Assembly: GCA_963699755.1 (NCBI GenBank)
Contig: CAVOVB010000001.1
Span: 1,344,001 to 1,408,000, forward strand
DNA: 64,000 nucleotides
Reading direction: 5' to 3'
From: an uncultured delta proteobacterium
GTDB taxonomy: Bacteria; Myxococcota_A; Polyangia; Polyangiales; Houyiibacteriaceae
Shown: positions 1-64,000 of the stretch, one piece after another
Layout: each line of letters begins with the position of its first letter
Position numbering within the stretch: the first letter of the stretch is position 1
Program-made: the position numbers and the translations under genes
The notes under the pieces: model-generated
The model's database searches: none
The model's input: only the letters and a program-made list of their open reading frames with translations
What the model was told of the DNA's origin: nothing

Positions 1-396
1 CTTCGGCGAGCCGACGGAACCTGGGCCTATCAGCTCGCCGTCGTGGTCGACGATGCCGAGGCAGGTATCACCGAGGTCGTTCGGGGAGCGGACCTGCTCT
101 CGTCGACACCGCGCCAGATTGCCCTTTATCGTGCACTTGGCTACCCCGTGCCGCGCTTTGCGCATGTCGGACTGGTGGTCGACCGAGAGGGCGCGAGACT
201 TTCCACGCGGCATGGCGCCACCTCGATCGCGTCGCTTCGAGGAGCTGGTCGCTCCGCAGAGGACCTGATCGGAGAGCTCGCCTTCTCGCTGGGATTGACC
301 AAAACGGCTGCCCCGATTCGCGCGCACGAGCTGATTTCGAGCTTCGACATGAGCAAGATCAGCCATTCTCCATTTACCTGGGACGCCAAGGGTTGA
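1..396 (+). CDS. gluQ: Glutamyl-Q tRNA(Asp) synthetase, 5'-partial
   Basis: Frame open from base 1: [18 protein letters not shown]...[14 protein letters not shown]; short C-terminus with no anticodon-binding domain. Confidence 0.85.
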
Positions 397-451
397 CATT
401 AATTGGATTTTCGACACTGATTTGTCGCGACCAGTAACTGAGGACCGGACT

Positions 452-1066
452 GTGACATCGAGCGACAGGCTGATGGAAATTGCCGAGCGCCTAACGGAGC
501 TCGACCCAGTGCGGACATATCCTCAGCGCGGCTCGACCCTGATCGCAGGGGTGGTGGGCGCCGATTCGTTCTTGCTCGAGCGCCCAGACTCCGACCCGGT
601 GAGCAGCGAGGACACCCTGAGCATCACGGACCCCACCTTGTCTTTGCCGCTTCGGCAAGGGCGCGCCTTCGTCGGCACTCTTCATCTCGAGATCGTTGGC
701 GATGCGCCCGATGGCAATCAGCTCGAGGTCCTGAAATGGGCTTCCCGTCTCTTCGCAAGAGGGCTCGACTACGCCGAACGACTGACGGGCGAAGGCAGTC
801 GAAGGCCGGGTGAGGCCGTCGAGCAGACCCTGCAACGCGCCCCGCTTACCCCGCGTGAGCGCGACGTGGTTTCCCTTCTGGTGGGCGGTGCGAGCACCCG
901 TGAGATCGCCGCGGATACGGGGCTCACGGTGTCGACCGTGAATACGTATTTGAAGCGCATCTTTTCCAAGCTCGGTGTGCATTCGAGGGTCGAGCTGATT
1001 GCCAAGGTGGCCGGGACAGCTACCATCCCCCCGCGCCCTAACTACGACGCGCCGCATCCCGATTGA
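452..1066 (+). CDS. LuxR-family HTH transcriptional regulator
   Basis: C-terminal LTPRERDVVSLLVGG.STREIA...TVNTYLKRIFSKLGVHSR; GAGGA upstream of GTG 452 (start uncertain). Confidence 0.85.
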   Translation: MTSSDRLMEIAERLTELDPVRTYPQRGSTLIAGVVGADSFLLERPDSDPVSSEDTLSITDPTLSLPLRQGRAFVGTLHLEIVGDAPDGNQLEVLKWASRLFARGLDYAERLTGEGSRRPGEAVEQTLQRAPLTPRERDVVSLLVGGASTREIAADTGLTVSTVNTYLKRIFSKLGVHSRVELIAKVAGTATIPPRPNYDAPHPD

Positions 1067-1554
1067 TGAGCAGAGACGACGAGCTGACACACTTGAATCG
1101 CGATGGTCAGGCCCGAATGGTCGACATCGGTCAGAAGAACAAGACGACGCGCGAAGCTCGGGCCCGGGCGACCTTGCGCATGAAGCCCGAAACCCTTCGC
1201 GTGCTCCTGTCCGGCAAGGCTCCTAAAGGCGATGCGCTGGCGACAGCGCGCATTGCCGGAATCCAGGCGGCAAAGCGAACCTCCGAGCTCATTCCACTCT
1301 GTCACCCACTTGCCATCACGGGTTGCGACGTCGCATTCGAGTCAGCCGGTGACGACGAGCGTCTTCTGATCGAGACGTCGGTTCGCTGCGCCGACCGCAC
1401 CGGTGTCGAGATGGAAGCCCTCACGGCTGCGACGGTTGCGGCGCTCACGCTCTACGACATGCTCAAGGCAATCGATCGCGCCATGGCGATAGAAGAGGTC
1501 GTCCTGCTCGAAAAGCAAGGCGGCCGAAGCGGCCACTATCGACGCGAAGACTAG
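1066..1554 (+). CDS. moaC: Cyclic pyranopterin monophosphate synthase MoaC
   Basis: LTHL...ARMVD, LIPLCH, TGVEMEALT, YDMLKAID motifs; TGATG overlap with upstream gene. Confidence 0.95.
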   Translation: MSRDDELTHLNRDGQARMVDIGQKNKTTREARARATLRMKPETLRVLLSGKAPKGDALATARIAGIQAAKRTSELIPLCHPLAITGCDVAFESAGDDERLLIETSVRCADRTGVEMEALTAATVAALTLYDMLKAIDRAMAIEEVVLLEKQGGRSGHYRRED

Positions 1555-3071
1555 TCCCGCCGAATGATCCGACGAAGAGCCCGCCAATCGTCCCGCGTCA
1601 GCTCGCGGGTGACGACGAGCACGGCGAGCGCGCTCAGAAACCCAAGCGCGAGCGCCAGAAGAGACTTCAGCGCCGAGTCGTCGGGGATCGCCGCCGAAAC
1701 TCCATACCCCGCGCCGGCTGCGAGCGCGGCTCGGGCCCAGGTCGAAACGGGGATGAAGACGCCGAACGAGCGATGAATGACCCAGGCGGACAGCGAGAGG
1801 GCGACCAGCATGCCGATCACAGTACCGGTCGCTGCGGCTTCGAGCGTGAGCTCGCCGAGGCCCGCTCGGACCAGAAGAAGCCGATTTGCAACCACTACCA
1901 CCAGCAGCGAGACGCCAGCGATCAATGCGGCGACCGATGGCTTCCCCGCCCCGCTGATCGCAGTGGCCCCGACCGCAAAGAGGGCGAACGCCGCCACCCC
2001 GAAGACCAAGATCGAGAGCGCGGGCGCTCCTACCAAGTAGTCCGTGGGGTACGCGAGTCGCATCAGGCCCTCGGCCGTGCCCGAGATCGGCGCAGCAACC
2101 GACAAGAGCAGCAGCAAGGAGAGGCGCATGGCATGCTGAATGGTGGAGCGCGCGGCCTCGCGGTTCCCGAGGCTCGTCGCCTTGCTGATCATCGGGAACA
2201 CGACGAACGTCATCGAGATGATCAACTGGTATGGAACGAACGCAAAGGTCTGAGCCGCCCGGTAGTAGCCGACGTACTGATTGGCGAGGTCGACCGCGGC
2301 TTGGCTGTTCGCGGCGCTGGTGAAGGCAAATTCCGTGGCCGTTCGCTTGAGCACCTGCAGATCGATCATCAGGATGCCGTTGAGACAGATCTGGTAGGTC
2401 CAAATCGGCGCCATGAAGCCGATCCAACGGCGCCGCCGGATCTTCTCTCCTGAAATTCCGGGCTCCCCGAATCCGATCCAGATCAAGCTGATCGACACGA
2501 TGCTTGCAGCGGCTGTCGCGAAGCCGGCAACCGCCCCCATCGCTCCGAACCCAAGCAGGGCGCCGCCCAAGATCCCGACCGTACGTAGCGTCGAGAAGGT
2601 CACGTCGAGGCGAGCTTGCTTTGCAAACCAATGCCTGCCGTTGAGGCTGCCCACGACGGCAGCGTAGAGTGCGTATGCGAAGACCACGATGGAGGCGATG
2701 CGCAGCAGTCGAGTGAGCTGCCCGTCCAACAAGAGCCCCGCGATCGCCGGGGCGAATAGGAACAGTGCCAGGGCGAGCGTGCCCCCGACCAGGGCTTGGA
2801 TGCGAAGCCCTTGCCGAAGGGTCACCTCGGCCCTCGCCTCATCTTCGCTCACGAATTTCGAGACTGATTGGATTGTCGCGACGATCAGCACGTTGGTGAG
2901 TATCGCCACGCCGCTCATCGTGGCCGAGTAGAGCCCGAACTCCTTCGCCTCTCCGAAGATCCTCGGCAGCAAGAGCTGCACGGCATAGCTGGTGAAGATG
3001 AAGTAGCCCTTGGCGCCTGCAATCGACATCAGGCCGCGCCCAGCTCGGCGCGTGTCTTCCGAGGAATTCAC
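1551..3071 (-). CDS. MOP-superfamily flippase (Wzx/MurJ/SpoVB-like oligosaccharide exporter)
   Basis: About 506 aa with many hydrophobic segments; N-terminal LPRIFGEAKEFGLYS; VGYY motif in second half. Confidence 0.75.
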   Translation of the reverse strand: MNSSEDTRRAGRGLMSIAGAKGYFIFTSYAVQLLLPRIFGEAKEFGLYSATMSGVAILTNVLIVATIQSVSKFVSEDEARAEVTLRQGLRIQALVGGTLALALFLFAPAIAGLLLDGQLTRLLRIASIVVFAYALYAAVVGSLNGRHWFAKQARLDVTFSTLRTVGILGGALLGFGAMGAVAGFATAAASIVSISLIWIGFGEPGISGEKIRRRRWIGFMAPIWTYQICLNGILMIDLQVLKRTATEFAFTSAANSQAAVDLANQYVGYYRAAQTFAFVPYQLIISMTFVVFPMISKATSLGNREAARSTIQHAMRLSLLLLLSVAAPISGTAEGLMRLAYPTDYLVGAPALSILVFGVAAFALFAVGATAISGAGKPSVAALIAGVSLLVVVVANRLLLVRAGLGELTLEAAATGTVIGMLVALSLSAWVIHRSFGVFIPVSTWARAALAAGAGYGVSAAIPDDSALKSLLALALGFLSALAVLVVTRELTRDDWRALRRIIRRD

Positions 3072-3148
3072 CGCGGCCGGTTCTGCCGCCCGAAGTCGCG
3101 CTGGTCAAGGGTTGACTTGGATCGGCGCATGACGCCAACTACGCCCCA

Positions 3149-4198
3149 GTGAAGCTGAGGTTCTTCAGTTCGCGGCTGGGATCCTACGGACGCCTGGTCT
3201 CGGCGGCAAGTGTTTTGGGGGCCGTCGTGCTCGTGGGAGCCACCTCGTACTATGCCGTCGGCGCTGGCAGGTGGTCCTGGTTCGACTGCTTCTACATGAC
3301 CCTGATCACGCTTTCGACCGTCGGCTTCGCCGAAACGCTCGAAGGCATGAACGAGATGCCCGAAGCGCGAGCGGTCACAATCAGCCTTATCATCCTGGGT
3401 AGTGGCACTCTGCTCTATTTCATTTCTAGTCTTACCGCTTTGATTGTAGAAGGCGATTTACAAGGAATTTTGAGGCGTCGAAGCATGGAACGGGCAATCG
3501 GCACATTGAGCAATCACGTCATCGTATGCGGCATCGGCACGACGGGTTGGCACATCGCGTCAGAGCTTCGCGCCGTGGGGGTGCCCTTTGTGGTCGTCGA
3601 TGCCAACCGTGAGCGGCTCGACGAGCTCAACGCGGAGTTCGAGGACAACCTGCTTTTCGTCTGCGGTGATGCCACCGACGATCACACCCTCGACCTCGCG
3701 GGCGTCACGCGCGCACGCGGCGTCATCTCCGCCCTCAACGACGACAAAGCGAATCTATTCGTCACAATCAGTGCGCGCGCCCTCAACCCGACGGCGCGAA
3801 TTGTGGCCAAGTCGATCGAGCCTGCGACCGAACGTAAGCTCCGGCGGGCGGGTGCCGACGCCGTCGTCTCGCCGAATTACATCGGCGGGGTTCGGCTCTT
3901 CAGCGAGATGGTGAGCCCGAAGACCGTCGCCTTCCTCGACCGGATCGTGCAGTTCGGTGGCGGCATCAGCGTGGGTCTCGAGGCGATCGACGTGCCTCCG
4001 GAGAGTCCACTGGTTGGCAAACGTCTGGCTGAAACCGACATCCGGGAAGCCGGGGCGCTCGTCGTGGCGGTTCACAGGGCCGATGGAGACTACGTTTACA
4101 ACCCTGGTGGTGAGCACACGCTCCAAGCGGGTGACTCCCTGATCGTGCTCGCGGAATCCAAAGACGCTGCCCAGCTCCGAAATGCACTCGCGGGCTGA
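3149..4198 (+). CDS. Potassium channel protein with RCK (TrkA-N/TrkA-C) domains
   Basis: Two TM helices around pore helix YMTLITLSTVGF; HVIVCGIGTTG Rossmann motif; GDAT, AGAD.VVSP; C-terminal TrkA-C. Confidence 0.9.
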   Translation: MKLRFFSSRLGSYGRLVSAASVLGAVVLVGATSYYAVGAGRWSWFDCFYMTLITLSTVGFAETLEGMNEMPEARAVTISLIILGSGTLLYFISSLTALIVEGDLQGILRRRSMERAIGTLSNHVIVCGIGTTGWHIASELRAVGVPFVVVDANRERLDELNAEFEDNLLFVCGDATDDHTLDLAGVTRARGVISALNDDKANLFVTISARALNPTARIVAKSIEPATERKLRRAGADAVVSPNYIGGVRLFSEMVSPKTVAFLDRIVQFGGGISVGLEAIDVPPESPLVGKRLAETDIREAGALVVAVHRADGDYVYNPGGEHTLQAGDSLIVLAESKDAAQLRNALAG

Positions 4199-4262
4199 TC
4201 CAGGCGATTTCGCTTGGGATCAGCCGAGGGATTTCGACCCCGATTTCGGCGCCCGCGAGACC

Positions 4263-4290
4263 TTGACGGCCACCTCGGGGTGGTTAGGTT
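4263..4290 (+). promoter_or_regulatory. Putative sigma70-type promoter of dnaK
   Basis: TTGACG-N16-TAGGTT upstream of AAGGAG and ATG 4337. Confidence 0.45.
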
Positions 4291-4336
4291 GGCGAAGCTC
4301 CGACGGCAGCTCGGGGACAAAAGGAGACAAGAGAAC

Positions 4337-6241
<1,905 letters not shown>

Positions 6242-6265
6242 GAACGCCCAGTACCCCATCGATTG

Positions 6266-6300
6266 AGCCCCGCCCGGCCTTGTGCCGAGCGGGGCTTTTT
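6266..6300 (+). terminator. Rho-independent terminator after dnaK
   Basis: AGCCCCGC...GCGGGGCT stem followed by a T run. Confidence 0.85.
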
Positions 6301-6372
6301 CATTGTGCTTGCCCCAATCTCCCCAACCCCTATGTATTGGGGACAGCGCCCGGAGAAGGGGGCTTCATACCT

Positions 6373-8967
6373 ATGCTGTCACTCGATATTCCTTTCTTCG
6401 GCACCCTGGTCCTGTGCCTCGTTCTCATCAGCGCATCGTATACGATGGCGGTGTCCATTGGAGCCGGCCGTGGGCGTCCGCATTTGCTCCCGGCGGCTCG
6501 ATGGGGCACCTATGCGACCTGTGCGCTCGTCCTCGTGGCGGTTCTAGTCCTGGCATACGCGTTTCAGGTTCACGATTTTCGCATTCGATACGTGGCCCGC
6601 TACAGCGACCGATCGATGCCTTGGTGGTACTTGGTCACATCCCTGTGGGGAGGGCAGGACGGCTCGCTTCTTTGGTGGGCTTTCCTGCTTTCGGGCTACA
6701 CCTTCGTTGCAGTCCGCTGGCTTCGCGGCCGCTACTCGGAGCTACAGCCCTGGGTCATCGCAACTTTGATGAGCATCCTGATCTTCTTCGCGGTCCTGAT
6801 GCTCTTCGCAGCCAACCCCTTCGCGACCTACATCCGAACCACCCCCGGGGACGGCGAAGGACTCAATCCGCTGCTGCAGAACTACTGGATGGCGATCCAT
6901 CCACCGACGCTGTACATGGGGTTCGTGGGCTGGTCGGTGCCCTTCGCGATCCTGGTCGCTGCGCTGATCACCGGCCGACTTGGCAACGAGTGGGTTCGTG
7001 CGGCGCGTCTTTGGTCGATGATCGCCTGGACGTTCCTCTCGATTGGCCTGCTGCTGGGCTGTCTCTGGTCGTATGAAGAGTTGGGCTGGGGTGGCTACTG
7101 GGCCTGGGACCCAGTCGAGAACGCTTCATTCATGCCCTGGCTGGTAGGCACGGCCTATTTGCACTCCGTTTTGATTCAGGAGCGGCGGCAAATGATGAAG
7201 GTCTGGAACGTCTTTCTCTTGTCCCTGACGTTCTTCCTCACGATTTTCGGAACGTTCCTAACGCGTTCGGGACTCATCGCGAGTGTGCATTCGTTCGCTC
7301 GTTCGGACATCGGGCAGTACTTCGTCTGGTACATGGCCTTCCTGCTGATCGCGATTGCGGCGCTGATGATTTGGCGACTCCCGAAGCTCAAGGCGGACAA
7401 CGAAATCGAGTCGCTCGTCAGCCGAGAGTTCGCATTCTTGCTGAACAATTGGGTCTTGCTTGGCATGATGGTGTTCGTTCTGATCGCGACTACCTTCCCG
7501 CTGCTCAGCCAATGGATGAGGGGTGAGGAGGTCACCGTTGGCCCCGGCTTCTACAACAAATGGATGGTGCCACTCGGCATCGTTCTACTGTTCCTGGCCG
7601 GGTTGGGGCCGCTGGTTGCCTGGCGCAAGGCGACCGGCTCGAAGCTCTTGCGGGCCATGGCCTTCCCCGTTGCGGTGGGCCTGGGCGTTGCCTTGCTTCA
7701 GGTTCTTTTCGGCACGCGCTTCGGTTTCCCGGCCGTCGTCGAGCCGACCGAGATCTACGATACCGCTACGGGTACCGTGCTCGCCTGGATGAGTGCCGTG
7801 GCTCCCGTCGTTTCATTCGCCACCTGCGCGTTCGTGCTCGCGAGCGTGGGCCAGGAGTTCTGGCGCGGCATGCGCGTGCGCATGAGAAAGGGCGAAGCAG
7901 CGGCCACTGCCCTCGCCAATCTCGTGTCCAAAGGCCGCCGTCGCTACGGCGGCTACATCGTGCACGTGGGCATCGTCTTCATGTTCATTGGCTTCACCGG
8001 CGCTGCCTATGACGTGGAACAGGAGAGGGCGCTCCGCCCGGGCGAATCGATGGCCATTGGCACGCACACGGTGCGCTACGACCAGCCCCGAATGGAGACC
8101 GATCCGAACAAGCGAATGATCTTCACCGACATGACGATCATCGACAAAGCCGGAAACGAAGACGGTCAGGTCGCACCCGCCAAGTTCATCTATCGAACGC
8201 ACCCGCAGATGCCCACGACCGAGGTGGCGATTCGCAGCCGTCCGATTGAAGATGTCTACGTGATCATGAGCACAGTCGACCCGTCGACCCAGCGTGGCAC
8301 GTTCCGAATCATCATTCGTCCCCTGGTCGCATGGATTTGGCTCGGGGGCATCGTGCTTTTGTTCGGCGCGCTCCTCGGCATGTGGCCGACGGGCCGGGAG
8401 CTTCTCCGAGAAGAGGCAGCTAGCCCCCGGCGGTTTCGATTCTCGCCGGTCACGGCCGTGGTTGGGCTGGCGATCCTGATCGCCACGATGTTAGCCTGGG
8501 TGGGGGTCGCGTCGGCGCAAAACGACAGTAGCAGCACGCTGCACGCTGGTTCGGTCGTCATCAACGATCCCGTCGAGCGGCAATTGTTTGGTCGCCTGCT
8601 CTGTCAGTGTGGCGATTGTGCGCGCCTGCCGCTCGATACCTGTGCCTGCGGCTGGGCCGACGACAAGCGGATCGAGATTCGGGAGCAGCTCGCGGCAGGC
8701 GTAGAACCGACGAAGATTCAGGAGTCTTACCGCGCGCAGTACGGCGCTGCGGCGCTGGCGATTCCCTCCGACGAGGGGCTGGACCGCGCTCTGTGGGCGG
8801 TCCCTATCGCAGCGATGGGTTTCGCAGTTGGCTTCATCGTGTTGCTTGGCCGGCGTTGGCAGCGCCGCGGAGCGGTATCGAGCACTTCTATCGATTCTGA
8901 TCCGGACGAGAAGCTCGAGTACGATTCGCGTCTCGACTCGGAGCTCGAGCGATTGGAGGAGAGTTGA
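6373..8967 (+). CDS. ccmF: Cytochrome c biogenesis heme lyase CcmF fused to a C-terminal CcmH-like domain
   Basis: WGGQDGSLL, HPP, WGGYWAWDPVENAS, LTRSG..SVHSF; C-terminal LLCQCGDC...CACG followed by a YG...A.P-TM segment. Confidence 0.9.
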   Translation: MLSLDIPFFGTLVLCLVLISASYTMAVSIGAGRGRPHLLPAARWGTYATCALVLVAVLVLAYAFQVHDFRIRYVARYSDRSMPWWYLVTSLWGGQDGSLLWWAFLLSGYTFVAVRWLRGRYSELQPWVIATLMSILIFFAVLMLFAANPFATYIRTTPGDGEGLNPLLQNYWMAIHPPTLYMGFVGWSVPFAILVAALITGRLGNEWVRAARLWSMIAWTFLSIGLLLGCLWSYEELGWGGYWAWDPVENASFMPWLVGTAYLHSVLIQERRQMMKVWNVFLLSLTFFLTIFGTFLTRSGLIASVHSFARSDIGQYFVWYMAFLLIAIAALMIWRLPKLKADNEIESLVSREFAFLLNNWVLLGMMVFVLIATTFPLLSQWMRGEEVTVGPGFYNKWMVPLGIVLLFLAGLGPLVAWRKATGSKLLRAMAFPVAVGLGVALLQVLFGTRFGFPAVVEPTEIYDTATGTVLAWMSAVAPVVSFATCAFVLASVGQEFWRGMRVRMRKGEAAATALANLVSKGRRRYGGYIVHVGIVFMFIGFTGAAYDVEQERALRPGESMAIGTHTVRYDQPRMETDPNKRMIFTDMTIIDKAGNEDGQVAPAKFIYRTHPQMPTTEVAIRSRPIEDVYVIMSTVDPSTQRGTFRIIIRPLVAWIWLGGIVLLFGALLGMWPTGRELLREEAASPRRFRFSPVTAVVGLAILIATMLAWVGVASAQNDSSSTLHAGSVVINDPVERQLFGRLLCQCGDCARLPLDTCACGWADDKRIEIREQLAAGVEPTKIQESYRAQYGAAALAIPSDEGLDRALWAVPIAAMGFAVGFIVLLGRRWQRRGAVSSTSIDSDPDEKLEYDSRLDSELERLEES

Positions 8968-9332
8968 TAGCTGACTACCTTCCCCCCATGTTCGTCGTCG
9001 GCGCAGCGCTGGCCCTAGTCGCCGCGTTGGTCAGCCTTTGGCTGAGCCTGAGCTTGGCGCTTTCCGACGAGCTCGTCGCCGGAGCCCGGGCGCAGCTCAC
9101 GACCGATGCGCGTCTCGGCTTGCTGACTGAGAAAGAGAATCTGCTTCAGGAGATTCGTGACATCGCGTTCGAGCATGATGCAGGCAAGCTCTCCGACGCC
9201 GACTACAACGAAATCAACGCGAAGCTCCGAGCTCAGGCTCGACACGTACTTCACGAGCTAGACGTGGGCGCCGGGCCCTTTCGAGACGAAGCGGAGGCCC
9301 TGATCGCCGAGCGGCTTTCTGACGAGGGATGA
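8964..9332 (+). CDS. Small membrane protein with CcmI-like N-terminal motif
   Basis: N-terminal TM then KENLLQEIRDIAFEHDAGKLSDADY; overlaps the ccmF stop. Confidence 0.65.
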   Translation: MIADYLPPMFVVGAALALVAALVSLWLSLSLALSDELVAGARAQLTTDARLGLLTEKENLLQEIRDIAFEHDAGKLSDADYNEINAKLRAQARHVLHELDVGAGPFRDEAEALIAERLSDEG

Positions 9333-10522
9333 TGCGACTTGCCGCTCTGATAGGCCTACTGCTCTGGGCCCCATCGATCGCGTCCGCTCAGCAGGACCAA
9401 ACTGTCGTCAACCGGGTTCTCGGAAACGTCCCCGATCTCGCAACGTCAGTGGTCGACCCTGAGCTCCCCAAGGGGACGATCCGGGTAGAGGTGGTCGACC
9501 CGAACGGAGGCGCCGTTCCGGATCAAGCGGTGCGCCTCGGCATGATGGAGCAATCGGGCGGTCGCGAGAGCAAGGCATGCGTAACCGACGACGCGGGTAG
9601 TTGCTCGTTCGACGAGCTCCCTACGGACGCCAAGAATTCCTATCGAGTGAACGTACCGTACAACGGCGCGCTTTACGGCGGTTTGCCGTTTCGCCTAGAC
9701 GCAGAGAAGGGCCAGCGCGTGCGGGTAGTCCGGCTCCCGACCACGACCGACGACCAGCGCATCTTCCAGGTGCTCGGCCGCACGATGATCGAATTCCGCG
9801 AAGGCCGCGCTCGGGTCAGTCAGGACGCTCGGCTGACGAACCTCGGCGATTCGACGTACGTATTTCCGGACGGCGGTCTGCAAATTCCCTTGCCCAACGG
9901 CTTCAAGGCCTTCGACGCGATGAAGGTCATGACCGACCAGCGGGTCAGCGCGACCGATGACGGCCTCGAAATCAGCGGTTCGATCCCGCCCGGCCGTGCC
10001 GATCTGCGCTGGGCGTACGACATTCCGGTCGGTGGCACGACCTTGTCCATTCGGCAGGCTGTGCCCTTTGCCACGATGGAGTATCAGGTCGTCAGCGACT
10101 ACATCGAAGGCATGACGCTCGAAGTCGAGGGCTTTCAGGTCGCCCGGGTGCACGAGGGCGGCGACCGCCGGTTTCTCGTTGCGGGCGTGATGCGGAGCCC
10201 CGGTGATCCACCGATCGATCCCTTGAAGATTCACATTCGCGGCATTCCTGGCCAGGGCCCCCTCCCCTATCTCGCCGCCGCGATCGCAGCGATCTTCGTC
10301 TTATTGGGAATTTGGCTCTTTTTTAGCCCGTCCGATCAGACCGCGGTTCTCGAGAAGGTACGCCAAGATCGCCGGGCGGAGCTCCTGGAGGATATCGCCT
10401 CCTTGGAAAGCCAGCGGAACGCAGGGGCCGTTGGGCCGAGCTTCTACGAGCATCGTCGGCGCGAATTGACCGATGAGCTAGCAATCGTGCTTCGCATGCA
10501 AAGCGAGGGCGCAGGTCATTGA
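9329..10522 (+). CDS. Exported protein with carboxypeptidase-regulatory-like beta domain, C-terminal TM and CcmI-like tail
   Basis: Signal peptide; GTIRVEVVDPNG..VP..TDDAG..F..L pattern; TM near C-terminus; RRAELLEDIASLE...G.V...Y tail. Confidence 0.6.
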   Translation: MMRLAALIGLLLWAPSIASAQQDQTVVNRVLGNVPDLATSVVDPELPKGTIRVEVVDPNGGAVPDQAVRLGMMEQSGGRESKACVTDDAGSCSFDELPTDAKNSYRVNVPYNGALYGGLPFRLDAEKGQRVRVVRLPTTTDDQRIFQVLGRTMIEFREGRARVSQDARLTNLGDSTYVFPDGGLQIPLPNGFKAFDAMKVMTDQRVSATDDGLEISGSIPPGRADLRWAYDIPVGGTTLSIRQAVPFATMEYQVVSDYIEGMTLEVEGFQVARVHEGGDRRFLVAGVMRSPGDPPIDPLKIHIRGIPGQGPLPYLAAAIAAIFVLLGIWLFFSPSDQTAVLEKVRQDRRAELLEDIASLESQRNAGAVGPSFYEHRRRELTDELAIVLRMQSEGAGH

Positions 10523-10581
10523 TCCGCGGCGCAAGGCCGCGTATGTTCGCCGCCCATTGCGGTTGGAAGAATAGGGGAGCC

Positions 10582-11016
10582 ATGGCAGAAGGCCTTAATC
10601 GTGTGACGCTCATCGGGAACCTCGGTGCCGACCCAGAGCTCAAGTACACCCAGGGCGGGCAAGCCGTGCTACGCCTGCGCTTAGCCACCACCGAGTCATA
10701 TGCGAATCGTGCGGGCGAGCGCCAGCAGCGCACCGACTGGCACACTGTCATCGTCTGGGGCAAGCGGGGCGAAGCCCTCAACAACATCCTCTCCAAGGGC
10801 CGAAGCATCTGCGTCGAGGGCCGGATTCAATACCGCCAGTGGGAAGACAAAGACGGCAACAAGCGCAACGCGACCGAGATCGTAGCTCAGAACATCGTTC
10901 TGCTAGGTGGCGGCGGCGGCCGAGGCCGTGACTCGGGAGCACCCGGCGACTTTGGTGGCGGCGGCGGTAGCGAACCTCCGACGGATGACTTCGGGGACGA
11001 CGACATCCCCTTCTAG
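10582..11016 (+). CDS. ssb: Single-stranded DNA-binding protein
   Basis: LNRVTLIGNLGADPE...; Gly-rich linker; C-terminal DDDIPF. Confidence 0.97.
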   Translation: MAEGLNRVTLIGNLGADPELKYTQGGQAVLRLRLATTESYANRAGERQQRTDWHTVIVWGKRGEALNNILSKGRSICVEGRIQYRQWEDKDGNKRNATEIVAQNIVLLGGGGGRGRDSGAPGDFGGGGGSEPPTDDFGDDDIPF

Positions 11017-11072
11017 ATTGGGCCGGACGACTTCGGCGGCGCTCTCTTGCGGCCAGCGGCCCATGCGATCGC

Positions 11073-11576
11073 TTACGGCTGCTGGACTGGGGGAGGGGTT
11101 GGGGCTCCGACCGGGGTGGCGGTGTGCGCGGCGGCTAGCGCCGCTTCGAGGGCGGCCTTTTCCGCTTTCTCGAGCTCCTTGGCTTGTCGCGCGATCCGAG
11201 TCCTCTCGGAGACGTACCCCGCTGAAGCTGCGACGACGACGGCGACTTCCAGCGCGAGCGCGATGACCGTGTAGATGTCGGGCTTGGCGCCCCGGACCAT
11301 CGCGAGAATCCGACCAGCAGAGAAACCGGCACCGCAGACGACGAACGTGAGGGCCGCCGCCAAGCGAAGCCTTTGGAATACTGCACCGAAAAGAGCGAAT
11401 GCGCCCAGGGCGCACCAAAGCCCAACGTTGACAGCCATCGATTCGATGTAGAGGGGCCCCCGGGACTCGTGCGCGAGTCCCATCCAGTCCGGCAGGAGCG
11501 CGCCCGCGAAGAACAATGAAAGCATGGCCCAGCCGATGGAACCGACGCCGAGAATGAAGAGCACGTTGCGCGCCAT
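11073..11576 (-). CDS. Membrane protein (DUF4345-like)
   Basis: Four hydrophobic segments; GRILAM..G.P motif. Confidence 0.55.
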   Translation of the reverse strand: MARNVLFILGVGSIGWAMLSLFFAGALLPDWMGLAHESRGPLYIESMAVNVGLWCALGAFALFGAVFQRLRLAAALTFVVCGAGFSAGRILAMVRGAKPDIYTVIALALEVAVVVAASAGYVSERTRIARQAKELEKAEKAALEAALAAAHTATPVGAPTPPPVQQP

Positions 11577-11630
11577 GCGCTCAAGATAGCGCCGTTCGCT
11601 TTTCAATGAAAGTTAGTCCAATCTTTCGGC

Positions 11631-12392
11631 GTGCCGAAGGTCCGTGCCGATCTCCTCCTTGTAAGAAAGGGCCTCGTTTCGTCGCGGGCGAGAGCGCAGG
11701 CGTTGATTCTGGCTGGCAAGGTGTTCACGGCCGGCCGTCGTGTAGAAAAGAGCGGTGAGCTCTTCGACGGGGATGCGCCCCTCGACGTGCACGAACCCGC
11801 CCATTCCTACGTGTCTCGGGGTGGGGTGAAACTGGCGGGCGCACTCGAAGCCTTCGACTACGACCCCGCGGACAGAACGGCGGCGGATTTCGGTGCGTCC
11901 ACGGGAGGCTTCACCGATTGCTTGCTTCAGCGCGGCGCGGCGAAGGTTTTCGCCATCGACGTAGGCTACGGACAGCTACACAACAAGCTTCGGCAGGACG
12001 AGCGCGTTATCGTGATGGAGCGCTGCAACGCGCGCCACCTGACCTCGAACGATCTACCGGAACCGGTCGACCTGGTGGTGATCGACGCTTCTTTCATCGG
12101 GCTCGAGAAGCTTCTTCCGGCCGCGCGCGCTCTGTTGCGCCCCGAAGGTGAGGTTCTCGCCCTCGTCAAACCCCAGTTTCAAGTCGGTCATGGGAAGGTT
12201 GGCAAGGGCGGCGTGGTTCGGGATCCCGAGCACAGGCGGGAAGCCATCGAATCTGTGGTGGCTGACGCCGAGCGGCTCGGTTTCGAGCTCATCGCCCAAG
12301 CCGAGAGCGTGATCACCGGCCCGAAAGGGAATCAGGAGACGTTCATTCGTTTACGTCGCTCGGTGGCACCCGGTCCATCAGCCCGGGAATGA
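11631..12392 (+). CDS. tlyA: TlyA family rRNA 2'-O-methyltransferase
   Basis: S4 domain; YVSRGGVKL, GASTGGFTD, DVGYGQL, LVKPQF, GPKGNQE. Confidence 0.95.
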   Translation: MPKVRADLLLVRKGLVSSRARAQALILAGKVFTAGRRVEKSGELFDGDAPLDVHEPAHSYVSRGGVKLAGALEAFDYDPADRTAADFGASTGGFTDCLLQRGAAKVFAIDVGYGQLHNKLRQDERVIVMERCNARHLTSNDLPEPVDLVVIDASFIGLEKLLPAARALLRPEGEVLALVKPQFQVGHGKVGKGGVVRDPEHRREAIESVVADAERLGFELIAQAESVITGPKGNQETFIRLRRSVAPGPSARE

Positions 12393-13008
12393 CTGGCATC
12401 CAGCCCTGTTCAACCTTGCTCTTTCGGACCTTGACCCACCAGACCTGTTCGCAGGCATCCGGGTCTTCTTCGCTCAGGCCCTCGAACGCATCGTCGAGGG
12501 TGCAGGGGGTCCAGCCCGGGCCTTCCTCTGTCCCGACCATGCACATGCCGCGGGAGTTGTAGAAGAGGAAGGAGCCAACCTCGCCTTCGGCAACCGCCAA
12601 GTGCCTTCGCTCTACCTGGATCCCCTGGTCCCAGACCTTGCGCTTCACGAAGAGGTCTCGCTTTGCTACGAGGCGCCGAGGCTTCGTGATGAGCAAGTCG
12701 CTATCTTCGACCCGGATGAGCTCACCTTCTTTCCAGGTGACGGTTGCCGTGACGAATGCTGCATGTGTCGGCTTCAGCTTGAGCTTCATCTTCTTGTACT
12801 GCGCGCCCCAGCGCAGGTCTCGATGCTCGGCAGGGTAGGGCCAGCTGTGCTTCGAGATGGCGTTCGACTTCAGGTCGTGGTCACATCCCAAGCGGAGCGC
12901 ATCGGGTTGCGGCGTTGCGCTGCCCGGAGAGCTGTCACCCTTCTTGCAGGCCGAGCCGAGGACGGCGGCCAGCAACAGAGCGGTGAGAATCGAGAAGGTT
13001 CGCGTCAT
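12343..13008 (-). CDS. Hypothetical lipoprotein
   Basis: Signal peptide with lipobox LGSAC; stop overlaps the tlyA 3' end. Confidence 0.7.
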   Translation of the reverse strand: MTRTFSILTALLLAAVLGSACKKGDSSPGSATPQPDALRLGCDHDLKSNAISKHSWPYPAEHRDLRWGAQYKKMKLKLKPTHAAFVTATVTWKEGELIRVEDSDLLITKPRRLVAKRDLFVKRKVWDQGIQVERRHLAVAEGEVGSFLFYNSRGMCMVGTEEGPGWTPCTLDDAFEGLSEEDPDACEQVWWVKVRKSKVEQGWMPVIPGLMDRVPPSDVNE

Positions 13009-13014
13009 GAGGGC

Positions 13015-13088
13015 TGGTTCCCGGGGGTGGATTCGAACCACCATTCACAGGTCCAAAGCCTGTTGTCCTGCCCTTAGACGACCCGGGA
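13015..13088 (-). tRNA. tRNA-Gln(UUG)
   Basis: TCCCGGG/CCCGGGA acceptor stem, anticodon loop CTTTGGA, GGTTCGAATCC T-arm, encoded CCA. Confidence 0.95.
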
Positions 13089-13199
13089 GCGATTCTCCTC
13101 ATAACACGCATGGGCGGCCCCTCAAGCTTCGGCCCCAGGTCTTGCAAGGATGCCCAGATTGGTGCGATACCGTTGGCGGCCCTTCGGCTTAGGAGCGCA

Positions 13200-13832
13200 A
13201 TGGGAAACGAGGATCACAAATTTCCCGATTGGCTACTTTGGTTCACGGAGCACGGGGTTCGCATCCTCATCTTGCTCGCGATCGCCTTCATGGCATTCGT
13301 CTACACCAAGAGTCGGTCGACGACCGAGGAGCGGCTTCACGCGATCGAAGATACCGTTCAGCACGGGCCTCCAAGCTCTTATGTCCCACCGGACTTGGAT
13401 GCCTACGCCGCTGCGGGTGTCTCCGTCAACTCGTTGACGCTGCACAGGGCCGTCTACGTGCCCGTCTACTCCCACATCTATTATGACGGTGGCCGCCCAT
13501 ACCTTCTAGAGACGATGCTCAGCATTCGCAACGTGGATCCGAAGCGCCGTGTCTACGTGAGTGCGGCGGACTACTACGACACCGATGGGAAACTCTCGCA
13601 GAGAAAGGTGGACCAGCTGATCAAGCTCGATCCCCTTCAGACCATCGAGTTTCTCGTCAAGCGGCACGACATCTCCGGAGGCTCCGGCGCGAACTTCATC
13701 GTCGAGTGGCATGCGGAATCGAATGAAACACACGCGCCACTGGTCGAGGCGGTGATGGTGGGGCGCTCGGGGACCAATGCGATCTCCTTCGTGCGCAAGG
13801 GCGAGCCGCTGCCGGAGTGGACGCCGAAATAG
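13200..13832 (+). CDS. DUF3124 domain protein
   Basis: VYVPVYSHIY, LSIRN, YYDTDG, GGSGANFIVEW, P.VEAVM. Confidence 0.85.
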   Translation: MGNEDHKFPDWLLWFTEHGVRILILLAIAFMAFVYTKSRSTTEERLHAIEDTVQHGPPSSYVPPDLDAYAAAGVSVNSLTLHRAVYVPVYSHIYYDGGRPYLLETMLSIRNVDPKRRVYVSAADYYDTDGKLSQRKVDQLIKLDPLQTIEFLVKRHDISGGSGANFIVEWHAESNETHAPLVEAVMVGRSGTNAISFVRKGEPLPEWTPK

Positions 13833-13855
13833 GCGGATGACCTCATGACCGTCCC

Positions 13856-14698
13856 CTAGTGCGCGGACAGGCGTTTCTTGAAGTAGAGCTTTGCCGTGGG
13901 GAACGCGACTGCGAATACGACGAACATGCAGACTGCGACAGTCATCAGCACCCGTGGGTCATCCTCGAAGTTTGCCGTGGCGATTGTGGCCGCCGCGCCG
14001 ATGTTTCGCGCCGTCGTGATCAGGCCCAGGGTCACCTTGCCCTTCTTCCCGCCAGGGCCGAGAAGGTATCCGACCGCGAAGGCAGCGAGCGTGAGGACGA
14101 TGGCGGAGGTGACCGCGCCGGTGCCAATGATGGCAGCCAAGGAGTCTCCGTGGAGTGCGACTGCGAGTACGAGGAAAACGAGAAGCGATAGGTTGACGAC
14201 GATATGTGCAGGCTTGAGCACGCGTGCTGCCGTGCGGTCGCTGAAGTGTCGAACCGCCAACCCGATCACCAAGGGAACGAACATCTGGAGGAGAAGCGGC
14301 TTGGCGATCGCCCAGATACCGATCTCCGTTCCGGGTATGAGAAACGGCAGCACCAGCGGCATGTAGATGATCGTGAGCACGGTCAGCAGCATCGTTGCGG
14401 CGATCGAGCTGGGCACGTCGCCTGCCGCGGCGCCGACCAGCTTGGGCGTATAGGGTGCGCCGGACGCAAACCCGTACAGGAGGACACCGATCATGTATGG
14501 ACCCTCGAGCGGGAACAAGATGCTCATCACGTAGACGATGAGAGGCGTCACGACCAGATTTGCGATCAAGGCCCTAGCCACGACCGGGCCGTTCCTCAGA
14601 GGCTGCAACACTTGTTCGAACGTCACCTCGAGACCGGCGGTGAAGAGCACCCCCGCGATGAACAGCACAATGGAAAGGTTGAGGATGATCTCGAGCAT
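13856..14698 (-). CDS. Bile acid:sodium symporter (BASS) family transporter
   Basis: Multi-TM; ANL..P, GAP..P, RNIGAA motifs. Confidence 0.8.
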   Translation of the reverse strand: MLEIILNLSIVLFIAGVLFTAGLEVTFEQVLQPLRNGPVVARALIANLVVTPLIVYVMSILFPLEGPYMIGVLLYGFASGAPYTPKLVGAAAGDVPSSIAATMLLTVLTIIYMPLVLPFLIPGTEIGIWAIAKPLLLQMFVPLVIGLAVRHFSDRTAARVLKPAHIVVNLSLLVFLVLAVALHGDSLAAIIGTGAVTSAIVLTLAAFAVGYLLGPGGKKGKVTLGLITTARNIGAAATIATANFEDDPRVLMTVAVCMFVVFAVAFPTAKLYFKKRLSAH

Positions 14699-14814
14699 CT
14701 GTCGACCGGACGTCTTGTAACACCAGTGCCAGTGCCGCTGCCAGCGTGCGCGTGAGCCTCCGCGCTTCGCCATCGGCGCCGGTGCAGCTGACCGGATCTG
14801 CTATTCTCGCTAGC

Positions 14815-15795
14815 ATGATGATCGGGACGGTCTCGGCCAAGACGCTGATCGGGGTCTTCGTCCTTGGGGCGGTGGCCGGCTGCAACGCGGAGAACAAGAC
14901 ACCTGCAGGCTATCAGGGGATCATCGAGCACGACGACCGGCACCTCGGTTTTCGCGTCGGCGGCCAGCTTCGCGAGATGCGCTTCAATCGTGGCGACGTC
15001 GTCGAAGAAGGTGCTCTCATCGCGGTGCTCGATGACACGGCCGAGCTTCCGATCTTACTGGCCCGCGAGGCGGACTTAGCGCGGGCCCGGGCCAATGCGG
15101 CATTGGTCTATGCAGGGCCTCGCGTCGAGGAAGTGCGTTCCACAATGGCAGAGCTCGATGGCGCCCGCGCTGTGCTGCGTGAAGCTCGGATCAACCTCGA
15201 CAGGAACCGAAAGCTCCTCGAGCAGGCGGCGGTCTCGCGATCACTCGTTTCCGAGAACGAGGCGAAGTACGGACAGTCCAAGGCGCAGGTACGAATGCTA
15301 CAGGAGCGGTTGCGACAGATGCGCGAGGGCGCCCGGCCCGAGGAGCTCGCCGCGTCGGACGCCGCGGTCATCGCCGCTGAGGCCGCGGTCGAGGCCGAAA
15401 AAGAGCGCTTGGCCCTCTATTCTTTGCATGCCTCCGAACGCGTGACCGTGCTCGACGTCCCAGTGAGAGTCGGCGAGGTGGTGGCCGCTGGTGCCACGGT
15501 GGTGACTGTGGCCGATACGCGGCACCCCTACGTGGACGTCTTCGTACCACAGCAGTCCCTCGCCGGGCTCGAGGTGGGCCTCGCCGCGAACGTTCGGGTC
15601 GATGCAGAGAGCGGCCCCTTCGACGGAGTGATAGAACACATTGCACCGACGACCGAGTTCACACCGAGATACCTCTTTTCGCCCACGGAGCGCCCCAATT
15701 TAGTCGTTCGGGTGCGCGTTCGGATCAGCGACCCGGACGAGCGCCTACACGCTGGGGTGCCCGCGTTCGCGGCCTTTGAGACGAAGGGCGAATAG
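14815..15795 (+). CDS. HlyD-family membrane fusion protein (YbhG-like)
   Basis: Lipoyl-like halves around a coiled coil; EFTPR...ER..LV.RV...L..G.P. Confidence 0.9.
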   Translation: MMIGTVSAKTLIGVFVLGAVAGCNAENKTPAGYQGIIEHDDRHLGFRVGGQLREMRFNRGDVVEEGALIAVLDDTAELPILLAREADLARARANAALVYAGPRVEEVRSTMAELDGARAVLREARINLDRNRKLLEQAAVSRSLVSENEAKYGQSKAQVRMLQERLRQMREGARPEELAASDAAVIAAEAAVEAEKERLALYSLHASERVTVLDVPVRVGEVVAAGATVVTVADTRHPYVDVFVPQQSLAGLEVGLAANVRVDAESGPFDGVIEHIAPTTEFTPRYLFSPTERPNLVVRVRVRISDPDERLHAGVPAFAAFETKGE

Positions 15796-15797
15796 GG

Positions 15798-16736
15798 GTG
15801 GAAGACCCCGTTGTCGCCGAGGGGCTCTGTCGACGTTTCGGGAAGATCATCGCAGTTCACGACGTGAGCTTTCGCGTTCGTCGCGGCGAAATTTTCGGTC
15901 TCCTCGGCCCCAATGGCGCCGGCAAGTCGACGACGCTGCGCATGCTCTGCGGGATCCTCGACCCTAGTGGCGGCCGCGCGACAGTCGTCGGCTTCGATGT
16001 CGCGACCGAGGCGGAGCAGGTCAAGCAGAACATCGGCTACATGACCCAGCGTTTTAGTCTCTACGAGGACCTCACCGTAGAGGAGAACCTGAAGTTCTAT
16101 GCGGGGATCTATGGGTTGAGCCGAGCTGAGCGTGGGGCGCGGATTCCGGCGGAGCTCGACCGCGCGGGACTGAACGAGAGGCGAAACCAGATTAGCGGAA
16201 CCCTTTCCGGGGGTTGGAAGCAGCGCCTTGCCCTAGTCTGCGCGACGATTCACCAACCGCCGCTCTTGTTTCTTGATGAGCCAACCGCAGGTGTGGACCC
16301 AGTGAGCCGCAGGGAATTCTGGTCCCATATCCACAGCATTGCCGCGGCCGGCACCACGGTCATGGTGACAACGCACTACATGGACGAGGCGGAGCGATGT
16401 CATCGGCTGGCCTTCATTTTTCGAGGCACCCTTCTAGACATCGGAACGCCGGCGGAAGTCGTCGAGCGGAGAGAAATCCGTGTTGCTCTGATTTCGACCA
16501 AGAACGTGGATGCGGCGATGGATCTGCTGATCGTCCATCCAGCCGTCGATGAGGTCGCCCCGTTTGGTGACCGTCTTCGACTTGCCACTCTCGGTGGCGT
16601 CGACCCGGTGGCACTTGCACAGAAGGTCCTAAGTGAAGGTACGGGCGTCGTCGATGGCCGCGAGATCGTGCCCAATGTCGAGGACGCATTCGTGGCAATG
16701 GTTCACGCCGAAGCGCGGAACGGAGACAGCCGATGA
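15798..16736 (+). CDS. ABC transporter ATP-binding protein (YbhF-like)
   Basis: GPNGAGKST, LSGGWKQR, LDEPTAGVD, TTHYMDEAE. Confidence 0.95.
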   Translation: MEDPVVAEGLCRRFGKIIAVHDVSFRVRRGEIFGLLGPNGAGKSTTLRMLCGILDPSGGRATVVGFDVATEAEQVKQNIGYMTQRFSLYEDLTVEENLKFYAGIYGLSRAERGARIPAELDRAGLNERRNQISGTLSGGWKQRLALVCATIHQPPLLFLDEPTAGVDPVSRREFWSHIHSIAAAGTTVMVTTHYMDEAERCHRLAFIFRGTLLDIGTPAEVVERREIRVALISTKNVDAAMDLLIVHPAVDEVAPFGDRLRLATLGGVDPVALAQKVLSEGTGVVDGREIVPNVEDAFVAMVHAEARNGDSR

Positions 16737-17863
16737 ACCGAATGCTGTCGATCGCATGGAAGGAGATGATCCAAGCTCGGCGCGACCGTCTCACCATGGG
16801 AATGATGTTCGGCATCCCGATCATCCAGCTGCTGCTCTTTGGTTACGCGATCAACACGGACGTTCGAAACATCGCGACCGTAGTCTACGATCAGGATCAC
16901 TCGGAAGAGTCGCGAGGTTTCGTGAGGCGCATGGAAGCTACCGGCTTCTATTTTGTCGTCGGCCACGTAGAGAGCTACGAGCAGATCGGGGTGGCGATGA
17001 GGTCTCGGGATGCCATGGTGGCGCTGGTCGTACCACCTCGCTTCGGCGCCGAAGTCGAAGCGGGAAGGCCGGCTCAGCTTCAACTCGTCGTCGACGGCTC
17101 CGACCCGCAAGTCGTTGCAAGTGCGACGAACACAGCCATGTCACTCGCTTCGGCGCGCTCGTCCGAGCTCAGCGTCGCGCGACTCCAGCGGCTCGGACTG
17201 CCGGCCGCCGCGCCCTCTCAGGTGATCGCCTTGGAGCCCGCGACTTGGTACAACCAGGACCTTCGCACCGCGGTGTTCATCGTGCCTGGTCTTGTTGGCG
17301 TGATCCTCACCATGACCTTGGTGATGTTCACAGCGATGGCGATCGCTCGCGAGAGAGAGCGCGGCACTCTGGAACAGCTGATTGTGTCGCCTATTCGGAG
17401 CGTCGAGCTGACAGTCGGCAAGATTCTTCCCTACATCGCGGTGGGGTACGTGCAGATGAGCCTGATCCTGGGGGTGGGGTCCTTGGTCTTCGACGTCCCC
17501 GTCGTCGGCTCGGTCGGCCTTCTCTACTTGCTCTCCGTGTTCTTCATCGCCGCCAGCCTTGCGGTTGGCTTCCTATTCTCGACGATTGCAAAAACGCAGC
17601 AGCAAGCGATGCAGATGTCGTTCTTCTTTTTGCTGCCGAACATTCTCTTGTCTGGTTTCATGTTTCCCTGGGAAGCGATGCCGGCTCCCGCACGATGGCT
17701 AGCTACGATCCTTCCGTTGACGCACTATCTACGCGTCGTCCGCGGCATCGTCCTCAAGGGCGCTTCCCTCGCAGAGCTCCGAGCGGAGCTGATTTGGCTG
17801 GCCGGTATCGCCCTGTTCCTGATCATCGTCGCCTCGATGCGTTTCCAGAAGAAGCTCGACTAA
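16733..17863 (+). CDS. ABC-2 transporter permease (YbhS/R-like)
   Basis: QLLLFGYAIN.D, ARERERGTLEQL, LSGFMFP. Confidence 0.93.
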   Translation: MNRMLSIAWKEMIQARRDRLTMGMMFGIPIIQLLLFGYAINTDVRNIATVVYDQDHSEESRGFVRRMEATGFYFVVGHVESYEQIGVAMRSRDAMVALVVPPRFGAEVEAGRPAQLQLVVDGSDPQVVASATNTAMSLASARSSELSVARLQRLGLPAAAPSQVIALEPATWYNQDLRTAVFIVPGLVGVILTMTLVMFTAMAIARERERGTLEQLIVSPIRSVELTVGKILPYIAVGYVQMSLILGVGSLVFDVPVVGSVGLLYLLSVFFIAASLAVGFLFSTIAKTQQQAMQMSFFFLLPNILLSGFMFPWEAMPAPARWLATILPLTHYLRVVRGIVLKGASLAELRAELIWLAGIALFLIIVASMRFQKKLD

Positions 17864-18462
17864 AACGACGAGCCGGGCTGCCGGAGGAAATCCAGCTCTT
17901 CGGTGCTGGATGCTCGCCCGAGGATCTGGTTGCGGTGAGGATAGCGGCCAAAGCGTTCGATGATGGCGCGATGGCGTTTCGCGAAGTCTAGGTAGTACTC
18001 AGCGTCGGCTTTCAGCTCGTCAGGAGCGCTCTTGCAAAGGCGCTTGAACAGCTGGTCGCAGCGCTCATGGTCCTGCCGCTCCTCACTATGCTCGAGTGGC
18101 AAGTAAAAAAATACCCGCTCGTCGAATGAGAGCTCGTCGTCGAATCCCGCATCGAGGCCTTCATAGCAGACCTCGCGAGCTAGCTCGTCTGCAGCGAACA
18201 TCTCCGCGGTGCCTCGGAACATGTTCCTCGAAAACTGGTCGAGCACGATGATGTAAGCGAGAGCGCCACGCGCACTGCGTCGCCATGGCTCGCGGTCGCC
18301 CGCCACGATTGCTTCGTAGTCAGTCAGAAACTCCGATCGGATCGCTTCGTCGAAGGCGTCGGATTTCGTCCACCACAGCTTTCGCTGGCTGGGGCTGGCG
18401 CAACCCAGCTCGTTGAGCGCCCCGAACCAGAAATCCAACACGACTTCGATTCGATCAGTCAT
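17860..18462 (-). CDS. DUF924 family protein
   Basis: VLDFWF, LDQFSRNMFRG, FFYLPLEHSE, FGRYPHRN. Confidence 0.92.
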   Translation of the reverse strand: MTDRIEVVLDFWFGALNELGCASPSQRKLWWTKSDAFDEAIRSEFLTDYEAIVAGDREPWRRSARGALAYIIVLDQFSRNMFRGTAEMFAADELAREVCYEGLDAGFDDELSFDERVFFYLPLEHSEERQDHERCDQLFKRLCKSAPDELKADAEYYLDFAKRHRAIIERFGRYPHRNQILGRASSTEELDFLRQPGSSF

Positions 18463-19777
18463 CTCCAGCACCTCCGCTCAATGATTCTACAGCATCGAGG
18501 AAGACTCGGGCTTTCAGCTCCGTCTCGGCGACCTCTCGGTCAGGGTCGCTGGCTTCGACGATGCCGCCACCAGCCCAGTAAACCACACGGCCGTTTGCAA
18601 CGGTGGCGGTTCGAATCGCCACCGCGAGAGAGAGCCCCCCGTCGTGGTCGATGAATCCCAAGGCGCCACAGTATAACCCCCGAGGATGCTTCTCGAGCTC
18701 TTCGATGATCTCGAGCGCGCGAATCTTCGGCGCGCCGGTCACGCTTCCGGGTGGGAACGTCGCCTCCAGAATATCGGCCAGCGACACGTCGGGCCGCGTC
18801 ACGCCGCTCACCGTGCTCGCCAGATGATAGAGCCCGGAGAAAGGTTCCACGATGAGCGGTGCATCGACATTCACCGTGCCGATCTCCGCGACGCGTCCTA
18901 GGTCGTTTCGCATCAGATCGACGATCATCGAATGCTCAGCACGCTCTTTCGGGTCAGCCAGCAGCCGCTCTGAGGAGCCATCGTCGGTGGCTTCGCGCCT
19001 GATCGTTCCCTTGATGGGTCGCGTGACCAGAGTCCTGCTCGACGCGTCCCAATGGATGAATCGCTCCATCGTGCATGCCAAGACCGCATGGTCGCCGCCG
19101 TCGAGAAACATCCCCAGCGGCACTCGGCTCGCGGCGCGCATCGCTTGCCAAAGCTGTAGCGGCTCGCCGTCGAATGGCGCGGACCAGCGCCGCGCGAGGT
19201 TGACCTCGTACACTTCGCCGAAGCCGATGTACTCGAGCGCTTTTCGGATCGCCGCACGATGCGCGCCCGCATCGTCGACCTCGAGCTCGCCGATACGCGC
19301 TGGGGAGGGCTGTCGAGCTTTCAAGCGGCCGAAGCGAGTGCGGAACAGGTCGCAGGCCTCGCGGTCATCGCCTACGACCCAGGATTGTTCGGCCGCGTGA
19401 TCGAGGGCGAGTAGCGCCGGGTATCGTCGGAAGAGCATGATGGGTCCGCCAGCACGGTCGAAGCGCGGCTCCCCACGGACCGGCGCGGACCAGAACGCGT
19501 CATATGCGATGTAACCGATCCAAGCGGGCACTTCGCAGGGCTTGGGGCCTCTGGGATTCGTATCCGCGCTCGTTTCGTTCAGTCTCCCAAGCGCCGCGAA
19601 CGGAGACTTGGCACCAAACTCCACCCGAATCTCGTCGGACGGCCAGGCTGCGAGAAAGGAAAAACGTCCATCGCGCGACTCGCTTCGGTTCGAATCCAGC
19701 CAGGCAAAGCCCGGCGCCGTGCGCAGGCGCTCCGCGACGGCTAGCTCATCGATCGAAGTCACGTGTTCAGCCCACAC
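18455..19777 (-). CDS. pabB: Aminodeoxychorismate synthase component I / anthranilate synthase I family
   Basis: PIKGT, KERAEHSMIVDLMRNDL, FPPGSVTGAPK, AGGGIV..S...E..E..K. Confidence 0.8.
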   Translation of the reverse strand: MWAEHVTSIDELAVAERLRTAPGFAWLDSNRSESRDGRFSFLAAWPSDEIRVEFGAKSPFAALGRLNETSADTNPRGPKPCEVPAWIGYIAYDAFWSAPVRGEPRFDRAGGPIMLFRRYPALLALDHAAEQSWVVGDDREACDLFRTRFGRLKARQPSPARIGELEVDDAGAHRAAIRKALEYIGFGEVYEVNLARRWSAPFDGEPLQLWQAMRAASRVPLGMFLDGGDHAVLACTMERFIHWDASSRTLVTRPIKGTIRREATDDGSSERLLADPKERAEHSMIVDLMRNDLGRVAEIGTVNVDAPLIVEPFSGLYHLASTVSGVTRPDVSLADILEATFPPGSVTGAPKIRALEIIEELEKHPRGLYCGALGFIDHDGGLSLAVAIRTATVANGRVVYWAGGGIVEASDPDREVAETELKARVFLDAVESLSGGAGDD

Positions 19778-19837
19778 CGCGCTTCTCTACTTGCTCGTCC
19801 CGAAGCGGTAAAGCAACCTGTCGCCGTGCTACGCCGA

Positions 19838-21175
19838 ATGGTCTTGCTCGGATTGCTCGCGGCGACGGCCTTGGCCTGCAAGGAATCCGTGGGCAGCTAC
19901 GTCTTCGAAGCCCGCATCGTAAGCGGCGAGAACGGGAACCCGGCCGCGAACACCGATGCGAGCAACCTTCGAATTGGTATCCAGGAAGGCGAGCTTCCGG
20001 TTCAGCAATTCGAGTACCCGATCAGCGACGGTGACTTCGAGGCGCTGCTCGCGTTCAGCAGCTTCACTCGCCCTACACGGATTCGAGTTGAAATCGAGGG
20101 CCTGAGCACCGAGCTTCTGAGCGCCTCGCCAGTCTTCGTCCCCTCTGCGAGCGGCGGCCTGCTTCGCCTCGTGACCGCGGCGCCATCTTCGTGCGAACGA
20201 GTCACCTTCAATCGACTGGAGGCGCCCCGCGCGTTTTTCGCAATGGTACGGTCGGGCACCTTTGCTTTGATTGCGGGCGGCGCCGACGCGCCGGACGAAC
20301 AGATCGAGTTCTTCGATGCTCTCGAATGGGAGTCACGTCTGTTCGTAGAAGACCTTGCCGTGCCGGAGCTGGGCAGGACCCAGGCGGCTTCGATCGACGA
20401 AGCGGAAATCTTGGTCCTGCCTGAGAACACCGATCCGTTCATCTTCGACATGCTCGACGTTGCCCAGCGAATCACGCCGGTCCTTCTTCACAAGGCAGCA
20501 GGGCCGAGCTCGGCGCTCGTTTCCGTTCCAGGCGTCGGGGCCATGGTGATTGGCGGCGACCTCCTAGGGGAAGCGCAATCGGAGGTATCGCTGGTCGAGC
20601 CGGGCGGCCAGGTGACGTTCCTTCAGTTGAGCGAACCGCGTTCGGGGGCTGCAGCAGCCGCGCTCGGCAAGGACGTCTTGGTCGCCGGAGGCAACGCAGA
20701 AGGCAACGCCGAGATCCTGCTCGAGGGCGAGCTGACGGGACAGGCGATCGCTGGCGTCGTGGATGGCGTGCGGAAGGGAGGTCTTCTCGTGGGTGATGGC
20801 GAAAGCCGTGCCCTCTGGATTGGCGGGACCGACGCCGAAGACGCGATCCGTCAGGACAGTCTCCGTTTCGACGCCTGCCCGAGCGCCTGCTCATCGAGCG
20901 CTGGACCGGAGTGGACGACGGCACGATTGAACGCGCTTCAGCCCGCGAACAGTACTCTGCTCATCGGGGGCGATGACTCGGCCTCGGTCGACCTGGTCCG
21001 CTGGGCTGGCGACGAAGTGGAGATCACCGAGCTCCTGGAAATGAGCGTACCGCGGGCCGGTGCCGGCGGACTCGTCCTGGAAAGCGGCGCGTTCATCGTG
21101 GCCGGCGGCGACGATGGTGGAAGCATCCGGGACGATTTCGAGTTCTGCGTCCCTGCTACGCTTCAACCGCTTTAG
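19838..21175 (+). CDS. Lipoprotein with Kelch-like beta-propeller repeats
   Basis: Lipobox ALAC; repeated PR...(L/I)xGG units. Confidence 0.6.
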   Translation: MVLLGLLAATALACKESVGSYVFEARIVSGENGNPAANTDASNLRIGIQEGELPVQQFEYPISDGDFEALLAFSSFTRPTRIRVEIEGLSTELLSASPVFVPSASGGLLRLVTAAPSSCERVTFNRLEAPRAFFAMVRSGTFALIAGGADAPDEQIEFFDALEWESRLFVEDLAVPELGRTQAASIDEAEILVLPENTDPFIFDMLDVAQRITPVLLHKAAGPSSALVSVPGVGAMVIGGDLLGEAQSEVSLVEPGGQVTFLQLSEPRSGAAAAALGKDVLVAGGNAEGNAEILLEGELTGQAIAGVVDGVRKGGLLVGDGESRALWIGGTDAEDAIRQDSLRFDACPSACSSSAGPEWTTARLNALQPANSTLLIGGDDSASVDLVRWAGDEVEITELLEMSVPRAGAGGLVLESGAFIVAGGDDGGSIRDDFEFCVPATLQPL

Positions 21176-21226
21176 AAGGACGAGTTCGCGCTCCCCGAAC
21201 CTGTTATCCTCGGAATTCCCGGGCCG

Positions 21227-23002
21227 ATGTTACGCAAGCTGGAGAAGTACGAGGTTTTGGATGAGATCGGCCACGGTGGCATGGCTACGGTCTATCGTGC
21301 ACGTGACAGCTCGCTCGACCGCTTCGTCGCCCTCAAGGTGCTCCATCCGCATCTACAGCGCACCAGCGAAGCGCGTGCCAGATTCACGCGTGAAGCCAGG
21401 AGCGTCGCGAAGCTGCGCCATCCACACATCCTCGAAATCTACGACTACAGCGGGGAGGAATCCAACGAGACCTATATCGCGGCGGAGCTCCTCACCGGGC
21501 CTACACTCAAGGATTTCGTTCTCGATCAGAAAGAGCTGCCGCCGGAAATCGCGGCTTGCATCGCCCTTCAGCTCGCCGACGCCCTCGGCGAAGCCCATGC
21601 CAAGGGCATCATCCACCGCGACGTGAAGCCAGAGAACGTTCTCATTCATCAAGACCGCATCGTGAAGCTCACCGACTTCGGCATCGCGTACATGGTCGAC
21701 GCGCACACCTTCACCGTAACGGGTCAGATCCTCGGCTCCCCCGGCCACATGGCGCCCGAACAAGTCGAGGGCGGGGCCTGCGACGTCCGCAGCGACGTCT
21801 TTTCGCTCGGGACGGTCCTCTATTTCTGTGCGACCGGTCGGCTGCCGTTCATCGGCCGCAACCCACACCACCTCTTGAAGCTGCTGCTCGAGGGCGAGTA
21901 CCCGGACCCGCTTCGCATCCATCCGTCGATTGGCGCAGACCTAGCGCGGATCATGAACAAGGCGCTATGCCGAGCGCCGGGTGAACGTTATCAAAGCGCC
22001 GACGAGATCGCCGAGCAACTCCGGACCTTTCTCGACCAAATGGGGATCGACGATCCCGACGAAATGCTCGCTCGTTACCTGGCCGATCCGCCCGGAGTCG
22101 CCAAGGAGCTCCATGAGCATTCGCTTCAACGGCTTCTCTTGCTTGGGTCGGCAGCAGCAAAGGCCGGCGAAATATCGAAGGCACAGGCCTTGCTGAGCCG
22201 TGTTCTGGCCCTGGACGAAGGCAATGAGCAAGCCCTCGAGCTCCTCGGGTCGCTTGGGCGTCGACGTCGAGCGAGCCACTTGATGGGGCTCGTCGCGGCT
22301 GTGCTCACCCTTGCACTGGCGGGTCTTGCTTATTGGGGTTGGCGCAGAATCGAACAGCCGCCTGCAGCAACGGAGTCAACCCCCGTCTCCGACGAGATCA
22401 CCGAAGATGCGGCGAGCGAACAAGCCAAACGCAGCGATGTCCCTCCGCCGCCCGCCTCCGAGTCGGGCCTGGCCGAAGCGAAAAGCACGGTGGAGGACGA
22501 CGGCAAGGACGCAGCCACAAGCACCCGACGCTGGGTGGTCTTCAAGCCCACCCCCCCAAACGTCTCGATCAGCGTAGACGGAAGCCCTCTCAAACCCTAC
22601 GGCCCCGACTTTCAAAGGGTGCGCCTGAAAGTAGGCGGTCACACGTTTCGCATCGTCGGAGCAGAAGGATGCTGCGATGAGCGGGTCGTTCGCAAGCAGA
22701 TTCCAGAAGGAGAGCGCGACTTCGAGCTGGCGGTCAAACTTCGTTACAAGCCTGCGAGGCTGTATCTCAAGGGCCCGGCTCCAGCCGACGCGAAAGTCCG
22801 AATCACGCTTCCCGGCAATCGCCAGATCACGGGACGAATCCGAGAAATCCTTCAGATCCCGATGGGCTCGCTTCAAGCCTCCGCACAGGTCCAAATTCGT
22901 GCACCTGGCTATCGAACGTACCGGACAGTCGTGAAGCTTCGTGCCGGAGCGGATTTGACAGAGCATTCCTTCGAGCTTGAGAGGGAAGGCGAAACCCCGT
23001 AG
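21227..23002 (+). CDS. Membrane Ser/Thr protein kinase with TPR-like segment and periplasmic PEGA-like domains
   Basis: IGHGGMATVY, VALK, HRDVKPEN, DFG, MAPE; TM near aa 350-372. Confidence 0.93.
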   Translation: MLRKLEKYEVLDEIGHGGMATVYRARDSSLDRFVALKVLHPHLQRTSEARARFTREARSVAKLRHPHILEIYDYSGEESNETYIAAELLTGPTLKDFVLDQKELPPEIAACIALQLADALGEAHAKGIIHRDVKPENVLIHQDRIVKLTDFGIAYMVDAHTFTVTGQILGSPGHMAPEQVEGGACDVRSDVFSLGTVLYFCATGRLPFIGRNPHHLLKLLLEGEYPDPLRIHPSIGADLARIMNKALCRAPGERYQSADEIAEQLRTFLDQMGIDDPDEMLARYLADPPGVAKELHEHSLQRLLLLGSAAAKAGEISKAQALLSRVLALDEGNEQALELLGSLGRRRRASHLMGLVAAVLTLALAGLAYWGWRRIEQPPAATESTPVSDEITEDAASEQAKRSDVPPPPASESGLAEAKSTVEDDGKDAATSTRRWVVFKPTPPNVSISVDGSPLKPYGPDFQRVRLKVGGHTFRIVGAEGCCDERVVRKQIPEGERDFELAVKLRYKPARLYLKGPAPADAKVRITLPGNRQITGRIREILQIPMGSLQASAQVQIRAPGYRTYRTVVKLRAGADLTEHSFELEREGETP

Positions 23003-23017
23003 AACCCGCCTGAGGTG

Positions 23018-23929
23018 ATGCGGCGCCCCGCGCTTTCCGGTTTGATTTTCCTGTTGATGGCGGCGTCCGCGCTTCCGGTCGCCGCCGACGAGCTTTCGGA
23101 CTTCGAGTCGGCCCGTCGCAGCTACGATAAGCAAAGCTATACAAAGGCAGCGCGTGGGCTGGAGTCGCTCGTCGGCGGGGTCGTTCCGCGGGCCGTCAAT
23201 CCGGTCGTTCGCCTCGAAGCCCGCAAGTACCTGGGGGCCACCTACCTCTTCCTGGGCAAAAAGGACGCTGCCCGTGAGCAGTTTAGGCTCCTGCTCGAAG
23301 AGGACCCCGAGTACGACATCGACCCTGTGGCGTTTCCCGAAGCGGTCGTGGAGACATTTCAAGAGGTTCAAAAAGGCGCAGCGGTCGAGCGCGCCCGCAA
23401 GGAAGCCCTCGAGGCCGCGCGCCAAAAACGGGAGCGTTCTGAAGAGGTCGAGGAGCTGATTCGTCAACAGCAGCGCATCGAAGCGCTAGAGAAGCTCGCC
23501 TCTGAACAAACCATCGAGAAGGTCAACTCTCGCTGGATCGCCGCAATTCCATTCGGAGCCGGTCAGTTCCAGAACGAAAACCGCAAGCTCGGAATCATGT
23601 TCGCCACGACTGAGAGCGCATTCCTCGCAGCGACCATTGCGACCTTCATCGGCCACAACTCGCTGCGCGACGAGAACCCGGGGCCGGGCGAAATCGAACG
23701 GGCGAGACGAGTCGAGAAGGCGCTCCGCATCGGCAACTGGGTGAGCGTCGGGGCATTCTTGAGCTTTGCCATTGCTGGTGTCGTCGAGGCAGAAGTCCGT
23801 TTCAAGCCGGTGATCCAAACCAGCCGGAGGCGAGAGCTACCGAAAGACATCGTCAGCCCGCAAAGCCGCGGCCCGCAGATCCGGCTCGAGCTAGGCCTCA
23901 CGGGCGGTAAGCTGCGGCTGGAATTCTGA
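23018..23929 (+). CDS. Exported tetratricopeptide-repeat protein
   Basis: Signal peptide; TPR-like ARKYLGATYLFLGKKDAAREQF; PFGAGQFQN; C-terminal beta strand ending in Phe. Confidence 0.7.
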   Translation: MRRPALSGLIFLLMAASALPVAADELSDFESARRSYDKQSYTKAARGLESLVGGVVPRAVNPVVRLEARKYLGATYLFLGKKDAAREQFRLLLEEDPEYDIDPVAFPEAVVETFQEVQKGAAVERARKEALEAARQKRERSEEVEELIRQQQRIEALEKLASEQTIEKVNSRWIAAIPFGAGQFQNENRKLGIMFATTESAFLAATIATFIGHNSLRDENPGPGEIERARRVEKALRIGNWVSVGAFLSFAIAGVVEAEVRFKPVIQTSRRRELPKDIVSPQSRGPQIRLELGLTGGKLRLEF

Positions 23930-24067
23930 GCGTCGGCGAATTCTGCTTCGATCGGGAGGCCCGGATCATTCTTGCTGCGCTGGCCGGGAAGACAATGGCC
24001 GGCAATGAGCAAATCATGATTCCTTTCGAGGAGTTATGGATCCATTCCAATTCGCGGGACGCTTCGC

Positions 24068-24095
24068 TTGACAGCGGGCCTTTCGCGCCTATCCT
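24068..24095 (+). promoter_or_regulatory. Putative sigma70 promoter of the str operon
   Basis: TTGACA-N16-TATCCT, 65 nt upstream of rpsL. Confidence 0.65.
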
Positions 24096-24160
24096 TGGCT
24101 CCCTTCGACGCACGGGGAACGAGCGCGCGCCCTGGGAATTATTCGCTTTTTCAGATAGTT

Positions 24161-24559
24161 ATGCCCACGATCAACCAGCTCGTCCGCAACGGACGCAAAC
24201 AGATCAAATCGAAAACGGACTCTCCGGCGCTTCAGCGTTGCCCGCAGAAGCGAGGTGTGTGTGTTCGCGTTTACACGACCACACCGAAGAAGCCCAACTC
24301 CGCGCTTCGCAAGGTCGCTCGTGTGCGGCTCTCGAATGGGATCGAGGCGACCACTTACATTCCCGGCGAAGGACACAATCTTCAGGAGCACTCGGTCGTG
24401 CTCATTCGCGGGGGTCGCGTGAAGGATCTTCCCGGTGTGCGCTACCACGTCGTTCGCGGCACGCTTGACGCTACCGGCGCGGCGGGCCCATCCAATACCA
24501 ACAAAGCGAACCGCGTCAACAAGCGGTCGAAGTACGGCGTCAAGCGCCCCAAAGCCTGA
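24161..24559 (+). CDS. rpsL: 30S ribosomal protein S12
   Basis: [30 protein letters not shown]. Confidence 0.98.
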
Positions 24560-24572
24560 GCAAGTCTAAGTC

Positions 24573-25043
24573 ATGAGTCGTCGAGTTAGCGCACCAAAGA
24601 GACAGATCATCCCCGACGCCAAGTACGGCGATCAGTTGGTGGCGAAGTTCGTCAACTCGCTGATGCTTGCAGGCAAGCGGTCAACGGCCGAGAAGTGCCT
24701 CTACAGCGCCTTCGAAATCATCGAAGAGCGCTATAAGGACCAGCCGCTCGACGTGTTCAAAAAGGCACTCGATGCGGTCAAGCCTCGGGTCGAGGTCAAG
24801 AGCCGCCGTGTTGGTGGTGCAACGTATCAGGTTCCGGTCGAGGTTCGCTCCGACCGGCGCAATGCGCTCGCAATGCGGTGGCTGGTCCAGTACTCGCGGG
24901 CGCGCGGCGAGAAGTCCATGGAAGAGCGCCTGGCGGCCGAGCTCATGGAGGCCTCGCAGGGCCGCGGAAACGCCGTAAAGAAGCGGGAAGACACACACAA
25001 GATGGCCGACGCAAACAAGGCGTTTGCGCACTATCGCTGGTAA
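24573..25043 (+). CDS. rpsG: 30S ribosomal protein S7
   Basis: [25 protein letters not shown]. Confidence 0.98.
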
Positions 25044-25177
25044 GAACTTTTTTGGCGTCTGGGAAGGTCTACGGAAACCACTCAGACAAGGAGCAGTAGC
25101 TGAACTCATGACATCGCTGACATAGAGAGAGTCACCGGGAAGACCGCGACGAATCGTCGCAACCGATGTGCCTCTCG

Positions 25178-25233
25178 AAACCCTCTCTGAGTCGAAGAAG
25201 CCCGAGGGTGGCTTCTGGGTCGGAGGGGGTTTT
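25178..25233 (+). other. Long stem-loop with T tail in the rpsG-fusA spacer (terminator/attenuator or processing site)
   Basis: AAACCCTCTCTGA pairs with TCGGAGGGGGTTT; inner AGAAGCC/GGCTTCT stem. Confidence 0.6.
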
Positions 25234-25278
25234 GTCTGTCAAGCGCCAGCGTCGAAAGAGTCGAGCTCATAGAATCCA

Positions 25279-27393
25279 ATGGCCAGAAAGTACGCACTCG
25301 ATAAGACCCGCAACATCGGCATCATGGCCCACATCGATGCGGGCAAGACCACGACGACCGAGCGCATCCTTTACTACACCGGCGTCAACTACAAGATCGG
25401 CGAGGTGCATGACGGCGCTGCGACCATGGACTACATGGAGCAGGAGCAAGAGCGCGGGATCACGATCACCTCCGCTGCGACGACCTGCTTCTGGCGGCCC
25501 AGCAGCGGCCCCTTCAGCGATGATCAGTACCGGATCAACATCATCGATACGCCAGGCCACGTCGACTTCACGATCGAGGTGGAGCGGTCGCTTCGCGTTC
25601 TCGATGGCGCCGTTGCTGTGTTCGACGGCAAGGAGGGCGTGGAGCCACAGTCCGAAACCGTCTGGCGTCAGGCCGACCGCTACGTGGTTCCACGCATCTG
25701 CTTCATCAACAAGATGGACAAGGCTGGCGCCGACTTCCCCTCGGCGTTCCAGTCAATTAAGGATCGACTTGGCGCACCGGCAGTCGCGGTTCAGCTTCCC
25801 CTCGGCCAAGAGGCGGAGCTCGAAGGCATCATCGATCTGGTCGCGATGAAGGCCAATCGCTTTAGGGACGACAATCTCGGCGCAGAATGGGTCGTCGAGG
25901 AGATTCCGGCGGAGTTCGAGCAGCAGGCCAATGCGGCCCGTGCGCTGCTCATAGAGGCGATTTCGGAGGTCGACGACGCTCTGATGGAACGCTTCTTGGA
26001 GGGCGACACGGCCTTCTCCGAAGAGGAGATTGTCAAGGCGCTTCGCAAGGGCTGCCTCGAGCAGACCATCGTTCCGGTGCTCACCGGCTCGGCTTTCAAG
26101 AACAAAGGCGTGCAGCAGCTGCTGGACGCCGTCGTGAATTTCCTTCCCTCGCCCCTCGAGGTTCCCGCGATTCAGGGCATCGACCCCAAGGACCCCGAGA
26201 AGAGGATGGAGCGCAAGGCCTCGGATGACGAGCCCTTCAGTGCCCTGGCGTTCAAGATCGTCAACGATTCCTTCGTCGGTCAGCTCACATTTTTCCGGGT
26301 GTACTCCGGCGTGCTTCAAGCGGGGTCCGGTGTCTTGAATTCAACCAAGGGTAAGAAGGAGCGCATCGGCCGCATCCTTCAGATGCACGCCAATAACCGT
26401 GAAGAGCTCAAAGAAATTCACGCTGGCAACATTGCTGCCGCGGTCGGCCTGAAGACGGCCACCACCGGCGATACCCTCTGCGATGAAAAGGCGCCGATCA
26501 TTCTCGAGCGCATGGATTTCCCGGAGCCTGTCATCTCGGTGGCCATCGAGCCGAGGACCAAGGCCGACCAGGACAAGTTGGGCGTAGGGCTCGCAAAGCT
26601 TGCTGCCGAAGACCCTAGTTTTCGCGCCCACACCGACGAGGAGTCGGGCCAAACGATCATCAGCGGCATGGGCGAGCTCCACTTGGAGATCATCGTCGAC
26701 CGACTCAAGCGCGAGTACCAGGTTGATTCCAACGTCGGCGCACCACAGGTCGCGTATCGTGAGACGATCACTAAGGAAATCGAGTCCGAGGGCCGCTACG
26801 TGAAGCAAAGCGGCGGCCGGGGCATGTTCGGCCACGTCTGGATTAAGCTCGAGCCTCTCGAGGCCGGGTCTGGTTTCGAGTTCGAAAACAAGATCGTCGG
26901 TGGTGTGGTCCCGAAGGAGTTCATTGCTCCCGTGCAAAAGGGCATAAAGGATGCGATGTCCCGCGGCGTGATGGCCGGGTACCCCGTTATCGATCTCAAA
27001 GCAACGCTCTTCGATGGGTCGTATCACGACGTCGATTCGAGCCCGGCTGCGTTCGAAGTCGCTGGCTCCCTGGCTTTCCAGGAAGGTGCGAAGCGGGCGG
27101 GCATTCGTTTGCTCGAGCCGGTAATGGACGTTGAAGTTCGAGTCCCCGAGGACTACATGGGGGAGGTCATCGGTGACCTGAACTCGCGTCGCGGGTCGGT
27201 CAGCGGAATGGATTCCGTGGGTGGTCTGCAGGTGATTCGTGCATCTGTTCCGCTCGCAAACATGTTTGGTTACGTCAACGACCTTCGCTCGAAAACCCAG
27301 GGGCGTGCGGTCTACACGATGCAGTTCAAGGAGTATCAGGGGGTGCCGCAGGGCATCGCCGATGAAATCGTCGCCAAGGCGAAGGGCGGCTGA
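25279..27393 (+). CDS. fusA: Elongation factor G
   Basis: [33 protein letters not shown]. Confidence 0.98.
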
Positions 27394-27403
27394 GGAGCTA
27401 ACG

Positions 27404-28594
<1,191 letters not shown>

Positions 28595-28598
28595 AACA

Positions 28599-28907
28599 AT
28601 GGCAGCGAACAAGATCCGGATTCGGCTCAAGGCTTACGATCACCGATTGCTAGATCAATCGGCGACGGAAATCGTCGACACGGCGAAGCGCACCGGTGCG
28701 CGGGTCGCGGGTCCGATTCCGCTGCCTACGCGCATCAACAAATACACTGTGTTGCGTGGGCCCCACGTGGACAAGAAATCGCGTGAACAGTTCGAGATTC
28801 GCACTCACAAGCGGCTCTTGGACATCTTGGATCCAACACAGCAAACGCTCGACGCCCTGATGAAGCTGGATCTTTCAGCGGGTGTCGATGTCGAGATCAA
28901 GTCGTAA
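28599..28907 (+). CDS. rpsJ: 30S ribosomal protein S10
   Basis: [22 protein letters not shown]. Confidence 0.98.
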
Positions 28908-28919
28908 GGCGGTCGGTCC

Positions 28920-29543
28920 ATGCCCAAGGTGAAGGTTTACAACTTGAGTAAGAAGGGCGTCGGAGAGATACATCTCGCTGACAGCGTCTTCGATGCGACG
29001 GTCAACGAGAGCCTCTTATATGATGTTCTCAAAGCCCAGCTAGCGAGTCAGCGCAAGGGCGCGGCTTCAGCGCAGACCAGGGCCGAGGTCTCGGCGACCA
29101 AGCGCAAGATGTACAAGCAGAAGGGCACGGGCAGCGCCCGTCATGGCTCCAAGCGCGCGCCGATTTTCGTCGGTGGCGGCACGGCCCACGGCCCCAAGCC
29201 CCGCGACTTCGGCTATCGGCCCCCGCGCAAGATGCGTCTAGGAGCGCTGAAGAGCGCCTTGAGCCTCAAGCTTCGCGAAGGTCAGCTGCTGATCGTCGAG
29301 AACTTCGAGCTCGCCGAAATCAAGACGAAGAAGCTCGCCGAGGTTCTCGAAAAGCTCGAGGTCAACGGCGGAGCGCTCATCGTCGATGGCAAAGAAAACG
29401 AGAAACTGCGCCTCAGCGCGCGCAACCTGCAGGGCCACTCGGTTCTGCCACCCGAGGGCGTGAACCTATACGACTTGCTCCGACACGAGCATCTCGTGCT
29501 CACGCAGAACGCGGTGCAAGCTCTGGAAGCCAGGTGTCAGTGA
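28920..29543 (+). CDS. rplD: 50S ribosomal protein L4
   Basis: [21 protein letters not shown]. Confidence 0.97.
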
Positions 29544-29833
29544 TGCATGCCGAGGAAGTCATCAAGCGACCGATTTACCTCACGGAGAAGGGCGCCAAGC
29601 TCCGCGAGGAGGAGAACAAGTACACGTTCGAGGTGGACCTCGGCGCGAACAAGCTCCAAATCAAGGATGCCGTCGAGGCTTTGTTCAAAGTCACGGTGCG
29701 CGACGTCCGTACCTTGGTCATGCGCGGTCACATGCGCCGCATGGGCAAGACCTATGCGAAAACTCAAAACTGGAAGAAGGCCGTCGTCACACTTCGCGAG
29801 GGTGAGACCATCGACTTCTTCGAGGGTGTCTGA
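29543..29833 (+). CDS. rplW: 50S ribosomal protein L23
   Basis: [25 protein letters not shown]. Confidence 0.96.
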
Positions 29834-29835
29834 AG

Positions 29836-30663
29836 ATGGCAATTCGTAAGTTCAAACCGACGTCGCCGTCCCGCCGCTTCTACGAGGCGCCGGACTTCGA
29901 CACGATCACCCGCGGGAAACCTGAAAAGAAACTTCTCGACACCAAGAAGCAGACTGCCGGTCGCAACAACCAGGGGCGCATCACCTCGCGCTTCCGTGGG
30001 GGCGGTCACAAGCAGCGCTACCGCAAGATCGACTTCAAGCGGAACAAGATCGGCGTGCCAGGGACGGTGAAGGGGATCGAATATGATCCGAATCGCTCGG
30101 CTCGAATCGCGCTAATCCACTATGAAGATGGCGAAAAAGCTTACATTCTTGCTCCGGACGGCCTAGAGCCCGGTCAGCAGGTGCTCTCGTCACGCAATGC
30201 CGACGTGAAGCCCGGCAACGCGATGCCGCTTCGTCACATGCCGCTTGGCACGATGATACACAACATCGAGCTCAAGATTGGCAAGGGCGCCCAGCTCGTG
30301 CGTTCAGCCGGGACCGCAGCCCAGCTGATGGCCAAGGATGGCAACTATGCTCAGGTCCGCCTTCCGTCCGGCGAAGTTCGCTTGGTGCACCTCAACTGCC
30401 GTGCGTCGGTCGGACAGGTTAGCAACGGTCAGCATGCCCGCCTGACGCTCGGCAAGGCAGGCCGAAGCCGCTGGCTCGGTCGCCGACCACACAATCGTGG
30501 CACCACCATGAACCCAGTCGACCATCCAATGGGTGGCGGCGAGGGCCGCACCTCGGGTGGACGTCATCCCTGCTCACCCTGGGGTCAGCTCGCCAAGGGC
30601 TTGAAGACTAGAAAGAACAAGTCGACGGACAAGTACATTGTTCGCAGTCGAAAGAAGAAGTAA
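29836..30663 (+). CDS. rplB: 50S ribosomal protein L2
   Basis: [30 protein letters not shown]. Confidence 0.98.
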
Positions 30664-30965
30664 TGGCGCGTTCAGTAAAAAAGGGTCCGTTCATCGACCA
30701 GCACCTCGAAGACAAGGTCGAGGCTGCGACCAAGTCGGGCGACAAGAAGATGATCCGCACTTGGTCGCGTCGTTCGACAGTGACGCCCGACTTCGTTGGG
30801 CACACCTTTGCCGTTCACAACGGCCGGAAGTTCGTCACCGTCTTCGTCACCGAGAACATGGTCGGGCACAAGCTCGGCGAGTTCGCGCCAACCCGGACGT
30901 TCGGCGGTCATGCGTCGGATAGGAAGGGTGGCCGCAAGGTCAACCCCGAGACAGGGAAGAGATGA
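30663..30965 (+). CDS. rpsS: 30S ribosomal protein S19
   Basis: [21 protein letters not shown]. Confidence 0.98.
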
Positions 30966-31318
30966 TCATGGAAGCGGTTGCAAAAGCACGGTTTCAAAGG
31001 ATTTCGCCCCGTAAGGCGCGAGTCGTGCTCAACATGGTGCGCGGCAAGAGCGTCGCGGACGCCCTCAATGAGCTCCGCTTCACGACGAAGTCGGCGGCTC
31101 CCATCGTGGCCAAGGCCATAAGTAGCGCGATCGCCAATGCCAAGCAGAAGAACGAAGAGCTGAACTTGGACGACCTGTTCGTCAAAACCGCATTTGCCGA
31201 CATGGCGCCCAACCAGCACATGCGGCGTTGGCGTCCTCGGGCGCAGGGGCGCGCGACGCGCATCCTCAAGGGAATGAGTCACATCACCGTCGTCGTGAGC
31301 GATGGGGAAGAGAGCTGA
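30962..31318 (+). CDS. rplV: 50S ribosomal protein L22
   Basis: [28 protein letters not shown]. Confidence 0.97.
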
Positions 31319-31321
31319 AGC

Positions 31322-31984
<663 letters not shown>

Positions 31985-31993
31985 GGACGAGCC

Positions 31994-32410
31994 ATGCTTC
32001 AACCAAAGAAAACCAAGTTCCGAAAACAGATGAAGGGCCGCATGCGCGGCAAAGCGTACCGAGGCGGAAAGATCTCGTTCGGCGACTTCGGGCTTCAGGC
32101 GCTCGAGCCCGGCCGGATCAGCCAACGACAGATCGAAGCGGCTCGTATGACCATTCAGCGGAAGGTGAAGCGTCAAGGGCAGCTATTCATTCGCATCTTC
32201 CCGGACAAGCCGATCACCAAGAAGCCTCTCGAAACTCGACAGGGCAAGGGCAAGGGCAGCGTCGAAGGCTGGGTGGCGGTCATCAAGCCCGGGCGCATGC
32301 TGTACGAAATGCAGGGCGTCCCCGAGGATGTCGCGCGAGCAGCGTTTGCGCTCGCTGCACACAAGCTCCCCATCAAGACAGCGTTCAGGTCGAGGGAGAC
32401 TGAGCTATGA
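31994..32410 (+). CDS. rplP: 50S ribosomal protein L16
   Basis: [28 protein letters not shown]. Confidence 0.98.
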
Positions 32411-32613
32411 AACCCGAAGACATTCGTACGAATACGCTCGAAGAGCTCGCCGTCATGGAAGGCGATCTGCGTCGCCAGCTTTGGAAGGTCCGCTTCGACA
32501 ATCACACCAATCAGCTCGACGATACGAGCTCCATTCAAAAAATTCGCCGGGACCTCGCCCGCGTGAAGACCATTCTTGCCGAGCGCCGCGCTGAAGCGGC
32601 GAACAAGGAGTGA
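32407..32613 (+). CDS. rpmC: 50S ribosomal protein L29
   Basis: [10 protein letters not shown]; operon position. Confidence 0.93.
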
Positions 32614-32619
32614 TCGGCC

Positions 32620-32937
32620 ATGACTGCTGTTGAACCAGGACAACCGACACCAAAAGCCACCAAGGAGCGTGGCCGGCGTCGTCGCTTGGTCGGACGCGTC
32701 GTGAACGAGACGCAGACCGAGGGGCGAGTCCAACAAACCGTCGTGGTGGAGGTCATCCGCCGCGCCCGCGATCCCTTCTACGGGAAATACGTCAAGCGCA
32801 AGAAGAAGTTCCATGCGCACGACGAGGCCAACGAGTATCGCACGAACGACGTCGTCGAGATTCGCGCCTGCCGCCCGCGCAGCAAGACGAAGCGCTGGGA
32901 GGTGGTCCGCCTCATCGAGAGGCCGCCGGAGGTATAA
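32620..32937 (+). CDS. rpsQ: 30S ribosomal protein S17
   Basis: [25 protein letters not shown]. Confidence 0.95.
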
Positions 32938-32939
32938 CG

Positions 32940-33308
32940 ATGATCCAGACCGAAACACAGCTGGATGTGGCCGATAACAGCGGCGCGAAGCGAGTGTCCT
33001 GCATCAAGGTGCTCGGCGGTTCGCGACGTCGTTATGCCGGCCTCGGCGACATAATCGTCGTCTCGGTGAAGGAAGCTCTTCCCACCGCCCGCGTGAAAAA
33101 GGGCGAAGTTGCCCGTGCGGTCGTGGTGCGCACCAAGCGTGAGTACCAGCGGCCGGATGGCACCTACATCAAGTTCGACACGAACAGCGCCGTGCTCATC
33201 ACCAAGGACAACGAGCCGATCGGCACCCGAATCTTCGGACCGGTGGCCCGTGAGCTACGCGCAAAAAAGTTCATGAAGATCGTCTCCCTCGCGCCGGAGG
33301 TGGTGTGA
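32940..33308 (+). CDS. rplN: 50S ribosomal protein L14
   Basis: [25 protein letters not shown]. Confidence 0.98.
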
Positions 33309-33625
33309 TGACTGCGCGTATCAAAAAGGGTGATCTGGTTCAGGTCATCGCAGGCAAGGACCGCGGCGAAAAGGGCCGTGTTCTCCAAGTGGTTCGGGCG
33401 GACTTGCTCCTCGTCGAGGGCGTCAACCGCGTGAAGCGACACCAGAGCCCCCGTCGTTTCAAAGAGGCTGGCATCGTCGAAAAGGAGATGCCAATTCACG
33501 CCTCGAACGTGATGCTGGTCGACCCGAAGACCGACGAACGCACCCGCGTCCGCATCGAAGCCGACAAGAAGGACCCCAACAAGCGCGTACGCGTGGCCGT
33601 TAAGAGCGGCTCGGTCCTGGATTGA
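33308..33625 (+). CDS. rplX: 50S ribosomal protein L24
   Basis: [22 protein letters not shown]. Confidence 0.97.
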
Positions 33626-33632
33626 GGTCGTC

Positions 33633-34184
33633 ATGAGTGAATACGAACCCCGACTCCGCAAGAAATACACAGACGAGATCATCCCTCAGTTGATGAAGGA
33701 ATTCAGCTTCAAGAACGTGATGCAGGTTCCGAAGCTGGACCGAGTCGTGATCAACATGGGCCTCGGTGAAGCGGTGCAGAATGCGAAGCTCGTCGAATCG
33801 GCAGTCGAAGAGCTCGCCGCAATCACCGGCCGCAAGCCGATCGTCACTCGCGCGAAGAAGTCCATCGCGAGCTTCAAGCTTCGCGAGGGTATGCCGATTG
33901 GCGCGATGGTCACGCTTCGCGGTAGGCAGATGTACGACTTCGTCGATCGACTGGTTTCGATCGCCCTGCCGCGTACGCGTGACTTCAAAGGCATCAGCCC
34001 AAAAGCATTCGACGGCCGTGGCAACTACACGCTCGGTATTCGCGAACAGATCGTCTTTCCAGAGATCAACTATGACAAAATCGATCACATCAAAGGCATG
34101 AACGTGACCTTTGTTACGACCGCAAAAACTGACGAACAGGGACGTGCCTTGCTGAAGTCGCTCGGCATGCCGTTCAGGAACTAG
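33633..34184 (+). CDS. rplE: 50S ribosomal protein L5
   Basis: [24 protein letters not shown]. Confidence 0.98.
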
Positions 34185-34193
34185 AGGACGCAG

Positions 34194-34379
34194 ATGGCTA
34201 GTAGGCGCGCATTTGCCAAAATGGAGAAGACACCGAAATTCTCGGTGCGACAACGGAATCGCTGCAAAGTCTGCGGACGCCCGCGGGGTTACTACCGCAA
34301 GTTCGAGATGTGCCGCATTTGTCTTCGTAAGTATGGGCTCTCGGGCGATGTCCCGGGCCTCACGAAATCGAGCTGGTAA
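34194..34379 (+). CDS. rpsN: 30S ribosomal protein S14 (short Zn-binding type)
   Basis: 61 aa; CKVCGRPR...CRIC; KSSW. Confidence 0.96.
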
Positions 34380-34391
34380 GGAGGTGCAGTC

Positions 34392-34784
34392 ATGATGACC
34401 GATCCAATCGCAGACATGCTCACGCGCATCCGGAACGCCGCACAGGCTCAGCACGATCACACCGTTCTTCCTTCTTCGAATCTCAAGGCGCAGCTGGCCG
34501 AGATTCTCAAGCAAGAAGGCTTCATCGACGACTACCGTGTCGAAGACGGGGTTCAGAAAAGCCTCACGATCTTCCTCAAGTACGGTCGTGACCGCCAGAG
34601 CGCGTTCGTCGGGATGCGCCGCGCGAGCCGCCCAGGACGGCGCTTCTACGTGGGCCACAACGACATCCCACGTGTCCAGAACGGCATGGGTGTTGCGATT
34701 CTTTCGACATCCGTCGGCGTCATGACCGGCCGCGACGCTCGCCACAAGCGAGTGGGCGGTGAGGTGCTCTGCGAGGTTTGGTGA
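34392..34784 (+). CDS. rpsH: 30S ribosomal protein S8
   Basis: [29 protein letters not shown]. Confidence 0.98.
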
Positions 34785-35377
34785 TGACTGAGACATTTGC
34801 AGGAAAGCAGTCTAGAAACGGCAAGAAACCGGTCGAGGTCGCCAAGGGCGTACAAATTTCCATCAGCGGCCGGGAGATCAAGGCCAAGGGCCCGAAGGGC
34901 GAGCTGAGTCAGGTTCTTCGACCCGAGGTCGTCGTCACCCAGGAAGAGGGCGTGATCACGGTCAGACCTGCTCCACAGTCCGGCAAAACGGGCCTTCAGT
35001 ATCAGGGGCTCACTCGTGCGATTCTTCGCAACATGGTCGAGGGTGTCGCGAACGGTTACAAGCGTTCGCTCGATTTCCGTGGCGTTGGCTACCGCGCGGA
35101 GTTCAAGAACAACCAACTCAAGATGACGGTCGGGCTCTCCCATCAACCGATCGTCGACATTCCCAAGGCTGTGACCGTAAACGTCGAGACGATCGACGAG
35201 GCGGGAACCAAGTTCCCGCGCGTTCATCTCGAGTCTCCCGACAAGCAACTCGTCGGGCGTATTGCAGCGCGGATTCGTCAGATGCGACCCCCGGAGCCCT
35301 ACAACGGCAAGGGGATTCGCTACACCGGCGAACGCATTCGTGAGAAGGCGGGCAAGGCCGGAAAGGCTGGAGGTTAG
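34784..35377 (+). CDS. rplF: 50S ribosomal protein L6
   Basis: [24 protein letters not shown]. Confidence 0.97.
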
Positions 35378-35379
35378 TC

Positions 35380-35724
35380 ATGCGGCAGAAACTCACCGGA
35401 CGCACTCGGCGCAAGCTGAGGATTCGCAGAAAGGTGCAGGGAACCTCCGCGCGCCCCCGGCTAGCGGTCTTCCGGAGCGCGAAGCACATTTACGCGCAGG
35501 TCATCGACGACACTCGGGGTACGACAATCGCTCATGCCTCGAGCGTTGCGGCGCCTGGCGAAGGAAACAAGGTCGACGTCGCGAAGTCGGTCGGCAGTGC
35601 CGTGGCCAAGGCCTGCATCGACAAAGGTGTCGAGCAGGTCGTGTTCGATCGCGGCGGGTATCAATATCATGGACGCGTTCGCGCACTGGCCGAATCGGCA
35701 CGCGAAGCCGGCCTTAAGTTCTGA
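35380..35724 (+). CDS. rplR: 50S ribosomal protein L18
   Basis: [21 protein letters not shown]. Confidence 0.97.
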
Positions 35725-35731
35725 GGACGAG

Positions 35732-36319
35732 ATGGCATACAAAGACCAAATCATCGATCCAAACACACTCGACGATCTCGCCGAACGGGTGATCTTCATC
35801 AATCGCGTTGCCAAGGTCGTCAAGGGTGGCCGGCGTTTCAGCTTCAGCGCACTCGTCGTCGTGGGCGACGGCAACGGACACGTCGGCGTCGGCATGGGTA
35901 AGGCGAAAGAGGTCCCGGAGTCGATTCGCAAGGGCACCGAGGCTGCCAAGAAGAACCTCTTCAAGGTCCCGCTGACGGGTCGTACGATTCCCCACAAAAT
36001 CGTCGGCTCCTCCGGTGCTGGTCGCATCGTGCTGCGCCCGGCCTCGGAGGGAACCGGCGTCATCGCCGGTGGTGCGATGCGTCCGGTGCTCGAAGCCGCA
36101 GGCGTCAAAGACGTCTTGGCGAAGATTCTCGGAACCACCAATCCGTACAACGTGGTCAACGCCACGGTTGCGGCGCTCAAGGAGCTCGAATCGCCCGCCG
36201 AGGTCGCTAGCCGCCGGAGCCGCCGCAAGGGCGAGATACAGCAGTACGAGCACGGGCCCAAGGCGGAACGTCCCGCCGCCGAGCCTGACGAAGCGCCTGC
36301 GGAGGCGAGCGCATCGTAA
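35732..36319 (+). CDS. rpsE: 30S ribosomal protein S5
   Basis: [24 protein letters not shown]. Confidence 0.98.
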
Positions 36320-36330
36320 GAGAGGCAATC

Positions 36331-36522
36331 ATGAGCGCTAAGAAACTCAAAGTGACCCAGGTCAGAAGCGAAATCGGCCGGATGGACAAACAACGACGAG
36401 TCCTCCGGGGCCTTGGCTTGCGCGGGATGAACAGCGAGGTCCTGGTGGACAACACCCCTTCGTTCCGTGGAATGGTCAAGAAGGTGCTCCACCTCGTCGA
36501 AGTGGAGGAAGTCAATGAGTGA
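36331..36522 (+). CDS. rpmD: 50S ribosomal protein L30
   Basis: VTQVRS.IG, LGLR, RGMVKKV.HLV. Confidence 0.95.
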
Positions 36523-36997
36523 GCAGAGCAAGACGCCAATCCTTTCACGGCTTCGCCCCGCAGCGGGGGCCGTCCGTGGGAAACGACGCAAAGGACGTGG
36601 CCCTGGCTCTGGCTTGGGCAAGACCGCTGGCCACGGCCAGAAGGGCCAAAAAGCCAGGCATCCCGGCAACTTCAGCAAGCTCGGCTTCGAAGGCGGGCAG
36701 ATGCCGCTCTATCGGCGCATCCCAAAGCGTGGCTTCGTCAACCCCTTCACCAAGAATGTGGGAACGGTCAATGTGAAGGATTTGGCTCGGTTCGACGCTG
36801 GCGCGACGGTCGATGAGGCCGCTCTGCGAGAAGCTGGCCTCATCAAGCGCAAGGTGGACATCATCAAGGTTCTTGGCGATGGCGAGCTCGACAAGGCTCT
36901 CACCGTCAAAGTCCACGCAGCTAGCGCGACAGCCACGCAGAAGATCGAGAAGGCGGGCGGTATCGTCGAGCTAGTCGCCGCGACACCCGCCTCTTAA
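36515..36997 (+). CDS. rplO: 50S ribosomal protein L15
   Basis: [26 protein letters not shown]. Confidence 0.97.
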
Positions 36998-37017
36998 CCG
37001 AAAGCCCGTAGCAAGCC

Positions 37018-38343
37018 ATGAGCACCGTCGCGAACATCTTTCGAATCCCCGAGCTCCGTCGCCGCATTCTCTTCACCTTGGGAATGCTCGCCGTCTATCG
37101 CATCGGAATTTTCGTTACGACACCCGGCGTAGACCGGTCGGCCATGCGAAAGTACGTCGCCGGGCAGTCGGGCGGCTTCTTGAGCATGTTCAACCTGTTC
37201 TCAGGTGGTGCGCTCGAGCAGGCGTCGATTTTCGCGCTCAACATCATGCCCTACGTCTCGGCGAGCATCATCTTGTCGCTGATGACGGTCGTGGTGCCCT
37301 CGCTCATGGAGCTTCGCAAGGAAGGCGAAGCGGGCCAGCGCAAGATCAACCAGTACACGCGCTACGGAACGGTCGGGCTCAGTATTTTTCAGAGCATGGG
37401 CCTCGCCATGCTTTGGGAGGGCTGGAACGAAAGCTCGACGGCGGGTGACATCGTCGCCAACCCGGGCTGGAGCTTTCGTTTCATGACCGTCCTCGCGCTC
37501 ACGACCGGCACCTCGTTCCTGATGTGGCTCGGCGAGCAGATCACGGAGCGCGGCCTCGGAAACGGCATTTCGCTCATCATTTTCGCAGGAATCGTGGCCA
37601 ATCTCCCCGACGCCCTGTTTCTGACGCTCGAGCAATTCAAGCTTGGGGAGCTCCAGCCGATCGACCTGATGCTGCTCATCGTGATCGCGCTCGGTGTGAC
37701 TGCGTTCATCGTCTTCTTCGAACGCGCCCAGAGGCGTCTGCCGATCACCTACGCCAAGCGCATGATAGGCCGGAAGATGTATGGTGGGCAGCAGTCTCAC
37801 CTGCCGCTCCGCGTGAACATGGCCGGGGTCATTCCACCGATCTTCACCTCGTCCTTGCTCATGTTCCCGGTCACTCTGGCGGGTACCAATATTCCATATC
37901 TTTCCGATGCGATGCGCTGGATCAGCAACAACCTGGTCCCAGGCGGCTGGGTGTACATCGTCGTCTTCGCGTCCATGACGATCTTCTTCTGCTTCTTCTA
38001 TACGGCAATCACCTTCCAGCCGGTCGATGTCGCAGAGAACCTCAAGAAGCAGAGCGCCTTCATTCCGGGCGTGCGTCCGGGCAAAGCCACGGCCGAGTAC
38101 ATCGATGCCGTTCTCACTCGAATCACGGTGGGTGGCGCGCTCTACGTGTCGGCCGTCGTCACGCTTCCGACCCTCCTTCAGTCTCGGTGGAACGTGCCGT
38201 TCTACCTCGGTGGGACCTCGCTCATGATCGTCGTCGGTGTTGCCCTGGACTTCGCGCAGCAGGTCGAGAGCCACCTCATCACCCGACACTATGAGGGCCT
38301 CACGGGGAGCAAGGGCTCCCGCATCCGAGCGAGGAACGCGTAA
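37018..38343 (+). CDS. secY: Preprotein translocase subunit SecY
   Basis: [39 protein letters not shown]. Confidence 0.98.
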
Positions 38344-38993
38344 TGGATCTGCTCCTTTTCGGACCGCCTGGCGCTGGCAAGGGCACGCAAGCCAAGCTGC
38401 TCATCGACCTCTTGGGGATCCCGCAGATCTCGACCGGCGATATGATGCGAGCCGAACGGAAGTCCGGGTCGGACCTCGGGAAGCAGTTCGACGAGTACAT
38501 GTCAGCTGGAAAGTTGGTGCCTGACAGTCTGGTGCTGGACTTGATCTTGAAGCGCCTCAGCCAGGATGATGCCAAAAGCGGCGCGATCTTCGATGGTTAC
38601 CCGAGGACGGTAGCGCAGGCCGAATCGCTCGACACCCTTCTCGAGAAGCTCCATCGACGCATCGACCGGGTGGTTTCTCTCGATGTTCCGCTGCAGGACA
38701 TCGTCGACCGGGTCACGGGCCGGAGGGTCTGCCTGGACTGTGGACAGACCTATCACGTCCGCTATACTCCGCCGCCCCAAAACGGAGAGTGCATCTCCTG
38801 TGGGGGGAACAAGATTGTGCAGCGTTCGGACGACACTGAAGAGGTCGTTCGAAAGCGGTACGAAGAGTACAAAGCGAAGACCGAGCCGGTGCTCGCCCAC
38901 TACGATGCCAGGGGCGTCGTGAGGGGTGTTGAAGGCGTGGGATCATTGGAAGAGATTACAGAACGCATTAAGGAAGCGATTGGGGTTGACTAA
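38343..38993 (+). CDS. adk: Adenylate kinase (Zn-lid type)
   Basis: GPPGAGKGTQ, STGD, DGYPR, CxxC...CxxC lid. Confidence 0.97.
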   Translation: MDLLLFGPPGAGKGTQAKLLIDLLGIPQISTGDMMRAERKSGSDLGKQFDEYMSAGKLVPDSLVLDLILKRLSQDDAKSGAIFDGYPRTVAQAESLDTLLEKLHRRIDRVVSLDVPLQDIVDRVTGRRVCLDCGQTYHVRYTPPPQNGECISCGGNKIVQRSDDTEEVVRKRYEEYKAKTEPVLAHYDARGVVRGVEGVGSLEEITERIKEAIGVD

Positions 38994-39001
38994 CGAGCAG
39001 G

Positions 39002-39214
39002 ATGACTGAAACCAGAACCACCCGAGGCACCATCGAGACGGTGCTGCCGCGGGCGCTTTACCGAGTGAGGCTAGACGACGGTATGGAGATCACCGCGTCA
39101 CTGTCTGCCAAGGCAAGACAGGTTACGGTGAAGCTCCTGCCGGGAGACGGTGTGATGGTTGAGGTGTCTGTTTACGACCCGACGAGAGGACGAATCCAAG
39201 AGAGGCTGACATGA
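39002..39214 (+). CDS. infA: Translation initiation factor IF-1, divergent
   Basis: 70 aa OB fold; LLPGD.V.VE...YD..RGRI; position before rpmJ. Confidence 0.8.
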
Positions 39215-39324
39215 AGGTTCGACCAAGCGTCAGAAAGATTTGTGACAAGTGCAAGATCGTGCGCCGCAGGGGCGTCGTGCGTGTCTTGTGTGACAATCCC
39301 CGTCACAAGCAACGGCAAGGATAG
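39211..39324 (+). CDS. rpmJ: 50S ribosomal protein L36 (not in ORF track)
   Basis: Manual translation [37 protein letters not shown]. Confidence 0.97.
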
Positions 39325-39330
39325 AAGCGA

Positions 39331-39699
39331 ATGGCACGTATCGCAGGCGTCGACCTCCCAGGTCGGAAACACACGGTGATTGCGCTTCAGTACATCTACG
39401 GAATTGGTCCGCACCACGCGAAGCACATTTGCGAAGTTGCAAACATTCCGGAGAGTAAACGTGCTGACGATCTCGACGAGACCGACGTCAAGAAGATCCG
39501 CGAGTGCATCGATCTGAACTACAAGGTCGAAGGTGACCTTCGTCGTGAGGTCAACATGCACATCAAGCGGCTCATGGACCTTGGTTGCTATCGCGGGCTC
39601 CGCCATCGGCGCGGCCTGCCGTGTCGCGGTCAACGGACTCACACCAACGCCCGCACCCGCAAGGGACCGAAGCGCGGCGCAATGAGCAAGAAGCGCTAA
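39331..39699 (+). CDS. rpsM: 30S ribosomal protein S13
   Basis: [26 protein letters not shown]. Confidence 0.98.
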
Positions 39700-39703
39700 G
39701 ATC

Positions 39704-40105
39704 ATGGCAAAGGCGAAAGCAAAGCCCACCAAGGGCAAGAAGCGTAAGACGAAGAAGGTCGTGACGAGCGGAATCGCTCACATCCAGTCGACCTTCAACA
39801 ACACGATCGTCACCATTACCGATTTGGGTGGTGAAGTGGTTTCCTGGTCGACAGCTGGTTCGCGTGGCTTCAAGGGCTCGCGCAAGAGCACTCCGTTTGC
39901 TGCGCAGCTCGCAGCAGAGGATGCGGCGCGCAAGGCGCAGGACGTAGGCATGAAGACCATCGCGATCTTCGTAAAGGGTCCAGGTGCAGGCCGAGAGTCT
40001 GCGCTTCGAGCATTTCAGAACGTCGGGATGCGGGTCACCCTGCTTCGCGACGTGACACCGATTCCACACAATGGCTGCCGGCCGCCAAAGCGGCGGCGCG
40101 TTTAG
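39704..40105 (+). CDS. rpsK: 30S ribosomal protein S11
   Basis: [31 protein letters not shown]. Confidence 0.98.
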
Positions 40106-40124
40106 AAGGCTGCGGAGGCAATTA

Positions 40125-41147
40125 ATGACGAGTCCGACTCTAGTCGCACGCAATTGGCGGGAGCTCATTCGCCCCAGAAGCGTCCCGGTTGATCAGGAGT
40201 CGCTCAGCGACACCTACGGCAAGTTCGTCGTAGAGCCGCTCGAGCGTGGTTTTGGCATCACGCTAGGTAACTCGCTGCGGCGGGTGTTGTTGTCTTCTCT
40301 TCAGGGGGCAGCAATCACGGCCGTCAAGATCGACGGCGCGCTGCATGAGTTCACCTCGGTTCCGGACGTCGTCGAGGACGTCACCGAGATGGTCCTAAAC
40401 TTCAAGGAAGTCGTCGTCCGCTCGCACACCGCGCGCACACAGACCGTCCGCATCGAGAAGGAAGGCCCCGGTGTCGTGACAGCCGGCGACATCAAGGCCA
40501 GCGATCAGATCGTGATTCTCAATCCAGATCACAAGATCTGCACCCTGGCGAAGGATGGACGCTTCGCTGCCGAGCTCACGATCAACGTCGGTCACGGCTA
40601 CGTCCCCGCAGACCGAAACAAGACCGCGGGTATTCCAATTGGCACGATCGCGATCGACTCGCTGTTTTCGCCGATCCGCAAAGTGAACTACGCGGTCACC
40701 AATGCTCGTGTCGGCCAGATCACCGACTACGACAAGCTCACCCTAGAGGTTTGGACCAACGGTGCTGTGAAGCCGGCCGATGCCGTTGCCTATGCCGCCA
40801 AGATCCTCAAAGACCAGCTCACGATCTTCATCAACTTCGAAGAGCACGATGAGCCGGTTGAAGAGTCGAGCTCGGAAGAGCCGCTCAACGAGAACCTCTT
40901 CCGCTCGGTCGACGAGCTCGAGCTCTCGGTGCGCTCCGCCAACTGCCTCCAGAATGCCAATATCAAGTTGATCGGGGAGCTGGTGCAGAAGAGCGAAGGC
41001 GAGATGCTCAAGACGAAGAACTTTGGGCGCAAGTCGCTCAAGGAAATCAAGGAAATCTTGGCTGACATGGGTCTTTCCCTCGGCATGCATATCGACAACT
41101 GGTCGCAGATGCTCGAGCGCTGGAAGACACAGCAGGCCAATCAGTAA
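40125..41147 (+). CDS. rpoA: RNA polymerase alpha subunit
   Basis: [35 protein letters not shown]. Confidence 0.98.
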
Positions 41148-41179
41148 AGTAGCTAGCGATAGGTCGCGGATAGGTCGTC

Positions 41180-41656
41180 ATGAGGCATCAAAAGGCAGGC
41201 AGGAAGTTTGGTCGGAACACGAGCCATCGCCGAGCCATGTTCAGGAACATGGCGGGCAATCTGGTTTTGCACGAGCAGATCAAGACGACCGACGCAAAGG
41301 CAAAGGAGCTTCGACGCATTGCAGAGCGCTTGCTCACCAAGGCGATCCGGCTCGGCGACGACCTCATCATCGATGTGGCGAAGGTGAAGGACGAGGCAGA
41401 GCGCCAGCGCATTCTGTCTCGCCGCCTTCACGCCTACCGTCAGGTGGCTCGCTTCCTCCCGAAACAGCTCGCCAAGACCAACCCGGATGGCACCATACAA
41501 GACGTGGATCTGATCCACAAGCTCTTCACCGAGCTGGCCCCTCGCTACCTCGAGCGAGCCAAGGCCGACAAGGGTGGCGGCTACACCCGAATCATCAAGG
41601 TCAACCACCGTCGAGGCGACAATGCGCCGATGTCCTTGATCGAGTTCATCGCCTAG
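41180..41656 (+). CDS. rplQ: 50S ribosomal protein L17 with internal insertions
   Basis: [35 protein letters not shown]. Confidence 0.96.
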
Positions 41657-41679
41657 CGCCGGGCTCCTCTTGTAGCGGT

Positions 41680-42096
41680 TCAGCGGCCGGCGCGTGGCCG
41701 ATCGCGGCTTTCTCGCGTGGGGAAGCGAGCGAACATGAGGACCCAGGCGACCGCGAAGAACGGCACCACGACCCTGGCCGGCGCGCCGAGGAAGCCGAGG
41801 ACTAGCCCAAAGATCGCGACGCTTTCCGCAAGGGCCAGCGCCAGGATGAGGGTGGTGAGGTAGCGGCTTTGCCTCTGGCTCGCCGAGTCACCGATTCGGC
41901 TCCGCCTGTGCATGAACCTCGGTAAGAGCAGGCTGGCGCCTGCCGTCGTTGCCGCGATTAACGCGAACGGGTAGACGAACATCTCCCAGCTGGCGCCGGT
42001 CTGTACTTCAACGAGCTCGAGAACGAGCAGGTAGATCAAGGTCGAGGCGAATAGTGCCGCCCAGAGCATGCGAGGAACAAACAGCAAATCCTTCAT
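41680..42096 (-). CDS. Hypothetical membrane protein
   Basis: Four hydrophobic segments; ALAESVAIFGLV. Confidence 0.65.
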   Translation of the reverse strand: MKDLLFVPRMLWAALFASTLIYLLVLELVEVQTGASWEMFVYPFALIAATTAGASLLLPRFMHRRSRIGDSASQRQSRYLTTLILALALAESVAIFGLVLGFLGAPARVVVPFFAVAWVLMFARFPTRESRDRPRAGR

Positions 42097-42305
42097 TCTT
42101 TCATGATGGCAGAGCTCGATCGCCGCTACCAAATAGGGAACCCGCGGCTCGACCAGTGACCACGGCGACGAATCCCTGAAGAGGGATGCGAACGCGGAGG
42201 CCGGTCGCTAAGAACAATTGCGTATATCGGAGCGCCCGTCGCAGGCGTAGGCTCCGGGATTCTACGGCGATCGGTGGGCGCTCGCCGGCGCAAAGGAGCA
42301 AGACA

Positions 42306-42656
42306 ATGGCTGATGCAGCAATTGTAATTCGATGGAATCGCGTCGTACCAGGACGCGAGAAGCAAGGCCTTTCGATCTTTGGTCAGTCCTTGGAGTACTA
42401 CGGAAGCTTGCAAAGCAAGGGTGCCATCGAGAGCTTCGAGCCGGTGATTTTCAACCCGACTGGTGGCGACCTGAACGGGATCATTCTCATTCGCGGAAGC
42501 GCGGATCAACTCGAAGCGCTCAAGCGCGAAGATCGGTTCATCGAGCTCATGATGCGCGCGGCGCACAATTGCGAAGGACTCGGCGTGAACGACGCCTATC
42601 TCGAAGGCGAGCTCCAATCGCGCATGGGGCGTTGGACGCAGATCATCAACGAATAA
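42306..42656 (+). CDS. Hypothetical protein (116 aa)
   Basis: SD AAGGAG before ATG; globular composition. Confidence 0.75.
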   Translation: MADAAIVIRWNRVVPGREKQGLSIFGQSLEYYGSLQSKGAIESFEPVIFNPTGGDLNGIILIRGSADQLEALKREDRFIELMMRAAHNCEGLGVNDAYLEGELQSRMGRWTQIINE

Positions 42657-42767
42657 TCCCGGGTCGCGGAAAAACGCGCGAGATGGAGCTGCGTCGAACG
42701 GCTCGGCCCCATATCGCGTATGTATCCGCGGCCCTCCATATGAGATGTTCCGCGCCACGGCTCGGAA

Positions 42768-42807
42768 TCGCATCCCGGATCGCGCGCAAGATCGCGTCCG
42801 GGAGCGA
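42768..42807. terminator. GC-rich hairpin between convergent genes
   Basis: TCGC-TCCCGGA...TCCGGGA-GCGA inverted repeat; no clear U tract. Confidence 0.4.
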
Positions 42808-42821
42808 CTGCGGTTTCGCGC

Positions 42822-43814
42822 TCAGGCTGCGACGACGGGGAGCTCGGTCGGCTTCGCGGTTTCCCGGATGTAAAACTGCTTGCAGTACCGTCGGTATTCG
42901 CCGATCGGCCCGTCGCCCTCGGCGAGAATCGGTCTTTCCACGTAGCGTTTGGCTTCCCAGATCGGCGCGTCTTGACCAACCTCTCGATTGAGGCCCCAAG
43001 TGGCTGCGGCGCGGAGCACATGCGCGAGCGCCAACCGTCGCGGTCCCAGCTGCTTCACCGACGATGCGGTGCGCAGAACGATCTTGCCGCGCTCGACGGG
43101 GCTCGACAGGACTAGCAAATTGATCTCGATGCCGAAGCGCTCGATGCTCACACGCACCAGGGAATATCCAAGTCCGTGAACCTCGACACGGAACTTGGCG
43201 ACGAAGCGGATCTTGCTTCCCAGTGGGTATTGAATCCCATAGGCCCCTTTCAGGAGATGCCCGTCGATCTCGAGGTCCCCCTCGGTCCAGGCACCACCGA
43301 AGCCGTGAACCTGAACGAAGTGCCCGATGTCGACGCTATTCTCACTCGTCTCTTGCGGGTGGCTCTTCAGCTCCATGGCTCGGGTGCTGAAGGCAGTCCA
43401 ACCCTCAGCGGGGCCCGGTAGGATCGGAATCTCCCAATCGGGCTGCTTCCCTTCCGGGTGGTACCAGGCGAAGATGTAACCGTTGTGCTCGCGAGTCGGC
43501 CAGGAGCCGAGCTTGGCCTTGCGCGGAACCGCCTTCCCGTACGCGGTCCGCACGCAGCGGCCATCAGCCCCAAATTCGAAGCCGTGAAATGCGCACCGGA
43601 GGTTCTCTCCAACGACCTTTCCTGCGCCCAAGTGTGCGCCCAGGTGCGGACAGTACCCGTCCGCCAAGTGCGCCCTGCCGGACTCAGTCCGATAGAGAAC
43701 AAGCTCCTCGCCGAAGTACCTGACTGGAAGGACCTGGCCCGCGCGCACCTCCTTGGAGGTCGCAACGGTGTACCAACCAAACGGAATGCCCGGAAAGCGG
43801 TAGTCATCGACCAC
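42822..43814 (-). CDS. Rieske [2Fe-2S] oxygenase, steroid-oxygenase-like (KshA/Neverland/SdmA-like)
   Basis: CPHLGAHL...CAFHG Rieske site; ENSVDIGHFVQVHG mononuclear Fe site; QDAPIWEAK; GDGPI..YRRY..QFY; SD GGAGGAG. Confidence 0.85.
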   Translation of the reverse strand: MVDDYRFPGIPFGWYTVATSKEVRAGQVLPVRYFGEELVLYRTESGRAHLADGYCPHLGAHLGAGKVVGENLRCAFHGFEFGADGRCVRTAYGKAVPRKAKLGSWPTREHNGYIFAWYHPEGKQPDWEIPILPGPAEGWTAFSTRAMELKSHPQETSENSVDIGHFVQVHGFGGAWTEGDLEIDGHLLKGAYGIQYPLGSKIRFVAKFRVEVHGLGYSLVRVSIERFGIEINLLVLSSPVERGKIVLRTASSVKQLGPRRLALAHVLRAAATWGLNREVGQDAPIWEAKRYVERPILAEGDGPIGEYRRYCKQFYIRETAKPTELPVVAA

Positions 43815-43894
43815 GATAGTTCTCCTCCGAAGGCGCGCGGAACCCCTTCTCGCAGGGGAATGTAGGCCCATCCCCCCCACTGCAACGAAAAACC

Positions 43895-43925
43895 GGGTGA
43901 ATGGTACTCAGACGGGGGTGAATGG
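43895..43925. promoter_or_regulatory. Direct repeat GGGTGAATGG x2 at 21-bp period (candidate regulator site)
   Basis: Exact 10-mers at 43895-43904 and 43916-43925 in the divergent intergenic region. Confidence 0.5.
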
Positions 43926-44030
43926 AGGGTCGGCCGGGGCGAACCGTCCGGATTCGGCCTTTGACGGCAGAAAAGCCTGCATTTCGGAGGGTGTCTATTC
44001 CACGCGGGCGGGGGCCGATCTCTTTACAAG

Positions 44031-44879
44031 ATGCCCGAAACCGATATTAACGCGCCTGTGATAGCAAAGTTGCTAGGCCTCCCGGACACGCCCGGCGTGA
44101 TGTTCCTCGTTTTTGCTGGCGGCGGGATGCTCTACTTCTTCACGATCGCGTCGATTGCGTACTATCTTTATTTCAAAAAGTTCAAAGCGCGCTTTCATCC
44201 CGACTACGAGCTCGATCCCCAAGAGATGAAGTCCGCCATCAAATGGGTGGTCATCGGGATCATCGGCAACGGCGTCCTGATGCTTCCGATCCACCTGCTG
44301 ATCGCGAAGAACTACTCGAAAATGTACTACGATGTCAGCGACCACGGTTGGGGTTGGATCTTCGCGCAGGTCGTCTTGCTTCTGGTCTTCACCGAGACGC
44401 TGATTTACTGGACGCATTATGCGTTTCACCGCGTGCCCTGGCTCTGGAAGCACGTTCACCAGCGCCACCACGTATACAAGGTTCCGCAGCCCTATTCTGC
44501 GCTGTCATTCAATCCAATGGACTCGTTTCTGCAGGCAGTCCCGCATCACGTTGCGGCATTCTTCTTCCCACTGCATGCGGGCGTTTACGTCGCTTCGGTG
44601 ACCTTCGTGACGCTCTGGGCAGTCTGCATTCACGATCGTGTGAGCTTCTTTCGCTGGCCCTGGCTCAACTACACCGACCACCACACGCTTCATCACTGGT
44701 ACAGCGATTTCAACCTGGGTCAGTACTTCACGTTCTGGGATCGCCTGGTGGGGACGTATCGGAGCCCGAAAATCGACTACGGAGACGTGCCCGAGGGCAT
44801 CATCTACCGGCCAACGCACGCCAGGGCGACTTCGACGGCTCCGAGCGCGCTCGGCGGAAGGTCCGCGAATCCGGTCTGA
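44031..44879 (+). CDS. Sterol desaturase family protein, ERG3/SC5D-like C-5 desaturase
   Basis: His boxes YWTHYAFH, HQRHH, IHD, HHTLHH; NLGQYFTFWDRLVGT. Confidence 0.85.
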   Translation: MPETDINAPVIAKLLGLPDTPGVMFLVFAGGGMLYFFTIASIAYYLYFKKFKARFHPDYELDPQEMKSAIKWVVIGIIGNGVLMLPIHLLIAKNYSKMYYDVSDHGWGWIFAQVVLLLVFTETLIYWTHYAFHRVPWLWKHVHQRHHVYKVPQPYSALSFNPMDSFLQAVPHHVAAFFFPLHAGVYVASVTFVTLWAVCIHDRVSFFRWPWLNYTDHHTLHHWYSDFNLGQYFTFWDRLVGTYRSPKIDYGDVPEGIIYRPTHARATSTAPSALGGRSANPV

Positions 44880-44881
44880 GC

Positions 44882-45160
44882 TCAGCGGGTGATTCTGAAG
44901 TCGGTGAACTCGCCGGTGTAGCTTCGCCAGCGGACATCAACGGCGTCGACTCTCGCCGTCGAAGGACCTGCCTGGGCCCAGGACAAGAAGTCTTTCACGT
45001 CATCCTCTTCGCCTTCGGCGACGATTTCGACCGAGCCATCGCTGCGGTTCTTGACCCAACCGCTCAAGCCGTGCTGTCGCGCTTCGCGCTGCGCGGTCGC
45101 CCTGAAGTACACGCCCTGAACGCGGCCGCGGACGACGAGGTGAATTCGTTTCTGGCCCAT
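44882..45160 (-). CDS. acyP: Acylphosphatase
   Basis: GRVQGVYFR, GWVKN..DGSVE. Confidence 0.95.
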   Translation of the reverse strand: MGQKRIHLVVRGRVQGVYFRATAQREARQHGLSGWVKNRSDGSVEIVAEGEEDDVKDFLSWAQAGPSTARVDAVDVRWRSYTGEFTDFRITR

Positions 45161-45197
45161 CGTTTAGTTATTGCCTATCGGCTCGGCGCCGCAAACC

Positions 45198-45458
45198 TCA
45201 ACCGTACCGGACATCCAAAACATGGAAGTATCCGAAAACTAGGAGCTTTCCGACGTGGCTTCCCAGTGAGCCACCATCCTCGGCGGCAAGGTTCTTGGCG
45301 AAGGCAAATGCCTCGGCCGCATGCACCGCCAGGAGGCCCAAGAAGAGCGTCTGGCCGATCCCTGCCTGTGGCACCGACGCCGGCGCAAGGTAGGAGAGAA
45401 CGCCCCAAACCCATCCAGCCAGCACGAGTACTTTTCCGACTGCGGCTGCGCGCTTCAT
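45198..45458 (-). CDS. Small membrane protein (DUF1145-like)
   Basis: 86 aa; H..E and L.FG.FH pattern. Confidence 0.55.
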   Translation of the reverse strand: MKRAAAVGKVLVLAGWVWGVLSYLAPASVPQAGIGQTLFLGLLAVHAAEAFAFAKNLAAEDGGSLGSHVGKLLVFGYFHVLDVRYG

Positions 45459-45471
45459 GCGCGGAGCATAC

Positions 45472-47145
45472 TCAATCGGGAAGCCTCATGACACCCGGCA
45501 GGGGCTGAGTTGGGGCGCCTGGAGGAGCCGGGACACCGAGCAACGCGGCAAGGCTCGTTGCAACTTGCAGCACATTCTGTGGTTCCGCGCTGATGCGGCG
45601 CTCGATCGCCGTTCCCCACATCAGGACCGGGACACGGCGGTCGTAGTCCCACGGGGTTCCGTGGTTCGTCCCGCCTAGCTCGGAAAGCCCGTCGAACCAG
45701 CCAGGCTCTGTGACGAGATAGAGATCACCAGGTGGTTCGTTGGGGAGCGTGGCACCGATCAGTCGCTCGATCTCCTTCCCGCTCGCGCGAAGCGCTGCCG
45801 AGTTCTGCGTTTCGTAGACCGCTTCGACGCCTTCGACCTCGGGCAGAGCCTTGCGTAATGCCTTGCCGAGCTCCTCTCGACGGGCTTTGCCTTCGGCCGT
45901 GTAAGTGAGCAAGGGCGCAACGTAGCCGGCGATCCAGTCCCCGTCACCCAGGGCTGCGTCGGCAGCATCCTCGGCCGCTTTTGTCAGTACGTGGCCCTGC
46001 AGACGGCCCCCGGGTCTGCCTTCCGCGCGGGCTCGCTCCGGAAGCTCTGCGACCCCGTGGTCAGCCGTGAGCACGAAGGCAACCGGACCACGAGCCTGCA
46101 GGAGTTGCACGAAGCGGGTGAGCGCGCGGTCGATTCGCTGAAGATTGTCGGCGTACTCCCAAGACTGCGGACCCCAGACGTGTCCGACGAGGTCGGTCCC
46201 CGAAATTCCGAGCGCGAGCAAATCAGGCACTTCATCCATGCCCATTCGTTCTGCTTTCACGACGGCATATGCGGCGGCCATCAAGTACTCGCTCGCTTCG
46301 GGCGTTCCGGCAAACGCGTACCAGGGATCTGGAGCCTCCCGCGGATCGTGCGGGAAGGCAGGATACATCTCCCCGGGCGCGGCGTCGGGGCCGAGCGCCT
46401 CCTCGAGCCTGCGCGGATCGCTGGGCTCCCAAGCTTGAAGCAGAGGCTCGACCGGATTCGCCTTGTTGAAATCCCGCAGCCATCGAGGGAGCGACGTGTC
46501 CGGCGCGTAGTACGTCGACGTCGTCATGGAGCGCGCTACAGCGTCGTAGAAGACAGCGATGTCGGGCTTCTTGCCGACCGGAAGCACAGCGGAGCGCCCC
46601 TTGATCGAGATCCCCACGATGCGCGCCCTCCCAGCGCTCTCGCGCTGCAAGATGTCGGCGACCGTTTCCGCGCGCATTTGCGTCGGGCTCACGAAGCGAT
46701 CCGGATTTCCGAGAACGGCATGTTCGCGGTCGTCCACGGTGCGACGCGATCCGAGCTCGGCATCATATACTGCGTTCGCGACGATCCCGTGCACGGCAGG
46801 GGGCACGCCACTGGTGAGCGAAGCGTGCCCGGGCGCCGTCTGGGTGCAAGCGTAAGGAAACTCCGCCCGATGAGCCGCGCCGTCTTCATACGCGCGGCGA
46901 ATCGCACTGTCGCTTGGGAGCAGTTGCAGCTGTTCGTCGAGCACCCAGGAGCCAAGTTGATCGAGGATGATCAACACGACGAGCCGCGGGGCCACCGAAG
47001 CCTGGGAAGCCGGCTCCGGCGTGGCCAAGGTCTTTTCGACCGGCGTTTCGGCTTGTGGTGCAGTCCTTGCACAGCCGGGCACGACGGTCGTCGCCACCGA
47101 GAGCGATGCAGCGAGAACGACACGGGCGATAGTCTTCGATTTCAT
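45472..47145 (-). CDS. Alkaline phosphatase family lipoprotein (PafA-like)
   Basis: LDQ, TQTAPGHAS (Thr nucleophile), D.VGH..GP.S, TADHG, HGTPWDYD. Confidence 0.88.
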   Translation of the reverse strand: MKSKTIARVVLAASLSVATTVVPGCARTAPQAETPVEKTLATPEPASQASVAPRLVVLIILDQLGSWVLDEQLQLLPSDSAIRRAYEDGAAHRAEFPYACTQTAPGHASLTSGVPPAVHGIVANAVYDAELGSRRTVDDREHAVLGNPDRFVSPTQMRAETVADILQRESAGRARIVGISIKGRSAVLPVGKKPDIAVFYDAVARSMTTSTYYAPDTSLPRWLRDFNKANPVEPLLQAWEPSDPRRLEEALGPDAAPGEMYPAFPHDPREAPDPWYAFAGTPEASEYLMAAAYAVVKAERMGMDEVPDLLALGISGTDLVGHVWGPQSWEYADNLQRIDRALTRFVQLLQARGPVAFVLTADHGVAELPERARAEGRPGGRLQGHVLTKAAEDAADAALGDGDWIAGYVAPLLTYTAEGKARREELGKALRKALPEVEGVEAVYETQNSAALRASGKEIERLIGATLPNEPPGDLYLVTEPGWFDGLSELGGTNHGTPWDYDRRVPVLMWGTAIERRISAEPQNVLQVATSLAALLGVPAPPGAPTQPLPGVMRLPD

Positions 47146-47247
47146 CCTCACCAGCGCAACCTATCCTGGCAAAAGCGTGGCCGCTAGGCGCCGGAAGAGC
47201 CGAGGCTTGAAACCTGGGGTGGGTCGGCGCTAGACGTAGTGTCCCAG

Positions 47248-47793
47248 ATGAGCGGACGTCTACGAAGCATTCATGCCAACGCGCGCATTGCGCGAGGCTG
47301 GTCGATCGGTTTTTACATCGCTGGCGTTGCAGCACTGGGCACAGGACTGCTCCTCGGAGCGATCGTCGCCGCCGCGACGGGCACGGCCGCCGGCCTCACC
47401 GTCGCTGCGCTGATCGCAGGCGGTGGCGTTGCGACCGGTGGCTTGAGCCTTTGGGAGAGCCGCCGCTTCGAGCAGCGCGCGAAGCGACTCGAAAGCAGGA
47501 TTTCGGAACAGCGCCTCTTTTCACTTGCGGAGAAGCACCGTGGGATGTTGCGCGTCGTCGACGTGGCCAAGGGACTTGGCGTCATGAGCGCGGAAGCCGA
47601 GGCGCTCCTCGATAGCCTGGTGGACGAGGTACGCGTTTCGATGCACGTGACCGAGGAAGGCGAGATTCGCTACCTTTTTCGCGAGATCGTCGACCCATCC
47701 GGCCCGCATGTTCGCGTAGAGCTTGCCGAAGCGGAAAGCGTAGAGGAAACCGAGCCGCTGAGCGTCGAGCGAAAGAAGTATCTAAGTGATTGA
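47248..47793 (+). CDS. Hypothetical membrane protein with C-terminal wHTH-like region
   Basis: Two TM helices, then L...A...AEALLD.L...G.I.Y.F. Confidence 0.65.
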   Translation: MSGRLRSIHANARIARGWSIGFYIAGVAALGTGLLLGAIVAAATGTAAGLTVAALIAGGGVATGGLSLWESRRFEQRAKRLESRISEQRLFSLAEKHRGMLRVVDVAKGLGVMSAEAEALLDSLVDEVRVSMHVTEEGEIRYLFREIVDPSGPHVRVELAEAESVEETEPLSVERKKYLSD

Positions 47794-47799
47794 TATAAT
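47783..47799 (+). promoter_or_regulatory. IHF-consensus site overlapping an extended -10 upstream of rpmE
   Basis: TAAGTGATTGATA matches YAANNNNTTGATW; TGATATAAT at 47791-47799. Confidence 0.4.
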
Positions 47800-47912
47800 G
47801 GAATTTTGGGAGTGACAAGCTTGCGCCTGAAGGGGCTCAGCCCGATGATTTGCCGTCTGGGGTCGCCTAAGCTACATACGGCGACCTCGCTTAGCGACGG
47901 AGCACGACTGCA

Positions 47913-48158
47913 ATGAAACCCGACATCCATCCTGAATACAACACGATCACCGTGCACTGCGCTTGTGGCGCCTCGTTCGAGATGCGCTCGACCCGGAGCA
48001 TCGATCAGGTGGATATCTGCTCGGAATGCCACCCGTTCTACACCGGCAAGCAGAAGCTGGTGGACACCGCGGGTCGCGTCGAGCGTTTCCGCAGGAAGTA
48101 CTCGAAGGCAGGCAAGACGAAGGCCGACGCGGCGCCCGAAGCGCCCGCCGACAACTAG
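47913..48158 (+). CDS. rpmE: 50S ribosomal protein L31 (Zn-binding type)
   Basis: [25 protein letters not shown]. Confidence 0.97.
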
Positions 48159-48194
48159 GCGGCCTTGCCCCGCAAGGGCACCATATTGGCAACG

Positions 48195-49208
48195 ATGGCC
48201 CAACCCTACATTGGTGGGCAGGCGGTCATCGAAGGCGTGATGATGCGCGCTCCTGCCTGTCTAACCGTCGCCGTGCGGCGGCCCGACGGGACAATTGCGC
48301 TCCGCGAGGGCCCGTACCGCTCGACCTGGTCGAAGAAGCTCTGGAAGCTTCCGGGCTTTCGGGGCGTGGCGATGTTGGTCGAATCGATGACGATGGGCTT
48401 CTCGGCGCTTCAGTTCTCTGCGGAGCAGCAGATGACCGAAGAGGAGCTCGCGCAGGACCAGGGATCGGGGCGACTGGCCGTAGTCATTTCGACCGTGCTG
48501 GCGCTTGGACTCTTCGTTGCACTGCCGCAATTTCTCGCGAGCCTGGCGTCGAAGGGCGCAGGCTGGGACCTGGGCCTCACCGACACAGGGTTCCACGTGC
48601 TGATCGGAGGATTCAAATTACTGATCTTCGTTGGATACCTATTCGCGATCAGCCGAATTCCCGATGTGCGGCGCTTGTTTCAGTATCACGGTGCCGAGCA
48701 CAAGACGATTCACGCCTACGAAAAGAACCTGCCGCTGACCGTCGAAAACGTGCAGGCCCAGACTACACTTCATCCACGCTGCGGAACCACGTTCCTCGTC
48801 GTCGTCATCGTCGTTTCGATCATCCTCGGCTCCCTTGCGGCACCGCTGCTGATGCCCGAGGTCGAAGGTTGGTTGGCTCAGGCCTCGCTCCTGCTGATTC
48901 GCATCGGAATTCTCCCAGTCATCGCCGCCATCTCGTATGAGCTTCAACGACTGAGCGCGCGCTTCTGTACGACCGGCTGGCGGCGGGTCGTGCTCTATCC
49001 AGGCTTTCTATTTCAGAAAATCACCACTCGGCAGCCCGACGACGACCAAGTCGAAATCGCCATCGCGGCCATGGAGACCGCTGCCTGGCGTGACCGCATC
49101 CAGGACCAGGCACCCCATGGTCAAGAGCCGATTGTCTTTGCGAGTTTTGCCCGCTTCAGGGAAGTATTGGGCGGGGACGGCTCCTTGGGCGCGTCCCGCG
49201 CGGCCTGA
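48195..49208 (+). CDS. DUF1385 domain membrane protein
   Basis: IGGQAVIEGVMMR, FQYHGAEHK, HPRCGTTF. Confidence 0.92.
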   Translation: MAQPYIGGQAVIEGVMMRAPACLTVAVRRPDGTIALREGPYRSTWSKKLWKLPGFRGVAMLVESMTMGFSALQFSAEQQMTEEELAQDQGSGRLAVVISTVLALGLFVALPQFLASLASKGAGWDLGLTDTGFHVLIGGFKLLIFVGYLFAISRIPDVRRLFQYHGAEHKTIHAYEKNLPLTVENVQAQTTLHPRCGTTFLVVVIVVSIILGSLAAPLLMPEVEGWLAQASLLLIRIGILPVIAAISYELQRLSARFCTTGWRRVVLYPGFLFQKITTRQPDDDQVEIAIAAMETAAWRDRIQDQAPHGQEPIVFASFARFREVLGGDGSLGASRAA

Positions 49209-49210
49209 AC

Positions 49211-50284
49211 ATGCTTCCCACCGACAAGCTCGAATCCCTAGCGGCTCGCTACCGCGAGATCAACGAGCTGCTTTGCCAGCCGAACGTCGTGTCGGACACC
49301 AAGCGGTACACGGGGCTCAACAAGGAGCGCTCGGATCTCCAGGAAGTCGTGGAGGCGTACGCGCGCTATGAGCAAGTCGTGGAGGACCTCGCGGGTCACA
49401 AGGAAGCGCTTGCCGACCCCGATCTTCGCGGGCTCGCAACCGACGAAATTCCCGGGCTCGAAGAAGAACGCGAACAGCTCGAAGCCGCAATCAATCTCTT
49501 GCTATTGCCGAAAGATCCGAACGACGAACGTGACACGATCCTCGAGATTCGCAGCGGCACCGGTGGCGAGGAAGCGGCTCTGTTCGCCGCAGACCTCTTT
49601 CGTATGTATTCGCGATACGCGGAAACACAGGGATGGAAGGTCGAGGTCATGTCTCTGAGCGAGGCGTCTGCCGGCGGACTCAAGGAAGTCATCGCGACGA
49701 TCTCCGGTGACAATGTCTATTCGCGGCTCCGCTTCGAAGGAGGCGTGCACCGGGTTCAGCGCGTTCCGGCGACCGAGTCGCAGGGGCGCATCCACACTTC
49801 GACGGCGACCGTTGCGGTGTTGCCCGAGGTCGACGACGTCGACGAGGTCAAGATCGACCCCAAAGACCTGGAAATCAGCGCGACCGCGGCCGGTGGTCCG
49901 GGCGGCCAGCACGTGAACCGGACACTCTCCGCAGTGCAGATCAAGCACATCCCGAGCGGCATCATGGTGCGCTCCGAGCAACAGCGTTCACAGCACCAGA
50001 ACAAGGCCAAGGCGCTGCAGATCCTCTCGGCAAAGCTCCTCGAGATCGAACGAGAGGCTCAGGCGAGCGCGATCAGCTCGGAGCGGCGCAGCATGGTAGG
50101 CTCAGGGGAGCGCTCCGAAAAGATCCGCACGTACAACTATCCCCAAAACCGAATCACCGACCACCGCATTCAGCTGACTCTGCACAACCTCGACCAGGTC
50201 ATGCAAGGCGATCTCGACGGGCTCTTCACCTCCTTGAGAAGCCATCATCAGGCCGAGCTAATGCGGCAGCAGTCAGAGAGCTGA
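49211..50284 (+). CDS. prfA: Peptide chain release factor 1
   Basis: GTGGEEAALFA, GVHRVQRVPATE (PxT), GGQ, RTYNYPQNR. Confidence 0.96.
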   Translation: MLPTDKLESLAARYREINELLCQPNVVSDTKRYTGLNKERSDLQEVVEAYARYEQVVEDLAGHKEALADPDLRGLATDEIPGLEEEREQLEAAINLLLLPKDPNDERDTILEIRSGTGGEEAALFAADLFRMYSRYAETQGWKVEVMSLSEASAGGLKEVIATISGDNVYSRLRFEGGVHRVQRVPATESQGRIHTSTATVAVLPEVDDVDEVKIDPKDLEISATAAGGPGGQHVNRTLSAVQIKHIPSGIMVRSEQQRSQHQNKAKALQILSAKLLEIEREAQASAISSERRSMVGSGERSEKIRTYNYPQNRITDHRIQLTLHNLDQVMQGDLDGLFTSLRSHHQAELMRQQSES

Positions 50285-50302
50285 GCATGGGATCGCACTT
50301 CC

Positions 50303-50959
50303 CTACGGAATCAGCCTCTCTTCTTTGAGCTTCTTCGCGACAGCCGCGGTCATCGATTTGCGGGCGTCGGGGATCGACGACGGGTCAACCGTGTCCGACT
50401 GGCCCGTCCAGACCAGACCGCTGGTGGCCAATGAGTAGAGGTTGGTTTCCAATCGGATCGTGGTGCTCGTCTCGAAGTAGCCCGGCGTATGCACCTGGGC
50501 ATAAGTGGTGCCGTAGAATCCATAGAATCCGTATCCGTAGATCCCGCCACCGCCTGCGTAGTACCTCGTTCTTGGGTTGTTGTAGGTCGATGGCGGCGTG
50601 TACTCCTGACTCTTGTCGACGCTCAGCAGGCGGGTGATGAGCACGCCATCGAAGCCACCGGCTCCCATCGCGCTTCGAATCTCCTCTTCGCTGAGTTGCT
50701 CGCTCTTCGGCAGGTGGCCCCAACTCGCCTCAGCCGAACCGCCTTGCTCCGTGATCGCCTCAGCGAATGCGTCCTCGAAGGCCTGCCGGCTCTCCTGGTT
50801 CTCGGCCACCCCGATGACGAACAGCTTCTTGAAGACCGTCTGTTCATAGCCGGGGTTGCGATAACTCTGAGAGATGTTGGTTGTTGTTTTGCTGCAAGCT
50901 GCGAGCGCAGAAATCGCGATCAGGATGACGGACAGTGTGGCGAGTTGAGTTTGGGTCAC
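50303..50959 (-). CDS. Hypothetical lipoprotein
   Basis: Lipobox LAAC; Tyr/Gly-rich loop; ETNLY...LVW.G.S. Confidence 0.75.
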   Translation of the reverse strand: MTQTQLATLSVILIAISALAACSKTTTNISQSYRNPGYEQTVFKKLFVIGVAENQESRQAFEDAFAEAITEQGGSAEASWGHLPKSEQLSEEEIRSAMGAGGFDGVLITRLLSVDKSQEYTPPSTYNNPRTRYYAGGGGIYGYGFYGFYGTTYAQVHTPGYFETSTTIRLETNLYSLATSGLVWTGQSDTVDPSSIPDARKSMTAAVAKKLKEERLIP

Positions 50960-51042
50960 TCGGTGAAGGTACGGTAGGAGCCCGGCCGATGCTAGCCGGC
51001 GGCGAAGCCACGTGGGTGACGCGACGCGTCGCCTCTAGCAGG

Positions 51043-51666
51043 TCAGTCGTCCCCGTTGGTACCGAGGTGACCGAGCCGGTCCTGCTTGGTCTTCAAGTAT
51101 TCGCGGTTGTGCTCGTGAGCTTCGATTTCATGCGGCTCGCGGCGCGTCACCCGGATGCCGCCGCTTTCGAGGCCTTGAACCTTGCGAGGATTGTTGGTCA
51201 TTAGCGCCACCGAGCGAACACCGAGGTCCCGAAGCATGTCGGCAGCTACTTGGTAGCCACGCTGGTCCTCCTCGAAGCCGAGCGCCAGATTCGCATCGAC
51301 GGTGTCGAGGCCTTCGTCCTGTTTGGCGTAGGCGCGGATCTTGTTGCCGAGGCCTATGCCCCGCCCTTCTTGTCGCAGGTAGATGACAGCGCCGGTGCCG
51401 GCTGCCTGAATACGTTCGAGCGCCAGGTCGAGTTGGTCGCGGCAGTCGCAGCGCAGAGAATGAAAGACTTCTCCAGTCAGGCACTCGCTGTGAACGCGAA
51501 TCAGCAGATCCTCTGCGCCTTCGACCTCGCCCGCAATCACCGCCAGATGTTCCTTGTCCCCACCGAGCTCCCGATACACGACCAGGCGGAACTGTCCAAA
51601 GCGCGAAGGCAATTGAGCCTCGGCATAGCGTTGCACGGTGGGTGCCTGGTCGCGCGATACGCTCAT
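51043..51666 (-). CDS. ribA: GTP cyclohydrolase II
   Basis: RVHSECLTGE..HSLRCDC, QEGRGIGL.NK, LMTNNP.K. Confidence 0.95.
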   Translation of the reverse strand: MSVSRDQAPTVQRYAEAQLPSRFGQFRLVVYRELGGDKEHLAVIAGEVEGAEDLLIRVHSECLTGEVFHSLRCDCRDQLDLALERIQAAGTGAVIYLRQEGRGIGLGNKIRAYAKQDEGLDTVDANLALGFEEDQRGYQVAADMLRDLGVRSVALMTNNPRKVQGLESGGIRVTRREPHEIEAHEHNREYLKTKQDRLGHLGTNGDD

Positions 51667-51712
51667 GGTGAAAGGGTTCGGTACCACAGGCAGGGGACTC
51701 GTTCCATCTGAC

Positions 51713-52375
51713 CTAGGACGGCACATGTGCATCGGAGAGCTGCGCAAGTAGCGAGGCGACCGATTCGGTGACCAAGTCCACCCGTTCCTTGATGTTGCTC
51801 GTCTCGAGTATCCGCTGACGTTCCTCGGGACTGACGACGAGCTGATCGGCTATGACGTCGGCCGCCTGCGCCGGCATGAGCTCGGCCGAAACCTGCAGGG
51901 CGAAATCCGGCTGCCGTTCTCGAACCTTGGCCGCCACTCTCGTCGCGCAGGCCATCATGGCGAGCACATCCGAAGATGATGCGCTGCCTGAATCCTCGAT
52001 AGGAACGGCGCGGGCGCAGCGGTAGGCGCGACCCGCGCTAGGAACCTCGTGGAGCCGAACTCGGTTGAGGCCGTGCAAAATCACATCGTGGGTACCGTCG
52101 GCTCGCGCCTGATGTGCCACGATACGGCCCGCGCCAGCGACCTCGTAGATCGCCGGCGTGTCCTCGTAGTGGTCCTCCCAACCCGGTGCGAGCAGAGCCA
52201 CCGCCATCGCGGTGCAACCACTTTGGAGGCAATCCTCGATCATCTCGGTGTATCGTGGCTCGAACAGGTGAAGCGGTAGCGCGGTTCCCGGGAAGAAGAC
52301 CACTCGGGGCAGAGGAAACACCGGAAGCCTGGCCAGCTCCTCAGCCGACAACGGAGTGCTCGGTTGCCATTCCAT
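51713..52375 (-). CDS. LON peptidase substrate-binding domain protein (stand-alone)
   Basis: LPVFPLPRVVFFPG..LPLHLFEPRY; no AAA or protease domain. Confidence 0.9.
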   Translation of the reverse strand: MEWQPSTPLSAEELARLPVFPLPRVVFFPGTALPLHLFEPRYTEMIEDCLQSGCTAMAVALLAPGWEDHYEDTPAIYEVAGAGRIVAHQARADGTHDVILHGLNRVRLHEVPSAGRAYRCARAVPIEDSGSASSSDVLAMMACATRVAAKVRERQPDFALQVSAELMPAQAADVIADQLVVSPEERQRILETSNIKERVDLVTESVASLLAQLSDAHVPS

Positions 52376-52383
52376 TCGAGCCT

Positions 52384-52896
52384 CTACTCGGATTCATGCC
52401 AGAGCACTCTCAGCGCCCTCGGCAACTGCGGGCTTCCAAGCACATCGCAGCTCTCGCAAGCGATCGGGAAGTTTCCCTGATCGCAAGACTGACATTCTGT
52501 AAGCACGGACACCATTGCGGTGAGCTCCTCTCGCAGCTTACGGAGCTTTGCAATCTTCTGTTGCATGGTGTCGATTTGCTCGGTCAACACGTGGGACATC
52601 CGTTGGCTGGCTTCTTCGGGACAGTCACAGTCGGACTTGAGGCAAAACAAATCTTTGATGTTTTGCACGGATAAGCCGGCCTCCCGAAGGTCTAGGGCCA
52701 GTTGCAGTTTCATCAACTCCCGACCCGAAAAGAGCCGATGCCCGCAGGCGCTTCGGCGCTCGGGCTCGATGAGGCCTTCCTGCTCGTAAAAGCGCACCGT
52801 TCGAAGCGTGCTCTGACTGAGCCGCGCCATGTCTCCGGTGGTGAGCAAGTCGCCGCACGGAGATGGCTCGACTACTGGTGCTTGTGTATCGGTCAC
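52384..52896 (-). CDS. MerR-family transcriptional regulator, Cys-rich
   Basis: TTGDMAR....RTVRFYEQEGLI.P.R...GHR.F; C-terminal CxC, CxxC, CxxC. Confidence 0.9.
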   Translation of the reverse strand: MTDTQAPVVEPSPCGDLLTTGDMARLSQSTLRTVRFYEQEGLIEPERRSACGHRLFSGRELMKLQLALDLREAGLSVQNIKDLFCLKSDCDCPEEASQRMSHVLTEQIDTMQQKIAKLRKLREELTAMVSVLTECQSCDQGNFPIACESCDVLGSPQLPRALRVLWHESE

Positions 52897-52938
52897 GTAG
52901 GAAGCTCGAAAACGCCTGTGTTTCCAAGAGCTTGGGGA

Positions 52939-52966
52939 AATATGGAGGCCGGCGGGTTCATGTCAA
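52939..52966 (-). promoter_or_regulatory. Putative sigma70 promoter of the MerR gene
   Basis: Minus strand TTGACA-N16-CATATT, followed by the CCAAG-AG-CTTGG palindrome. Confidence 0.5.
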
Positions 52967-53478
52967 GGCCCTGGGTCCATGCCCTCGGGATTGTTCAGCA
53001 AACTGAGATATGCCTGCTCGATCGCTTCAAAGCGCACAGTGAACGTATAGAAGTCCCGATCACGGACGTCGCCGTAAACCCAAAGCGCCTGCTCGACCCG
53101 GAGCTGATCCTCGGGTGCGCATTGCAGCTCCGCTCCCCAGTCGGACAGGTCTTGGCCCAGCAGCACTTCGAGCGCGATGCCGATCGGGTTGAAGGTCAGC
53201 GAGGAACGCTCGAAGTGCAGACGCCAGCGCGTGTAGTCCTCGGGGTCGGTGGCCCATTGTCCATCCTCGAACTGGCGGCGCAGGAGCTCGCCGAAGTAGG
53301 CGCCGCTCATCGGGGCGAGCAACGACACCAGCTCGGCTCTCGGGGAGTCGAGGAGCTCCGCGTAGTGATCGAGAATGGGGAGCGTGTCCGGACTCAAGTC
53401 GAGGTCCATCCCAGTGGCGTTCTTCGCCGAGGTTACGCAGGCTACGGTGAGGTCCATCACGAGCTTGTTGGTTTCCAT
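52963..53478 (-). CDS. Hypothetical protein
   Basis: LDLS..TLP.LDHY, GAYFGE..RR, FNP; globular composition. Confidence 0.7.
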   Translation of the reverse strand: METNKLVMDLTVACVTSAKNATGMDLDLSPDTLPILDHYAELLDSPRAELVSLLAPMSGAYFGELLRRQFEDGQWATDPEDYTRWRLHFERSSLTFNPIGIALEVLLGQDLSDWGAELQCAPEDQLRVEQALWVYGDVRDRDFYTFTVRFEAIEQAYLSLLNNPEGMDPGP

Positions 53479-53522
53479 GGGAATCGCACAATAGCGTGCT
53501 TCGCCCAACTGACCATCTCCCG

Positions 53523-54292
53523 ATGCATGCACTAGGTCTGCGCTTGGATGCGGCTTTGAACCGCCACCCGTACACTGACTGCTCAGCTCGAGGCGGGCCC
53601 TCGGCTTGTGCAGGGCTCTCGGTTTATGCCGGCCCCTCGGGCCGCACCCGCAAGGAACGGGTTCTTGTGTTTCGAGCGGAACCCGAGCCCAAAGAGGTCG
53701 AGATGCTTCGCGTCGTCAATGTCGGGGAAGACCCCGAACTTCGCGGGGCGGCTCTCGCCGGCACCTTGGACGAGCTCGATGAGGGTGAGCTCATCGACGT
53801 GCCTTTTGCCAATCATGACCCTCTCGCGCAGCAGCTCGTCCTGATGAGTCCTCATGCAGCACGCGGCCGCGAGCTGTCGGAGCGGGCAAAGCTAGTCGAT
53901 TCGCTGAGTGCGGTAGATGCACTTCGTCGCCTAGAGCGCTTCGAACAGTGGAGCAGTCCCGACGAGATCGAGGAGGCGCTCCCGGTCGTCAGCATCCCGA
54001 GGACGGCCTTCGAGCTTTCGAGGCAGCGCATCGTCTCAGATGGCGCACGGTTCGGCCTGGCATGTCCGACGGGCTCGCGCTCCAGGCGGTTCGCTTCGGC
54101 TGGGCTCCCAGTGCCCAAGAACTGGTGGCTTCGCTGGGACGCCGATTCGAGGAAATCCTGTCCTCCGCGTCTGCGCAGGGCCTCCGCGCGGCTCGGGGTC
54201 AGGCGAACCAAGAGGCTCTGGCGCGGCTTTCACACATACACGGTACTTCGACCCTCCCAGGCCTTTCGTGTACCATGCAGGTTTCGGGATAA
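53523..54292 (+). pseudogene. Hypothetical gene with probable frameshift near 54040-54075 (or sequencing error)
   Basis: First frame turns Arg-rich and runs 146 nt into the next gene; alternative frame is protein-like and stops 14 nt before it. Confidence 0.45.
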
Positions 54293-54306
54293 CTGGCGAA
54301 CCAACC

Positions 54307-55044
54307 ATGCGGCTCGGCATATTCAGCGACGTACATGCGAATCTCGAGGCCATGTCCTCCGTGATGGAGGCCTATGGCAGCGAGGACATCGATACCTATT
54401 ACTGCTTGGGCGACGTCGTCGGCTATGGCGGAAGCCCCAACGAGTGCGCTGACATCGTGCGCGACGTGGCTGAGGTCACCATCCTCGGAAACCACGATGC
54501 AGCGGTCGCCGGCCGGATGGACTACTCGTACTACTACGAAGCGGCCCGTCAGGCGCTCGACCTTCACGCACGCTCTCTGACGCCGGAGAACATGGCCTGG
54601 CTCAAAGCGCTTCCATACAAGTACGTCGTGGAGGGGACCGGCGTCGATCTTTGCCACGGCTCGCCGGTTCGGCTCGAGGAGTTCGAGTACATCTTCGCAC
54701 CAGACCAGGCAGCCGAGTGCCTGCCGATCTTGAACCAGCTCGGCCACATTACGCTCATCGGCCACTCGCACCTATGTAAGGTGTTCGCCCTTCGACCCGG
54801 GGAGGTGGAGGAGCTGCCGCCCGAAGATTTCGTCCTCGAGGATGGAACGAAGTACATCGTGAGTGTGGGCTCGGTAGGCCAACCGCGCGACTACGACAAT
54901 CGCGCGAGCTACACCGTCTACGACACAGACTCGCGCTCTTTCCATTTCAAGCGTATCGAGTACGACATCGAGGGCGCCGCCTCTAAGATCTTCGGCGCCA
55001 AGCTGGAACGGAACTTCGGACAGCGGCTCTTCATCGGCGTCTAA
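54307..55044 (+). CDS. Metallophosphoesterase family protein
   Basis: SDVHAN, LGDVVGYG, GNHD, HGSP, GHSH, GSVGQPRD. Confidence 0.93.
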   Translation: MRLGIFSDVHANLEAMSSVMEAYGSEDIDTYYCLGDVVGYGGSPNECADIVRDVAEVTILGNHDAAVAGRMDYSYYYEAARQALDLHARSLTPENMAWLKALPYKYVVEGTGVDLCHGSPVRLEEFEYIFAPDQAAECLPILNQLGHITLIGHSHLCKVFALRPGEVEELPPEDFVLEDGTKYIVSVGSVGQPRDYDNRASYTVYDTDSRSFHFKRIEYDIEGAASKIFGAKLERNFGQRLFIGV

Positions 55045-55062
55045 CAGGCCTATCGCCCAGCC

Positions 55063-56268
55063 TCAGGACCGAAGGAGCCCGCGCCAGGTCGGCTTGCCGT
55101 CCGCAGGTGCGTCGAGGGGGGGTGTCTGCATGGTGCCGAGGGCGCATGCGTACGCGCTGAGCCTCCCGCTCTCATGGAGGCGGGAGCGGAGCTCCGTGAT
55201 CGATGTGGGGTCTGCCCCGACGCACTTCAGACTCGATCCGATCGATTCCATCGCCTGGATGGCCTGGTCGAGCCCCTGAATCGGGACGATCGTCACATTG
55301 CGATAGCCGGGGCTCCAACGTATCTCCTGGGCTGGGCGGATGCCAAGAGCGTAGCTGGTGCCCTGAATCAGCGTTCCTTCGACCTCGGCCATTCCGCGCC
55401 ACTGTGCTTGCTCGGCGCCAACCGATGAGGGCAGTGGGCCCCTTGGGAGCGTGTCGCTCATCGGGTCGAGGCCCTCATCCGCCAGACGCCGGGCAAAGCC
55501 CTGGGCAGTGAGAGCGGGGGTTTGCTCGACATAGACCAGCTGCGGGGAGAGGCATCCGCGCTGGTCGTAGGCGCAAATGTCGAGAGAAAGCTGGGCGATG
55601 GTGTCACTCAGCCGCGCCTCGCCGAGCGCTTCTGCGCCACAGTACGCCGCGCTCACGCCGTGTCCGTGAGCAATGAGCCGGGCCTTGCCAACCCGGGCCG
55701 CGACCGCGGCGATCGTTTCGTCGCTTCCATAGACCGAAACGGCCTCGGCGCGCTCGACGAGGGCAGTCTCGCATTCGAGGTCACCTCCCGGGAACGTCAC
55801 CAGGTCGACTGCAGCCCCGAGGCGGGCGTCGGCGTCGCGTAGGGCGTCTCGGAGCATTGCGGGGAAGACGGTCTCCCTCGAAGAGGCTTTGACCAGGACG
55901 GGAACGCCCAAGAGTAGCGGGACGACGATGCCGCGCACCGAGGCAGTGAACACATTCCCCGCGAGCAGCAGCGAGAGCATCGAAATCGGAGCTTGCGGGC
56001 ATTCGAGACTTGCTCCGCGGGCCAGGGCGAGCAAGGCGTCCTCCGTCATCGTGTCGAGCGTCGTGCCGATTGCCCAGTCCACCATTGAAGTGCTGAGGCC
56101 CGTTGCTTGCGATAGCTCGGAGCGGCGTAGTCGCCCCCGTTGCGTCAGGGTCTTGGCCGCTCTGGCAAGCCAGAGTGCACGCTCTGCGCTGCCCACGGCG
56201 CGAATGGCGTCACGTGCATCCAGCACGGCGCTGGCTCGAGCTCGAATCGCCGAGGCGTCGTCGATCAC
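55063..56268 (-). CDS. Acyl-CoA reductase, LuxC-like
   Basis: LAGNV, VK.SS, YGSDETI, HG..S, catalytic YDQRGCLSPQ; GTGA overlap with upstream gene. Confidence 0.85.
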   Translation of the reverse strand: MIDDASAIRARASAVLDARDAIRAVGSAERALWLARAAKTLTQRGRLRRSELSQATGLSTSMVDWAIGTTLDTMTEDALLALARGASLECPQAPISMLSLLLAGNVFTASVRGIVVPLLLGVPVLVKASSRETVFPAMLRDALRDADARLGAAVDLVTFPGGDLECETALVERAEAVSVYGSDETIAAVAARVGKARLIAHGHGVSAAYCGAEALGEARLSDTIAQLSLDICAYDQRGCLSPQLVYVEQTPALTAQGFARRLADEGLDPMSDTLPRGPLPSSVGAEQAQWRGMAEVEGTLIQGTSYALGIRPAQEIRWSPGYRNVTIVPIQGLDQAIQAMESIGSSLKCVGADPTSITELRSRLHESGRLSAYACALGTMQTPPLDAPADGKPTWRGLLRS

Positions 56269-57329
56269 CGTGCCCCCAGGGCCTGGTCTGCGGCAAGCGA
56301 GCAGCCGCGTGGCGTCGCGCCAGCGGCCCGCCCGAGCACGACGATCCCGTCGTCGGCACGTCGCGCCAGGTCGGCGGTTTGAATGCAGCATACCGAATCC
56401 AGATTCGCCGTGTCGTCGATTCGCAGGATTCCCACCGCGTTTCCTTCGACGGGTTGGAGAGTGTCGGGCTCCACCGGCGTTGCGCGCACCCAGGGCGGCA
56501 CCCAGAGCCTGCGAGGCCGAGCGGAACCCTCGATGACCTCCCGCAACGTCGTCTCGTACATCTGCGAGCTGAGCTCGGTCGCCCCGAACTCGTTGATGAT
56601 GAAGGGGGCAGCGATGCCGTAGCGATCTCCGAGCGCCCGAAGCAGTAGGTCGGAATCCACTTCGCGGGAACGCCCCTTGTAGCCACCGGTCTGCATGATT
56701 CGGCTCCCCGGTGCGAGCGCGAAGCGCTGATCGCCGAGCCCGTCCTCGGCATGTACGAACGCGAACGAAGTGCCGAGCAAGGCGATCGCCTCCCCTGACG
56801 CCTCTGCGCTCCGGAGCACCTCGGTGAGGCGCTCGAGGTCGAGCGCGCCGTGACGCCAGGCCCAGGTACAATCGGTCCCGAACCATTCGGCAAATCGCGC
56901 CAACATGTATTCGAGAGAGGAGTCGGGGGATTCGTCTTCTCTTGGAGCCAGCATCACGAGCGGTAGTCTATCGACATCTGGAAAAAGCATTCGGCGCGCT
57001 GCGGCGCGGGCTGCAAGGTCGTACAGACTCAGGTCGGCGTAGACGTGCACGCTGCGCTCGGATGAGGTCGTGCCTGAGCTCCGAAACAGGCGGACATCGT
57101 CTTCCTCAGGGTGCGCCGCGATTCGTCGAAACCGAAAGACGTCGGTTGGGAGGGCGGGCGGCCAGGCTCCGTGACGCTGCAATCGGCCGTATGCTGGGAT
57201 GCGACTCGCTTGCCATGCTCCGAGGTCTTCGATCAGCGCGTCCCGAAGTGCCGGATCGACGTGCTCGCCAGCCTCGAACGCTGTGATCAGCGCTTCGATT
57301 CGGCTCTTGAGGATGGTTCGTTGGGTCAC
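56265..57329 (-). CDS. Acyl-protein synthetase, LuxE-like
   Basis: FRSSGTT, TGGYKGR, EFGATELSSQ.Y, D.ANLDS, T.DL, GR...PRGCS (acylated Cys). Confidence 0.88.
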   Translation of the reverse strand: MTQRTILKSRIEALITAFEAGEHVDPALRDALIEDLGAWQASRIPAYGRLQRHGAWPPALPTDVFRFRRIAAHPEEDDVRLFRSSGTTSSERSVHVYADLSLYDLAARAAARRMLFPDVDRLPLVMLAPREDESPDSSLEYMLARFAEWFGTDCTWAWRHGALDLERLTEVLRSAEASGEAIALLGTSFAFVHAEDGLGDQRFALAPGSRIMQTGGYKGRSREVDSDLLLRALGDRYGIAAPFIINEFGATELSSQMYETTLREVIEGSARPRRLWVPPWVRATPVEPDTLQPVEGNAVGILRIDDTANLDSVCCIQTADLARRADDGIVVLGRAAGATPRGCSLAADQALGAR

Positions 57330-58639
57330 GGGCCCCCGAGCGCGTCTCGCAGCGACGCGATGAAGCCCTCGACTTGCGGGTCGGTCACCGTGACCGGCGG
57401 CGCCAGCTGAATCACGTCGGCTTCCGCGCCCGCAGGTAGCACGAGATAGCCGAGTTCGAGGAGCGCGCGGCTGACGTTCAAGGCCTGCATGCTCGTTCGC
57501 AGTTGCAGTCCGAGCATCAGCCCCGCCTGACGTACTTCAGTCACGGAGGGGAGCTGCGCTTCGCGCAGCAGGGCAGCGAGCGCCCCGCCCCGAGCGGCGG
57601 CCCGCCGGGCGAGCTGGTCGCGTTCGATCAGCGCGATGGTGGCAAGCGCCGCTGAGGAACCCAGAGGATCGCCGAAAAACGTGCCCGTGTGAATCGCCTC
57701 GCGGTCCGGATGACCCCATGCCCGCATCACGTCTTCGCTCCCGATGCACGCGCTGACCGGCAGACCGCCACCAAGGGCCTTGCCCGCGCAGATCAGATCC
57801 GGGGTGACGCCTTCGTCGACCGATCGCCACCATGCACCGCAGCGGCCAAGCCCGGTGAAGATCTCATCGACGATCAGCAGCGCATCGTTTTGCTTGCACG
57901 CCCGGCCGAGCGCTTCGAGAAAGCCCGGCGGGGGCAAGCGAACACCCGCGCGTCCCTGAATGGGCTCGACGATCACCGCGCCGATGCTGCCCCAGTCGTC
58001 GGGCAGCGTTCCCAGAGCCGCGTCGACTCCGAGATTGTAAGCGGGCCAAGGTGCGAAGTGTATGTCGCGCTGCAGTTGTGCCAAAAAGGGTTCGCGGAAG
58101 CGCTTGGCAAACCCGGAGACCGCCAACGGACCGTGGCTTAGTCCGTGGTAGCTACCCTCGAATGCGACGACTCCGGTCTTGCCCGTCGCCATGACCGCGG
58201 TCTTGAGCGCCGCTGTGACAGCATCGGCGCCGCTGAGCGAAAGCATGGCCCTTGCTTGCGGCCATGGCGCCAGCGAACAGAGTCGTTCGAGAAGCTCGAT
58301 CTTCACGTCCGAGGGGTGTAGGTCGCCGAGCGCGTGCAAGAGTCGATCTGCTTGCCGCTTCACGGCGTCGACGACCTCTGGATGACGATGCCCGACGAAC
58401 GCCACGCCGAATCCCGATGTGAGGTCGACGTATCGGTTGCCATCGGCATCGATCACGTTCGCGCCCTGGGCCTCGACCCAGACGATCGGATCGTGACTCG
58501 CTCCCGTCAGTTCTTCGCGGCGTTTGCGTCGAGTGGTGAGCGCGGGGCACTCACTTGCCGCGAGGCGCTCTACCCAGGTTTGACCCGCCGCCGCCGGGAT
58601 CGGGCGTCGAATACGTGGAAGGGCTTCACCAGGCTTCAC
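57326..58639 (-). CDS. Class III PLP-dependent aminotransferase
   Basis: D.DGNRYVD, GH.HP, SGADA, SYHG, VEPIQG, DEIFTG.GR, AGKALGGG, TGTF.G.P. Confidence 0.92.
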   Translation of the reverse strand: MKPGEALPRIRRPIPAAAGQTWVERLAASECPALTTRRKRREELTGASHDPIVWVEAQGANVIDADGNRYVDLTSGFGVAFVGHRHPEVVDAVKRQADRLLHALGDLHPSDVKIELLERLCSLAPWPQARAMLSLSGADAVTAALKTAVMATGKTGVVAFEGSYHGLSHGPLAVSGFAKRFREPFLAQLQRDIHFAPWPAYNLGVDAALGTLPDDWGSIGAVIVEPIQGRAGVRLPPPGFLEALGRACKQNDALLIVDEIFTGLGRCGAWWRSVDEGVTPDLICAGKALGGGLPVSACIGSEDVMRAWGHPDREAIHTGTFFGDPLGSSAALATIALIERDQLARRAAARGGALAALLREAQLPSVTEVRQAGLMLGLQLRTSMQALNVSRALLELGYLVLPAGAEADVIQLAPPVTVTDPQVEGFIASLRDALGGP

Positions 58640-58655
58640 GCTGGTGTCTTAGCAC

Positions 58656-60107
58656 CTATTGGGCAAAGGGTTTCGGCTTCCACGGATAGAAGACGAAACC
58701 GTTTTCACGGGCTTTGCGAAGCATGTCATGCCCGTCGATGAGTAGAACGTCGACTTCCATGTCGTGACGGCGGCTGGCGTCGATGAGCTCTTTGATGATC
58801 GCGGTCACGTTGTCCCGAAAGTTGTCGGCGATCCGCAAGCCGACCGCCGGAGTCGGGTCTCCGCCTTTCCGCGCAACCTCGCAATAGGAGGCCCACTCGA
58901 TCTCGAAAAAGGCCCTCAGGACCTCGGCCATAGTCTTGAGCCAGTCCTCGTTCGGCGCCTCCTGCAGCTCTACCAGCTGGATTCCGTCTCCGATCGAGGG
59001 CCCTACGATTCGCTGCGGCTGCACCGTCCGCGGCTTCGCGTCGGGCTGCGTGAGCTCCTCCTCCTTGGGAGGGGCCGACGCCTTGGCTTTGGGGCTCACC
59101 GGCGGCGGTGGCCCGATGTGCGGGACCGCGGGCAGCCTCAGCTTCTGGGGATTAAATGAAGGCAGGGCCTGAGCGGCTGGTGCGGTCGGTGCATCGGAGT
59201 TGAGCCTTGGTGCATTGGAGCTCAAGGAACGATCTGATTCGGCGTCGCCTTGGTCCTTGGACGTGACGACCATCGACGGAGTGATCGGCATGGACGGCTG
59301 TCCGGCCGTTGGAAAGACGCTGGCCGCGCCATACGTACCGCCGTCACCCAGCTCGGCCTCGTCCGCCTGCACCTCCTCGATCTTCATGTTGGGGGGCTCA
59401 CTCTTGGGCTTGCGTGCAGGGCGCGAGCTCTTGCGCGGTGTCGACGCAGCCTGATCCTTCTTCGGCGCAGCCTCGCTTTGCTTGACGGCGGCCCGCGGCT
59501 GGGTCGGCGGCTCGCTATCATAGGGCATCGCGTACGGCTGCGTCGGCAGCTCGATCAGCGCCGTGATCTTTTCGGCTTCGCTTGGCCCCATGCTGTACAT
59601 GGTCGAGATCCGCTCGACTGGTGGTGGGAATGAGCTTTGCGCCGCCGTCTTCTCAGGCGCTGGCGGGGGTGGTGGTCGCGACGTCCGGAAGGGACCCGTG
59701 CTGTCCATCTCGCGAAGGATCGTCTTGAGCTCGCCGCGCTCGTATTCGAGCGAATGAGCCATGCCGATGTCGATCACGACGAAGGCATACTCACGTGTCC
59801 ACGCATGCCGCAGGATGTCTCCACCGATCGCGCGATGGGTCGCGATCGTTCCGTCGGCTTCCAGCCAGCCGAATTGCTCGGCCGTGGCCTTGAGCACCCT
59901 TTCCGAGCTGAATACCGCGAGAGCTTCTTCACCATTCGTATTGATCAGCGTGCGGAAGCCTTCCGCGCGTGGTTCCCAGGTCGCCAGCCAGACCGGTCGC
60001 AGCGAGAGCGCCTCGAGCGCCTCGGACTTCGGCCTCGCGCCTTTGGCGCCTTCGCGGAGCAGATCGCGAAATGCGTCGCTGCCCCGTTCATCTGCTGGGC
60101 TCTCCAT
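58656..60107 (-). CDS. SseB-like protein with long Pro/Ser/Ala-rich linker
   Basis: N-terminal G..AL.VFSS SseB-like domain; central low-complexity region; C-terminal globular domain. Confidence 0.6.
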   Translation of the reverse strand: MESPADERGSDAFRDLLREGAKGARPKSEALEALSLRPVWLATWEPRAEGFRTLINTNGEEALAVFSSERVLKATAEQFGWLEADGTIATHRAIGGDILRHAWTREYAFVVIDIGMAHSLEYERGELKTILREMDSTGPFRTSRPPPPPAPEKTAAQSSFPPPVERISTMYSMGPSEAEKITALIELPTQPYAMPYDSEPPTQPRAAVKQSEAAPKKDQAASTPRKSSRPARKPKSEPPNMKIEEVQADEAELGDGGTYGAASVFPTAGQPSMPITPSMVVTSKDQGDAESDRSLSSNAPRLNSDAPTAPAAQALPSFNPQKLRLPAVPHIGPPPPVSPKAKASAPPKEEELTQPDAKPRTVQPQRIVGPSIGDGIQLVELQEAPNEDWLKTMAEVLRAFFEIEWASYCEVARKGGDPTPAVGLRIADNFRDNVTAIIKELIDASRRHDMEVDVLLIDGHDMLRKARENGFVFYPWKPKPFAQ

Positions 60108-60175
60108 CCCGATCACACCATCCGATTCACATTGTAATCGTGAACCCGGACCGGATCGCAAGTTTTCTCAGACCC

Positions 60176-60203
60176 TTGACAGCTCCCTATCCACAGCTAG
60201 GCT
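60176..60203 (+). promoter_or_regulatory. Putative promoter of tRNA-Phe
   Basis: TTGACA-N16-TAGGCT followed by a GC-rich discriminator. Confidence 0.65.
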
Positions 60204-60220
60204 CCGCGCCTCAATTCCGG

Positions 60221-60293
60221 GCCCAGATAGCTCAGTTGGTAGAGCAGTGGACTGAAAATCCTCGTGTCCCTGGTTCGATTCCAGGTCTGGGCA
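60221..60293 (+). tRNA. tRNA-Phe(GAA)
   Basis: GCCCAGA/TCTGGGC acceptor stem, TAGCTCAGTTGGTAGAGC D-arm, CTGAAAA anticodon loop, GGTTCGATTCC. Confidence 0.95.
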
Positions 60294-60294
60294 C

Positions 60295-61986
60295 CTAGGC
60301 CGGCCGGCGCCGCCGCCTCATCAGGAGGGCGAACAAGGCCAGGCTGGGCCAGGTTGCCGCGTGGGAACGAGGCGACACCACCCCACATCCACACCCACTC
60401 GGCGAGGGGACCGTCGCGTTGTGTTTGGCCAGCGATTGGTCGATCGCGGCGGAGTTGTCTTGCACCACCGAACCGGGCCCGCTGGTCGTCAGCGAGAGGA
60501 CCAGCGCGTTGGCCGGCGGTGTGTCTTCTTCGCCGACGAGGAAGGGCCAGGGGGCGCCTGGGTTCAGACGAACGACGCGGCCATCCTCGAGCTCGAAGCG
60601 CGAAGGGGCCTCCCATCGGTAGAGGCTTCGATGACATTCGATCACGCGGCGGGCCGTGTGGATGTTGGACACCTCGGGGAGGTCGGGGTTGAAATCGAAC
60701 AGCGGGTCCAGGTCCATCTCGGGCGCTGACAGGGTCGTGTAGAAGCGGGTCACGTACGGTCGCGAAAGGATGAGCTCCTGCGTGCTGATCATCGGCTCGA
60801 CGACTTCCTCGCCGAGCGCGTCGATGAACGCCTGCTTGTCCAGGGCTTCGAAGGCCTCGGAATTGCAGCTGGGGCATCCCAAGAACGCATCCGCATCGAC
60901 ACCTTCTGGAAGAACGCGTTCAATCAGCCCTCGGTACCCGTCCCAGCCGATGAATCGACGGCTGCTCTCGGCGAGTAGCTCCGACGCGGTGAGAGCACCG
61001 GCGCTCATGCGCAGCGCCTCCCAGTCCAATCTCTCGAATTCGAGAACGAGGATGCCCTCATAGTCCGAGCTCGGACCGGCGCGCTCCGAGACGAAACCCT
61101 GTCCGCCGGCCTCGTTCGCCGCAGCAATGGCGACCTGATTGTAGTTGCGGCCCCCAGTGAGCCAGTTGATGAGCGCCTGGTTCAGCTCGAGCGCTTTGTA
61201 GTTGACGGGCACGGCGCGGCTTTCGCCGAGCACCCAGACCATCACGCCCATGTCATCGTTGGCCGCTACTGCGGTCGGCCGAATCGGAATCATCGGTTGG
61301 TCGGATTCGTAAGTGATCCAAACCGGGCGAATCGTGCCCGTGTCATTTCCTTTCGTGAGCCGAAACGCGAGCAGATTCATCGCCTCCTGCAGGTACTCGC
61401 CGAGGAGCCGTGCGATGTCGTTTGGGTCTCCGCCGGGTGGCACCACGTCGTAGCCTTCGCCAGTCAGCCATTGGACCGCGACGTCACCGACGTGCTCGAA
61501 GCTCGATTCGGGCTCGATCACCACGTAGTCGTAGGGACCGACGGTCCCAGCGGCGAGCACGTTGACGCCGCCGTTGCCGCCTGAGCCGCTATCGTTGAAA
61601 TTGCCTCCCGGCGCCCCGCTCGACGCGGAATCGTCTCCGCGCTCTTGCTTGCAACGGCCTTCGACTTCCGTCGTGAAGCCATATTGCGGGTTGCTCGCTT
61701 GTTGGAGCCGGGCAAACGCGAGGTCCGACGAGACCTTCACCTCTGGAATTCCGGGCACCGGCAATACCCAGGCGAACTTCTCCGAGGGCCCCTCGTATTG
61801 GATCTGGACGACGGCCGTCACCGTTTGATCTTCGTTCTTCGAGAAGATGATGCGCTCGGCTGCCTGATTGACCGGCGCGGTGGCGGAGCAAAAAAGCCCG
61901 CCACAGGCCTGAGCGGGCATGGGCTGGGCGAGCAGGGTCAGCAGGAGGGCCGATCCGAAACCAGGGAGCAGGCGCAATCTAGACAT
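60295..61986 (-). CDS. DUF2330 domain surface protein with MYXO-CTERM-like sorting tail
   Basis: ACGGLFC, QAAERIIF, IQYEG..E.FAWVLPVP, PMIPIRPT; C-terminal GCGC...TM-RRRRR. Confidence 0.85.
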   Translation of the reverse strand: MSRLRLLPGFGSALLLTLLAQPMPAQACGGLFCSATAPVNQAAERIIFSKNEDQTVTAVVQIQYEGPSEKFAWVLPVPGIPEVKVSSDLAFARLQQASNPQYGFTTEVEGRCKQERGDDSASSGAPGGNFNDSGSGGNGGVNVLAAGTVGPYDYVVIEPESSFEHVGDVAVQWLTGEGYDVVPPGGDPNDIARLLGEYLQEAMNLLAFRLTKGNDTGTIRPVWITYESDQPMIPIRPTAVAANDDMGVMVWVLGESRAVPVNYKALELNQALINWLTGGRNYNQVAIAAANEAGGQGFVSERAGPSSDYEGILVLEFERLDWEALRMSAGALTASELLAESSRRFIGWDGYRGLIERVLPEGVDADAFLGCPSCNSEAFEALDKQAFIDALGEEVVEPMISTQELILSRPYVTRFYTTLSAPEMDLDPLFDFNPDLPEVSNIHTARRVIECHRSLYRWEAPSRFELEDGRVVRLNPGAPWPFLVGEEDTPPANALVLSLTTSGPGSVVQDNSAAIDQSLAKHNATVPSPSGCGCGVVSPRSHAATWPSLALFALLMRRRRRPA

Positions 61987-62072
61987 TTTAATCGTCCTTT
62001 TGGGGCGCTGGGCGCAGCTTGGCACAGGCGGAAGCCGATGTACCGAGGGAATCAGCAAGTGTCGTGCCAGCC

Positions 62073-62990
62073 CTAGCGGTCGAGGGTCGTAGCGGCGTTT
62101 GCCGGTGGCAGGTCTGCGCCGTTTCGAAGCCCCAAGTAGAGCGCCGCAAAGAGCAGAATCGCCAAGGGCGCGCCGAACAGGAGGCCGACGCCGCAGAACA
62201 TCGCTGAGCCCGCGACGATCAGAAGTGCAATTGAGCCCACGCCGATGATTGGCCAGCGCTTCCCACGCGCGATGCGCCAAGAATAGACGATGGCCTCGAT
62301 CGGTCCCGCGTCGTCGTTGAAGGCGAGCTCAGCTTGAATGAACGCGATGCCCGAGACGATGTAGACGTAGACCGGGAGGAGCACCAGGGTCGCAAACCCG
62401 AGGGGTCTGCCAGCGTCGTCGATGATTTCGCTCATCGGCGTTTCGAGATCGACCGGGCCTACAAAAACCAACCAAACGATCACGACAATCGGCAGAACGA
62501 TCAAGACCGCTCCAAGGGACACCGCAAGCGCCTGAACGATGTACTTCCCGATCTTGGATAGTTGACTAAACAAGGCCCCGACAGTCGCTCGCTTTCCGTG
62601 AAGACCTCGAACGGCCATCGCCCAAAGCCCGAGCGAGAAGACCCCCGAGAGCACCAACTGGATCAAGAACAGAACCACCTGCACGATGATGTCCACTGTT
62701 GCGAACGTCGCGCCCTGGTCCGCTCCCGACTGTTGGAAGGCGCTCACCAGCCCCCAGGCCAAGCTCAGCGCGAAGGGGATGCCCATCCCGAGCAGCCAGT
62801 ACAGAAGCATGGCGAGCACCCAGTTGCCGAGGTCCCTCGACCATGCCTCGGAAGCGCGAGAAAGTAGGTCGGCGAGATGGACCCGATCGCGGGTCAGCGT
62901 GAAACCGAGCTTTGCAGGGCGTGCTTCGATGGGTCCACGCTTGGCTGGAACAGGCTCTTGAGGGGCTTCCATCGGAGCGAGGATTAGCAT
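62073..62990 (-). CDS. Integral membrane protein
   Basis: About six TM segments; GPIEAI..SW...RG..W, CGVG.LF..P. Confidence 0.75.
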   Translation of the reverse strand: MLILAPMEAPQEPVPAKRGPIEARPAKLGFTLTRDRVHLADLLSRASEAWSRDLGNWVLAMLLYWLLGMGIPFALSLAWGLVSAFQQSGADQGATFATVDIIVQVVLFLIQLVLSGVFSLGLWAMAVRGLHGKRATVGALFSQLSKIGKYIVQALAVSLGAVLIVLPIVVIVWLVFVGPVDLETPMSEIIDDAGRPLGFATLVLLPVYVYIVSGIAFIQAELAFNDDAGPIEAIVYSWRIARGKRWPIIGVGSIALLIVAGSAMFCGVGLLFGAPLAILLFAALYLGLRNGADLPPANAATTLDR

Positions 62991-63080
62991 CCGCCGAATC
63001 GAACGGCGAAGAGAACGTCACAAACGCGTTCCGAGAGGAAGCTCTTCGACGAACGCTGATTCAATGATAGGTTTCGCGCC

Positions 63081-64000
63081 ATGTCTACACGATGCCTTCT
63101 TGCTTCAAGCTTGGTTTTTGCTTTGATCACGGCCGGATGCGGGAGTGAGAGCGCCTCAACGCTGGGCCCCGACGGCTCCGGGGGACAGGGCGGTTCGGCC
63201 GGTCTCGGTGGCTCCGCAGGCGCGGGCGGCTCCGGCTTCCAGCCTCCTGACTACGGCACTTGGGTCAAGTTCGAGCCCGAGGGCGCAACCTGCAGCGACG
63301 GCAGCCCCTACAAGTTCTGGGTCGAGTTCTCCGAAACCTCGGACAATGTCATCGTCTTCTTCGAAGGTGGCGGCGCATGCTGGGACTACGAGAGCTGTAG
63401 CGGCAAGGGAGGCATTCGCGGCGCGGCGAATCCAAATGGCCTTTCCGACAACCACGCCGACGCCCAGCGAGAGGTCGCCGGCATTCCAGTCGGCGCGAGC
63501 GTGATCTACCCACTCCTGAATCAAGATCCGAACGTGAGCCCAATGGCCGATTGGAACAAAGTCTTCGTCGCCTATTGCACGGGCGATGTGTACTCCGGCG
63601 ATCGCACGGTGACCTATGAGGATCCGGATGGCATCGAAGACGACCTCGAGTTCCACCACGTAGGTCACCGAAACGTCCTCGCGATGATCGAGATGCTCAA
63701 CGACATGTTCACGACGGTGCCCAAGCTCTTCGTGAGTGGTTGCAGTGCTGGCGGTGCGGGTGCGATCGTGAATTACTACTTCTTGCGGACGGGAATCGAA
63801 GGCGTGCAGAAGGGCTATCTCCTCGACGATTCGGGTCCGCTGTTCCCCGACCAGGCGCCGACCTCGCGCTCCCTCGCCCTGCACGACCGCGTTCGCTCGT
63901 CCTGGGATGCCGACAAGCTCATCGACACGGCGCCGCGCCCCGACGAGCTCAAGGCCGATTTCGGAAACATCAATACGATGCTGGCCGAGGAGTTCCCTAG
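63081..64000 (+). CDS. Pectinacetylesterase/Notum-family hydrolase lipoprotein, 3'-partial (not in ORF track)
   Basis: Manual translation MSTRCLLASSLVFALITAGC (lipobox), Gly/Ser linker, CSDGSPY, FFEGGGACW, YCTGD, GCSAGG; frame open to window end. Confidence 0.85.
   Translation, partial: MSTRCLLASSLVFALITAGCGSESASTLGPDGSGGQGGSAGLGGSAGAGGSGFQPPDYGTWVKFEPEGATCSDGSPYKFWVEFSETSDNVIVFFEGGGACWDYESCSGKGGIRGAANPNGLSDNHADAQREVAGIPVGASVIYPLLNQDPNVSPMADWNKVFVAYCTGDVYSGDRTVTYEDPDGIEDDLEFHHVGHRNVLAMIEMLNDMFTTVPKLFVSGCSAGGAGAIVNYYFLRTGIEGVQKGYLLDDSGPLFPDQAPTSRSLALHDRVRSSWDADKLIDTAPRPDELKADFGNINTMLAEEFP

Follow-up and report, generated by a model that had tools for sequence, protein, structure and literature searches.

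An aminotransferase-LuxE-LuxC operon without luciferase in Myxococcota: a predicted QueC- and QueF-independent route to preQ1

The analysed stretch of 64,000 nucleotides (the window) from an uncultured member of the Myxococcota contains an operon of three genes, termed the trio below, with the following features:

57326..58639, minus strand: class III aminotransferase gene (437 aa; PF00202, 297.5 bits)
57326..57329, minus strand: GTGA stop/start overlap from the aminotransferase gene to the luxE-like gene
56265..57329, minus strand: LuxE-like gene (354 aa; PF04443, 36.9 bits, cut-off 24.9)
56265..56268, minus strand: GTGA stop/start overlap from the luxE-like to the luxC-like gene
55063..56268, minus strand: LuxC-like gene (401 aa; PF05893, 113.6 bits, above the Pfam cut-off)

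The coupling of three minus-strand genes by 4-nt overlaps, described in a sequence-only reading of this DNA, was confirmed, both junctions being GTGA. A LuxC-like frame of 607 aa starting at 56886 in the list of open reading frames was rejected as an upstream extension; the GC pattern there is off-frame, and homologues begin near 56268. Neither a preQ1 nor a TPP riboswitch was found at the operon (54000-62000 of the window), in 16 short trio loci or in 13 metagenome loci.

The catalytic cysteines that had been noted in the PRGCS motif of the LuxE-like and the DQRGCLSP motif of the LuxC-like protein are intact, as alignment with homologues and the Photobacterium proteins showed. Cys343 of PRGCS aligns with the Cys of the C-terminal KGCSL in Photobacterium LuxE; together Lys218, Arg334 and Cys343 correspond to LuxE Lys238, Arg355 and Cys364, with Lys218 conserved in all 100 homologues and the other two in 99. 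Cys239 of the LuxC-like protein corresponds to LuxC Cys296 and is conserved in 94 of 94 homologues. Both proteins thus have the catalytic residues and exceed the cut-off of their Pfam family. Profile matches to Photobacterium phosphoreum LuxE and LuxC have E values of 2e-38 and 4e-40, respectively. The LuxC-LuxE complex of this organism is described as having an adenylating subunit with a Lys/Arg pair and a C-terminal Cys (PDB 7XC6; PMC9157457), as found here, and its LuxC is, like that of the trio, an ALDH-fold reductase with a catalytic Cys. The trio differs in being coupled to a transaminase, in missing luxAB and luxD, in other pocket residues and in a shorter LuxC C-terminus. Scores for the equivalog families are far below the cut-offs (LuxE ligase NF052244, 34.5 bits versus 550; LuxC reductase NF052251, 24.7 versus 750).

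In the putative pocket of the LuxE-like protein, Ser-Ser-Leu replaces Asn-Val-Trp and Thr replaces Gly of Photobacterium LuxE. Fold searches placed PaaK-type aryl-acid ligases on top, a weak indication since LuxE itself resembles PaaK; the fragmentary LuxE of 7XC6 was absent from the matches listed. The LuxC-like protein ends approximately 30 residues before LuxC, and the profile alignment stops at LuxC residue 445. After the catalytic Cys it has 162 residues compared to 192 in Photobacterium LuxC (median of 82 LuxC-like proteins: 160), and it lacks most of the C-terminal element (LuxC P460-P488) that roofs the long hydrophobic cleft.

The absence of luxAB from the operon and of luxD nearby, both reported earlier, was borne out. 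The genome encodes nine luciferase-superfamily (PF00296) proteins; the closest gene, approximately 8 kb from the operon, falls beyond the window, and at E<=1e-40 it has no NCBIfam match. LuxD (PF02273) has no match in the whole genome. Neither mark of a lux operon for bioluminescence is present: the operon has no luxAB and the genome no luxD thioesterase.

The aminotransferase has the class III (PF00202) PLP residues Lys287, Asp258 and Thr320, conserved in 150 of 150 sequences. Its predicted model resembles GabT, the top fold match (TM about 0.9), and its closest sequence matches are ArgD/LysJ and putrescine aminotransferase; it stays below the cut-offs of all of the best 25 NCBIfam families listed. 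ArgD, GabT and ornithine aminotransferases use a substrate Arg (FHGR), a gateway Glu (EGG), the DEVQ Gln and a C-terminal Arg. At the omega-carboxylate Arg position the aminotransferase has Leu167 (Leu, Met or Val in 150/150), the gateway Glu is replaced by Arg230, the Gln of DEVQ by Phe261 and the C-terminal Arg by Leu412. Asp106, Arg230 and His317-Thr318 form the signature of the subfamily. The missing distal-carboxylate Arg fits an uncharged aldehyde substrate, and the invariant Arg230 may bind the alpha-carboxylate of the amino donor. The concern, raised in the sequence-only reading, that this might be the housekeeping ArgD or GabT does not apply, since ArgD is a separate gene over its cut-off and the ArgD/GabT substrate residues are absent. 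BioA and HemL were also rejected as identities, each being a separate gene over its cut-off.

These data make it barely credible that the trio replaces a semialdehyde step in amino-acid or polyamine synthesis (ornithine, lysine or a diamine). The matches to ArgD/LysJ, putrescine aminotransferase and GabT would fit such a role, as would the near-core, single-copy occurrence of the trio, but the Arg and Glu of the ArgD/GabT substrate switch are missing, and ArgC and ArgD are encoded separately in the genome. ArgC, used as a control, is not complementary to the trio (29 of 40 trio genomes, 12 of 19 QueC genomes), and replacement of the ornithine route was rejected.

In our sample of 201 Myxococcota genomes, 163 encode the LuxE-like protein. 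Of the 149 genomes with the aminotransferase orthologue, 147 are LuxE-positive; in this phylum the trio is near-core and single-copy. A neighbourhood survey, which had been suggested to probe the linkage, showed that it is conserved: at 35 of 40 loci picked across the phylum, luxE immediately follows the aminotransferase gene. Four loci carry LuxE::LuxC fusions (L083, L097, L246, L247). A conserved fourth gene was rejected, since none recurs in 48 loci or among the unlinked aminotransferase loci listed; FolK and SUF genes near the trio are clade-specific only. Phage copies of the trio were likewise rejected, with none among annotated phages. Viral scans returned one weak unrelated match and a 3.4-kb contig with a queE end and a truncated aminotransferase gene, which looks host-derived. 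Spread beyond the Myxococcota was judged from 80 metagenome loci without taxonomy.

The literature regards queuosine synthesis as a solved problem, in which QueC and QueF provide the sole path from 7-carboxy-7-deazaguanine (CDG) to preQ1 and genomes without them are those of salvagers, as presented in PMC5699537. The genome studied here has the genes for de novo queuosine synthesis (FolE-like, QueD, QueE, Tgt, QueA, QueG). Its Tgt carries Cys158/Val233 and is of the preQ1 type; its QueE scores 275.8 versus a cut-off of 300, and queE genes adjoining queC elsewhere also fall below. HMM searches and tblastn (four QueC queries, three QueF or QueF-like queries) found neither QueC nor QueF, and the salvage transporter YhhQ was not found in this genome.

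Across the phylum, QueC exceeds its cut-off in 34 of the 201 genomes, comprising 33 of the 38 LuxE-negative versus one of the 163 LuxE-positive genomes. That exception is G191, in which two copies of QueC lie next to a FolE2-like gene in an island resembling DNA modification. Full QueF (E<=1.3e-19) occurs in 30 genomes, every one LuxE-negative. Nine weak QueF matches (E about 1e-6) in trio genomes were not accepted as QueF (the one inspected, in G053, is FolE-like), nor were below-cut-off QueC-like matches in G152 and G054, which are divergent proteins in other contexts. On a single-gene RpoB tree (FastTree, 60 hand-picked genomes) the trio and QueC traits change eight times each; in seven independent pairs they are opposite in five to six and go in the same direction in none (sign test, p 0.03-0.06). 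One genome (G137), which belongs to a family of trio carriers, encodes QueC but lacks the trio. The LuxE-positive genomes keep other queuosine genes: QueA in 159, QueD/PTPS in 150 and gamma-type QueE in 107 of 163. Of the 56 without the gamma type, five were tested, and each encodes a QueE-like protein of a different type.

A further line of evidence is adjacency to queE. In 12 of the 80 metagenome loci a QueE homologue is encoded just upstream of the aminotransferase on the same strand, and two of these QueE homologues, in L247 and L270, exceed the cut-off of TIGR04349. The order in L247 is queE-aminotransferase-luxE::luxC; L270, L275 and L291 also carry luxE and luxC, and in the remaining eight loci no luxE/luxC is visible. 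The queE-adjacent aminotransferases all fall within one starred 31-row clade, with the protein of the window outside, so a single origin of the adjacency is possible. No que genes were found within the Myxococcota trio loci.

The acid-to-aldehyde-to-amine logic proposed in the sequence-only reading is supported as likely, together with the conserved linkage. The proposed products, a fatty amine or amino-lipid precursor, or amine catabolism in reverse, are not supported; the near-exclusion with QueC/QueF, the retained queuosine genes and the queE adjacency point to CDG. Nor is the chemistry without precedent: tambjamine TabE and TabA already give a fatty amine. In TamA/TamH and TabE/TabA an acid or thioester is likewise converted via an aldehyde to a primary amine by an ALDH-like reductase and a class III omega-transaminase; TabE shares a sequence cluster with LuxC, and TabA is the class III transaminase (bioRxiv 10.1101/2025.08.11.669332). 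These enzymes work with an ACP and C12 chains in natural-product clusters, whereas no carrier protein accompanies the trio, which is near-core and single-copy. We consider it very unlikely that the trio serves to produce a fatty amine or amino-lipid precursor, with the queuosine pattern arising incidentally from ancestry or salvage. The closest solved relatives are indeed LuxE/LuxC of luminous bacteria, and TabE/TabA and TamH yield dodecylamine by the same logic (same preprint), but this would leave the QueC exclusion and the queE adjacency unexplained, the long-cleft element is mostly missing, there is no LuxD, and ACP, thioesterase or lipid genes do not recur among the neighbours in 48 loci. 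These loci also lack recurrent neighbours of a tambjamine-type module (ACP-bound acyl chain, pyrrole cluster), and the genes flanking the operon in the window are unrelated to one. The caerulomycin enzymes CrmN/CrmO and CrmG resemble the trio in taking a heteroaryl carboxylate to the aldehyde and then using an aminotransferase; there the reduction is only speculated, the dehydrogenase pair is different and the context is secondary metabolism (PMC6016722).

Salvage and vitamin metabolism have to be weighed as well. YhhQ is present in 79 of the 163 LuxE genomes versus 5 of 33 QueC genomes, and salvage could therefore compensate in part for the lack of QueC, which counts against a preQ1 route. 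It would also fit repair of an oxidised vitamin fragment by the trio, for example conversion of PCA, a pyrimidine acid from thiamine, to amino-HMP, with preQ1 obtained by salvage. PCA and thiazoleacetic acid are described as orphan thiamine damage products (PMC11223231), and a related LuxE-LuxC-SDR(-transporter) group, approximately 33% identical and of the same LuxE/LuxC subfamily, lies behind TPP riboswitches in three of four plasmid regions. OarX is the comparison for these operons (PMC11223231). Ser-Ser-Leu and Thr214 are common to this sister group, and the LuxE pocket is therefore not specific evidence for CDG. However, the TPP group forms a starred clade of its own, separate from the trio, with an SDR and a transporter replacing the transaminase, and the trio loci searched have no TPP riboswitch. 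TenA, a second control, is required for the use of amino-HMP; the genome studied here lacks it, and 11 of 40 trio genomes encode it. Both QueA and QueD are kept in 78 of the 84 LuxE genomes without YhhQ. Taken together, vitamin repair appears highly improbable.

Two further observations count against a preQ1 route. In family f31, 11 of 13 trio genomes have no QueD/PTPS match (E<=1e-10), and YhhQ is found in nine of these 11. A Cys-less QueF-like protein was rejected as QueD replacement, as it occurs in only 5 of 13 genomes, and no QueD-like gene was found near queE in seven f31 genomes. One 93% complete genome (G195) has the trio, Tgt and QueD, and neither QueA nor gamma-type QueE was matched. 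Family f31, mostly without QueD yet retaining QueE and the trio, would suit another role in 7-deazaguanine metabolism: another intermediate (CPH4 or an imported acid), another product, or conversion of preQ1 to the acid. The genomic pattern fits equally and transaminases are reversible, but ATP and NADPH are described as driving LuxE/LuxC chemistry in the direction of the aldehyde (PMC9157457), Tgt belongs to the preQ1 type, and genomes without QueC/QueF need a source of preQ1 and not a sink. We give such roles only a slim chance.

The trio is probably a QueC/QueF-independent route from CDG to preQ1 by adenylation, reduction and transamination. The LuxE-like protein (56265..57329), an acyl-protein synthetase and predicted CDG adenylating and thioester-forming enzyme, would adenylate CDG, the QueE product, and hold it as a thioester on Cys343. 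On the LuxC-like protein (55063..56268), an acyl-protein thioester reductase, the acyl group would move to Cys239, and reduction at the expense of NAD(P)H would yield 7-formyl-7-deazaguanine, a real compound that is released by QueF variants according to PMC13740343. The product of 57326..58639, a PLP aminotransferase from a distinct subfamily within class III and predicted 7-formyl-7-deazaguanine transaminase, would then form preQ1 for Tgt. The three reactions are predicted by analogy with LuxCE and omega-transaminase chemistry. CDG is the likely acid on genomic grounds, namely the near-exclusion with QueC/QueF, the retention of the other queuosine genes and the queE adjacency. The route would share with QueC and QueF, as presented in PMC5699537, the predicted substrate, the product and the place between QueE and Tgt. 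The folds are unrelated, and a thioester and an aldehyde would replace the amide and the nitrile; one adenylation would serve instead of two ATP-dependent steps, with the nitrogen coming from an amino donor. No description of this route to preQ1 was found in the literature searched.

It is probable that this is a second widespread, nitrile-free de novo route to preQ1, used by approximately four fifths of the sampled Myxococcota and by lineages of other phyla and swapped with QueC/QueF several times. LuxE/LuxC-type enzymes would then be mainly reductases of cofactor and nucleobase carboxylates, with the fatty acid reductase of bioluminescence as one offshoot. If this is true, many environmental bacteria are queuosine producers by a different chemistry, the large luciferase-free LuxE/LuxC subfamily obtains its first function, and a CoA- and carrier-free cascade from heteroaryl acids to amines would become available for biocatalysis.

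The aminotransferase, LuxE-like and LuxC-like genes form a coupled trio in the window:

57326-58639, minus strand: class III aminotransferase ORF
56265-57329, minus strand: LuxE-like ORF
55063-56268, minus strand: LuxC-like ORF

The junctions of the three ORFs are two GTGA overlaps, as described in the sequence-only reading, which had also noted intact catalytic cysteines and the absence of luxD nearby. With the Photobacterium proteins (PDB 7XC6; PMC9157457) as reference, the catalytic residues are conserved: of 100 homologues of the LuxE-like protein, 99-100 have Lys218, Arg334 and Cys343, and Cys239 of the LuxC-like protein is present in 94 of 94. The whole own genome (5.35 Mb, 100% complete, 9% contaminated; luxE and luxC single-copy) contains no LuxD match, and the luciferase-superfamily gene closest to the operon is ~8 kb distant; identity as a lux operon is thus rejected. 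Going by the sources of its close homologues, the organism belongs with uncultured Polyangiales-type Myxococcota. Two full rpoB genes in this assembly (G000 C1:1666034-1670134 and C7:331576-335676) are consistent with the 9% contamination. Sixteen bases upstream of the aminotransferase lies a co-directional gene (58656-60122, minus strand) with two folded-looking ends flanking a long Pro/Ala-rich linker; it has no match in Pfam, we take it to be SseB-like, and its upstream position is conserved in close relatives only.

The trio and the que genes were profiled in the same 201 Myxococcota genomes, spread across the phylum. The LuxE-like gene is present in 163, nearly always as a single copy and also in a 1.8-Mb genome. 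An aminotransferase orthologue (E<=1e-85, a threshold that undercounts, as three of five retested misses had one) was found in 149 genomes. Of these, 147 are LuxE-positive, and the two LuxE-negative ones have fragmented assemblies (G189, 520 contigs; G186, 840 contigs). The aminotransferase-luxE linkage is conserved: among 40 loci picked for breadth, the aminotransferase is immediately 5′ of luxE in 35, and for the remaining loci it is usually encoded elsewhere in the same genome. LuxE::LuxC fusions also exist, and no conserved fourth gene was found beside the trio in 48 loci. The trio is nearly core to the phylum rather than part of a natural-product cluster.

In the established queuosine pathway, QueC and QueF occupy exactly the step from 7-carboxy-7-deazaguanine (CDG) to preQ1 (PMC5699537). 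QueC was found above the cut-off in 34 of the 201 genomes, namely in 33 of the 38 LuxE-negative genomes (18 of these 38 derived by subtraction) and in one of the 163 LuxE-positive ones. The latter genome, G191, carries two QueC copies and a FolE2-like gene in one island (L149:6716-14263, with the FolE2 as a FolE2-HTH fusion), which is probably a deazaguanine DNA-modification system; further island genes presumably encode DGQHR-domain and Tgt-like proteins. Neither LuxE nor QueC above the cut-off is found in five genomes: G189, G186, G054, which has a weak QueC-like match, G003 and G135. Full QueF is present in 30 genomes, every one LuxE-negative. The 14 weaker QueF matches in trio genomes comprise five Cys-less QueF-like proteins and nine matches at ~1e-6; a single one of these nine was inspected and is FolE-like. 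Because related genomes are not independent, an RpoB tree of 60 genomes was built (roughly one from each family, and some added for contrast; G114, with no rpoB match, left out), on which G191 was scored as trio without QueC. Trio and QueC need eight changes each, and in seven independent pairs the traits are opposite in 5-6 and change in the same direction in none (p 0.03-0.06). As controls, ArgC was found in 29/40 trio versus 12/19 QueC genomes, and TenA in 11/40 versus 0/19.

The rest of the pathway is widely retained: LuxE genomes encode QueA (159/163), QueD/PTPS (150/163) and gamma-type QueE (107/163). Of the 56 LuxE genomes in which gamma-type QueE was missed, five were retested: one exceeds the Cx14CxxC cut-off, and the other four encode QueE-like proteins scoring below it; the two of these four that were scanned match QueE models best. 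The own genome encodes FolE-like proteins, QueD, QueE, adjoining queA-tgt and QueG, and its Tgt retains Cys158 and Val233, the mark of preQ1-inserting enzymes (PMC3660597). QueC, QueF and YhhQ were sought in this genome and not found. From the upstream and downstream genes present, it can therefore likely make CDG and use preQ1, with no known step between. The window contains a tRNA-Phe(GAA) (60221-60295, plus strand) and a tRNA-Gln(TTG) (13015-13088, minus strand), neither of which is a queuosine tRNA.

Several findings count against a preQ1 route through the trio. Salvage by the transporter YhhQ may account for part of the QueC/QueF gap, since YhhQ is commoner with the trio (79/163 trio versus 5/33 QueC genomes; 10 of 11 genomes of the own genus, the own genome being without it), yet 78 trio genomes without YhhQ retain QueA and QueD and are not explained in this way. 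In family f31, 11 of 13 genomes have QueA and the trio with no QueD/PTPS match (G038, G056, G061, G071, G096, G106, G116, G141, G151, G161, G181), a further gap in the pathway; most of them have QueE and nine have YhhQ. Five of the 13 f31 genomes encode the Cys-less QueF-like T-fold protein (L152:4416-5015 and L330-L334), which reads EFTFLGV or EFTFVGT where QueF has EFTCLCP, so that the catalytic Cys position is substituted; it is extended at both termini and adjoins queG in one genome. A further counter-example is G195, a trio genome with no QueA match. Both genomes of its genus g115 (G135, G195) have Tgt and neither has a QueA match; their pathway may end at preQ1-tRNA or continue by some other step.

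The C7 substituent is COOH in CDG and CH2NH2 in preQ1, a conversion that adenylation, thioester reduction and transamination would bring about. The LuxE-like protein would adenylate CDG, the LuxC-like protein would reduce the thioester and the aminotransferase would perform the final transamination.

Gene order in metagenomes connects relatives of the aminotransferase with queE. Among the best 80 of 535 relatives retained from a scan with the aminotransferase alignment, 12 have a QueE homologue on the same strand just upstream of the aminotransferase (15 of the 80 loci have less than 400 bases of upstream sequence), mostly overlapping or within 100 bases, with ~250-280 bases in L270 and L299. 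Of four such neighbours scanned, those in L247 and L270 exceed the QueE cut-off; for those in L277 and L309, QueE is the top match. The order in L247 is queE, aminotransferase, luxE::luxC fusion, and in L270, L275 and L291 all four genes are together. No other que genes were found near the trio loci. In the aminotransferase tree the queE-adjacent members fall in three subclades (four changes) of one starred clade that excludes the window's protein; the arrangement may have a single origin. A contig from a viral collection (L335:3-1133) carries a queE 3′ end and, after it, a truncated aminotransferase adjoining phage genes; it resembles host DNA from the border of a prophage.

The aminotransferase is not a housekeeping ArgD or GabT: ArgD, BioA and HemL are separate genes of the own genome, and the residue signature differs. 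The PLP residues do not vary among 150 orthologues, the family is marked by Asp106 and His317-Thr318, the carboxylate-binding Arg position holds Leu/Met/Val and an invariant Arg230 stands at the gateway Glu position. The positions were matched by alignment to ArgD. Because the carboxylate-binding Arg is replaced, the site would suit an aldehyde without a distal carboxylate. The C-terminal stretch after the catalytic Cys has a median of 160 residues in 82 LuxC-like proteins (162 in the window's), compared with 192 in Photobacterium LuxC; thus, the element forming the long hydrophobic cleft is mostly absent. The nearest folds to the LuxE-like model (pLDDT 92.8) are PaaK-type aryl-acid ligases (Z 22-23, rmsd 3.3-3.7, 284-305 aligned), a weak substrate hint.

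A sister clade of LuxE-LuxC-SDR operons (L160:6776-10321, L161:6557-12683, L162:1390-6321, L163:6812-12648) is located on plasmids of Pantoea, Azospirillum, Lactiplantibacillus and Priestia. Three of the four regions include an ABC or SLC23 transporter gene, and in three of the four a TPP riboswitch lies ahead of the operon. These operons are a candidate salvage route from acid to alcohol for oxidised thiamine fragments. The sister group suggests that the LuxE/LuxC subfamily reduces heteroaromatic acids (compare PMC11223231), but, being common to trio and sister group, the pocket residues do not single out CDG. A third LuxE/LuxC clade (L232:4605-7105, L233:5287-7027, L234:5099-8633, L235:5462-7985), whose pocket motif differs, consists of second copies in genomes that also have the trio. 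Its neighbours are presumably FAD oxidoreductase-like, aconitase/homoaconitase-like and radical-SAM-like genes.

Conversion of a fatty thioester via aldehyde to amine is known from tambjamine TabE/TabA and from TamH (bioRxiv 10.1101/2025.08.11.669332), and CrmG transaminates a heteroaryl aldehyde (PMC6016722). The single paper found on 7-formyl-7-deazaguanine (PMC13740343) reports it only as a side product of QueF variants, and PMC12041015 treats LuxEC for luminescence only. Among the papers listed from a largely open-access literature, none links LuxE/LuxC to queuosine.

The operon is real and conserved. Of the acid-to-aldehyde-to-amine route in the sequence-only reading, the LuxCE plus omega-transaminase-like working probably holds; the fatty amine module is rejected because of the mostly missing cleft element, the near-exclusion with QueC/QueF and the queE adjacency. 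Most probably, the trio stands in for QueC and QueF as a non-orthologous substitute, a reading supported by the distribution profile, the tree-based control and the queE adjacency. This would make the operon a new version of the known queuosine pathway.
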